This document shows, one piece after another, positions 1 to 25,166 of a stretch of 25,166 bases of DNA. Below the pieces are notes generated by a model, which was given only the letters and a program-made list of their open reading frames with translations, did not search any database and was not told the origin of the DNA. The stretch is from positions 1 through 25,166 of the forward strand of contig CAZPWM010000041.1 of assembly GCA_964590575.1 (NCBI GenBank), given 5' to 3'. Numbering within the stretch: the first letter of the stretch is position 1; each line of letters starts with the position of its first letter. Made by a program: the position numbers and the translations under genes. The DNA comes from an uncultured archaeon. Lineage in GTDB: Archaea > Asgardarchaeota > Thorarchaeia > Thorarchaeales > Thorarchaeaceae.

Positions 1-110
1 GCATTAGACAGGTATGTCCAAGGCAAGTAAATCAAGAAGAACAATGCTAATGCAATTGCGGACAGGTACTGAATAAGAGTCTTGAAATCCATTTGTTCAC
101 TCAAGCTCAT
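1..110 (-). CDS. Partial membrane or secreted protein, N-terminus only (MSLSEQMDFKTLIQYLSAIALALFFLIYLPWTYLSN...), running off the left edge
   Basis: ATG at 110-108 preceded by SD-like AAGGAGTGA. Open frame to the window edge with a hydrophobic helix. Translated by hand; not in the ORF track. Confidence 0.7.
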   Translation of the reverse strand, partial: MSLSEQMDFKTLIQYLSAIALALFFLIYLPWTYLSN

Positions 111-160
111 TTCACTCCTTGGCCAGAAGGCCCACGCATAGTCACAAGTTGCACTTTGTA

Positions 161-168
161 GTATAAAT
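161..168 (-). promoter_or_regulatory. Putative TATA box (ATTTATAC) for the partial gene starting at 110
   Basis: TTTATA on the minus strand about 50 nt upstream of the ATG, in an AT-rich intergenic region. Confidence 0.35.
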
Positions 169-309
169 CGCTGTTGATTTTCAAAAAAAGAGTTCGACAA
201 AAGCCGATTTATAGACATGAAACAAACTTTTTGAATATCATTTTTGCAGTCTATTGGCGCCCTTCGAGTATTAGAGCGATTTGGTCAACGATGCCTGTTT
301 TTGAGGATA

Positions 310-1590
310 TCATGCAAAGAATGTTAGTTGGAACTGATACATCACCCATACTCCAACGAAGAAGAACATCACTGAGAGCACAATGTAAAGTGCTGACGAC
401 ATTCGTCCTTTGAATGCAAAAAAGGCGACCCAAGCGGAAAGCATGATTCTTGGAGACGCTATTCCAGAGATGCCCTCCATACTCAAGGTGATCCACATAA
501 ACAAGACACCATATAATCCAAGCTCAGCATCATCCTTGAGAAGAATCAATGCTAATATGAGAAATGGTATCGTAAACATATACCTCTGTAGCATGAGTAG
601 AAATGGGTCAACACCCGGATTGATTTCTGTGAAATATCCTTCGAAAAACCATATGAATTGGTGATAAGGAGTAGACAAGGAATCCCCAAAAAAAATATGT
701 GAATCGAAGGCCACAAAGAAGCTCCCTGTCAATGATTGAAAATATAGAAAGACTGCTGAAACACAAACTGCGGGAATAGCGAACCACAATAACTGGAAAT
801 CAAATGCTTTCAAGAAGGATTTCTCTTCTTTGTACTTATCAATCAAATTTGAAAGAATGATGACGCCATAGATCAGTACAAGCAGACCGGATATGTATCG
901 AGTGAGGATGGCAAGCGTGGTAAAGATAGCACAAGGTAAGTACTGCTCTTTTTTGAAAAAATACCAAGAAGCAATTGCGAAGAATATGAATGGTGCTTCG
1001 GAATATGCTAAGGTCCCATAAGTTAGATATGTGGGGAACAATCCAAAAACCAGAGCAAGAAGACAAGACTTTTCATAATCCATATACATTCTAGCTACTA
1101 CATAGAAGGCGATTATCGATAAGAAATAGAAAACGTTTGAAACAAGAACTCCAGATAGATACAGATTACCCATGGCTTGATTGACCATAGCTATCATCCA
1201 GGGGTATACAGGCGCGAATGCAAAGAGAATGTCATTTTCTACTCCAGAGGGGTAACCATTTCTTGCAATCTCTAGGAAGTGATGCGAATCCCATCGATTT
1301 GCTAAAGCGAGCAACATATCAGAAGTTCCTGCAATGTCAGAGGGATCATACGGATTGAAAGAGAGCCAAGGAATCAAACCATCCAGAATCATCCAGTTGA
1401 GACAGGCAATAAGCAGGAGTTTTGCGATTGCTAATGAAATTATAACGCCCAGAAGAAGAAATGGGATTCTAGAGGATGTGAAGAATTCAATAAGCCACTT
1501 CAAGTGCATCTTGAATGGCGGTGGTTCCTGTTCCTCATCAGATTGTTCAAGATTGGGTAGAGTTTCAGCACCATTGTTGCTCAGCGTCAT
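310..1590 (-). CDS. GT-C fold lipid-phosphate-sugar-dependent glycosyltransferase, PIG-V/GPI mannosyltransferase 2-like
   Basis: Many TM helices. Motifs RWDSHHFLEIARNGY, FAFAPVYP and YSEAPF match the PIG-V-type RWD..F..IA..GY / AF.P.YP / YSE pattern. ATG at 1590, preceded by GAGGGG, preferred over the ORF-track start at 1632. Confidence 0.75.
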   Translation of the reverse strand: MTLSNNGAETLPNLEQSDEEQEPPPFKMHLKWLIEFFTSSRIPFLLLGVIISLAIAKLLLIACLNWMILDGLIPWLSFNPYDPSDIAGTSDMLLALANRWDSHHFLEIARNGYPSGVENDILFAFAPVYPWMIAMVNQAMGNLYLSGVLVSNVFYFLSIIAFYVVARMYMDYEKSCLLALVFGLFPTYLTYGTLAYSEAPFIFFAIASWYFFKKEQYLPCAIFTTLAILTRYISGLLVLIYGVIILSNLIDKYKEEKSFLKAFDFQLLWFAIPAVCVSAVFLYFQSLTGSFFVAFDSHIFFGDSLSTPYHQFIWFFEGYFTEINPGVDPFLLMLQRYMFTIPFLILALILLKDDAELGLYGVLFMWITLSMEGISGIASPRIMLSAWVAFFAFKGRMSSALYIVLSVMFFFVGVWVMYQFQLTFFA

Positions 1591-1749
1591 CCCCTCAATG
1601 CTAAGGACAATGATTGGTCGAAAGACACCCACTTGATATATTTGTTCCTTCCAGTATACAGCTATGCTAATGCTTTACAGAATCGACTCTCAAGTATATC
1701 ATCTTCTGAGGAGTGGCAAATATATAGTTCTTTGATAGAACAAAGTGCA

Positions 1750-2142
1750 ATGGCCGGGATGTACCAGCGACGCAGCGAAGAAGAGCAAAAACTGTCCTGT
1801 GCAGATGAAAACGTGGGTACTCGTTTTGTATCTGAAGCTAAGAACATGACGGGTCTTGTTCTAGAAGATGCAGGTTTTCGCCTAGATAGAAATCTACTTC
1901 TAAAACAACATGAGATGGTGGTTGAAGCACTGGAAGATGTATGGAATGGTGTAGAAAAAGGAGATATAGAGGTCGATTGCCTTCCATTACTGAGAACCGC
2001 ACGTAATGTATCTTGTCCAGAGATCAGTCGTAAACTTACTTCTCCTGAAATCGACCACACTAAATTAATCAGAGACCTTCGGCTTCTTGTGAACGTTTTC
2101 ACATACGTCATAAAACCGAAGAGGTCGAGATTTACGTTCTAG
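1750..2142 (+). CDS. Hypothetical soluble protein (~130 aa)
   Basis: Fills the gap between divergent and co-directional genes with globular composition. Likely ATG at 1750 (or 1759) rather than TTG 1633. No motif recognised. Confidence 0.6.
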   Translation: MAGMYQRRSEEEQKLSCADENVGTRFVSEAKNMTGLVLEDAGFRLDRNLLLKQHEMVVEALEDVWNGVEKGDIEVDCLPLLRTARNVSCPEISRKLTSPEIDHTKLIRDLRLLVNVFTYVIKPKRSRFTF

Positions 2143-2204
2143 CTGTCATTAATCCAACAAAGGAAGACTGAATACGCATTGAGCATCAAGCGTACTTGAT
2201 TGAA

Positions 2205-2960
2205 ATGAAAGCAGTATTGTTGGGGACTGGCACATCATATCCTGACCCTCAGCGGGTTCAGTCGGGTATTCTAATTGAAGAAGGAAACCAAAGGATTCTA
2301 CTAGACATAGGTTCAGGAATTCTTCATCGACTGACTCAACTCGAGATCGATATCAATACAATCGACTCAGTCTTCATAAGTCACTTCCATATCGATCACT
2401 GTGCAGATTTTCTCCCCCTGTGTCAAAGCCTGTGGTTATCAGGTCATGATAAAATCTTGAATCTTTTTGCGCCTCCTGAAGTTAGAGAGTGGTCTAGAGG
2501 AATGTACGATATTGCATTCAAATATCTGAGAGAAAAAATACTGATCCAGACGACTGTGTTGAATGAAAATCATGTCATCCCCATAGGAAACCTTAGTGTG
2601 GTAGCTGGTCTAACAACACATGGTAACTATGACACACGTGCGTTCAAGGTAGAACACGAAGGAAAGACTCTGACATACTCATCAGATACTGCTCCCTGTA
2701 GAGATATGATTGATTTAGCTAAAGGTACTGACATTTTGATACACGAGTGTAATTGGTTAGATGGACCTCATCCCGAAGGTATTCATACAAGCCCAAGTGA
2801 ACTGGCTCAAATCGTGGAGAAAATCAACCCATCAAAAATTGTATTGACTCACATCTCGCCAGAGGTGGTAAAACACAAGGACAAGGTCATTGAAATTGTA
2901 GGTAGGCGAACAAGCGCGGAAGTTGTCCTAGGTGAGGACCTCATGATTCTTGAACTATGA
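2205..2960 (+). CDS. MBL-fold metallo-hydrolase, RNase Z/ElaC/AtsA-like
   Basis: N-terminal LGTGTSYP, HFHIDH (HxHxDH), YSSDT, LIHEC, HTSP and LTH motifs. ATG at 2205, alternative TTG at 2196. Confidence 0.85.
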   Translation: MKAVLLGTGTSYPDPQRVQSGILIEEGNQRILLDIGSGILHRLTQLEIDINTIDSVFISHFHIDHCADFLPLCQSLWLSGHDKILNLFAPPEVREWSRGMYDIAFKYLREKILIQTTVLNENHVIPIGNLSVVAGLTTHGNYDTRAFKVEHEGKTLTYSSDTAPCRDMIDLAKGTDILIHECNWLDGPHPEGIHTSPSELAQIVEKINPSKIVLTHISPEVVKHKDKVIEIVGRRTSAEVVLGEDLMILEL

Positions 2961-2962
2961 AC

Positions 2963-3403
2963 TCAGGGGTATTGAAAGCCAGACCTTCTTGGGCCATACA
3001 TGCGTTTAATATTGGCAACGCCAAAAACACCACCTAGTATAAACATGGGAGACCAAGAAGCCAGTTCGCTGAATTCGGGCCAGATAGGAGGAGTTAGACC
3101 TTGACTGAGAGCCAACCCGTTAACTACGAGGACAATGAAAAATGTCAAGGAGTAACAGAGATTAACTACTGCAGCTTTTCGGGCAAATGAGAGTTCGTAG
3201 GTGTTTACAATGTGTCTAGTGTCTCGTAGTAAAATAATAACAAACAACATTGTGAATGCAATCAAAGCAGGATACGAGAACATCCAGAAGAGAATGTATC
3301 CAACCAGAACAAGTACTATATAGACAGCGTATGTACCAAGGGGATTGAAGGGACGCGATTGGGGTATTGCTGGCTTTTTTTGCTCAGTCGGTTCCTCCGT
3401 CAT
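2963..3403 (-). CDS. Hypothetical membrane protein (~4 TM)
   Basis: 146-aa ORF with hydrophobic segments. GGTGTGAG SD-like sequence upstream. Confidence 0.75.
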   Translation of the reverse strand: MTEEPTEQKKPAIPQSRPFNPLGTYAVYIVLVLVGYILFWMFSYPALIAFTMLFVIILLRDTRHIVNTYELSFARKAAVVNLCYSLTFFIVLVVNGLALSQGLTPPIWPEFSELASWSPMFILGGVFGVANIKRMYGPRRSGFQYP

Positions 3404-3477
3404 TACATCTCACACCTTGGCATTCTCGTCATATCATATAACTGGGGGCTTAGGAGCAAAAGATAGTCAGTTTTCGA

Positions 3478-3508
3478 TGACATGACCTTACCATGTCAAT
3501 GTTTAAAA
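3478..3508. promoter_or_regulatory. Inverted repeat TGACATG-N7-CATGTCA directly upstream of a TATA-like TTTAAAA in a divergent promoter
   Basis: Perfect 7-bp arms at 3478-3484 and 3492-3498; TTTAAAA at 3502-3508. Confidence 0.45.
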
Positions 3509-3565
3509 CATATGAGAACTCTATCCAACGTAGAACTCGATACAACATAACCGAGTCGATGAATT

Positions 3566-4447
3566 ATGGCCGACGCGATAGAGTGGACAAACGCCAGTCC
3601 AGACCACATTGTTTGGCGTTATCCGGATAATAGGATTAGTTGGGGATCACAGCTTATTGTATTGGAAAACCAAGCTGCCATCTTCTATAGGGATGGGAAA
3701 GCTTTGGATACTTTCCTTGCTGGACGTCACAAACTGACCACTAGTAGTATGCCTGGTCTTGTAGGTTGGTTGCAGAAGAAGGTAAAGGGCGATGTCTTTG
3801 AAGCCACTTGTATCTTCATCTCACGCTCACAGTTCCAGGGCAAGTATGGAGGAAGAGGTCAGACAAGTGACTTGGCACCCCTAATGTTCCATGGCAACTT
3901 CTGGTTTAGGGTCAAAGAACACAAGATCTTCGTGAACGAAGTAGTCAGCAACCAAAATGCTTACTCAACAAGCAAAGTCAATGATTTCCTACGCTCATTC
4001 ATGAACGAGCAAATTATTGACGAGTTTGCCCATTATGATCTTCAAGCAGTCTTCACACAGCTAGATGAAACCTCTCTCAAAGTCAAGACCAAAGTTCGTA
4101 TGAACTTCGAGAGAATCGGTCTAGAGCTTGTGGACCTGAAATTTGAAGGCATAGACACCACAGAGAAGTATAGAGAACGACTCTTCTTCATGAAGACAGG
4201 TGGGGTGAGCGGATCACAATTGCTGGGTTCAGAAACTGTCAAGTCTTCAGCTGAATCTCTTGGAAAAAGTCCAGGTGCTGGCTTTGGAGCCGGCATGGGA
4301 TTCATGGCAGGAGCCTCAGGTATGATGCAGGGAGGACAGCAAGGAGGACCAGCAGGCACTCCAGCTGGTGCTAAGTTCTGCGCGAACTGCGGTACAGCCA
4401 TAGAAGGAGCCAAGTTCTGTCCGAACTGTGGATCCAAAGTAGGATAA
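3566..4447 (+). CDS. SPFH/band-7 domain protein (YdjI-like) with C-terminal double zinc ribbon
   Basis: IVWRYP..I.WGSQLIVLENQAAIFYRDGKALD...GRHKLTT N-terminus, GAGFGAGMG Gly-rich linker, C-terminal FCANCG...FCPNCG. Confidence 0.85.
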   Translation: MADAIEWTNASPDHIVWRYPDNRISWGSQLIVLENQAAIFYRDGKALDTFLAGRHKLTTSSMPGLVGWLQKKVKGDVFEATCIFISRSQFQGKYGGRGQTSDLAPLMFHGNFWFRVKEHKIFVNEVVSNQNAYSTSKVNDFLRSFMNEQIIDEFAHYDLQAVFTQLDETSLKVKTKVRMNFERIGLELVDLKFEGIDTTEKYRERLFFMKTGGVSGSQLLGSETVKSSAESLGKSPGAGFGAGMGFMAGASGMMQGGQQGGPAGTPAGAKFCANCGTAIEGAKFCPNCGSKVG

Positions 4448-4456
4448 TATTAACAG

Positions 4457-4492
4457 ATGGTTGGGCTTGGTGCCCAACCGTTTTTCGTTTTT
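4457..4492 (+). terminator. Hairpin plus U-tract terminator after the SPFH gene, in the convergent gap
   Basis: GGTTGGGC-ttggt-GCCCAACC perfect 8-bp stem (4459-4479) followed by gTTTTTcgTTTTT. Confidence 0.7.
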
Positions 4493-4503
4493 GAGATTCT
4501 ATA

Positions 4504-6339
4504 TCACATTAGACCGGAGTATTTTCGATACAGAATGATTGCCACACCAAGTAATATGACTGCGCCTATTGGAAAAACTATCAATGTCATAAGATCAGTA
4601 TCTTGCTCTGCTACCTGCGGGTCTGTTCCTTCCATGTACTCCACGAGGTTGCTTCGCCCATCTTCATCAGGATCAAGGTCTGCATCATTTACCAATGGGT
4701 CGAGTCCATTCTCAAGTTCAAAGAGGTCTGGAATCTGATCTAAATCAGTATCGCTATTTAGAGGATTCAGACCATGAAGGAACTCGTCTGAGTTTATAAC
4801 GCCATCAACATCCGGATCATCAGCAGCATCAGCAGGGTCCGTTGGGTCAAAGCCATACTCATATTCCCAGTCATCAGACATCGTATCCGAGTCAGAGTCA
4901 GGGTTATCGACCTCAGTTCCAATAATTATCTCCATTGCATCGGTCAATGAATCCAGATCAGTATCAGTGTGAAAGAGCGTACTATCGAGCCAGTACTCAT
5001 TTCTATCGAGGACACCATTAGCATCTACATCTGTATCATATTCAATTACAACCTCGTATCCGATGTAGACCTCTTCAATATTACGAATCTCAAGTTGATA
5101 TAATCCAGGTTGAGTAAGGGGTGTATTAAGCACAGGGCTGAAGTCCCACGCAGACGCATTTGTAGACGTAAAACTATCTACCTCAGTAGAACTAGGACTG
5201 AGGAGCCTGAAGGTCACGCCTCCACCAAACCACCGACATGTTACGTTAAGTTGTGTTGGAGCGGTGATTGCTAAGGGATAAGTACGATTTGTTTGGGGGA
5301 AGATGTTTCCATTAAGAAAGTGTCGTGTTTTTTCACCGTAAGCACGACTCATAGAGAAAGCAATACTAGCACCAATTGCCCCGGTGAGTGTTCGCCCAAG
5401 AAGATAAGTGAAAGATGTGTAACTAGGCACATCCGCAGCAGTACCTGATACTGTATCAAAGAAATAACCAGATTCATAGGCACAGACGACACTCCGATAT
5501 CCTTCCTGATAAAATCGAATGTGATCAGATTGAGTCCATATTGGAAATGTATCAGAAGGCATCAGACTGAAAACATCTTGTCCATACATATTCCCAATCA
5601 TCTTTACTAATTCAGCCCAATATTGACTTGTTTGATATGGTGAAATATCAGCATAGCCTAAGAGGATTCGTTCGTTTATGTGTGCCCAGCGGTATTGATA
5701 TAGAATTGTATCAACGTTGTATAGTGCCGCAATCTCAAGACCATCATCCTCCCAGATCTTTGCTACCTCTTTACTTCCTTGAAAGGGTACTCCCAAGGGG
5801 ATGGGAATAGCTGCATTGAATGCAACAAAATAGATGTCAAGAGGCCATTCATATTGGGACATCACTCGAGCCAATTCTAGAACAAATGCAACTCCGCTTC
5901 CATCACTATTGGCTCCGGGCGAACCTTCATTACTGTCATAATGAGCACTGACTACAAAAACTGGATGTTCGCCAGGTAGATAACCGGGGAGGCGTCCGAC
6001 TACATTATCGTAGACCCCAACAAGCTCAACCTCAATTCGTCCATATGATACTGCCGCAAGCTGTTCTGCTACCCAGTTTCTTGCTGCAATGTTATTCTCT
6101 CTGTTTCTAGTAAATCGAGAACCAAAATCTGAAAGTCCTTGAACAAAGCTCTCATATGAGCTCGTTTGAACCGCAGCGTAGATTTCAGAAGCAAGGTTTG
6201 TTCCATATACTCTAACTGGTTCTTGTTGCCCCGCAGCAACTAAAGCAGGTAGTTGCGTAGTCTGTATCGACAAGCCACCCAATGTAGGAGTAGTTGATAA
6301 TGTGACTATGACGAAGACTACAAGGAACAACCTTCTCAT
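4504..6339 (-). CDS. Membrane-anchored extracellular M28 peptidase-fold protein with Asp-rich Ca-binding repeats; active site degenerate
   Basis: Signal peptide (MRRLFLVVFVIV; ATG at 6339 preferred over 6387). M28 motifs NVVGRLPG, SAHYDS, GANSDGSG, LELAR, NVDTI and SDH. A beta-rich domain, DxDxDG repeats, and a C-terminal TM helix followed by RK. Confidence 0.8.
   Translation of the reverse strand: MRRLFLVVFVIVTLSTTPTLGGLSIQTTQLPALVAAGQQEPVRVYGTNLASEIYAAVQTSSYESFVQGLSDFGSRFTRNRENNIAARNWVAEQLAAVSYGRIEVELVGVYDNVVGRLPGYLPGEHPVFVVSAHYDSNEGSPGANSDGSGVAFVLELARVMSQYEWPLDIYFVAFNAAIPIPLGVPFQGSKEVAKIWEDDGLEIAALYNVDTILYQYRWAHINERILLGYADISPYQTSQYWAELVKMIGNMYGQDVFSLMPSDTFPIWTQSDHIRFYQEGYRSVVCAYESGYFFDTVSGTAADVPSYTSFTYLLGRTLTGAIGASIAFSMSRAYGEKTRHFLNGNIFPQTNRTYPLAITAPTQLNVTCRWFGGGVTFRLLSPSSTEVDSFTSTNASAWDFSPVLNTPLTQPGLYQLEIRNIEEVYIGYEVVIEYDTDVDANGVLDRNEYWLDSTLFHTDTDLDSLTDAMEIIIGTEVDNPDSDSDTMSDDWEYEYGFDPTDPADAADDPDVDGVINSDEFLHGLNPLNSDTDLDQIPDLFELENGLDPLVNDADLDPDEDGRSNLVEYMEGTDPQVAEQDTDLMTLIVFPIGAVILLGVAIILYRKYSGLM
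4610..5045 (-). repeat. Coding repeats of DxDxD(G)xxDxxE...G.DP type (thrombospondin type-3-like Ca-binding), about 6 copies
   Basis: DTDVDANGVLD, DTDLDSLTD, DSDSDTMSD, DPDVDGVIN, DTDLDQIPD and DPDEDGRSN in the translation. Confidence 0.8.
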
Positions 6340-6485
6340 GGGACCGTCGCAGTTTTTCCTGCTGAATAAACTTAGCTCTACCCGCAAACAATTCGGGAAT
6401 GACTTATTTCTGCAATCATTGTAGTATGGAGCTGCACTTGATAGGAGGCATACCTAGAAAAAGCAAGGTATAGGATTGTGGAAAT

Positions 6486-8381
6486 ATGCGGCAGGACTAT
6501 AGTTATCAAGCGGTTAATGATGAAGCCGTGAGGTCAACAAAGTCCATCAAGAAAAGTACAGGATCATATTACACACCTGGACATCTTGCTAACTTGATAA
6601 CGCAGGACTCTATTTTCAAGTGGCTTTCAGAAAGAGTATCTTCCACAATAAGGAATATTGAAGATCTAGATGGCTTGAGTTCAAATAGGCGAAACACACT
6701 CCTCAATAATATCAAATGTGTTACTATTCTTGATCCAGCAGTTGGAGAGGGAGTATTTCTTCTCGCTGCAGCTAATTGGCTTAGAAAGATCCGAATCAGC
6801 CTTGGTGATAATGATGGAGAAAAGAACCTAAGACAATCAATTGTAGCAGATTGTCTATTCGGTGTGGATTTAGCTCCGCACGCAATCATAACCTGCAAGA
6901 ATAAGATAAGCAACTGGATCAACAAAGAAGAAAAATCAAACACCAAAATGAATATTCGATATGGAAATAGCCTCGTTGGATATGTTAAAATCCCGACCAG
7001 CATAGAAACCTTATCGATGAATGAGTTGGATAATTCTCTCCTTCGTACAATTCATCCACGTGACCCCAGAAAGATTTTGAACATCTATAATGCAGCGAAA
7101 CCATTTCATTGGGGATTGGAATTTCAAAACGTATTTCGTAGCAAGAATTCGGGATTCGATATTGTAATTGGTAACCCACCCTATGGAAGTATCCTTGGGT
7201 CAATAGAGAGACCATTCATTACAACACTGTATCCATACAATGTTGGAGGGGGAAAAAGTGGTACATGGAATAGTGCCGCACATTTTCTTGTCAGGGCATC
7301 ATCTTTGATGAAAGAAGGAGCACAACTTGGTTTTCTTGTGCCTAACAGTTTCTTAAGAGTGAAGCAGTTTTCAAAGATAAGGAACTTTCTTCTGAATCAC
7401 CTCAATCTCTGGAAGATTGTAGATGAAGGGAATCCTTTCGAAGAAGTCACACTTGAGATGGTTAGCTTGTACTGTGGAATGACTCAAGGTGATGGTGAGC
7501 ACAAAATCATTGTGGAGTCAAGAAGGTATAACCTTGAACAATCTAATGTTCTGTCTTCACGGGTGCTCGAGGAAAGTAGAGTCTTTTCAATCTATCATGA
7601 TCATATCTTTTCAAAGATTCTCGAGAGAGGTCAGAAAGGTCTTCTTGTGGCAGGAAGAGGGCGTGATATCCCAAAAGAACATGTGAGGAAGAAACTGACA
7701 TCCAAATTTAAGACACCATACATTACGAGTGGAAGAAGTGTTCAGAGGTATGGTCTGAAAACCCAACATGTGTACTACACTGATGATTGGTTTTGGCAAG
7801 ATTCTGCGTTGAAGGACTCGTTTGAAAACGAATTACTTGTAGCCACAAAGAACTACAGATACCCAAGGTGTATCATGAAACCAAGAGGGATGATACACGG
7901 TGGAGGTATTGTTAGGATCACACCCCTCGACTACAATGTCGACCTCCGCACTCTTGGTTTAATTCTGAATTCGCGACTTGTAAAACAGATATCCATTAGG
8001 TATCTAACTAACTATTCTCAACTCACTTGTTGTCTGAACACCGGCATCATGGAAGATTTACCACTTGTACTACCTAAGCATCCTCGTGTGTACAGAAACC
8101 TCTTTGACACATTAAGTCAACTTCATTCCGACCAGAAGGAAAAGACTAACAAAGAGTATATTCCAGCTCTCGACAGATTAGCGGATGCACTCGTTTATTC
8201 GTTATATTTTGGAGATGACGAATTCGAACAACAAGTAAGCAAAGGTAGGAATGACCTTTCCGTAACTGCTCAAGAACCAGATATTATCAAGATGGTTGAT
8301 GAAATCTTGGAAAATCCCGTTGTTAAAGAACTAGAACATCTTTGTAATGTTCCTGCAACAAGAAAGAGTCGTAGATACTGA
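6486..8381 (+). CDS. N6-adenine DNA methyltransferase, gamma class (TaqI/Eco57I methylase-like), with C-terminal target-recognition region
   Basis: GSYYTP (motif X), ILDPAVGEGVFL (motif I), LFGVD, GNSL, FHWGLEF and FDIVIGNPPY (motif IV). Start uncertain; GTG at 6528 is an alternative. Confidence 0.9.
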   Translation: MRQDYSYQAVNDEAVRSTKSIKKSTGSYYTPGHLANLITQDSIFKWLSERVSSTIRNIEDLDGLSSNRRNTLLNNIKCVTILDPAVGEGVFLLAAANWLRKIRISLGDNDGEKNLRQSIVADCLFGVDLAPHAIITCKNKISNWINKEEKSNTKMNIRYGNSLVGYVKIPTSIETLSMNELDNSLLRTIHPRDPRKILNIYNAAKPFHWGLEFQNVFRSKNSGFDIVIGNPPYGSILGSIERPFITTLYPYNVGGGKSGTWNSAAHFLVRASSLMKEGAQLGFLVPNSFLRVKQFSKIRNFLLNHLNLWKIVDEGNPFEEVTLEMVSLYCGMTQGDGEHKIIVESRRYNLEQSNVLSSRVLEESRVFSIYHDHIFSKILERGQKGLLVAGRGRDIPKEHVRKKLTSKFKTPYITSGRSVQRYGLKTQHVYYTDDWFWQDSALKDSFENELLVATKNYRYPRCIMKPRGMIHGGGIVRITPLDYNVDLRTLGLILNSRLVKQISIRYLTNYSQLTCCLNTGIMEDLPLVLPKHPRVYRNLFDTLSQLHSDQKEKTNKEYIPALDRLADALVYSLYFGDDEFEQQVSKGRNDLSVTAQEPDIIKMVDEILENPVVKELEHLCNVPATRKSRRY

Positions 8382-8421
8382 TGCTTAAATACGTGAACAG
8401 ATGCAAGCATCAGGAGAAAGA

Positions 8422-9045
8422 ATGGACGAAGACAGTTCAAATTCAGAGGATATGGCTGAAGAACTAATCGATGCAATAGACGATGATGATGATTCAGATT
8501 ACGTTGATGATGGATTAACAAAGAAGGAGCGCCAGATTGAAGTGAGTAGAGAATCTGAGCGCCAAAGGAAAGCTCAGGAGCTGAAGAAGCAATTGAGAAA
8601 ACGTCAGCTTGGTATACTTTCCTATCGATGGTCTGCCATGGTATTAATTTTTGGCGGCATTCTAGCAATCACAACAAATTTTCTTGAAGTGATGGTTCGA
8701 GAACCTGGGGTTCCGCCCGAGGTTGGATTTGCTACGTTTATTGAGGCATTACTTCGAACTGGTGGAATTATCTACGTGTTCCCGATTATTGCAGGAGTAT
8801 TCATGATTATTCTGAGTTATTTTGCATATACAAACCCACGAGCCACTTGGTTAGCACTCATTCCAGCAGCTATGCTAGGAATGTCAGGGGGGACAGTGTA
8901 CTTCCTAATCTCATTCGCTGTGTCACCACCTTTAGGTGACCCTAATTTAGCAGGTTTGATCTATGCGACTAGCACTCCTTTGTCTATGATTATTGCCGGT
9001 ATCATTGCACTTCTTGCAATAGCATTGAAGGAGAAAGAGAACTAA
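8422..9045 (+). CDS. Hypothetical membrane protein: acidic N-terminus, charged coiled coil, 4 TM helices
   Basis: ATG at 8422 follows AGGAG (ORF track starts at 8401). D/E-rich head, then RESERQRKAQELKKQLRKRQ, then hydrophobic helices. Overlaps the convergent kinase stop by 4 nt. Confidence 0.75.
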   Translation: MDEDSSNSEDMAEELIDAIDDDDDSDYVDDGLTKKERQIEVSRESERQRKAQELKKQLRKRQLGILSYRWSAMVLIFGGILAITTNFLEVMVREPGVPPEVGFATFIEALLRTGGIIYVFPIIAGVFMIILSYFAYTNPRATWLALIPAAMLGMSGGTVYFLISFAVSPPLGDPNLAGLIYATSTPLSMIIAGIIALLAIALKEKEN

Positions 9046-9611
9046 TCAGAAAGGAACTCATCAATTCGTCCTTGTTCTTCAAGCAGAGCCATCCAGTCTA
9101 TGCGAGTTGGTGAAGATCCGTTCTTCATCAACGCTTGGATTTTCTCTACAGTCTGTGGTGGACTTAGCTCAGTGGTATCAATCTCGAATACTTTCTTCTC
9201 ACCAAATGCATCAAGTGCGTCCATCTGACACACTCCAATTACCTCTGCTTCAACATTCTCAGTCACTTTGTCATCTGAGTAGTTACGTTCAGACAATCGC
9301 TTCCTGAGTACTTCAGGATGTGTTCGGAGAATGAATACCCATTGGACAGAGGAGCTAGGTACAAGATCGATATAGTGACCCTCTATGACCAATCTTTTAC
9401 TCTTGTCCTCAGTTAGTTCGAAAAGTGCATCGACTAAACAATCCTCATTGATAATTCCAGTATTGCGGGCTTTGTCTTCAGCAGTAATGCACCCAGAGTC
9501 ATCAGCTAGCTGTCCAAGTGCAATCACTTCTACAGTCAGTTTACTACCGAGTATCTTTGCAACTTTTGTTTTGCCGGTTCCAGGAGAACCGCCCACAAGT
9601 ATTACAGACAT
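9042..9611 (-). CDS. Archaeal adenylate kinase AK6/Fap7/hCINAP family nucleotide kinase
   Basis: Walker A GSPGTGKT, VIEGH motif and LRKRLSERNYS..KVTENVEAE lid typical of Fap7/AK6. Confidence 0.88.
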   Translation of the reverse strand: MSVILVGGSPGTGKTKVAKILGSKLTVEVIALGQLADDSGCITAEDKARNTGIINEDCLVDALFELTEDKSKRLVIEGHYIDLVPSSSVQWVFILRTHPEVLRKRLSERNYSDDKVTENVEAEVIGVCQMDALDAFGEKKVFEIDTTELSPPQTVEKIQALMKNGSSPTRIDWMALLEEQGRIDEFLSD

Positions 9612-9711
9612 GCGTCTTTTTTACACGGTCTTCAAGATAAGCTTTGAGAAAGAAACACGAATGACACGTGCATAATTCATAAAAGACGTTTGAATTCCGT
9701 CTTACACAGCT

Positions 9712-10227
9712 ATGAATGAACCCTTCGCTATCCGTGAGTTTCAGCCGGATGATATCAAATATGTTGTGTCAATCAATCAGATGTGCTTACCAGAAAACTA
9801 TCCAGATCAGTTCTTCATGGGACTTTATTATCATGCACCCAAGGCATTCTTTGTCGCGGAATATGAGGGAGAAGTAGTCGGTTATATAATGTGCAGAATT
9901 GAGAGAGGCATCTCTGGTTTTGGTCGAATGCCTGTGAAAAAGGGGCATATAGTTTCAGTTGCGGTTCTTGAAACTTTAAGAAACAAGGGAATTGGAAAGG
10001 CACTCGTCAAAGCAGGAATGGGTGGTATGATTTCCTATGGAGCTAGTGAGTTTTTCCTTGAAGTAAGGAAGACAAATGAAGAAGCAATTGCAGTCTACGA
10101 AAAACTTGGATATTCTGTCCGTCGAGTATTGAGAGGTTACTATCGCGATGGTGAAGATGCGTATCTTATGCTTAAGAAAGAAAATGTAACCCAAGAGGAT
10201 GTAGAATCAGATGAGCAACCATATTGA
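9712..10227 (+). CDS. ard1: N-terminal acetyltransferase, archaeal Ard1/Naa10 (RimI-like GNAT)
   Basis: CLPENY, GYIMCRIE, GHIVSVAV, R.KGIG, LEVRKTN..AI..Y and YYRDGEDAY. Confidence 0.88.
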   Translation: MNEPFAIREFQPDDIKYVVSINQMCLPENYPDQFFMGLYYHAPKAFFVAEYEGEVVGYIMCRIERGISGFGRMPVKKGHIVSVAVLETLRNKGIGKALVKAGMGGMISYGASEFFLEVRKTNEEAIAVYEKLGYSVRRVLRGYYRDGEDAYLMLKKENVTQEDVESDEQPY

Positions 10228-11128
10228 GGTCCCACTGATTCCGGATTGTTCTGCGTGTATTGTTAATAGTCTAAAAACGCTCATCCCTTTACTCACCGAA
10301 GATGTAGACGAGAAGAACAGTTATTTTTCGTTCGCATTCAAACGTATTTCTGAGGGGTATAGAAAAAAACTCCCGCCCATTCTGCTGTCGATACAGCTCT
10401 ATCAAGAGCTTTCCACAATGGCAGGAGTCTATGACCCTTACTCAGAGATCAAGAGGCTTAGTCAGGAGTCAGCGTTCAAGGCACTTCCATCTATCGAGAA
10501 GAGAATTGATGTTCTTGAGGGATATGACAGGCTGAGAGCATGTCTCGCTGCTTCAATTGCAGGTAATCTTATTGACTATAATACTGCTGAACATAGACCC
10601 GACTTAGGAGCACTCGTTGAAGTCTTCGAATCAATCCTTACTGAGGGGTTTGCTCTTGATGACTCCAAACATCTCTACAGGTCGCTCAAGTCTCGACCAG
10701 GCAACCTACTCTACCTTGCTGATAATGCAGGAGAAGTGATACTTGATATTCCCATTCTTAGGTTCTTGAAAGAACTTGGTTGGAAAACTACCTTTGTGGT
10801 CAAGGGACGGGCAATGATTAACGATGCAACTGAGGAAGATGTCCGTGGAACCGAGATAGAAAAACTAGCTACAATTACAAATAGTGGTGCTTGGGCGCAT
10901 GGCGTTCCAATCGAATTGGTGAGCAAGGAATTCCTTCAGCTCATGGCTCAGAGTGATCTTATCATTTCGAAAGGTCAAGCAAACATTGAAACTGTCCCCG
11001 AAATACAACGGAAAATTGGTGTGGAAACCTACTATATAACGAAGGCGAAATGCTCTCACATCTCACAGGCAATCGGAGCCAGGAGAGGTGACAATGTTGT
11101 TCTCAGGCGACCTATAATAACAGCCTGA
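10211..11128 (+). CDS. DUF89/ARMT1-like damage-control phosphatase
   Basis: N-terminal CxxC, DPY..IK, IAGNLID, LADNAGE, NDAT and SKGQANIE. Overlaps the ard1 end by 17 nt. Confidence 0.88.
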   Translation: MSNHIEVPLIPDCSACIVNSLKTLIPLLTEDVDEKNSYFSFAFKRISEGYRKKLPPILLSIQLYQELSTMAGVYDPYSEIKRLSQESAFKALPSIEKRIDVLEGYDRLRACLAASIAGNLIDYNTAEHRPDLGALVEVFESILTEGFALDDSKHLYRSLKSRPGNLLYLADNAGEVILDIPILRFLKELGWKTTFVVKGRAMINDATEEDVRGTEIEKLATITNSGAWAHGVPIELVSKEFLQLMAQSDLIISKGQANIETVPEIQRKIGVETYYITKAKCSHISQAIGARRGDNVVLRRPIITA

Positions 11129-11144
11129 AAGCAACGTTTTTAAA
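11127..11144 (+). promoter_or_regulatory. Putative BRE/TATA promoter of the thermosome gene
   Basis: Purine-rich GAAAGCAACG followed by TTTTTAAA (11137-11144), about 100 nt upstream of the ATG. SD GGAGG at 11233-11237. Confidence 0.5.
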
Positions 11145-11181
11145 CTTAAATTCAACGAAGCGCATGTACAGTTTTCTTTAA

Positions 11182-11227
11182 CTGGTCGAAATCAGTTAGT
11201 ATTATGTCAACTGACTATTCGAACCAG
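11182..11227 (+). promoter_or_regulatory. Long imperfect hairpin in the predicted thermosome 5' UTR
   Basis: CTGGT/ACCAG, CGAA/TTCG and TCAGTT/AACTGA form nested complementary arms. Confidence 0.5.
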
Positions 11228-11246
11228 GAATTGGAGGAATTAATTT

Positions 11247-12884
11247 ATGAGTCAACAGGTACCGGTGATTGTTCTAAGAGAGGACACCGAGAGAACGCGT
11301 GGCCGCGATGCTCAGAGAAACAATATCATGGCCGCAATTGTGATTGCCGAAGCAGTCAAGTCAGCCCTGGGACCAAAGGGAATGGATAAGATGCTCGTTG
11401 ATAGTTTCGGTGATATTACAATCAGCAACGATGGAGCTACAATCCTGAAAGAGATGGATGTAGCGCATCCTGCTGCAAAAATGGTGATTGAGGTCGCTAA
11501 GACCGTGGATGCAGAAGTCGGAGATGGTACAACCACAGCCGCAATTCTGACGGGAGACCTGCTCAAGCAGGCTGAAACTCTACTCGACCAGAAGATCCAT
11601 CCAACCACAATTATCAGTGGTTACAGAAAAGCCACTCAGAAAGCTTTGGAGGTCATTGACGAGGTTGCAGAAACAGTGGACCCAGCAGCTAGTGACTACA
11701 AGAAGATTCTCATAGATGTTGCGAAAACTTCGATGTCAAGCAAGTTTGTGTCAACCCACAAAGACACCTTAGCTAAGCTTGTAGTAGATGCAGTTCTTTC
11801 AATTGCTAAGGATATTCCCAAGGGTGAATTATTAGATATCGACAATATTCCCCGTCAAAAGCAAGTGGGAATGAGAGTGGAACAGACTGAACTTGTAAAG
11901 GGTTTAGTTCTTGACAAAGAGGTTGTTCATGCGGGAATGCCAAAGAGAGTCGAAGGAGCCAAAATAGCGTTAATAGAGTCTGCTCTTGAAGTTAGTAAGA
12001 CCGAGTTCGATGCTAAAATCTCCATTTCAAAACCATCTGCTATGCAGAGCTTCTTGGATGAAGAGGAACGCATGCTGACGAGTATGGTCGATAAGATTGT
12101 TGAGGCAGGCGCAAATGTGGTAATTGCCCAGAAAGGTATTGATGATGTTGTACAACACCACCTCGCCAAGCATGGCATCATGGCAGTGCGGAGAATCAAG
12201 AAGTCTGATGTAGAGCGAGTGCACGAAACAACTGGTGCAACTATCGTATCCAAAATACAGAATCTAACTGCAGCAGACCTTGGTAAAGCAAAGCTCATTG
12301 AACAAAGGGATGTCGGAGATGACAAGATGTTATTCATTGAGGGTACACCAAAGTCAAGTGTTGTTACAATACTTGTTCGGGGTGGAACTGACCACATCGT
12401 TGATGAGGTCGACCGTGCTCTTAACGATGCGCTCTATGTTGTAAGAGATGTTGTAATGCATCCCCAGATAACCTATGGTGGCGGTGCACTAGCATCAGAA
12501 ATCTCTAAGCAACTGAGAGATTATGCTTCAACTCTTGAAGGTCGTGAGCAATATGCAGTGAATTCATTTGCTGACGCCATTGAGTCACTTCCAAAAACTC
12601 TTGCTGAGAATGCAGGACTTGACCCCATTGACGTGATTGTCAACCTGAGGAAAGCCCACACAGAGGGTAAAGTGCTTTATGGCATTGATTACACAAAAGG
12701 TAAAGTAGGTGACATGAAGGCAGCTCGTGTTGTCGAAGCGGCTATTGTCAATCGACAGATTGTTATGTCAGCAGCTGAGGCAGCTCAAATGATTCTCAAA
12801 ATCGATGATGTCATTAGCTCCAGAGGCGCGCCAGATATGGGTGGCGGTCCTGGTGGCGATGGTGACTTTGGCGACGACGAATAG
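11247..12884 (+). CDS. ths: Thermosome subunit (group II chaperonin)
   Basis: [41 protein letters not shown] and ILKIDDVI, with a Gly/acidic C-terminal tail. Confidence 0.97.
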
Positions 12885-12920
12885 AAAGAGTCAAACGTAG
12901 AATGAAATCAGGTGTAGCTC

Positions 12921-13595
12921 ATGTCAGAAGGCTCCGAACCACCAAAAGATGTACAAGAAGAGGCTGAAGAAGAGTCTGCTATTGAAGAGATAGTGGCTCT
13001 TTTGACAAACATTCCAGGAGTAGGTCCAAAGACAGCAGAAAAACTGGGTGCTGCAGGTTTTGATACTCTGGAAAAGGTAGTGGAAGCAGACAAGGAGGAA
13101 CTCGCTGCCGCAGTAGCAGGGCTGAGTGTCGCTAAAGCTGAGGCCACAATTGCAGAAGCAGCTGATCTTCTAGAGAAGGTTAAGTCCGGAGCCATCGACC
13201 TGACTGGCAAAGGGAGATCTAAAAGGAAGAAAGCTCCTGAGCCAGAGCCTGATAAACACGAACTAGAGCCTATCGCAGCAATAGCCAGAGCTGAGGAACG
13301 CAAGAGACTTGTGACTGGCTATGATCAAGAAAAAGCAGCGATGGGGATTCCCATTGGTCCGAAGTGGCTAACAAGATTCGAAAAAGCTCGCATCATTGGC
13401 GCGAGAGCCCTTCAAATTTCCATGGGCGCGCCGGTTTTAATTGACATGAAGACAGCACCCAAGGGACGTTTCGGATTTGCAGAAGCTGAGCTTCGAGCTG
13501 GGGTTCTGCCTATGACAGTTCGAAGAACTCTCCCTACAGGTGAGTTTCACGACATTGCATTGTCAATACTTTTGAAGAACACGAGGTTGGACTAG
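12921..13595 (+). CDS. rpoK: DNA-directed RNA polymerase subunit K (Rpo6/RPB6) fused to an N-terminal helix-hairpin-helix domain
   Basis: C-terminal [25 protein letters not shown]...[17 protein letters not shown] is Rpo6. N-terminal [24 protein letters not shown]...GLS..KA is a tandem HhH. Confidence 0.92.
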
Positions 13596-13693
13596 TTCTA
13601 TCCTCGCTTTTCATTTTATCCCAACTATCTATATGTGCAATCATACTACGCCTTAAAAGTAAATCATCATATCTCTACCATTCCTAGTGGTGA

Positions 13694-15019
13694 ATGAAAG
13701 TGCAAGAGTTATTACCCAGCGCAGATCTTATTGTCAAGACACTGCTAGGCTTTGTTGTTGGCGCACTGATTGGCTTAGAACGGCAGAAGAAAATGGAGTC
13801 CGAACGGGTTGTAGGTGTACGGTCTTTTGGTCTTCATAGTCTTCTTGGTACACTTGCTGCATACTCTTCCCAGATTATCGGTGATGAGTCCATTCTTATT
13901 TACGCGATTATAATTTCGTGCATTCTTGTTACATCACAGATCTACTACAAGATGTTTCGTACAATGGGTAAAGGATTGACTACACCACTGGTGTTTGCAA
14001 TTTCTTTTGTACTTGGCATCCTAGTTGGATTAGATACCCCATCTGAAGGGCAACTCGTTGGAATGCTTGGAGTCCTTGCGATGACTGTGTCATTTGGAGT
14101 GTTTGTAGTTCTTTGGTTCAAGGATGAGCTTGCTCATGCTGTTGAGGTCATCACGCGTGATGAGATGATTAGTGCTGTAGAATTGGGTGTCATCATTCTG
14201 TTTCTTTGGCCATTGATTCCAGAAACTATTATGCTGGGGACAATAGCGTACCCACTATTCACGATTTACTTCCTAATTGTAATCCTTCTGACAATTAGTT
14301 TTGCAAACTACTTGTTGGTGAAGAAGTTTAAAGACAAAGGAGTTTATTTCTTTGGATTCTTTGGTGGATTGGCAAATAGTGAAGCCACAGTAACTAGTGT
14401 GACTGATTTTTATGTCAACTCAGAACGAAAAGGTTCTGGAAAGATTGCATTATCTGTCATCTTCGCAAATGTGGCAATGGTTGTTCGAAACGGATTTCTT
14501 CTAATTATTCTAGATACGACATTCAGTCTAATTACATTGTTTCTGATACCTATCGTTGTGATTATAGTAATCAGTATGATTCGCAGCATTCTTGATGAAC
14601 GATCCGAACATCACGGAGAGGGACAAGAGTTTGATACTAAACTTGTTTCACCCTTTGAATTTGGAGCTGCGCTGCGGTTCGCAGCCATATTTGCCATAGT
14701 CTACTTAGTACAGTTAGTACTAACTGAAACGTTTAGTGACACAGGAGTGATTATAGCAGCAATAATAGGCGGATTTGTTTCAGCAGGCGCAGTAGTGGCA
14801 AGTGCCGCAACCTTGTTCGTAACGGGACAGCTGACCTTAGCGATTGCCATAGATGCAGTGATTCTCGCAACTACAATGTCAGTTCTAAACAAGATGTTCT
14901 ATGTCTACGTTGCTGACAGAGAAACCAAGTTGCTGAAAAATGTGATTCGGGATTCGGTCATCATTGGTGGAATATTTATCTTCTATTTGGTATACTTATC
15001 ACTCGGTTTCTTTGTGTAG
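13694..15019 (+). CDS. MgtC/SapB family membrane protein with DUF4010
   Basis: GALIGLERQ...GVRSF, GLTT, GFFGGLANSEAT, SPFEF and GGFVS motifs with many TM helices. Confidence 0.88.
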   Translation: MKVQELLPSADLIVKTLLGFVVGALIGLERQKKMESERVVGVRSFGLHSLLGTLAAYSSQIIGDESILIYAIIISCILVTSQIYYKMFRTMGKGLTTPLVFAISFVLGILVGLDTPSEGQLVGMLGVLAMTVSFGVFVVLWFKDELAHAVEVITRDEMISAVELGVIILFLWPLIPETIMLGTIAYPLFTIYFLIVILLTISFANYLLVKKFKDKGVYFFGFFGGLANSEATVTSVTDFYVNSERKGSGKIALSVIFANVAMVVRNGFLLIILDTTFSLITLFLIPIVVIIVISMIRSILDERSEHHGEGQEFDTKLVSPFEFGAALRFAAIFAIVYLVQLVLTETFSDTGVIIAAIIGGFVSAGAVVASAATLFVTGQLTLAIAIDAVILATTMSVLNKMFYVYVADRETKLLKNVIRDSVIIGGIFIFYLVYLSLGFFV

Positions 15020-15179
15020 ATGACCTCAAGTTTTCTACACAAGACTTAAAGTAGGATATGCCAGACTCGCTATTGGTGACAAATGTGATGTGTGGTGGAT
15101 TTGTTCATCTATATGAATACCCTTAGTGTAACCTCCGCCAACTCTGCCTGTTACCTGAATGAATTCTGGAGGAAGTTCA

Positions 15180-16493
15180 ATGAGTGAGATGCGAACAGTC
15201 AGGGGTATGAGAGACCTCATGGGTCCGGAGATGCAAATCAAGAATTACCTCATGGCTACTGCAGTTGAGGTTTTTGAGCTGTATGGATACGAGCCATTGG
15301 ACTCTCCTGTGATGGAGCTCTGGGAAACGTTATCAGCAAAGGGCGGAGAAGAGGTAGAAGCTGAAACATTCAAATTCACGGATAAAGGAGAACGAGAGGT
15401 TGGTTTAAGGTTTGATCTTACTGTACCTCTTGCGCGTATTGTTGCGACGAACCCAAACCTACCAAAGCCGTTCAAACGATACGCAGTCGGAAAAGCATGG
15501 AGGTATGATAGACCTCAAGCTGGTCGATATCGAGAGTTTGAACAAGCAGATGTTGATATCATTGGAACTACTAACCCAGCAGCTGATGCAGAAGTAGTAC
15601 TAGTTGCTCTTGAGTTCCTCAAGCGAGTTCTTGGTTCAGAGTATATGATTCGTATCAACAACCGCAAGGCCCTTCGCGGAATGACAGAGAAAGCGGGTGT
15701 TTCTGACGACCTGGCTTTCGAGTGCTTCCGAGCAATCGACAAACTCGATAAGATTGGCAAAGAAGGTGTTATGAAAGAGCTTGGTGAACGGGGCATCGGA
15801 AATAAACAGAGTAATTTCTTGATAGACGCGATAACTATCAAGGGTAGCGGGACAAAGACACTTGAGAAGTTCAAGGACCTCTTAGAAGGATCAAAGATTG
15901 GGTTCGAAGGTGTTGAGGAACTCAGTCTCATGGCAGAAATATTCGAGGAGAGCAGAGTGTCGGAGTTGATTGAATTCGACATGTCACTTGCCCGTGGTCT
16001 CGACTACTATACGGGGCCCGTTTTTGAAGGAAGATATCTCGGAGAACCAGCAGTAGGCTCTATTCTTGGAGGTGGTCGATATGATCGTCTCATCGAGAAG
16101 TTCGGAGGCCAGTCAACACCCGCTACAGGAATCTCACTGGGTATCGGACGGTTAATTGAGATTGTTCTAGCAAGAGGGGGTGGAAAGAATCTTGAAAAAC
16201 AGCTTGATGTTTTTGTAGCCCCAATCAAACGTCCTATGCTAAGGTTTGCTACTGCAATACAGACCGAGCTTGTTCAAGCTGGTCTGTCCTGTGAAGTGGA
16301 TTTGATGGACAGACCTCTGAAGAAACTGTTGCAACAGGCAGACTTGAAAAATGCGAAATTCACAATCATCGTTGGGGAACGTGATATTGTCAAAGGGGAG
16401 GTCAGCGTGCGAGATATGGAATCAAAAAAGACTGAGCAAGTCAAAACTGATCTTTTGTTGGAGTATTTCCTCAAAACACTTAGGAAACCCTAG
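15180..16493 (+). CDS. hisS: Histidine--tRNA ligase
   Basis: RGMRD, LRFDLTVPLAR, RYDRPQAGRYREFEQ, LARGLDYYTG, GGGRYD and the C-terminal anticodon domain. ATG at 15180 follows GGAGG (ORF track starts at 15159). Confidence 0.97.
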   Translation: MSEMRTVRGMRDLMGPEMQIKNYLMATAVEVFELYGYEPLDSPVMELWETLSAKGGEEVEAETFKFTDKGEREVGLRFDLTVPLARIVATNPNLPKPFKRYAVGKAWRYDRPQAGRYREFEQADVDIIGTTNPAADAEVVLVALEFLKRVLGSEYMIRINNRKALRGMTEKAGVSDDLAFECFRAIDKLDKIGKEGVMKELGERGIGNKQSNFLIDAITIKGSGTKTLEKFKDLLEGSKIGFEGVEELSLMAEIFEESRVSELIEFDMSLARGLDYYTGPVFEGRYLGEPAVGSILGGGRYDRLIEKFGGQSTPATGISLGIGRLIEIVLARGGGKNLEKQLDVFVAPIKRPMLRFATAIQTELVQAGLSCEVDLMDRPLKKLLQQADLKNAKFTIIVGERDIVKGEVSVRDMESKKTEQVKTDLLLEYFLKTLRKP

Positions 16494-16584
16494 CTCATAA
16501 CTTAGATGAGGTTTCTTCAGCATTCCAATTCGTGGAGACCAAAGGCTTTTCTCACAGGATTGCCATGATATCAAAGGGATTACA

Positions 16585-17424
16585 ATGGTGCGTATGCCAG
16601 TAGTTGCAGGACGGTTCTATGAAGGGAGGGATGACTTACTCCAAGAGCGTCTTAGGAGCTGCTTTTTAGGTTCCCTTGGGCCGGGTCGGCTTCCAGAAGG
16701 AGAACCAGGAACTTCAAGGACACTTAAGGCAGTCATTGCTCCCCATGCAGGTTACATGTACTCAGGTATGCCAGCGGCTCATACTTATCTCAAAATTTAC
16801 GAAGATGGAATACCAGACCACATCGTTCTGCTTGGACCAAATCACACTGGAATGGGTGCAAGACTCGCAGTTTGCAATGACGATTGGCAGACACCTCTCG
16901 GTATCGCGCAGTTCGATAAAATTCTTGGAGCTGCAATTGTTGAGGAAGATGAGTACGCTTCGAATGACTGTATCGCACACAGCAATGAGCATTCGCTCGA
17001 GGTGCAAGTGCCTTTCCTTCAATACACTTTCGGACCAGGTGTGAGTTTCGTGCCCATATGCGTTTCAGACCAGTCATATACAGTCTGTGAATCAATAGGG
17101 AAGACCTTAGCCAAGTTTGCAGATGAGATGGATATTCTAGTTATTGCAAGTTCGGATTTCACTCACTTTGAATCAGCTGAAAGTGCAAGGAAGAAAGATA
17201 ATCAGGCCATGGAGTATCTTGAGTTCTTAGATCCAGAAGGATTCCTTTCTTTTGTGCAGGGACATAGGATTAGTATATGTGGAGCAGGACCAATCGCTGC
17301 AGCAATGGTTTTTGCTAAGGAGAGAGGTGCAACTCAATTTAATGTTCTGAAGTACACAAACTCCGGAGATATTACAAAAGACAACTCTAGCGTTGTTGCA
17401 TATGTATCAGCCACTATGGTTTAG
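16585..17424 (+). CDS. MEMO1 family protein (AmmeMemoRadiSam system protein B)
   Basis: RMPVVAGRFY, APHAGYMYSG, LGPNHTG, WQTPLG, EHSLEVQVPFLQ, ASSDFTH, ICGAGP, YTNSGD and VVAY. Confidence 0.93.
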   Translation: MVRMPVVAGRFYEGRDDLLQERLRSCFLGSLGPGRLPEGEPGTSRTLKAVIAPHAGYMYSGMPAAHTYLKIYEDGIPDHIVLLGPNHTGMGARLAVCNDDWQTPLGIAQFDKILGAAIVEEDEYASNDCIAHSNEHSLEVQVPFLQYTFGPGVSFVPICVSDQSYTVCESIGKTLAKFADEMDILVIASSDFTHFESAESARKKDNQAMEYLEFLDPEGFLSFVQGHRISICGAGPIAAAMVFAKERGATQFNVLKYTNSGDITKDNSSVVAYVSATMV

Positions 17425-17434
17425 AAGGTGGAGG

Positions 17435-18727
17435 TCAATCGTTCACAATATTCTCAAAACCTTCGACTTCAGATTCAGGGGTGACAACGCAGCTGTCTTT
17501 ACCTGCATCATTAGGTAGGAAAACCGCAGCCACACCCCCAGCTACTGAAACCCCACCAGCAATGAGAAGACTCAATGCAGCGGAACCTGTGTCATCAAAA
17601 ATCTTACCACCCATGAGTGGACTGACTGCATATGCGCTATTGCTTACAGCACCAAACACACCCATCAACACCCCGTATGCGCTAGGATCTGTCACATCCG
17701 CGATTAATGCCTGAATTGCTGGGCCCCTCATCGACATACCAATTGAGAGTACGATACCTGCAATCAGTAGATCAATTGTATTACCAGCAAAAATGAACAT
17801 TATCATTGATAGAGCTCCAATCATAGCTCCAATCACTATCAGCCATTTACGACCTTTAATATCAGATAGTTTTCCAAACACTACGCTTCCAATCATCATC
17901 GTGATGCCTATGACTCCGAAGAATATGCCTATCTCATATGGCTCAACACCGATGTTGATAACTGCATCAAGCATAAACGCGACTTCGAGTACACCCATTG
18001 CAAACATGTTTGCAAACATCGCGATTCCGAGAATCCCATAGCATAGTCGCGCTCTTGATATTACCTCTCGAATGGGTAACTTTGGTATGGAACCTCTGAT
18101 TGTTTTCCTTGCTGGTTCTTGAACAAGAACGTAGAGAAAGACCATCGTAATGAGTGTAGCAAATGCCGCTAGAATGAACGGCATTCGAATTCCAAGAAAT
18201 TGGGCTAAAAATCCGCCAAGCGCGGGACCAACAATAAAACCCACCATGTTACCCATGCTGAGATAACCCATGGCAGTGCCTCTGTTCTTTGTAGTGGTGA
18301 CATCGGACACAAATGCATTGGCTGCTGGAAAGAAACCAGCTGAAACAGCCCCTTCAAGTGCACGTGCTGCGACCATCACTATTACATCCTGTGCATAAGC
18401 ATACACGATATTCGAGAATGCAAATCCGAGGAGTGAAACAATCAGGACAGGTTTTCGTCCCACTCTGTCTGAAAGACCACCCAAAGGTCCAGCTAGAATA
18501 ATTCGCGCAATGGCAAAAGAAGCCGCAAGCACGCCTAATTCAATGCCAGCCATACCTAGAGAAGAAATGTAATAGGGAAAAATTGGTGTGACAAGACCAA
18601 AGCCAATCTGCAGAATACTTAGTGAAATAGCTAGCATCCAAACTTGATACATCCCGCCTGGTTTTTCATCAAACGCTGTATCCAGAACATCACCAACGGG
18701 GATAGTCACTTCTGCTTCAGGGTCCAT
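17435..18727 (-). CDS. MFS transporter (DHA1/TetA-like, 12 TM)
   Basis: Motif A twice (GGLSDRVGRK, GKLSDIKGRK), ARALEG, RGTAMG and GPALGG. Confidence 0.92.
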   Translation of the reverse strand: MDPEAEVTIPVGDVLDTAFDEKPGGMYQVWMLAISLSILQIGFGLVTPIFPYYISSLGMAGIELGVLAASFAIARIILAGPLGGLSDRVGRKPVLIVSLLGFAFSNIVYAYAQDVIVMVAARALEGAVSAGFFPAANAFVSDVTTTKNRGTAMGYLSMGNMVGFIVGPALGGFLAQFLGIRMPFILAAFATLITMVFLYVLVQEPARKTIRGSIPKLPIREVISRARLCYGILGIAMFANMFAMGVLEVAFMLDAVINIGVEPYEIGIFFGVIGITMMIGSVVFGKLSDIKGRKWLIVIGAMIGALSMIMFIFAGNTIDLLIAGIVLSIGMSMRGPAIQALIADVTDPSAYGVLMGVFGAVSNSAYAVSPLMGGKIFDDTGSAALSLLIAGGVSVAGGVAAVFLPNDAGKDSCVVTPESEVEGFENIVND

Positions 18728-18789
18728 CTAGAAACACTCCACTGTTCGCAAGACACATGCCTTTTCAAGTTTCGTAATTCGGATGAAAT

Positions 18790-19299
18790 TTATTTGTCAA
18801 TAATGACTTTCCGGACTCCTTTGATATCAGCAAGTGATTCTATAACTCTACCAGGCAATGGTTCTTCGGTAATCACCTTCAAACAGGGATTCTGATATAT
18901 TGCGACATCTTCAGCAAGTACCTGACGTATTGGTATTCCATAACCTGCAATCATCGATGTGACTTCTGAAAGAATTCCAGGGGAACCAGGCGAATCTACA
19001 ATAATAGTCACCACTCCATAACCAAGTACTCTGCTAACTCTCTCAAGAGAAGGTCCAGCTGGTCTTAATAATGAGAAGAACTCACATAGTGCTTCATTCT
19101 CGCAAATGTCTTCAGTGGTCGCTCGAACAGTACGCCGATCAATATCTAGAGCTTTACCAAGTGATTTCAAGGGGATTCTAATATCACCACACTTTATTAC
19201 ACCTGGACCCTCGATATGAAATCCGTGTCGGACAATCGCCTCAGCCACCTTCAGTCTTTGCGGAGACTCACTGAGGTAGTCAACAATAGTACGCCACAT
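18790..19299 (-). CDS. Archaeal regulator of amino-acid metabolism with C-terminal ACT domain (COG2150-like)
   Basis: N-terminal P.RLKVA...GF, IP..SLGKALDIDRRTV (HTH-like), and ACT domain PGILSEVTSMIA..GIPIRQ. Confidence 0.85.
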   Translation of the reverse strand: MWRTIVDYLSESPQRLKVAEAIVRHGFHIEGPGVIKCGDIRIPLKSLGKALDIDRRTVRATTEDICENEALCEFFSLLRPAGPSLERVSRVLGYGVVTIIVDSPGSPGILSEVTSMIAGYGIPIRQVLAEDVAIYQNPCLKVITEEPLPGRVIESLADIKGVRKVIIDK

Positions 19300-19317
19300 G
19301 GAAGAACACCTTGTCCG

Positions 19318-19860
19318 TTATTCAGCTAACTCTTTTTCCATAAGCAATTCATCTATTAAGCCCTTAGGCATGTTGAAGTGGTTCTTTCTAATTCCTACGA
19401 CACGGTATCCTAGGGATTTGTAGAGGTTTTTGGCCACCTCATTGTCATTGAAAGTACTCAAGATTATCTTACTATAATCCTTGGTAAATGCAATGGATTC
19501 TCCCGATGTCATGAGACCTCTACCAATACCGATATTTCGACAGTCCTTCCTTACAATTAGCCCTAGTTTCGCAACATGTTGAGAAGCATTCCATTCTTCG
19601 GGTTGGAGTGATAGATGTCCACCATATTCATTATCAACGTGAGCTACAAGAAGAACTTCTCTAGTTGTACGAGTTCGTTGAATCCAGTTCATCCAATCTG
19701 CAACGTGAGAATTGGGTGTAAAAGTTGGAAGCCACATATGTTCCTCAACTACCATTTTGAAGCCAGCATGCAAGTGTTCGGCATCGTCAACAATGGCTTC
19801 TCGAACTGTGATTGCGCGACCGTCTTTAGCTGTATACTCCCAAACTTTCAAGTGTTGCAC
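19318..19860 (-). CDS. GNAT N-acetyltransferase (YhhY/AaaT-like)
   Basis: VREA..DDA, HVAKLGLIVRKDCRNIGIG (AcCoA motif A), N..A.NLYKSLGY and DELLME. GTG start bounded by an upstream in-frame TAG. Confidence 0.88.
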   Translation of the reverse strand: MQHLKVWEYTAKDGRAITVREAIVDDAEHLHAGFKMVVEEHMWLPTFTPNSHVADWMNWIQRTRTTREVLLVAHVDNEYGGHLSLQPEEWNASQHVAKLGLIVRKDCRNIGIGRGLMTSGESIAFTKDYSKIILSTFNDNEVAKNLYKSLGYRVVGIRKNHFNMPKGLIDELLMEKELAE

Positions 19861-19915
19861 CGACAGCAGGTCATTCAGAGGCTACAAAAAGCGTTGTGGT
19901 CTGACTAAAAACCAC

Positions 19916-20746
19916 TCACAACTCTGGGGTTAACATTGGAATGTCAACTCTTGCACCAGGTCTTGGGAGTGAGCACGTATAGACACGATCAATCTCGATG
20001 TAACCAGTCGATGCATCAATTTCTCTGAAGTAACCTTTTAGCTGAAAAGCAGCAGGTTCAAGAGTCACAAGTGAAATAGCGACGCGTGTGCCATCTCTGA
20101 GGGCGAAACCACGACGCGTTTCCTCTCCACGTTTAACAACAATCCTGTTTGAAGAAACAGGAATCATGCCAAATTCAGGAAATGCTACGGGATATCCATC
20201 CTCTGAAATGTATGCAATGATTTTTACCGCGGCCATTTGTGAGAACCTTTGTTGCACGTTGATGGGCATATTACCCTCAACGGTCTCTTCAGTCTTAACT
20301 TTTCGACCAGCAATCTTTGCTTTGAGAAATGCAGATAGAACGCTTAGTTTTGAGATTGAATACTTTTGACTTGACCAAATAGCCTCTGCGACGCCTGCGC
20401 CTCGAGCATTCGTATATTGATTATAACGAAAGAGAGGAGTCTGCGCTATGAATTCGTAGATTTCATCATTGCGATGGTAGGATTCAAAATCAGCCTTAAT
20501 CAACCAACTATCTAGGTTTGTTGCAAAGACCAAGATTGACATCTGTGAGTTCCCATTGTTGACGTTCTTTCGACTCTTGAAAGTCATGAAGTCACCGTAG
20601 ACTAAGGTGTTACCTTCATATACAGTCCACGATAAAACGGGTACAACATTGGGTTCTCCTTCAGAATCCTTCGTTGCCATGAATTTAGGTACTTCGAATT
20701 CTTTCATTATATCAACCAGTTCTTGGTTCAATCTAAAATCATCCAC
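19916..20746 (-). CDS. Tandem pyridoxamine-5'-phosphate-oxidase-like (FMN-binding split barrel) protein
   Basis: Two similar halves: KFMATKDSEGEPNVVP...KSRKNV and KIIAYISEDGYPVAFP...VAISL...AFQLKG. GTG start with GGAGGT SD; overlaps the activase stop by 8 nt. Confidence 0.75.
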   Translation of the reverse strand: MDDFRLNQELVDIMKEFEVPKFMATKDSEGEPNVVPVLSWTVYEGNTLVYGDFMTFKSRKNVNNGNSQMSILVFATNLDSWLIKADFESYHRNDEIYEFIAQTPLFRYNQYTNARGAGVAEAIWSSQKYSISKLSVLSAFLKAKIAGRKVKTEETVEGNMPINVQQRFSQMAAVKIIAYISEDGYPVAFPEFGMIPVSSNRIVVKRGEETRRGFALRDGTRVAISLVTLEPAAFQLKGYFREIDASTGYIEIDRVYTCSLPRPGARVDIPMLTPEL

Positions 20747-21713
20747 AGGTCCGGACCTCCTCGTCTTCTGTCTGATTCTTTGTCTTTGAGTTCTTGGTCA
20801 TTCCTGACCACACTACATTCGAGAGTCCCTCGTCACGCGCAACTTGTGCCAAATGCTCCATAGTTTCCTTGTCAACTAGGTCATAGTCTTTGAGGGGATA
20901 TTCTAAGTCGAATAATGCATACTTGTCAATACACATTCTATTGAATGCGAGAAGATCATACCGTTCTGTCGTCGGTATGTTCTCGATTATGAATCGTGCA
21001 ATTGCGCGGATGTTTTCCTCATCATCAGTGTGCTCAGGAATAATAGGAGTACGTATCCAGACTGGTATCTTACTCTCAGCAATGATTAGAGCATTCCTGA
21101 GAACGGTGTCTAAAGGGACACCTGTATATTGCTCATGTTTGTTGGGATGCATGACCTTCAAATCATAGAGGACTAGGTCAACATAGGGGAGTAAATCTTT
21201 CAGTACACTCTCACTGCAGTAGCCGCAAGTATCAAGCGCTACATGGATACCTTCTGTCTGTAGCCCTTTTGCGATCTCCAATGCAAACTTAGCCTGAAAG
21301 GTCGCTTCACCTCCAGAGAGGGTAACACCACCCTTTGAGGTCTCAAAAAATACCTTATCGCGAAGTAGCTCCTGTACTAAATCCTCTGAGGACCATACTT
21401 TGCCCATTACTTTGACTGCACCTGTAGGGCATGCATCCTCACATATTCCACATACCACGCATTTCTCTCTGTCAATTTTGAGACCATCAGGCGTCATTTC
21501 AAGTGCTTCCTCAGGACATGCACGAACGCAAGCCTGATCACCGATACACTTCACCGCATACCAAATCACTATTGGTTTGGGATCAATTGTTTCAATATTA
21601 TGACACCATATACACGACATTGGACAGCCTTTGAAGAAAACTGTGGTCCGAATCCCAGGTCCATCCTCTGTTGAACACCGTTGAATATTTGTGATAATTC
21701 CTGATATGGTCAT
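20739..21713 (-). CDS. Glycyl-radical enzyme activating enzyme (radical SAM) with inserted ferredoxin-like domain
   Basis: EDGPGIRTTVFFKGCPMSCIWCHN (CxxxCxxC), CIGDQACVRACP and CVVCGICEDACP, GGVTLSGGE, DTCG and YDLK. Confidence 0.95.
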   Translation of the reverse strand: MTISGIITNIQRCSTEDGPGIRTTVFFKGCPMSCIWCHNIETIDPKPIVIWYAVKCIGDQACVRACPEEALEMTPDGLKIDREKCVVCGICEDACPTGAVKVMGKVWSSEDLVQELLRDKVFFETSKGGVTLSGGEATFQAKFALEIAKGLQTEGIHVALDTCGYCSESVLKDLLPYVDLVLYDLKVMHPNKHEQYTGVPLDTVLRNALIIAESKIPVWIRTPIIPEHTDDEENIRAIARFIIENIPTTERYDLLAFNRMCIDKYALFDLEYPLKDYDLVDKETMEHLAQVARDEGLSNVVWSGMTKNSKTKNQTEDEEVRTCG

Positions 21714-24124
21714 CAGAGTGAATGCTCCGTTCGAGTAATGATTTCCTCTTGTAGTTCTCTTCCGACTTGAGTAAAGAATGCATTGTATCCTGTCACACGA
21801 ACCATAAGATTCGAGTAGGCGTCAGGATTCTTCTGAGCATCACGAAGTGTCTTGGCATCTATGACGTTAATCTGAAGAGCAGTCCCGCCGACTTCATTAT
21901 ACGCTCTAAGAAGTGCAGCAAGTTTCTCTATATGTTCAGGAGTCTGCACCATTGAGGGACTAATAGTTATCGTGTGAGATGCTCCGTTAGGTATGGTTTC
22001 AAGATCTAGTTTTCCAACTGAGCGTATTGAGGCTGTTGGTCCTGTGGAGTCCATTCCCTGAACTGCTCCAACGCCACCAGAAAGAAATTCTCCACGACGT
22101 CGTCCATCAGGTGTTGCTCCAGTTAGAGGAGCCAGAGGCACATAGTAATTCCAAGACAAGTAACCAGCTCTGTATTTTCGTCCTGTAAATGGATTCTCAT
22201 GCTTGAATGCCTCCTCAGCCCAGAAGACAGAGAGTTCACGGGCAATTTCGTCAACATAATCATCATCGTTTCCAAATTTAGGAGCTTTGGATCTTAGTAA
22301 TTGACGAAGTTCATCATGACCTTCGTAGTTTGATTCTATTGCAGATAGAAGGTCTTTCATTTCAACCCGTTTATCTTCATAGACTATCTTCTTTACTGCA
22401 GCTACTGAGTCAGCAAGAGTCGCAATGCCCATTCCCTCTAGTGTATTGAAGTTCCAGGTTGTTCCACCTTCGTTGACATCCTTTCCATTTACAGCACAGT
22501 CATCCATGAGTGCACTCAGATACGGGACTGGTTGGTATTTGGCTCGTAGCGTATCCGCCATGTTTCCAGCTGTAACAAGTTGTACAACGAGATCTTTAAG
22601 CTGCGACTTAACCGCATTCATGAAATCGTTGAATGTCTTGAAGGTTAATGGGTGACCAGTTTTAGGACCGAGCTGTACACCAGATGCTGTATCCTTGCCA
22701 TCATTCAATGCAAGTTCAACAGCTTTCACTAGATTGATGTTTACGTCAACAGTATCTGAACGATCATTCCCTTGCATAGTATTCTCTAAACAACCGACGA
22801 TACCATAGTCCCAAGCATCCTCTCGAGGTACTCCTTGCCAGACAAGACCATCTATACTATGCTCGTCAAAGTTCATCAGAAACGGAGAGCCTTGAGCCCT
22901 TGAAACTATCTCAGCAACGCGAATCAGGAAATCGTGAGGAGTGTTTTTGTGAAGGCGTATGTTTGGCTTTGGTTCTAACAGGTTCATCTCTTCAATGACT
23001 TCTAGAGCTAACCAAGTTAGGTCATTAGTTAGATCTTCACCATTGGGGCCACAGCCACTCAATGTGATGAGCTGGCCAAAACTAGAGTTGATGCCTTGAT
23101 TGATACCAAGACGACCTTGGTAATCGTAGACATAATTGTGTTTTATCCAATAGCATTGAAGCAGCTCCTTTGCTTCTTCGCGAGTGAGTCTACCTTCCTC
23201 AATATCACTCTTGTAGAATGGATACATATATTGGTCCCAACGACCATGTGATAATCCCGCTCCGGGATAGGATTCAGCAGCCATTACAAGCATGTGGACT
23301 ATCCAGAGAGATTGCAGAGCCTCCCAAAAAGTCGTAGGCGGTTCCCATGGGACTAATCTGCATATCTCTGAGATTTTTAGAAGCTCAACCCTTCGGCTTG
23401 TATTATTCGCTTCTTCGGCTAGTTCTTCAGCTTTCTTTGAATATCGGAGACCAATATCTCGTGCAGTTTCGCAGCTTAGAATTAGTGATTCAATAAACTC
23501 TCGATGTTCAATGGTGAGGGCTCCTTTTAGCATCTCAGTGTATTCCTCAGCCAAACCCCTCATTCCAACTTTCATCACTTTTGCATAATTTGGTATGAGA
23601 TGCCCAGGAACACATGAGGCGGTCCCGACCCCCAGTTCGTTGAGTCGGCTTGTTTCTTTGAACCACTTATCCATCGCTCTATTTCTCGCAGTAGTTTCAG
23701 ATTTGTTGAGAGATCTAGATAGAGCAGTATTGAAATTGAATCCTACAATAAGCTCTTCATCCAGGATTATAGTAGGCATATATTTGGTCATGACCTCATG
23801 GAAAAATATTGCTCGCCTCTTTGCCAGACCATGTTTCCAGTATCCTTCAGGAAGATTAACTTTTACAGCCATTGCCTTGAGTGTTTGGTCAATCGAAGGT
23901 ATAAATGGATAGAGTGCAGGCTCATTTGCCCAGTCATGAACAGAGTAAACTTCGTCCCATGCTGTACCTGTAGTGAATGAGTATGGTTCGTTTGTCTCTT
24001 CGCGTTCGTAAAATGAGTAAAAATGATCTCTAAGCTTCTGTACCCGGTTGGAGAGTGTGTCAGAGGGAGCCCATATTTTGATTAAGGATCTATTGTTCTC
24101 GTCAACGGTCAAGGGGAGCACCAC
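21713..24124 (-). CDS. Glycyl radical enzyme (PFL superfamily, single-Cys GCLE type), substrate unknown
   Basis: Gly loop LMVRVTGYNAFF (RVTGY at 21799-21785), Cys loop IVGCLE (GCLE at 22795-22784), TFWEALQ, GRWDQY, PKFGNDD, GATPDGR and LQINV. Start GTG 24124, or TTG 24112 after a GGTGG SD. Stop overlaps the activase ATG (TGATG). Confidence 0.95.
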   Translation of the reverse strand: MVLPLTVDENNRSLIKIWAPSDTLSNRVQKLRDHFYSFYEREETNEPYSFTTGTAWDEVYSVHDWANEPALYPFIPSIDQTLKAMAVKVNLPEGYWKHGLAKRRAIFFHEVMTKYMPTIILDEELIVGFNFNTALSRSLNKSETTARNRAMDKWFKETSRLNELGVGTASCVPGHLIPNYAKVMKVGMRGLAEEYTEMLKGALTIEHREFIESLILSCETARDIGLRYSKKAEELAEEANNTSRRVELLKISEICRLVPWEPPTTFWEALQSLWIVHMLVMAAESYPGAGLSHGRWDQYMYPFYKSDIEEGRLTREEAKELLQCYWIKHNYVYDYQGRLGINQGINSSFGQLITLSGCGPNGEDLTNDLTWLALEVIEEMNLLEPKPNIRLHKNTPHDFLIRVAEIVSRAQGSPFLMNFDEHSIDGLVWQGVPREDAWDYGIVGCLENTMQGNDRSDTVDVNINLVKAVELALNDGKDTASGVQLGPKTGHPLTFKTFNDFMNAVKSQLKDLVVQLVTAGNMADTLRAKYQPVPYLSALMDDCAVNGKDVNEGGTTWNFNTLEGMGIATLADSVAAVKKIVYEDKRVEMKDLLSAIESNYEGHDELRQLLRSKAPKFGNDDDYVDEIARELSVFWAEEAFKHENPFTGRKYRAGYLSWNYYVPLAPLTGATPDGRRRGEFLSGGVGAVQGMDSTGPTASIRSVGKLDLETIPNGASHTITISPSMVQTPEHIEKLAALLRAYNEVGGTALQINVIDAKTLRDAQKNPDAYSNLMVRVTGYNAFFTQVGRELQEEIITRTEHSL

Positions 24125-24243
24125 CAGACTAAATTCTGGGCTGAGCGTTCACTCTAATAAGATTACATGTTCTGATAAAATGTGTAGCAATTCATTCAGC
24201 AGGTTGATATGCTTTAGTATCATAGAAGAGTTGGTGGGGTTTC

Positions 24244-24471
24244 TTGTCACAAAATAATGAAAGAGTTCTGTTCTACTGCTCTATTGGTATTGCACTACTG
24301 ATGTGTGCATTTACATGTGCTTTCTATTTTGGAACAAATTCTACAAATGGGATTTTCACATTGAGTGCATTGATACTCATGCTGGTTTTCTCATTAATGG
24401 GAGGATATCTAGTAAGCTATGGCTACGTCTTGAGTAATACTCAACCTGGTGAGAATTCTTCCATATCTTGA
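24244..24471 (+). CDS. Small 2-TM membrane protein, paralog A
   Basis: TTG start after GGTGGGG SD. GIALLMCAFTCA and VFSLMGGYLVSYG align with the next ORF. Confidence 0.65.
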   Translation: MSQNNERVLFYCSIGIALLMCAFTCAFYFGTNSTNGIFTLSALILMLVFSLMGGYLVSYGYVLSNTQPGENSSIS

Positions 24472-24626
24472 AGAAGTTGATTCGATTATTGTTTCAGACG
24501 GAACTGCAAAACTAATTTCTTGAATCAATACTTCATCCTAAAAACACTACATGTTACGATATGATGTGTTTGAATTTGTAAGCAAGTTCATAAGATTCTG
24601 AATCAGGGGAATGTTGGTGGGGTTTC

Positions 24627-24899
24627 ATGTCAGAGAAACCAACATTAGATTTTATCGAAAACAAGGATGGACCAAGAACATGTGCTGCTGGAATGGTATT
24701 ATTGATGCTCGCTCTAGCATGTTCGATTGCAGTTGCTATAAGCCCACTTACGCCAAGCAGCTATCTGCAACCCAGTGTTGCAATGGTAGGAGTGATACTC
24801 CTGATTCTTTTCGCGCTCGGTGGAGGATATTTAGCAAGTAGTGGACTCCTCTTCATTCTTCGTGATTCTCGAAGAACAGATAGTAACGCCCAAGAGTAA
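24627..24899 (+). CDS. Small 2-TM membrane protein, paralog B
   Basis: ATG after the identical SD region. GMVLLMLALACS and LFALGGGYLASSG. Confidence 0.7.
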   Translation: MSEKPTLDFIENKDGPRTCAAGMVLLMLALACSIAVAISPLTPSSYLQPSVAMVGVILLILFALGGGYLASSGLLFILRDSRRTDSNAQE

Positions 24900-25014
24900 C
24901 AAATGCTATAGAGCCAGTACATCCATGCGACTGGCGCTAGCCTTAAAAGCAGTACAAATTCTCGGAGCCTTATCTGCCCGAAATCAGACTACTGGGTATC
25001 AGGAAGGCTACAGA

Positions 25015-25166
25015 ATGAGAAAAACGAGTAGATTGTTTGCGCTCCTTGTTGTCACAATGATGGTTGTAGGAGCAGCACAAACTCAGACCCAAGCACCTTT
25101 TGTCACACAAAACAACTCAAGCCTGATCTCACCAACTGAAATCCTCATGGTTTCAGGTTATGATTC
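25015..25166 (+). CDS. Partial secreted or surface protein (MRKTSRLFALLVVTMMVVGAAQTQTQAPFVTQNNSSLISPTEILMVSGYD...), running off the right edge
   Basis: Hand-translated open frame to the edge. Basic n-region plus hydrophobic h-region (signal peptide); NNS and NSS sequons. Confidence 0.7.
   Translation, partial: MRKTSRLFALLVVTMMVVGAAQTQTQAPFVTQNNSSLISPTEILMVSGYD

Follow-up and report, generated by a model that had tools for sequence, protein, structure and literature searches.

Rpo6/omega is commonly viewed as a passive subunit of RNA polymerase (RNAP), serving assembly and forming the base of the clamp. In bacteria, flanking DNA and activators are contacted by the alpha-CTD. Chimeras of T7 RNAP and Phi29 polymerase with Sso7d or with HhH motifs of Topo V reportedly gain salt tolerance and retain their template better (PMC12630135, PMC8313265). 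T7 RNAP joined to a non-specific DNA binder by a ~30-aa linker has been described as more tolerant of salt (PMC12630135), and the crenarchaeal subunit Rpo13 as binding downstream dsDNA non-specifically through a basic tail (PMC3479171). The tail of eukaryotic Rpb6 is disordered and acidic and has no folded domain (PMC8754651). Long archaeal forms of Rpo6 have been described as well, and a Thorarchaeota Rpo6 fusion was noted in May 2026 by Shematorova & Shpakovski in a single sentence with a single model (Fig. 7C/8B), in which the extra domain is named helix-loop-helix (PMC13257274). Their protein belongs to the same family as the one analysed here, and the article is the only prior description of the fusion found in our literature search; its abstract, sections 2.2.2 and 2.2.4, Discussion and figure legends contain no analysis of distribution, selection, start site, linker motif, origin or paralogues. 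With the Thorarchaeota fusion known from that article and the gene already listed as RpoK in public databases, what the present analysis adds is characterisation. New here are an insertion limited to one family and made in situ, the selection on a linker motif, the presence of the same cassette on Topo VI-A, L32e and a membrane protein, and an unreported Rpo6-HhH fusion of opposite order in a Heimdall-like lineage.

The gene lies on a 25,166-nucleotide stretch of Thorarchaeaceae DNA, hereafter the window, whose relevant features are as follows.

11247..12884, + strand: thermosome (Cpn60/TCP-1) gene (Pfam Cpn60_TCP1, E 4.4e-177)
12910..12914, + strand: Shine-Dalgarno (SD)-like AGGTG, 6 nt 5' of the ATG, read from the sequence
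12921..12995, + strand: charged tail at the N-terminus, aa 1-25, acidic in this protein, of low complexity and predicted to be disordered (pLDDT 47-48 for aa 1-20)
12996..13184, + strand: (HhH)2 domain, aa 26-88 (Pfam HHH_5), with hairpins PGVGPK and AGLSVAK
13185..13325, + strand: linker, aa 89-135, predicted to be disordered and carrying a conserved motif, with the basic patch at 13206-13229
13326..13595, + strand: Rpo6/RpoK core, aa 136-224, with the stop codon (NF002207)
13694..15019, + strand: MgtC/DUF4010 membrane protein gene (Pfam DUF4010 and MgtC)

An uninterrupted frame of 224 aa, beginning with ATG, occupies 12921..13595 on the + strand. Pfam HHH_5 (PF14520) matched aa 27-82 (E 1.2e-11, 45.3 bits, cut-off 27), and the NCBIfam RpoK equivalog NF002207 matched aa 137-223 (E 1.1e-26, 92.9 bits, cut-off 71), placing the protein in both the (HhH)2 family and the Rpo6/RpoK/Rpb6 family. 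RNA_pol_Rpb6 (PF01192) scored 25.9 bits over aa 147-194 of the isolated protein, slightly below its cut-off of 26, and 29.3 bits, above the cut-off, in the genome-level search. The N-terminal tail (aa 1-25) holds 10 acidic residues and one basic residue (net -9), while KGRSKRKK and PEPEP stand at aa 96-103 and 105-109 of the linker. In an AlphaFold2 model built on a 63-row alignment, aa 14-88 are helical (five helices, pLDDT 70-79), residues 89-131 of the linker are disordered (pLDDT 53-65) and the core (aa 133-224) reaches pLDDT 87-94. The map drawn in the earlier note, i.e., an acidic N-terminus, HhH, a basic patch and PEPEP linker, and an Rpo6 core within one 224-aa frame, was thus correct by Pfam, NCBIfam and AlphaFold2; of its 'tandem HhH', the HhH stood, although it forms one (HhH)2 domain and not two domains.

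The core is alike, by profile and by fold, to canonical archaeal Rpo6/RpoK and eukaryotic Rpb6. Foldseek aligned it to Rpb6 chain F and RpoK chain K entries with an rmsd of 1.2-1.6 over 69-73 columns, and the matches to 2ja5_F, 1i50_F, 7oq4_K and 7ok0_K (TMt 0.74-0.86, rmsd 1.2-3.0) place it within the Rpb6 fold. Judging from its conservation, the core probably joins RNAP at its interface with Rpo1. As in the canonical systems the gene is single-copy: in the genome concerned (3.4 Mb, 91% complete) it is the sole Rpb6-family match over the cut-off, so that a second, core-only copy was rejected, and the RNAP of this member of Thorarchaeaceae draws its Rpo6/RpoK from this gene alone, which is the cell's own Rpo6 and not a paralogue of it. 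What sets the protein apart from canonical Rpo6/Rpb6 is ~135 extra N-terminal residues that include the folded (HhH)2 domain.

The earlier note had reasoned that absence from related genomes, an assembly artefact or an internal start would undo the fusion. Among 86 Thorarchaeaceae genomes searched, 81 gave a match, and 78 of these carry the full-length fusion, which is conserved across 16 genera. The other five, at 62-92% completeness, yielded no Rpb6-family protein of any kind and were not taken as losses of the fusion; an apparently core-only Rpo6 in one family genome (G056) was likewise discarded, as the match runs off the contig end. The fusion recurs in independent assemblies and genomes. 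Over 12895-13700 a DNA contig (X1), possibly from the source sample, shows 0 differences, and X6 (record 17), which stems from a different study, covers 13165-13455, i.e., the bridge from linker to core, which disposes of an assembly artefact. The fusion of HhH to Rpo6 is confirmed as real. RNA-library contigs cover 12883-13191 and 13324-13649, although DNA carry-over is possible and makes them weak as evidence of transcription; none of the RNA-library contigs bridges HhH to core, and uncovered stretches in library runs carry no weight as evidence.

An SD-like AGGTG, GGTG, GAGG or AGGT lies 3-18 nt 5' of the first ATG in all 28 family loci compared. Most of the listed family loci have an in-frame stop 0-16 codons 5' of the start, and three have longer upstream open frames. 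The internal start raised by the earlier note, ATG 13341 (M141), is present in 22 of the 28 members and substituted in the remaining 6, and no SD-like motif precedes it in the window. An internal start at M141 was rejected on these grounds and because the part upstream of it evolves at a dN/dS of 0.04-0.07. By segment, the dN/dS values are 0.040 (HhH), 0.067 (linker) and 0.049 (core), so that purifying selection on HhH and linker is as strong as on the core. Within the linker, the motif GK...(E/D)P-D-x-HEL-P...ER..L-TG(Y/L)(D/E) is kept across the 28 loci and 16 genera, and the basic patch carries a net charge of +2 to +8 in 28/28 members. Conservation is lowest in the N-terminal tail (dN/dS 0.41, 33% mean identity), whose net charge ranges from -18 to +5 over 28 members, of which 24 are negative and 4 neutral or basic.

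Archaeal rpoK usually sits in an rpoN-rpoK ribosomal-cluster context. Here the gene starts 36 bp 3' of the thermosome stop, and in 27/27 other family loci examined, as well as in the sister family, rpoK lies between the thermosome gene (upstream) and the MgtC/DUF4010 gene (downstream).

Outside the family, Rpo6 is core-only or tail-plus-core in the sister family and in the 24 other Asgard families sampled. Core-only Rpo6 matches came from 143 of the 152 non-family Asgard genomes, and the 42 matches of that search outside the listing score below those in it and hence cannot be full length. No HhH-Rpo6 fusion of the same order was found outside Thorarchaeaceae, either in these 152 genomes or in a protein library of 1.84 billion, in which full-length representatives number only 3. 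Length in itself is nothing unusual: Asgard open frames for Rpo6 reach 168 aa and library representatives 234 aa, so the earlier note's statement that archaeal Rpo6 is normally under ~100 aa and core-only needs amending, as long forms are not rare. Among 10 long representatives inspected by Pfam, the extension is free of domains in eight; of the other two, P0270 is a LarA-type fusion or read-through, and P0143 belongs to the C-terminal HhH class described below. The restriction of HhH to one family, with other families core-only or tail-plus-core, argues that the domain is a Thorarchaeaceae-specific insertion made in situ. An insertion in one family only leaves unexplained the eukaryotic RPB6 tail, a ligand of the TFIIH p62 PH domain, which the Thorarchaeaceae tail resembles in composition only, the latter being acidic in 24/28 members and poorly conserved; contrary to what the earlier note had considered possible, the present analysis sheds no light on the origin of that extension.

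The (HhH)2 domain retains the signature of its class. Hairpin 1, PGVGPK (G33, G35, K37, with K41), is a canonical G-h-G followed by Lys, hairpin 2 is AGLSVAK (G67, S69, K72), and each of the seven residues is either invariant or conserved at 90% or more in the family alignment (A3). Against solved structures, its profile matched a Topo V (HhH)2 repeat best (E 8.4e-15), then RadA/RAD51 N-terminal domains (NTD; ~1e-12) and haloarchaeal L32e chains (E 4e-8); the match to NusA AR was weak (E 2e-4), with no stretch passing alone. The RadA NTD superposes on the domain with an rmsd of 1.0 over 57 columns (Foldseek). K70 of RAD51, in the hairpin motif G-I-S-x-A-K, would presumably equal K72 here. The Topo V (HhH)2 domains are reported to contact the phosphate backbone only (PMC9489208) and the RAD51 NTD to bind nucleosomal DNA via two lysines (PMC10990931). 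Fold and hairpin motifs are thus common to these domains and the Rpo6 HhH, which differs in being attached to an RNAP subunit via a long linker and in being net acidic (median -4, range -12 to +1, negative in 25/28 members).

The same cassette occurs elsewhere in this genome, on Topo VI-A (two copies), on L32e (L118) and on a membrane protein that terminates with poly-Lys; all of these cassettes adjoin Lys-rich stretches, and the Topo VI-A copies, in contrast to that of Rpo6, are net +3 and +6. RadA carries it too, and in one L32e (P0127) it is present in four copies. The nearest paralogues of the Rpo6 HhH in the genome are the cassettes of Topo VI-A and L32e (41-44% identity), with RadA at 33%. 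This sharing of a cassette with RadA, Topo VI-A and L32e is the only connection to the repair or ribosome coupling proposed in the earlier note, for which no evidence was found.

We propose the following scenario. In the family ancestor, a (HhH)2 cassette entered, in situ, a charged N-terminal extension that already existed, between its acidic tip and its basic patch. The core would join RNAP in the usual way, at the base of the clamp, with the (HhH)2 domain and the adjacent KSKRKK patch held on a flexible tether of ~45 residues. The module would most likely bind the sugar-phosphate backbone of dsDNA without sequence preference, so that RNAP would gain an additional, mobile hold on flanking DNA that may be wrapped in chromatin, and this hold may stabilise promoter or elongation complexes. 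Our results establish the architecture, fold, conservation, selection, start site, distribution and sole-copy status of the fusion, while DNA binding itself, the DNA contacted and the effect on transcription are what we infer here; sequence-independent backbone binding is suggested by the relatives of the domain, with its acidic net charge as a caveat.

We give the tethered (HhH)2 on Rpo6 about an even chance of being such a sequence-independent DNA-backbone binder. In its favour, the closest solved relatives (Topo V repeat, RadA/RAD51 NTD) are binders of the DNA backbone, the domain retains the HhH signature, Lys-rich neighbours flank the cassette on nucleic-acid proteins of the same genome, the Heimdall-like lineage offers a convergent C-terminal case, and Rpo13 and the T7 RNAP fusion with a non-specific DNA binder serve as precedents. 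Against it speak the net acidity, more like that of the acidic, protein-binding NusA AR repeats, and the report that a single Topo V HhH motif gave T7 RNAP no gain in salt tolerance (PMC12630135). The acidic (HhH)2 domain, alone or together with the tail, may instead dock onto a basic protein partner, for which a histone tail or chromatin protein, TFE, TFB, Spt4/5 or a repair factor are candidates; we consider this unlikely, though deserving of attention. Such docking could be modelled on NusA AR2, which binds the alpha-CTD, or on the RAD51 NTD on the H4 tail. It would fit the median net charge of -4, the acidic tail ahead of the domain and the weak profile likeness to NusA AR (E 2e-4); NusA AR hairpins lack the second glycine, however, whereas the canonical first hairpin with its conserved lysines is retained here, and the paralogous cassettes are part of DNA or RNA enzymes, where they adjoin Lys-rich stretches. 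Also on the side of docking are a PDB entry of the RAD51 NTD with the H4 tail, listed in PMC10990931, and AlphaFold3 contacts of Thorarchaeota Rpo6 with Rpo5 and RID, reported in section 2.2.2 of PMC13257274.

The cassette on L32e in this genome (L118), the four copies in P0127 and the match to haloarchaeal L32e chains (E 4e-8) mean that RNA binding is possible for this cassette and tell against a DNA-specific reading. The domain might accordingly hold structured RNA, whether the nascent transcript or rRNA-like duplexes, and couple RNAP to RNA processing or the ribosome, but this is improbable given that the best solved relatives bind dsDNA and that the cassette is found on two DNA enzymes, Topo VI-A and RadA. 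Bacterial sigma-70 region 1.1 occupies the DNA channel and is displaced by DNA, and by analogy the tail and acidic helical domain could act as a DNA mimic filling the channel of free RNAP until DNA displaces them. Negative net charge, a flexible tether and an anchor at the clamp base would suit such a gatekeeper, which we nevertheless regard as highly improbable: the basic patch (+2 to +8) is conserved directly after the domain, as is the DNA-contact signature of HhH, the acidity of the tail varies, with 4/28 members neutral or basic, and no result here puts the domain in the channel. That the extension is a neutral, non-functional appendage, or that an internal start yields the core alone, finds some encouragement in the M141 of 22/28 members, but was already disfavoured and is scarcely credible in view of the dN/dS of HhH and linker, equal to that of the core, the retention of the fusion across 16 genera, the SD-like motif at the first ATG with none before M141 in the window and, weakly, the RNA-library contig over 12883-13191.

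In a Heimdall-like lineage, the C-terminus of Rpo6 bears different (HhH)2 cassettes, one or two of them, and the nearest core-only siblings of this class bear AKKPAKK-type tails instead. The class is known solely from predicted proteins, which fall into 6 clusters (Logan, ENA and JGI). Genome-contig searches found no relative with P0143 and only core-only Rpo6 loci with an alignment (A1), and a metagenome-contig search with P0274 gave one unrelated HhH match. Three members (P0143, P0271 and P0273) gave weak, overlapping scores to PF03118 (alpha-CTD), with no stretch passing on its own. No mention of a C-terminal HhH on Rpo6 was found in the literature searched, including the parts of PMC13257274 named above; an Asgard primase preprint proved unrelated, its 'hhh' denoting a motif symbol. 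We tentatively suggest, at somewhat less than even confidence, that Thorarchaeaceae at the N-terminus and the Heimdall-like lineage at the C-terminus independently put a tethered (HhH)2 of RAD51-NTD/Topo V type on RNAP via Rpo6, with relatives of the latter using histone-H1-like AKKPAKK tails, and that Rpo6 is a site to which a mobile grip on DNA or chromatin has been attached more than once. If so, the grip would help RNAP to hold on to or traverse histone-wrapped DNA, as an archaeal counterpart of Rpo13 or the alpha-CTD and as the natural equivalent of processivity fusions made by engineering.

Returning to the DNA-binding reading of the Thorarchaeaceae module, its likeness to the bacterial alpha-CTD is one of analogy. 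Both are small helical modules of HhH type on a flexible tether, carried by a small or assembly subunit of RNAP, but the Rpo6 module is on the homologue of omega/Rpo6 instead of alpha, is N- instead of C-terminal and occurs once per enzyme, not twice; PF03118 was absent among the 17 Pfam families matching the window protein at E<=1. An alpha-CTD-like tethered module binding nucleic acid or protein, as the earlier note had it, is plausible by this analogy. Rpo13 is, as the Thorarchaeaceae HhH is, a lineage-restricted RNAP component, although a separate subunit and not fused to Rpo6, and the likeness entails no claim of homology. The engineered chimeras follow the same design, a flexible linker of at least ~30 aa and a sequence-independent DNA binder, but are artificial and built on single-subunit polymerases, unlike the Thorarchaeaceae RNAP.

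A folded domain of nucleic-acid type that is conserved and under selection means that a whole Asgard family runs its RNAP with an extra mobile arm. The alpha-CTD, crenarchaeal Rpo13 and the engineered polymerase chimeras would be its parallels if the proposed function is true. If the arm binds DNA or chromatin, Thorarchaeaceae would provide a simple, testable case of multisubunit polymerases gaining template contacts by domain accretion.

The thorarchaeal genome to which the window belongs (contig C41, 3.4 Mb in total) encodes an Rpo6 in which an (HhH)2 domain precedes the polymerase core.

12921–13595, + strand: uninterrupted ORF of the fused Rpo6, 224 aa
aa 27–82 of the fused Rpo6: HHH_5 (Pfam, E = 1.2e-11)
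aa 147–194 of the fused Rpo6: RNA_pol_Rpb6 (Pfam, 25.9 bits, cut-off 26)
aa 137–223 of the fused Rpo6: RpoK equivalog NF002207 (NCBIfam, a clear match, 92.9 bits against 71)

The AlphaFold2 model, built on a 63-row alignment, comprised a helical domain at aa 14–88 (pLDDT 70–79), a disordered stretch at aa 89–131 and a confident core at aa 133–224 (pLDDT 87–94). Foldseek matched the modelled core to Rpb6 chain F and archaeal RpoK chain K (rmsd 1.2–1.6 Å over 69–73 columns), and the modelled N-terminal domain to the RadA N-terminal domain (1xu4, 2f1h and 3etl; rmsd 1.0 Å over 57 columns). The domain map drawn in the earlier note is correct, except that its "tandem HhH" is a single (HhH)2 domain. 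The fused locus was the only one above the cut-off in a genome-wide PF01192 search (29.3 bits), and is therefore the sole Rpo6 gene of the organism, as represented by a genome that is 91% complete.

Full-length matches to the fused Rpo6 were found in 21 of the 24 other genomes of the same genus, and a class-level search detected a match in 80 of the 85 other genomes of the window's family, Thorarchaeaceae (f1; 16 genera). With the window's own genome included, the alignment begins at or before query residue 25 in 78 of the 81 f1 genomes with a match; the remaining three matches are cut, those in genomes G086 and G052 by contig ends and that in G083 starting from residue 52. The five f1 genomes without a fusion match are 62–92% complete and gave no match to the Rpb6 family at all, so rpoK is simply unassembled there. 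Thus, the fusion is not absent from relatives, a finding that the earlier note had named as a refutation. Nor is it an assembly artefact, as X6, a contig from a different study, spans the linker–core junction (13165–13455). Contigs from RNA libraries, in which DNA carry-over is possible, cover 12883–13191 and 13324–13649, and none of these RNA-library contigs bridges the junction.

In all 27 other f1 loci fetched, rpoK lies between a thermosome gene and an MgtC/DUF4010 gene. This arrangement (11247–15019 in the window) is kept throughout the class, unlike the usual position of archaeal rpoK in a ribosomal-protein/rpoN cluster. Three further genes of the window were identified by Pfam.

6486–8381: Eco57I-type restriction-modification methylase
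10211–11128: ARMT1-like damage-control phosphatase
16585–17424: Memo-like protein

In most of the f1 loci listed, the conserved start, of MS(E/K)GSE type, has an in-frame stop 0–16 codons upstream of it; in three, the upstream frame stays open for longer. The first ATG of rpoK, ~36 bp past the thermosome stop, is preceded within a few bases by an SD-like AGGTG, GGTG, GAGG or AGGT in 28 of 28 loci examined. Translation from an internal start at ATG 13341 (Met at aa 141), by which only the core would be made, was rejected: this Met is substituted in 6 of 28 members, no SD-like motif precedes it in the window, and dN/dS values (Nei–Gojobori, 12 loci within the genus) were 0.040 for the HhH domain and 0.067 for the linker, near the 0.049 of the core, with 0.41 for the N-tail. 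Purifying selection thus holds the protein sequence of HhH domain and linker as tightly as that of the core.

Searched against solved structures, a 29-row profile of the domain had as its closest relative an (HhH)2 repeat from Methanopyrus topoisomerase V (residues 623–681, E = 8.4e-15). It also matched the N-terminal domains of archaeal RadA and RAD51 (about 1e-12 to 1e-7), haloarchaeal L32e (4e-8), Pol beta and XPF, and NusA AR weakly (2e-4). Alpha-CTD (PF03118), the analogue suggested in the earlier note, gave no match to the window protein at E ≤ 1 in the Pfam scan. G33, G35, K37 and K41 in hairpin 1 (PGVGPK), as well as G67, S69 and K72 in hairpin 2 (AGLSVAK), are invariant or near-invariant; K72 presumably corresponds to Lys70 of RAD51. 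The (HhH)2 domains in Topo V–DNA structures contact the phosphate backbone only (PMC9489208), and in RAD51–nucleosome structures the N-terminal domain binds nucleosomal DNA via Lys64 and Lys70, a further structure entry placing it on the H4 tail (PMC10990931).

The linker is more than a plain spacer. In 28 of 28 loci one can make out the motif GK[11 protein letters not shown](E/D)P-D-x-HEL-P...ER..L-TG(Y/L)(D/E), and the basic patch is charged +2 to +8 in every member (n = 28). Two database fragments of the fusion, P0126 and P0128, run into out-of-frame sequence straight after this patch (13206–13229 in the window); slippage or indel errors may arise easily at the A-rich KSKRKK codons.

The same cassette is carried by other proteins of the window's genome (G000), which hold the nearest paralogues of the Rpo6 domain.

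L033:2375–4534 (G000:C99), + strand: Topo VI subunit A; two (HhH)2 domains in a long Lys-rich N-terminus, 41% identity
L118:913–1701 (G000:C17), − strand: ribosomal protein L32e; N-terminal (HhH)2, then a Lys-rich linker, 44% identity
L117:1483–3093 (G000:C33), − strand: polytopic membrane protein, 537 aa; (HhH)2 then KKTVKKKKK in the cytoplasmic C-terminus, 33% identity

A Topo VI-B-like gene lies directly upstream of the Topo VI-A gene with a 4 bp overlap, and Topo VI-A of relatives has four (P0137) or seven (P0124) HhH copies. The L32e resembles haloarchaeal L32e in its N-terminal (HhH)2 domain and Lys-rich linker, and the representative P0127 carries four HHH_5 copies ahead of L32e. The membrane protein could be a membrane–DNA tether. 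RadA of the same genome, likewise among the nearest paralogues, is 33% identical to the Rpo6 HhH domain; the Rpo6 homologue P0018 has two HhH copies, and another, P0032 (325 aa), is of similar length. That HhH and a Lys-rich stretch are repeatedly paired on proteins that handle nucleic acids speaks in favour of the two binding nucleic acid as a unit.

The best-supported reading, to which we give about an even chance, is that the module, held to RNAP by a tether, would bind the DNA backbone regardless of sequence. The ~45-residue disordered linker would let the HhH domain and basic patch together reach flanking DNA. Two functional precedents are crenarchaeal Rpo13 and engineered T7 RNAP fusions. 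The Rpo13 C-terminus is described as binding downstream dsDNA non-specifically (PMC3479171), and T7 RNAP as gaining salt tolerance from a non-specific DNA binder on a ~30 aa linker; a single Topo V HhH motif brought no such gain (PMC12630135).

The main argument against DNA gripping is the net-acidic charge of the Rpo6 HhH domain (median −4, negative in 25 of 28), in contrast to the Topo VI-A copies (+3 and +6). This difference leaves room for docking onto a protein, of the NusA-AR or RAD51-NTD/H4-tail type, which is possible but doubtful. Binding of RNA, in line with the presence of the cassette on L32e fusions, is unlikely, and an acidic gatekeeper, with which the prevailing negative charge would agree, is still less likely. 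A non-functional extension or a core-only product, the latter contradicted by the start-site and dN/dS evidence, is barely credible.

Among 1.84 billion representatives searched, only three (P0121–P0123) are the full-length fusion, and the closest relatives at the protein level bear the label Candidatus Thorarchaeota. A survey took in 201 Asgard genomes of 80% completeness or more; in it, the full-length form was limited to f1, with a match in 47 of 48 other f1 genomes. The 24 other families gave a match in 143 of 152 genomes, and among the matches listed all were core-only (query start at least 120, open frames up to 168 aa); the remaining 42 non-f1 match rows were weaker than these. The sister family, represented by one genome (G025), shares the thermosome–rpoK–MgtC synteny.

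L015:1759–2217 (G025:C2), + strand: sister-family Rpo6; acidic tip, KQKPKK patch, acidic/Pro-rich stretch, then core

This Rpo6 (153 aa), like protein P0125 (151–153 aa for the two), has no HhH domain, and its charged tail, eukaryote-like in composition, probably represents the state preceding the HhH insertion. The simplest history starts from an older charged extension, into which the f1 ancestor would have received the (HhH)2 cassette in situ, with the acidic tip on one side and the basic patch on the other. The HhH domain is thus lineage-specific and cannot have given rise to the tail of eukaryotic RPB6. The earlier suggestion that the fusion bears on the origin of the RPB6 extension is not borne out, as among the Asgard families surveyed this HhH insertion is confined to f1 and the N-tail resembles that of RPB6 in composition only. 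The N-tail is not conserved (mean identity 33%), its net charge ranging from −18 to +5 (negative in 24 of 28 members).

A Pfam scan of long Rpo6 representatives identified the opposite order in P0143, with an N-terminal core (aa 13–66) and, beyond an acidic linker, two HHH_5 domains. This C-terminal class, known from predicted proteins alone, consists of six clusters from three sources, in which the N-terminal core leads into a linker, acidic or Ser-rich, and then into two (P0143, P0271, P0272 and P0273) or one (P0274 and P0169) (HhH)2 domains. Heimdallarchaeota Rpo6 comes nearest to this core (L037, 70% over residues 1–94); it is core-only, about 100–120 aa, in the Heimdallarchaeota genomes returned. 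From the 30–35% identity of the HhH domains to the thorarchaeal ones, and from the canonical G-h-G-x-K-T-A hairpin being the second rather than the first, the two acquisitions are judged independent. The nearest core-only siblings, P0275 and P0276 (core 78% identical), end in AKKPAKK-type Lys/Ala/Pro repeats resembling histone-H1-like DNA-binding tails. Searches of GTDB species representatives did not recover the class, and neither the papers searched nor the sections of PMC13257274 consulted mention it. P0270 (553 aa) has LarA-type Lar_N and LarA_C ahead of an Rpo6 core (aa 460–538), possibly the result of read-through or of a gene-call fusion.

Public records already name these proteins RpoK, and PMC13257274 models the Thorarchaeota fused Rpo6 together with Rpo1, Rpo5 and Rpo8; the fusion as such is therefore already known. 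What is added is the correct domain assignment, selection and start-site evidence, the motif conserved in the linker, how the cassette has spread within the genome, a family-limited and probably in-situ origin, and a convergent C-terminal class.

Follow-up and report, generated by a model that had tools for sequence, protein, structure and literature searches.

Which kind of glycyl radical enzyme (GRE) is at work in an archaeon when none of the usual partner genes lies beside it, and what is the task of the small split-barrel protein encoded with it? These questions are raised by three minus-strand genes within a stretch of 25,166 nucleotides from an uncultured member of the Thorarchaeaceae, which is termed the window in the following. 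The original prediction for this DNA had proposed a possibly new GRE class with a dedicated PNPOx-like, flavin-binding partner.

Results and Discussion

The GRE (803 aa), an oxygen-sensitive radical enzyme, is encoded at 21713..24124 of the minus strand and was assigned by Pfam and NCBIfam profiles. On the same strand follow a GRE-activating radical-SAM enzyme at 20739..21713 (324 aa, TIGR02494) and a tandem split-barrel protein of PNPOx/HupZ-like type at 19916..20746 (276 aa), which was recognized from its AlphaFold2 model and its homologues and is referred to as the partner. The overlapping stops and starts described in the original prediction were all found in the open reading frames: GRE stop and activase start share the sequence TGATG at 21715-21711, and the partner begins with a GTG at 20746, which gives an 8 nt overlap with the activase stop and is preceded, 8 nt upstream, by GGAGGT. 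The three genes are thus translationally coupled. In most homologues the GRE starts four codons later, corresponding here to TTG at 24112 and 799 aa. The gene caller of the database entry sets the partner start at Met14 (263 aa), whereas homologues favour the longer form of 276 aa. Within the 55 nt spacer 3' of the partner stop (19861..19915, minus strand), read from the sequence, two T5 tracts, GGTTTTTAG and GCTTTTTGT, are found that may act as an archaeal oligo-T terminator ending the three-gene unit. In agreement with the original prediction, a Pfam search of 25 window ORFs gave no microcompartment shell protein, no aldehyde or alcohol dehydrogenase and no P5C reductase.

All hallmarks of the GRE superfamily are present, namely the PFL-like barrel (PF02901, 500 bits), the glycyl radical motif RVTG779Y within the Gly_radical domain (PF01228, 97 bits), GC445 and an adjacent activase. 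His175 follows beta-1, and the N-terminal region of about 170 aa is specific to the clade described below. The Cys loop reads VGC445LE447N and is thus of the CXE type, with the single Cys that had been predicted and without the CC pair of true pyruvate formate-lyase (PFL). Since the loop is CXE, the enzyme is not a pyruvate formate-lyase. C445-L-E447 is unchanged in all 37 clade sequences aligned.

The GRE remained below every curated NCBIfam cut-off tried. It reached 547 against a cut-off of 678 for TIGR01774, 499 against 1100 for HypD (NF043068), 470 against 1000 for HpsG, 424 against 1000 for HpfG, 423 against 1050 for CutC, 404 against 1109 for the PflD type, 337 against 1100 for indoleacetate decarboxylase, 275 against 1150 for hydroxyphenylacetate decarboxylase and 133 against 994 for PFL (TIGR01255). 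Four further clade members likewise stayed below all these values. In a tree with 25 HypD-equivalog rows and E. coli PflD, YbiW and PflB as comparators, the GRE is placed in its own monophyletic clade (SH-aLRT 100), apart from all of them. Members stem from Asgard archaea, Chloroflexota, Desulfobacterales and Actinomycetota; because bacteria carry it too, the clade is not archaeon-specific. Of the proposed new class in an archaeon, the separateness stands; judged by the names of the closest homologues, the host itself is an Asgard archaeon.

The nearest solved structures are near-equidistant eliminases with 28-32% identity and TM values of about 0.82. Best matches are glycerol dehydratase (C. 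butyricum, 1r8w) and 1,2-propanediol dehydratase (5i2a/5i2g, 9rco), with 435 and 406 bits, a TM of 0.82 and 30% identity. The CXE loop, the conserved His (H164, equivalent to H175), the RVxG loop and an activase with ferredoxin-like insert are shared with these enzymes; however, the first ca. 170 residues of the GRE do not align to them, and the GRE locus has no microcompartment or dehydrogenase context. The dehydratase systems as described in a 2026 GRE review come without an obligatory split-barrel partner (PMC13450708). C445, E447 and His175 align to C433, E435 and H164 of glycerol dehydratase, the roles of which are outlined in the same review (PMC13450708). The archaeal CXE-type PFL2 of Archaeoglobus fulgidus (2f3o; 401 bits, 32% identity) aligns only from residue 174 onwards; it is the one structurally studied archaeal GRE, and its function is debated (PMC13450708). 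Among the relatives in genomes, HypD (6vxc) is the nearest characterized family; it has a CXE loop and the conserved His as well.

Linkage of the partner to the GRE clade

The predicted pairing of GRE and partner recurs in other genomes. The partner profile matches the ORF next downstream of the GRE in 37 of 40 clade loci compared to none of 40 outgroup loci, although the compared genomes are interrelated and these counts overstate independence. The outgroup includes 24 HypD equivalogs (35-40% identity), and HypD loci, unlike those of the clade, have no partner gene. Starting the search from the partner, a clade GRE was found directly upstream in 29 of 34 loci; around four partner homologues, no GRE was encoded up to a distance of 9 kb. 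Among 201 sampled Asgard genomes, both genes occurred in 63, the partner only in 6, the GRE only in 13 and neither in 119. For 33 of the 37 best-scoring Asgard GREs the partner follows downstream at a distance of 1-1.4 kb on the same strand, and in two closed Asgard genomes (G012, G023) it is 19-24 kb away from the GRE. In loci L026, L030, L095 and L096 the partner comes straight after the GRE with no activase in between, and the same order is seen in the Asgard genomes G147, G040 (twice), G129 and G071. The form of the partner (tandem in 22 rows, single-domain in 17) switches once on the GRE tree. Of the two outcomes that would have spoken against the original prediction, membership in a characterized class with retained pocket residues and lack of the linkage in other genomes, neither was obtained. 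We are highly confident that a new GRE clade with an obligate partner is present.

The AlphaFold2 model of the partner (pLDDT 86) consists of two split barrels, comprising approximately residues 1-140 and 150-276, each resembling small FMN-binding or HupZ-type structures. Best fold matches are 2htd, HupZ and the FMN-binding protein of D. vulgaris. With 24.4 the score for PNPOx_N (PF01243) stays below the Pfam cut-off of 28.1, but all six single-domain orthologues tested (30.5-44.1) and a tandem form from Jordarchaeales (29.3) exceed it, and both halves match the single-domain profile in 31 of 31 tandems. GxPN and K-[ST]-[RK]-K-N motifs, which presumably take part in phosphate binding, are kept in the N half and in single-domain forms and lost in the C half, so that an asymmetric binding protein fits better than a two-site enzyme. 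The partner has only one nearly invariant Cys. Its closest solved relative by sequence is HupZ of Group A Streptococcus (5esc, E = 1e-11, full-length single-domain profile). Target-normalized TM values to HupZ and to the D. vulgaris Miyazaki FMN-binding protein are 0.74-0.79 per barrel; these are minimal homodimeric split barrels, neither of them tied to a GRE, whereas the partner is a duplicated and fused barrel. The fold given in the original prediction was thus borne out by the model, while the flavin is something we infer, and HupZ as nearest solved relative has heme and not flavin as its ligand (PMC9237417). For FMN as the ligand of the partner, we see about an even chance.

Known GRE small subunits are, like the partner, small proteins encoded together with the GRE, and they act on it by affecting its solubility, by controlling its glycyl radical domain or by gating (PMC13450708). 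In contrast to the split barrel they are HiPIP-like or rubredoxin-like with Fe-S or Fe bound by Cys ligands, and those named in the review are all Fe-S or rubredoxin-like (PMC13450708). In the literature we found no split-barrel-type partner described for a studied GRE. In print, a PNPOx-like gene within a GRE operon was found only once, namely LssP of the limonenylsuccinate synthase operon, which is expressed (PMC12583861). That operon is long and its succinate synthase has Fe-S small subunits (PMC12583861); LssP may or may not be a homologue of the partner.

The activase reaches 314 bits for TIGR02494 (cut-off 174) and carries C30-x3-C34-x2-C37 as well as a two-cluster ferredoxin-like insert at residues ~54-101. 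No other activase exceeds the cut-off in this genome, which has three GREs, so that a partner coupled to it could serve activation. The genome also contains a riboflavin kinase, while CofD and CofH of F420 synthesis as well as ALAD were not found in it at 91% completeness.

Alternative explanations

According to its database name, 'pyruvate formate lyase family protein', the GRE would be a true PFL, and its best solved matches would suggest a divergent but isofunctional glycerol or propanediol dehydratase or HypD. Both possibilities are very improbable in view of the active site. The residues H281, S282 and D447 of glycerol dehydratase, which we take to be its substrate residues, are replaced by A289, G290 and V459, and none of the six substrate residues of HypD (D278, S334, D339, F340, Y450 and T645; PMC7077986) is kept, the equivalents being A289, N346, Q351, L352, N462 and W658. 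Clade members share all these replacements without or almost without exception. The predicted difference of the pocket segments from known GREs is consistent with this, and together with the separate clade and the failed cut-offs it sets the enzyme apart from the characterized classes. For PFL, E. coli PflB has C-C in place of G444-C445, in line with the low TIGR01255 score, and for HypD the genome holds a separate family member elsewhere that scores above its cut-off. Equally improbable is an alkyl- or benzylsuccinate synthase for hydrocarbon activation, as published for GREs of Hermodarchaeota and Thorarchaeota. There, Asgard GREs were assigned to Ass/Bss on the basis of 29-33% identity and a single Cys (PMC8163825); the five genes of that study may or may not belong to this clade. 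CoA-transferase III, ACAD, enoyl-CoA hydratase and hydroxyacyl-CoA dehydrogenase genes near some relatives would fit such a function, as would the occurrence of LssP in a succinate synthase operon. However, HMMER gives 202-253 bits to TutD/MasD compared to 435 to glycerol dehydratase, structures of TutD/MasD type rank 47-49 in Foldseek (22-24% identity), the loop is CXE and the residues aligned with the pocket are polar instead of hydrophobic. Moreover, Fe-S small subunits cannot be fitted between the overlapping genes, and the small ORFs listed upstream of the GRE include no Cys-rich one. Arg508 of benzylsuccinate synthase (BSS) binds fumarate (PMC11194802); its putative counterpart by spacing alone, Cys+15, is D460, which is invariant in the GRE clade. 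The published labels PFL and alkyl/benzylsuccinate synthase for these genes find no support here.

The function of the partner leaves more room. As a dedicated low-potential FMN carrier it could take the role of flavodoxin and reduce the Fe-S clusters of the activase without acting on the GRE. The overlap of its start with the activase stop, the similarity of each barrel to the small D. vulgaris FMN-binding protein, the single activase for three GREs and the use of flavodoxin by the E. coli PFL activase (PMC13450708) point in this direction. Yet the partner follows the GRE clade and not the activases: the 24 HypD-equivalog outgroup loci lack it, although tblastn finds an activase in each, and in at least nine places it directly follows a GRE with no activase nearby. 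With seven matches to flavodoxin-domain proteins elsewhere in the genome, other candidate carriers would be available, and we regard this role as rather unlikely. A comparably low probability is assigned to a downstream flavoenzyme that would reduce or oxidize a reactive GRE product, be it a carbonyl, an imine or an enoyl compound, by analogy with P5C reductase and HypD. The fold family holds reductases and oxidases (F420 reductase 3f7e, PNPOx-like entries), and relatives have further C=C or acyl-CoA redox genes directly upstream, namely an OYE-type reductase in Frey-type archaea, an enoyl-CoA hydratase in locus L107 and, in 10 loci of Actinomycetota, an ACAD-like gene. Against it, the barrels are minimal (136-152 aa) without a nucleotide-binding domain, the C half lacks the GxPN and K-T-K-K-N motifs, and the F420 synthesis genes are among those not found. 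On balance, we consider it slightly better than even that the split-barrel protein serves the GRE, and not the activase, as a dedicated accessory. We hold the same cautious preference for the explanation as a whole, in which the three genes form a single operon of an uncharacterized PFL2-like GRE clade that includes a GRE-directed accessory.

Proposed chemistry

A CXE loop is described for eliminases, isomerases and 4-hydroxyphenylacetate decarboxylase (HPAD) (PMC13450708). As this GRE decarboxylase also carries it (C503/E505), the loop does not prove elimination. Nevertheless, elimination or isomerization of the CXE type is the probable chemistry. At known substrate-contact positions the GRE has residues that are invariant in the clade, polar, uncharged and unlike those of the studied classes, and a polar substrate is favoured. 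Genes neighbouring the relatives give a hint towards a small carboxylic acid, hydroxylated or unsaturated, or towards the corresponding CoA ester. In the proposed mechanism, the activase with its two auxiliary Fe-S clusters would place the radical on Gly779, from where it would move to Cys445. The Cys445 thiyl radical would then abstract hydrogen from a carbon bearing or adjoining a hydroxyl group held by Glu447, and the adjacent group would depart with the aid of His175, similar to GRE 1,2-eliminases and isomerases. The split-barrel protein, which would work as a dimer and in its fused form here as a pseudo-dimer, might participate as bound subunit or redox helper.

Conclusion

A more far-reaching and speculative possibility, to which we attach a low probability, is that the partner represents a new kind of GRE subunit that is needed for turnover by electron or proton transfer with the radical intermediate, giving a net redox reaction. 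If so, it would be the first GRE subunit that is neither of Fe-S nor of rubredoxin type, and the net redox radical reaction would constitute a GRE reaction class without prior description. Asgard archaea would then use a sediment metabolite by means of a unit swapped with anaerobic bacteria.

Results and Discussion

The listing of open reading frames returned three minus-strand genes at the positions of the original prediction: the glycyl radical enzyme (GRE; 21713-24124, 803 aa), its radical-SAM activase (20739-21713, 324 aa) and a tandem split-barrel protein, in the following called the partner (19916-20746, 276 aa). The overlaps described for them can be read in the sequence as well. The GRE/activase junction is CTC TGA TG with one base common to stop and start, and the GTG start codon of the partner lies 8 nt before the activase stop, with GGAGGT 8 nt upstream of the GTG. 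Since most homologues obtained in the homologue search are 799 aa long, the GRE may actually begin at a TTG located four codons further on. On the 3' side of the partner gene a 55-nt spacer containing two T5 tracts precedes a GNAT gene, and these tracts could possibly serve as an archaeal terminator. The 18 sequencing runs listed for positions 19300-24700 are all DNA runs kept as contigs, with no RNA run among them.

Following the trio on the same strand (17435-19860, minus), genes for a GNAT acetyltransferase, a TrpY-family-like regulator (157.6 vs. a cut-off of 180) and a DHA1-type MFS transporter were considered as members of the unit and rejected. They are syntenic in Thorarchaeota only and missing from the Jord, Heimdall, Frey and bacterial loci, so that the gene order past the trio looks like vertical synteny outside the unit. 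Beyond the MFS gene, a Memo/AmmeMemoRadiSam B gene and hisS are located on the opposite strand (15159-17424, plus). Farther away, a 631-aa protein (6486-8381, plus) carries an Eco57I/MmeI-type DNA methyltransferase domain; an adjoining nuclease partner is not evident. Upstream of the GRE, two ORFs of 75 and 90 aa (24244-24471 and 24627-24899, both plus) resemble two-helix membrane proteins, have a GGYL.S.G motif in common and may be paralogues; neither gave a Pfam match. Pfam scans of the 25 ORFs of the window revealed no microcompartment shell, aldehyde/alcohol dehydrogenase or P5C reductase, in agreement with the reported absence of the usual GRE partner genes, and among the small ORFs listed on the upstream side of the GRE none is Cys-rich.

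A scan of the genome collection with the GRE gave 80 loci. Forty of them (L001-L039 and L044) align over the whole GRE from about residue 14 with 49-90% identity and are referred to as the clade; hosts are Thor-, Jord-, Frey- and Heimdallarchaeota, Desulfobacteraceae, Chloroflexota and other bacteria. The remaining 40 loci, the outgroup, exhibit 33-40% identity, and nearly all align only from about residue 120-230; they comprise 24 HypD equivalogs, 9 loci at the generic PFL2 cut-off only and 7 at no cut-off. In a tree of 66 rows (quick search, LG+G4; 16 near-duplicate Thor rows and fragments below 700 aa left out), 21 clade rows are placed on one branch with an SH-aLRT of 100 and a stem of 0.59, apart from 25 HypD rows (SH-aLRT 100) and from E. 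coli PflD, YbiW and PflB. With GRE residues 1-170 as query, only 108 representative clusters among 1.84 billion were found at E ≤ 0.001, mostly fragments, with 785-844 aa for the full-length ones. The clade thus has an N-terminus of its own, with W18, R27, R32, R41, N45 and D57 as conserved residues. One Thorarchaeota-like locus (L038:8001-9341) contains the first 418 GRE residues only, then unrelated sequence with neither activase nor partner, and represents either a broken gene or a join made during assembly.

The GRE matches the Pfam PFL-like profile with 500 bits, over profile positions 102-646 only, and Gly_radical with 97 bits, and the closest homologues of GRE and partner carry Thorarchaeota names. 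Every curated NCBIfam cut-off is failed (score/cut-off: TIGR01774 547/678, HypD 499/1100, HpsG 470/1000, HpfG 424/1000, CutC 423/1050, PflD-type 404/1109, indoleacetate decarboxylase 337/1100, HPAD 275/1150, PFL 133/994), and clade GREs from Jord, Heimdall, Desulfobacteraceae and Chloroflexia also remain below all of these. Compared by sequence with solved structures, the GRE is at nearly equal distances from glycerol dehydratase (435 bits), propanediol dehydratase (406), HypD (401), A. fulgidus PFL2 (401) and CutC (391), with MasD (253), TutD (202) and PflB (114) much more distant. The Foldseek order for the model (pLDDT 84.7) matches the sequence order, with eliminases at a TM of about 0.82 and 28-32% identity and BSS and MASS at ranks 47-49 with 22-24%.

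The single active Cys (GCLE) noted at the outset is present in the loop V-G-C445-L-E447-N, a CXE motif. According to the accessible part of a June 2026 review (PMC13450708), CXE is the motif of 1,2-eliminases and isomerases and is carried by HPAD, too. The class of GRE chemistry is regarded as probable. Similar to glycerol dehydratase with H164, the GRE has H175 in the HMMER alignment; in contrast, H281, S282 and D447 of that enzyme are replaced by A289, G290 and V459. From the HypD residues given for catalysis or substrate binding in the part of the structure paper at hand (PMC7077986), D278 corresponds to A289, S334 to N346, D339 to Q351, F340 to L352, Y450 to N462 and T645 to W658. In 37 clade sequences these compared positions are fixed or nearly so, as are E284-S-Y-P-G, F349-G-Q-L-x-T, N448-T449, T458-V-D-V-N462, G654-Y-L-S-W-N659 and the unusual T778 and N781 that flank the radical glycine. 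The conserved set is polar and uncharged and is assigned to the pocket by alignment only. With the failed cut-offs, the differing pocket-aligned residues and a clade of its own, the GRE falls outside the characterised classes tested, as had been proposed. The idea of a possible new class in an archaeon is thus retained with regard to the separate clade (tree and class tests), but not as something confined to archaea, since bacterial loci belong to it as well.

The linkage of GRE and partner across genomes, anticipated from the window, was checked with a partner-domain profile run over every ORF of 60 aa or more from the 80 scan loci. Matches occurred in 37 loci, all within the clade and each directly downstream (37/40 clade vs. 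0/40 outgroup loci). The three clade loci without a match are the fragment locus L038 as well as L029 and L035, whose contigs stop at the GRE or within it. A reverse search with the single-domain partner alignment yielded 38 loci; 34 with new ids were examined, five of them on contigs already seen. A clade GRE was located directly upstream of the partner in 29/34, one partner was at a contig edge, and in four, an Atabeyarchaeum chromosome and three Dehalococcoidales contigs, no GRE was found within 9 kb.

Among 201 sampled genomes of the phylum (E ≤ 1e-10 for the partner, E ≤ 1e-200 for the GRE), the partner occurred in 69 and the GRE in 76. Sixty-three genomes carry both genes, 6 the partner without a GRE, 13 a GRE without the partner and 119 neither of them; due to the relatedness of the genomes these counts are not independent events. 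In genomes of good quality, about half contain each gene (partner 41/85, GRE 44/85). For the top tier of GREs (at least 1269 bits), 33/37 genomes have the partner 1-1.4 kb downstream on the same contig and strand; the other four comprise one pair distributed over two contigs, two closed genomes with 19-24 kb in between and one without a partner match. A second tier from other Asgard families (about 920-975 bits, 835-850 aa) often adjoins a partner that is less closely related and about 297 aa long. In the closed Atabeyarchaeum chromosome (L098) and the closed Asgard genomes G012 and G023, a single-domain partner and a clade GRE are 19-24 kb apart on opposite strands, so that adjacency is not obligatory.

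The partner itself remains below the Pfam PNPOx_N cut-off (24.4 vs. 28.1), and the Protein Atlas yielded nothing but clusters of tandem size that are unnamed or labelled PNPOx. Its AlphaFold2 model consists of two split barrels (pLDDT 86, pTM 0.85, 31-row alignment), and for each barrel Foldseek returned 2htd, HupZ and the FMN-binding protein of D. vulgaris Miyazaki with target-normalised TM values of 0.74-0.79. With HupZ the single-domain partner profile aligns over the full length (E = 1e-11); in PMC9237417, HupZ is described with heme, and not flavin, as its ligand. Two forms of the partner occur. The single-domain form (136-152 aa; above the Pfam cut-off in 6/6 tested) is found in Frey-type archaea, Chloroflexota, Desulfobacterales and one further bacterial group, the tandem form (263-276 aa) in Thor, Jord, Heimdall and Geothermincolaceae-like Actinomycetota. 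Both tandem halves match the single-domain profile in 31/31 sequences (median 71.7 bits for the N half, 38.8 for the C half). The GxPN and K-[ST]-[RK]-K-N motifs are preserved in the N half but lost from the C half, which still has the C-terminal VY..S.P.PG.R tail. When 46 GRE rows were placed in a tree with HypD as root, the 22 rows with a tandem partner grouped as a single clade (SH-aLRT 100) inside the 17 with a single-domain partner, which amounts to one change of partner form. Since the partner form fits the GRE tree, both genes have been inherited together and have moved together between archaea and bacteria.

In the genome of the window (91% complete), CofD, CofH and ALAD were not found and an archaeal riboflavin kinase was, which makes FMN the most available of three candidate ligands; with an incomplete genome and possible salvage, this gene content hints weakly at FMN as the ligand.

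For the function of the partner, the question is which protein it serves. The activase scores 314 against a TIGR02494 cut-off of 174 and contains C30-x3-C34-x2-C37 as well as a ferredoxin-like two-cluster insert. A role of the partner as its dedicated electron donor would be in line with the partner start overlapping the activase stop in the window. The same genome also harbours three GREs, on contigs C11 (L081:1084-3450, minus), C38 (L082:1087-3438, minus) and C41, the window; an activase adjoins neither of the first two, and the only one above the TIGR02494 cut-off is that of the window operon. Either all three GREs depend on this activase or the part of the genome that is missing (9%) contains further ones. 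Several loci speak against the donor role: in L026, L030, L095, L096 and the Asgard genomes G147, G040 (two copies), G129 and G071 the partner directly follows the GRE with no activase between or nearby, whereas HypD loci have an activase and no partner. We consider the donor role improbable and lean, somewhat cautiously, towards a partner directed at the GRE. An enzyme converting the GRE product is regarded as equally improbable. Complex prediction for the GRE of the bacterial locus L026 (790 aa) with one copy of its single-domain partner (138 aa) gave scores of 0.03, 0.66 and 0.13 against a mark of 0.32 and is weighed neither for nor against these roles.

The GRE on C11 passes the HypD equivalog cut-off (1239.8 vs. 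1100), and its Cys loop reads SGCVTISAFG, with threonine where C. difficile HypD has the essential CXE glutamate; other HypD-equivalog loci inspected show GCVE(T/S)G in 9/9.

A single substrate clue could not be drawn from the neighbours, as no fourth gene is universal and the recurrent ones are lineage-specific. Located directly upstream of the GRE and on its strand are an ACAD-like gene in 10 Actinomycetota loci (at 103-262 bp), an OYE plus Pyr_redox_2 reductase in three Frey-type loci (at 188-195 bp) and, in one Desulfobacterales locus that also has family III CoA-transferases in its vicinity, an enoyl-CoA hydratase (at 38 bp). On one deltaproteobacterial contig the gene in this position codes for a Liv-type binding protein, and LivHMGF follow downstream of the trio. 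Together with the polar pocket, these lineage-specific neighbours suggest a small hydroxy- or unsaturated acid or CoA ester as substrate, which is only a lead.

In the Actinomycetota loci L109-L117, L119, L122, L124 and L127, ACAD-like gene, GRE, activase and tandem partner form a four-gene unit. The ACAD-like gene encodes 358-382 aa, and in the two scanned the N and middle domains alone were recognised. Farther upstream, L109, L122 and L127 have a gene for a B12-binding radical-SAM protein, and L109 has in addition an amine-oxidase-like FAD gene. As the Actinomycetota GREs group with the tandem-partner Asgard GREs on the tree, transfer of the whole unit between domains is implied. In a deltaproteobacterial contig (L126:4366-12685) the trio is embedded in an operon for a Liv-type ABC transporter: the gene of the binding protein precedes it, those of two permeases and two ATPases come after it, and transposase genes are present on both flanks.

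According to the accessible part of the 2026 review, all characterised PFL-like GREs are bacterial, and entire clades, most of all among archaea, have no assigned function. The same part describes small subunits for HPAD, BSS and MASS only, all HiPIP- (Fe-S) or rubredoxin-like, and nowhere in the review are 'pyridoxamine' and 'FMN' mentioned. In our literature search no publication on a glycyl radical enzyme with a split-barrel protein was found. LssP, an expressed PNPOx-like protein of unassigned role, is encoded at the end of a limonenylsuccinate synthase operon, as described in the available portion of PMC12583861, and another published PNPOx-family gene belongs to a UbiD-decarboxylase cluster, apart from GRE genes. 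Among the papers listed by the search, none but the Hermodarchaeota paper and its preprint deals with Asgard GREs as its subject. There, in the portion at hand, GREs of Hermod- and Thorarchaeota are called alkyl/benzylsuccinate synthases on the basis of 29-33% identity and a single Cys (PMC8163825). For the clade GREs, which may include genes of that paper, this label is unsupported by the class tests.

Conclusion

The trio is a real, ordinary-looking operon of a defined, widespread and unstudied GRE clade, and its conserved accessory has a fold that is new to the superfamily and differs from that of the known GRE small subunits. The labels that these genes carry in published Asgard metabolic models, pyruvate formate-lyase and hydrocarbon-activating succinate synthase, both fail the tests applied here. 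If the substrate were identified, anaerobic carbon cycling in sediments would gain a reaction, and the role of a flavoprotein-like partner for a radical enzyme would become apparent.
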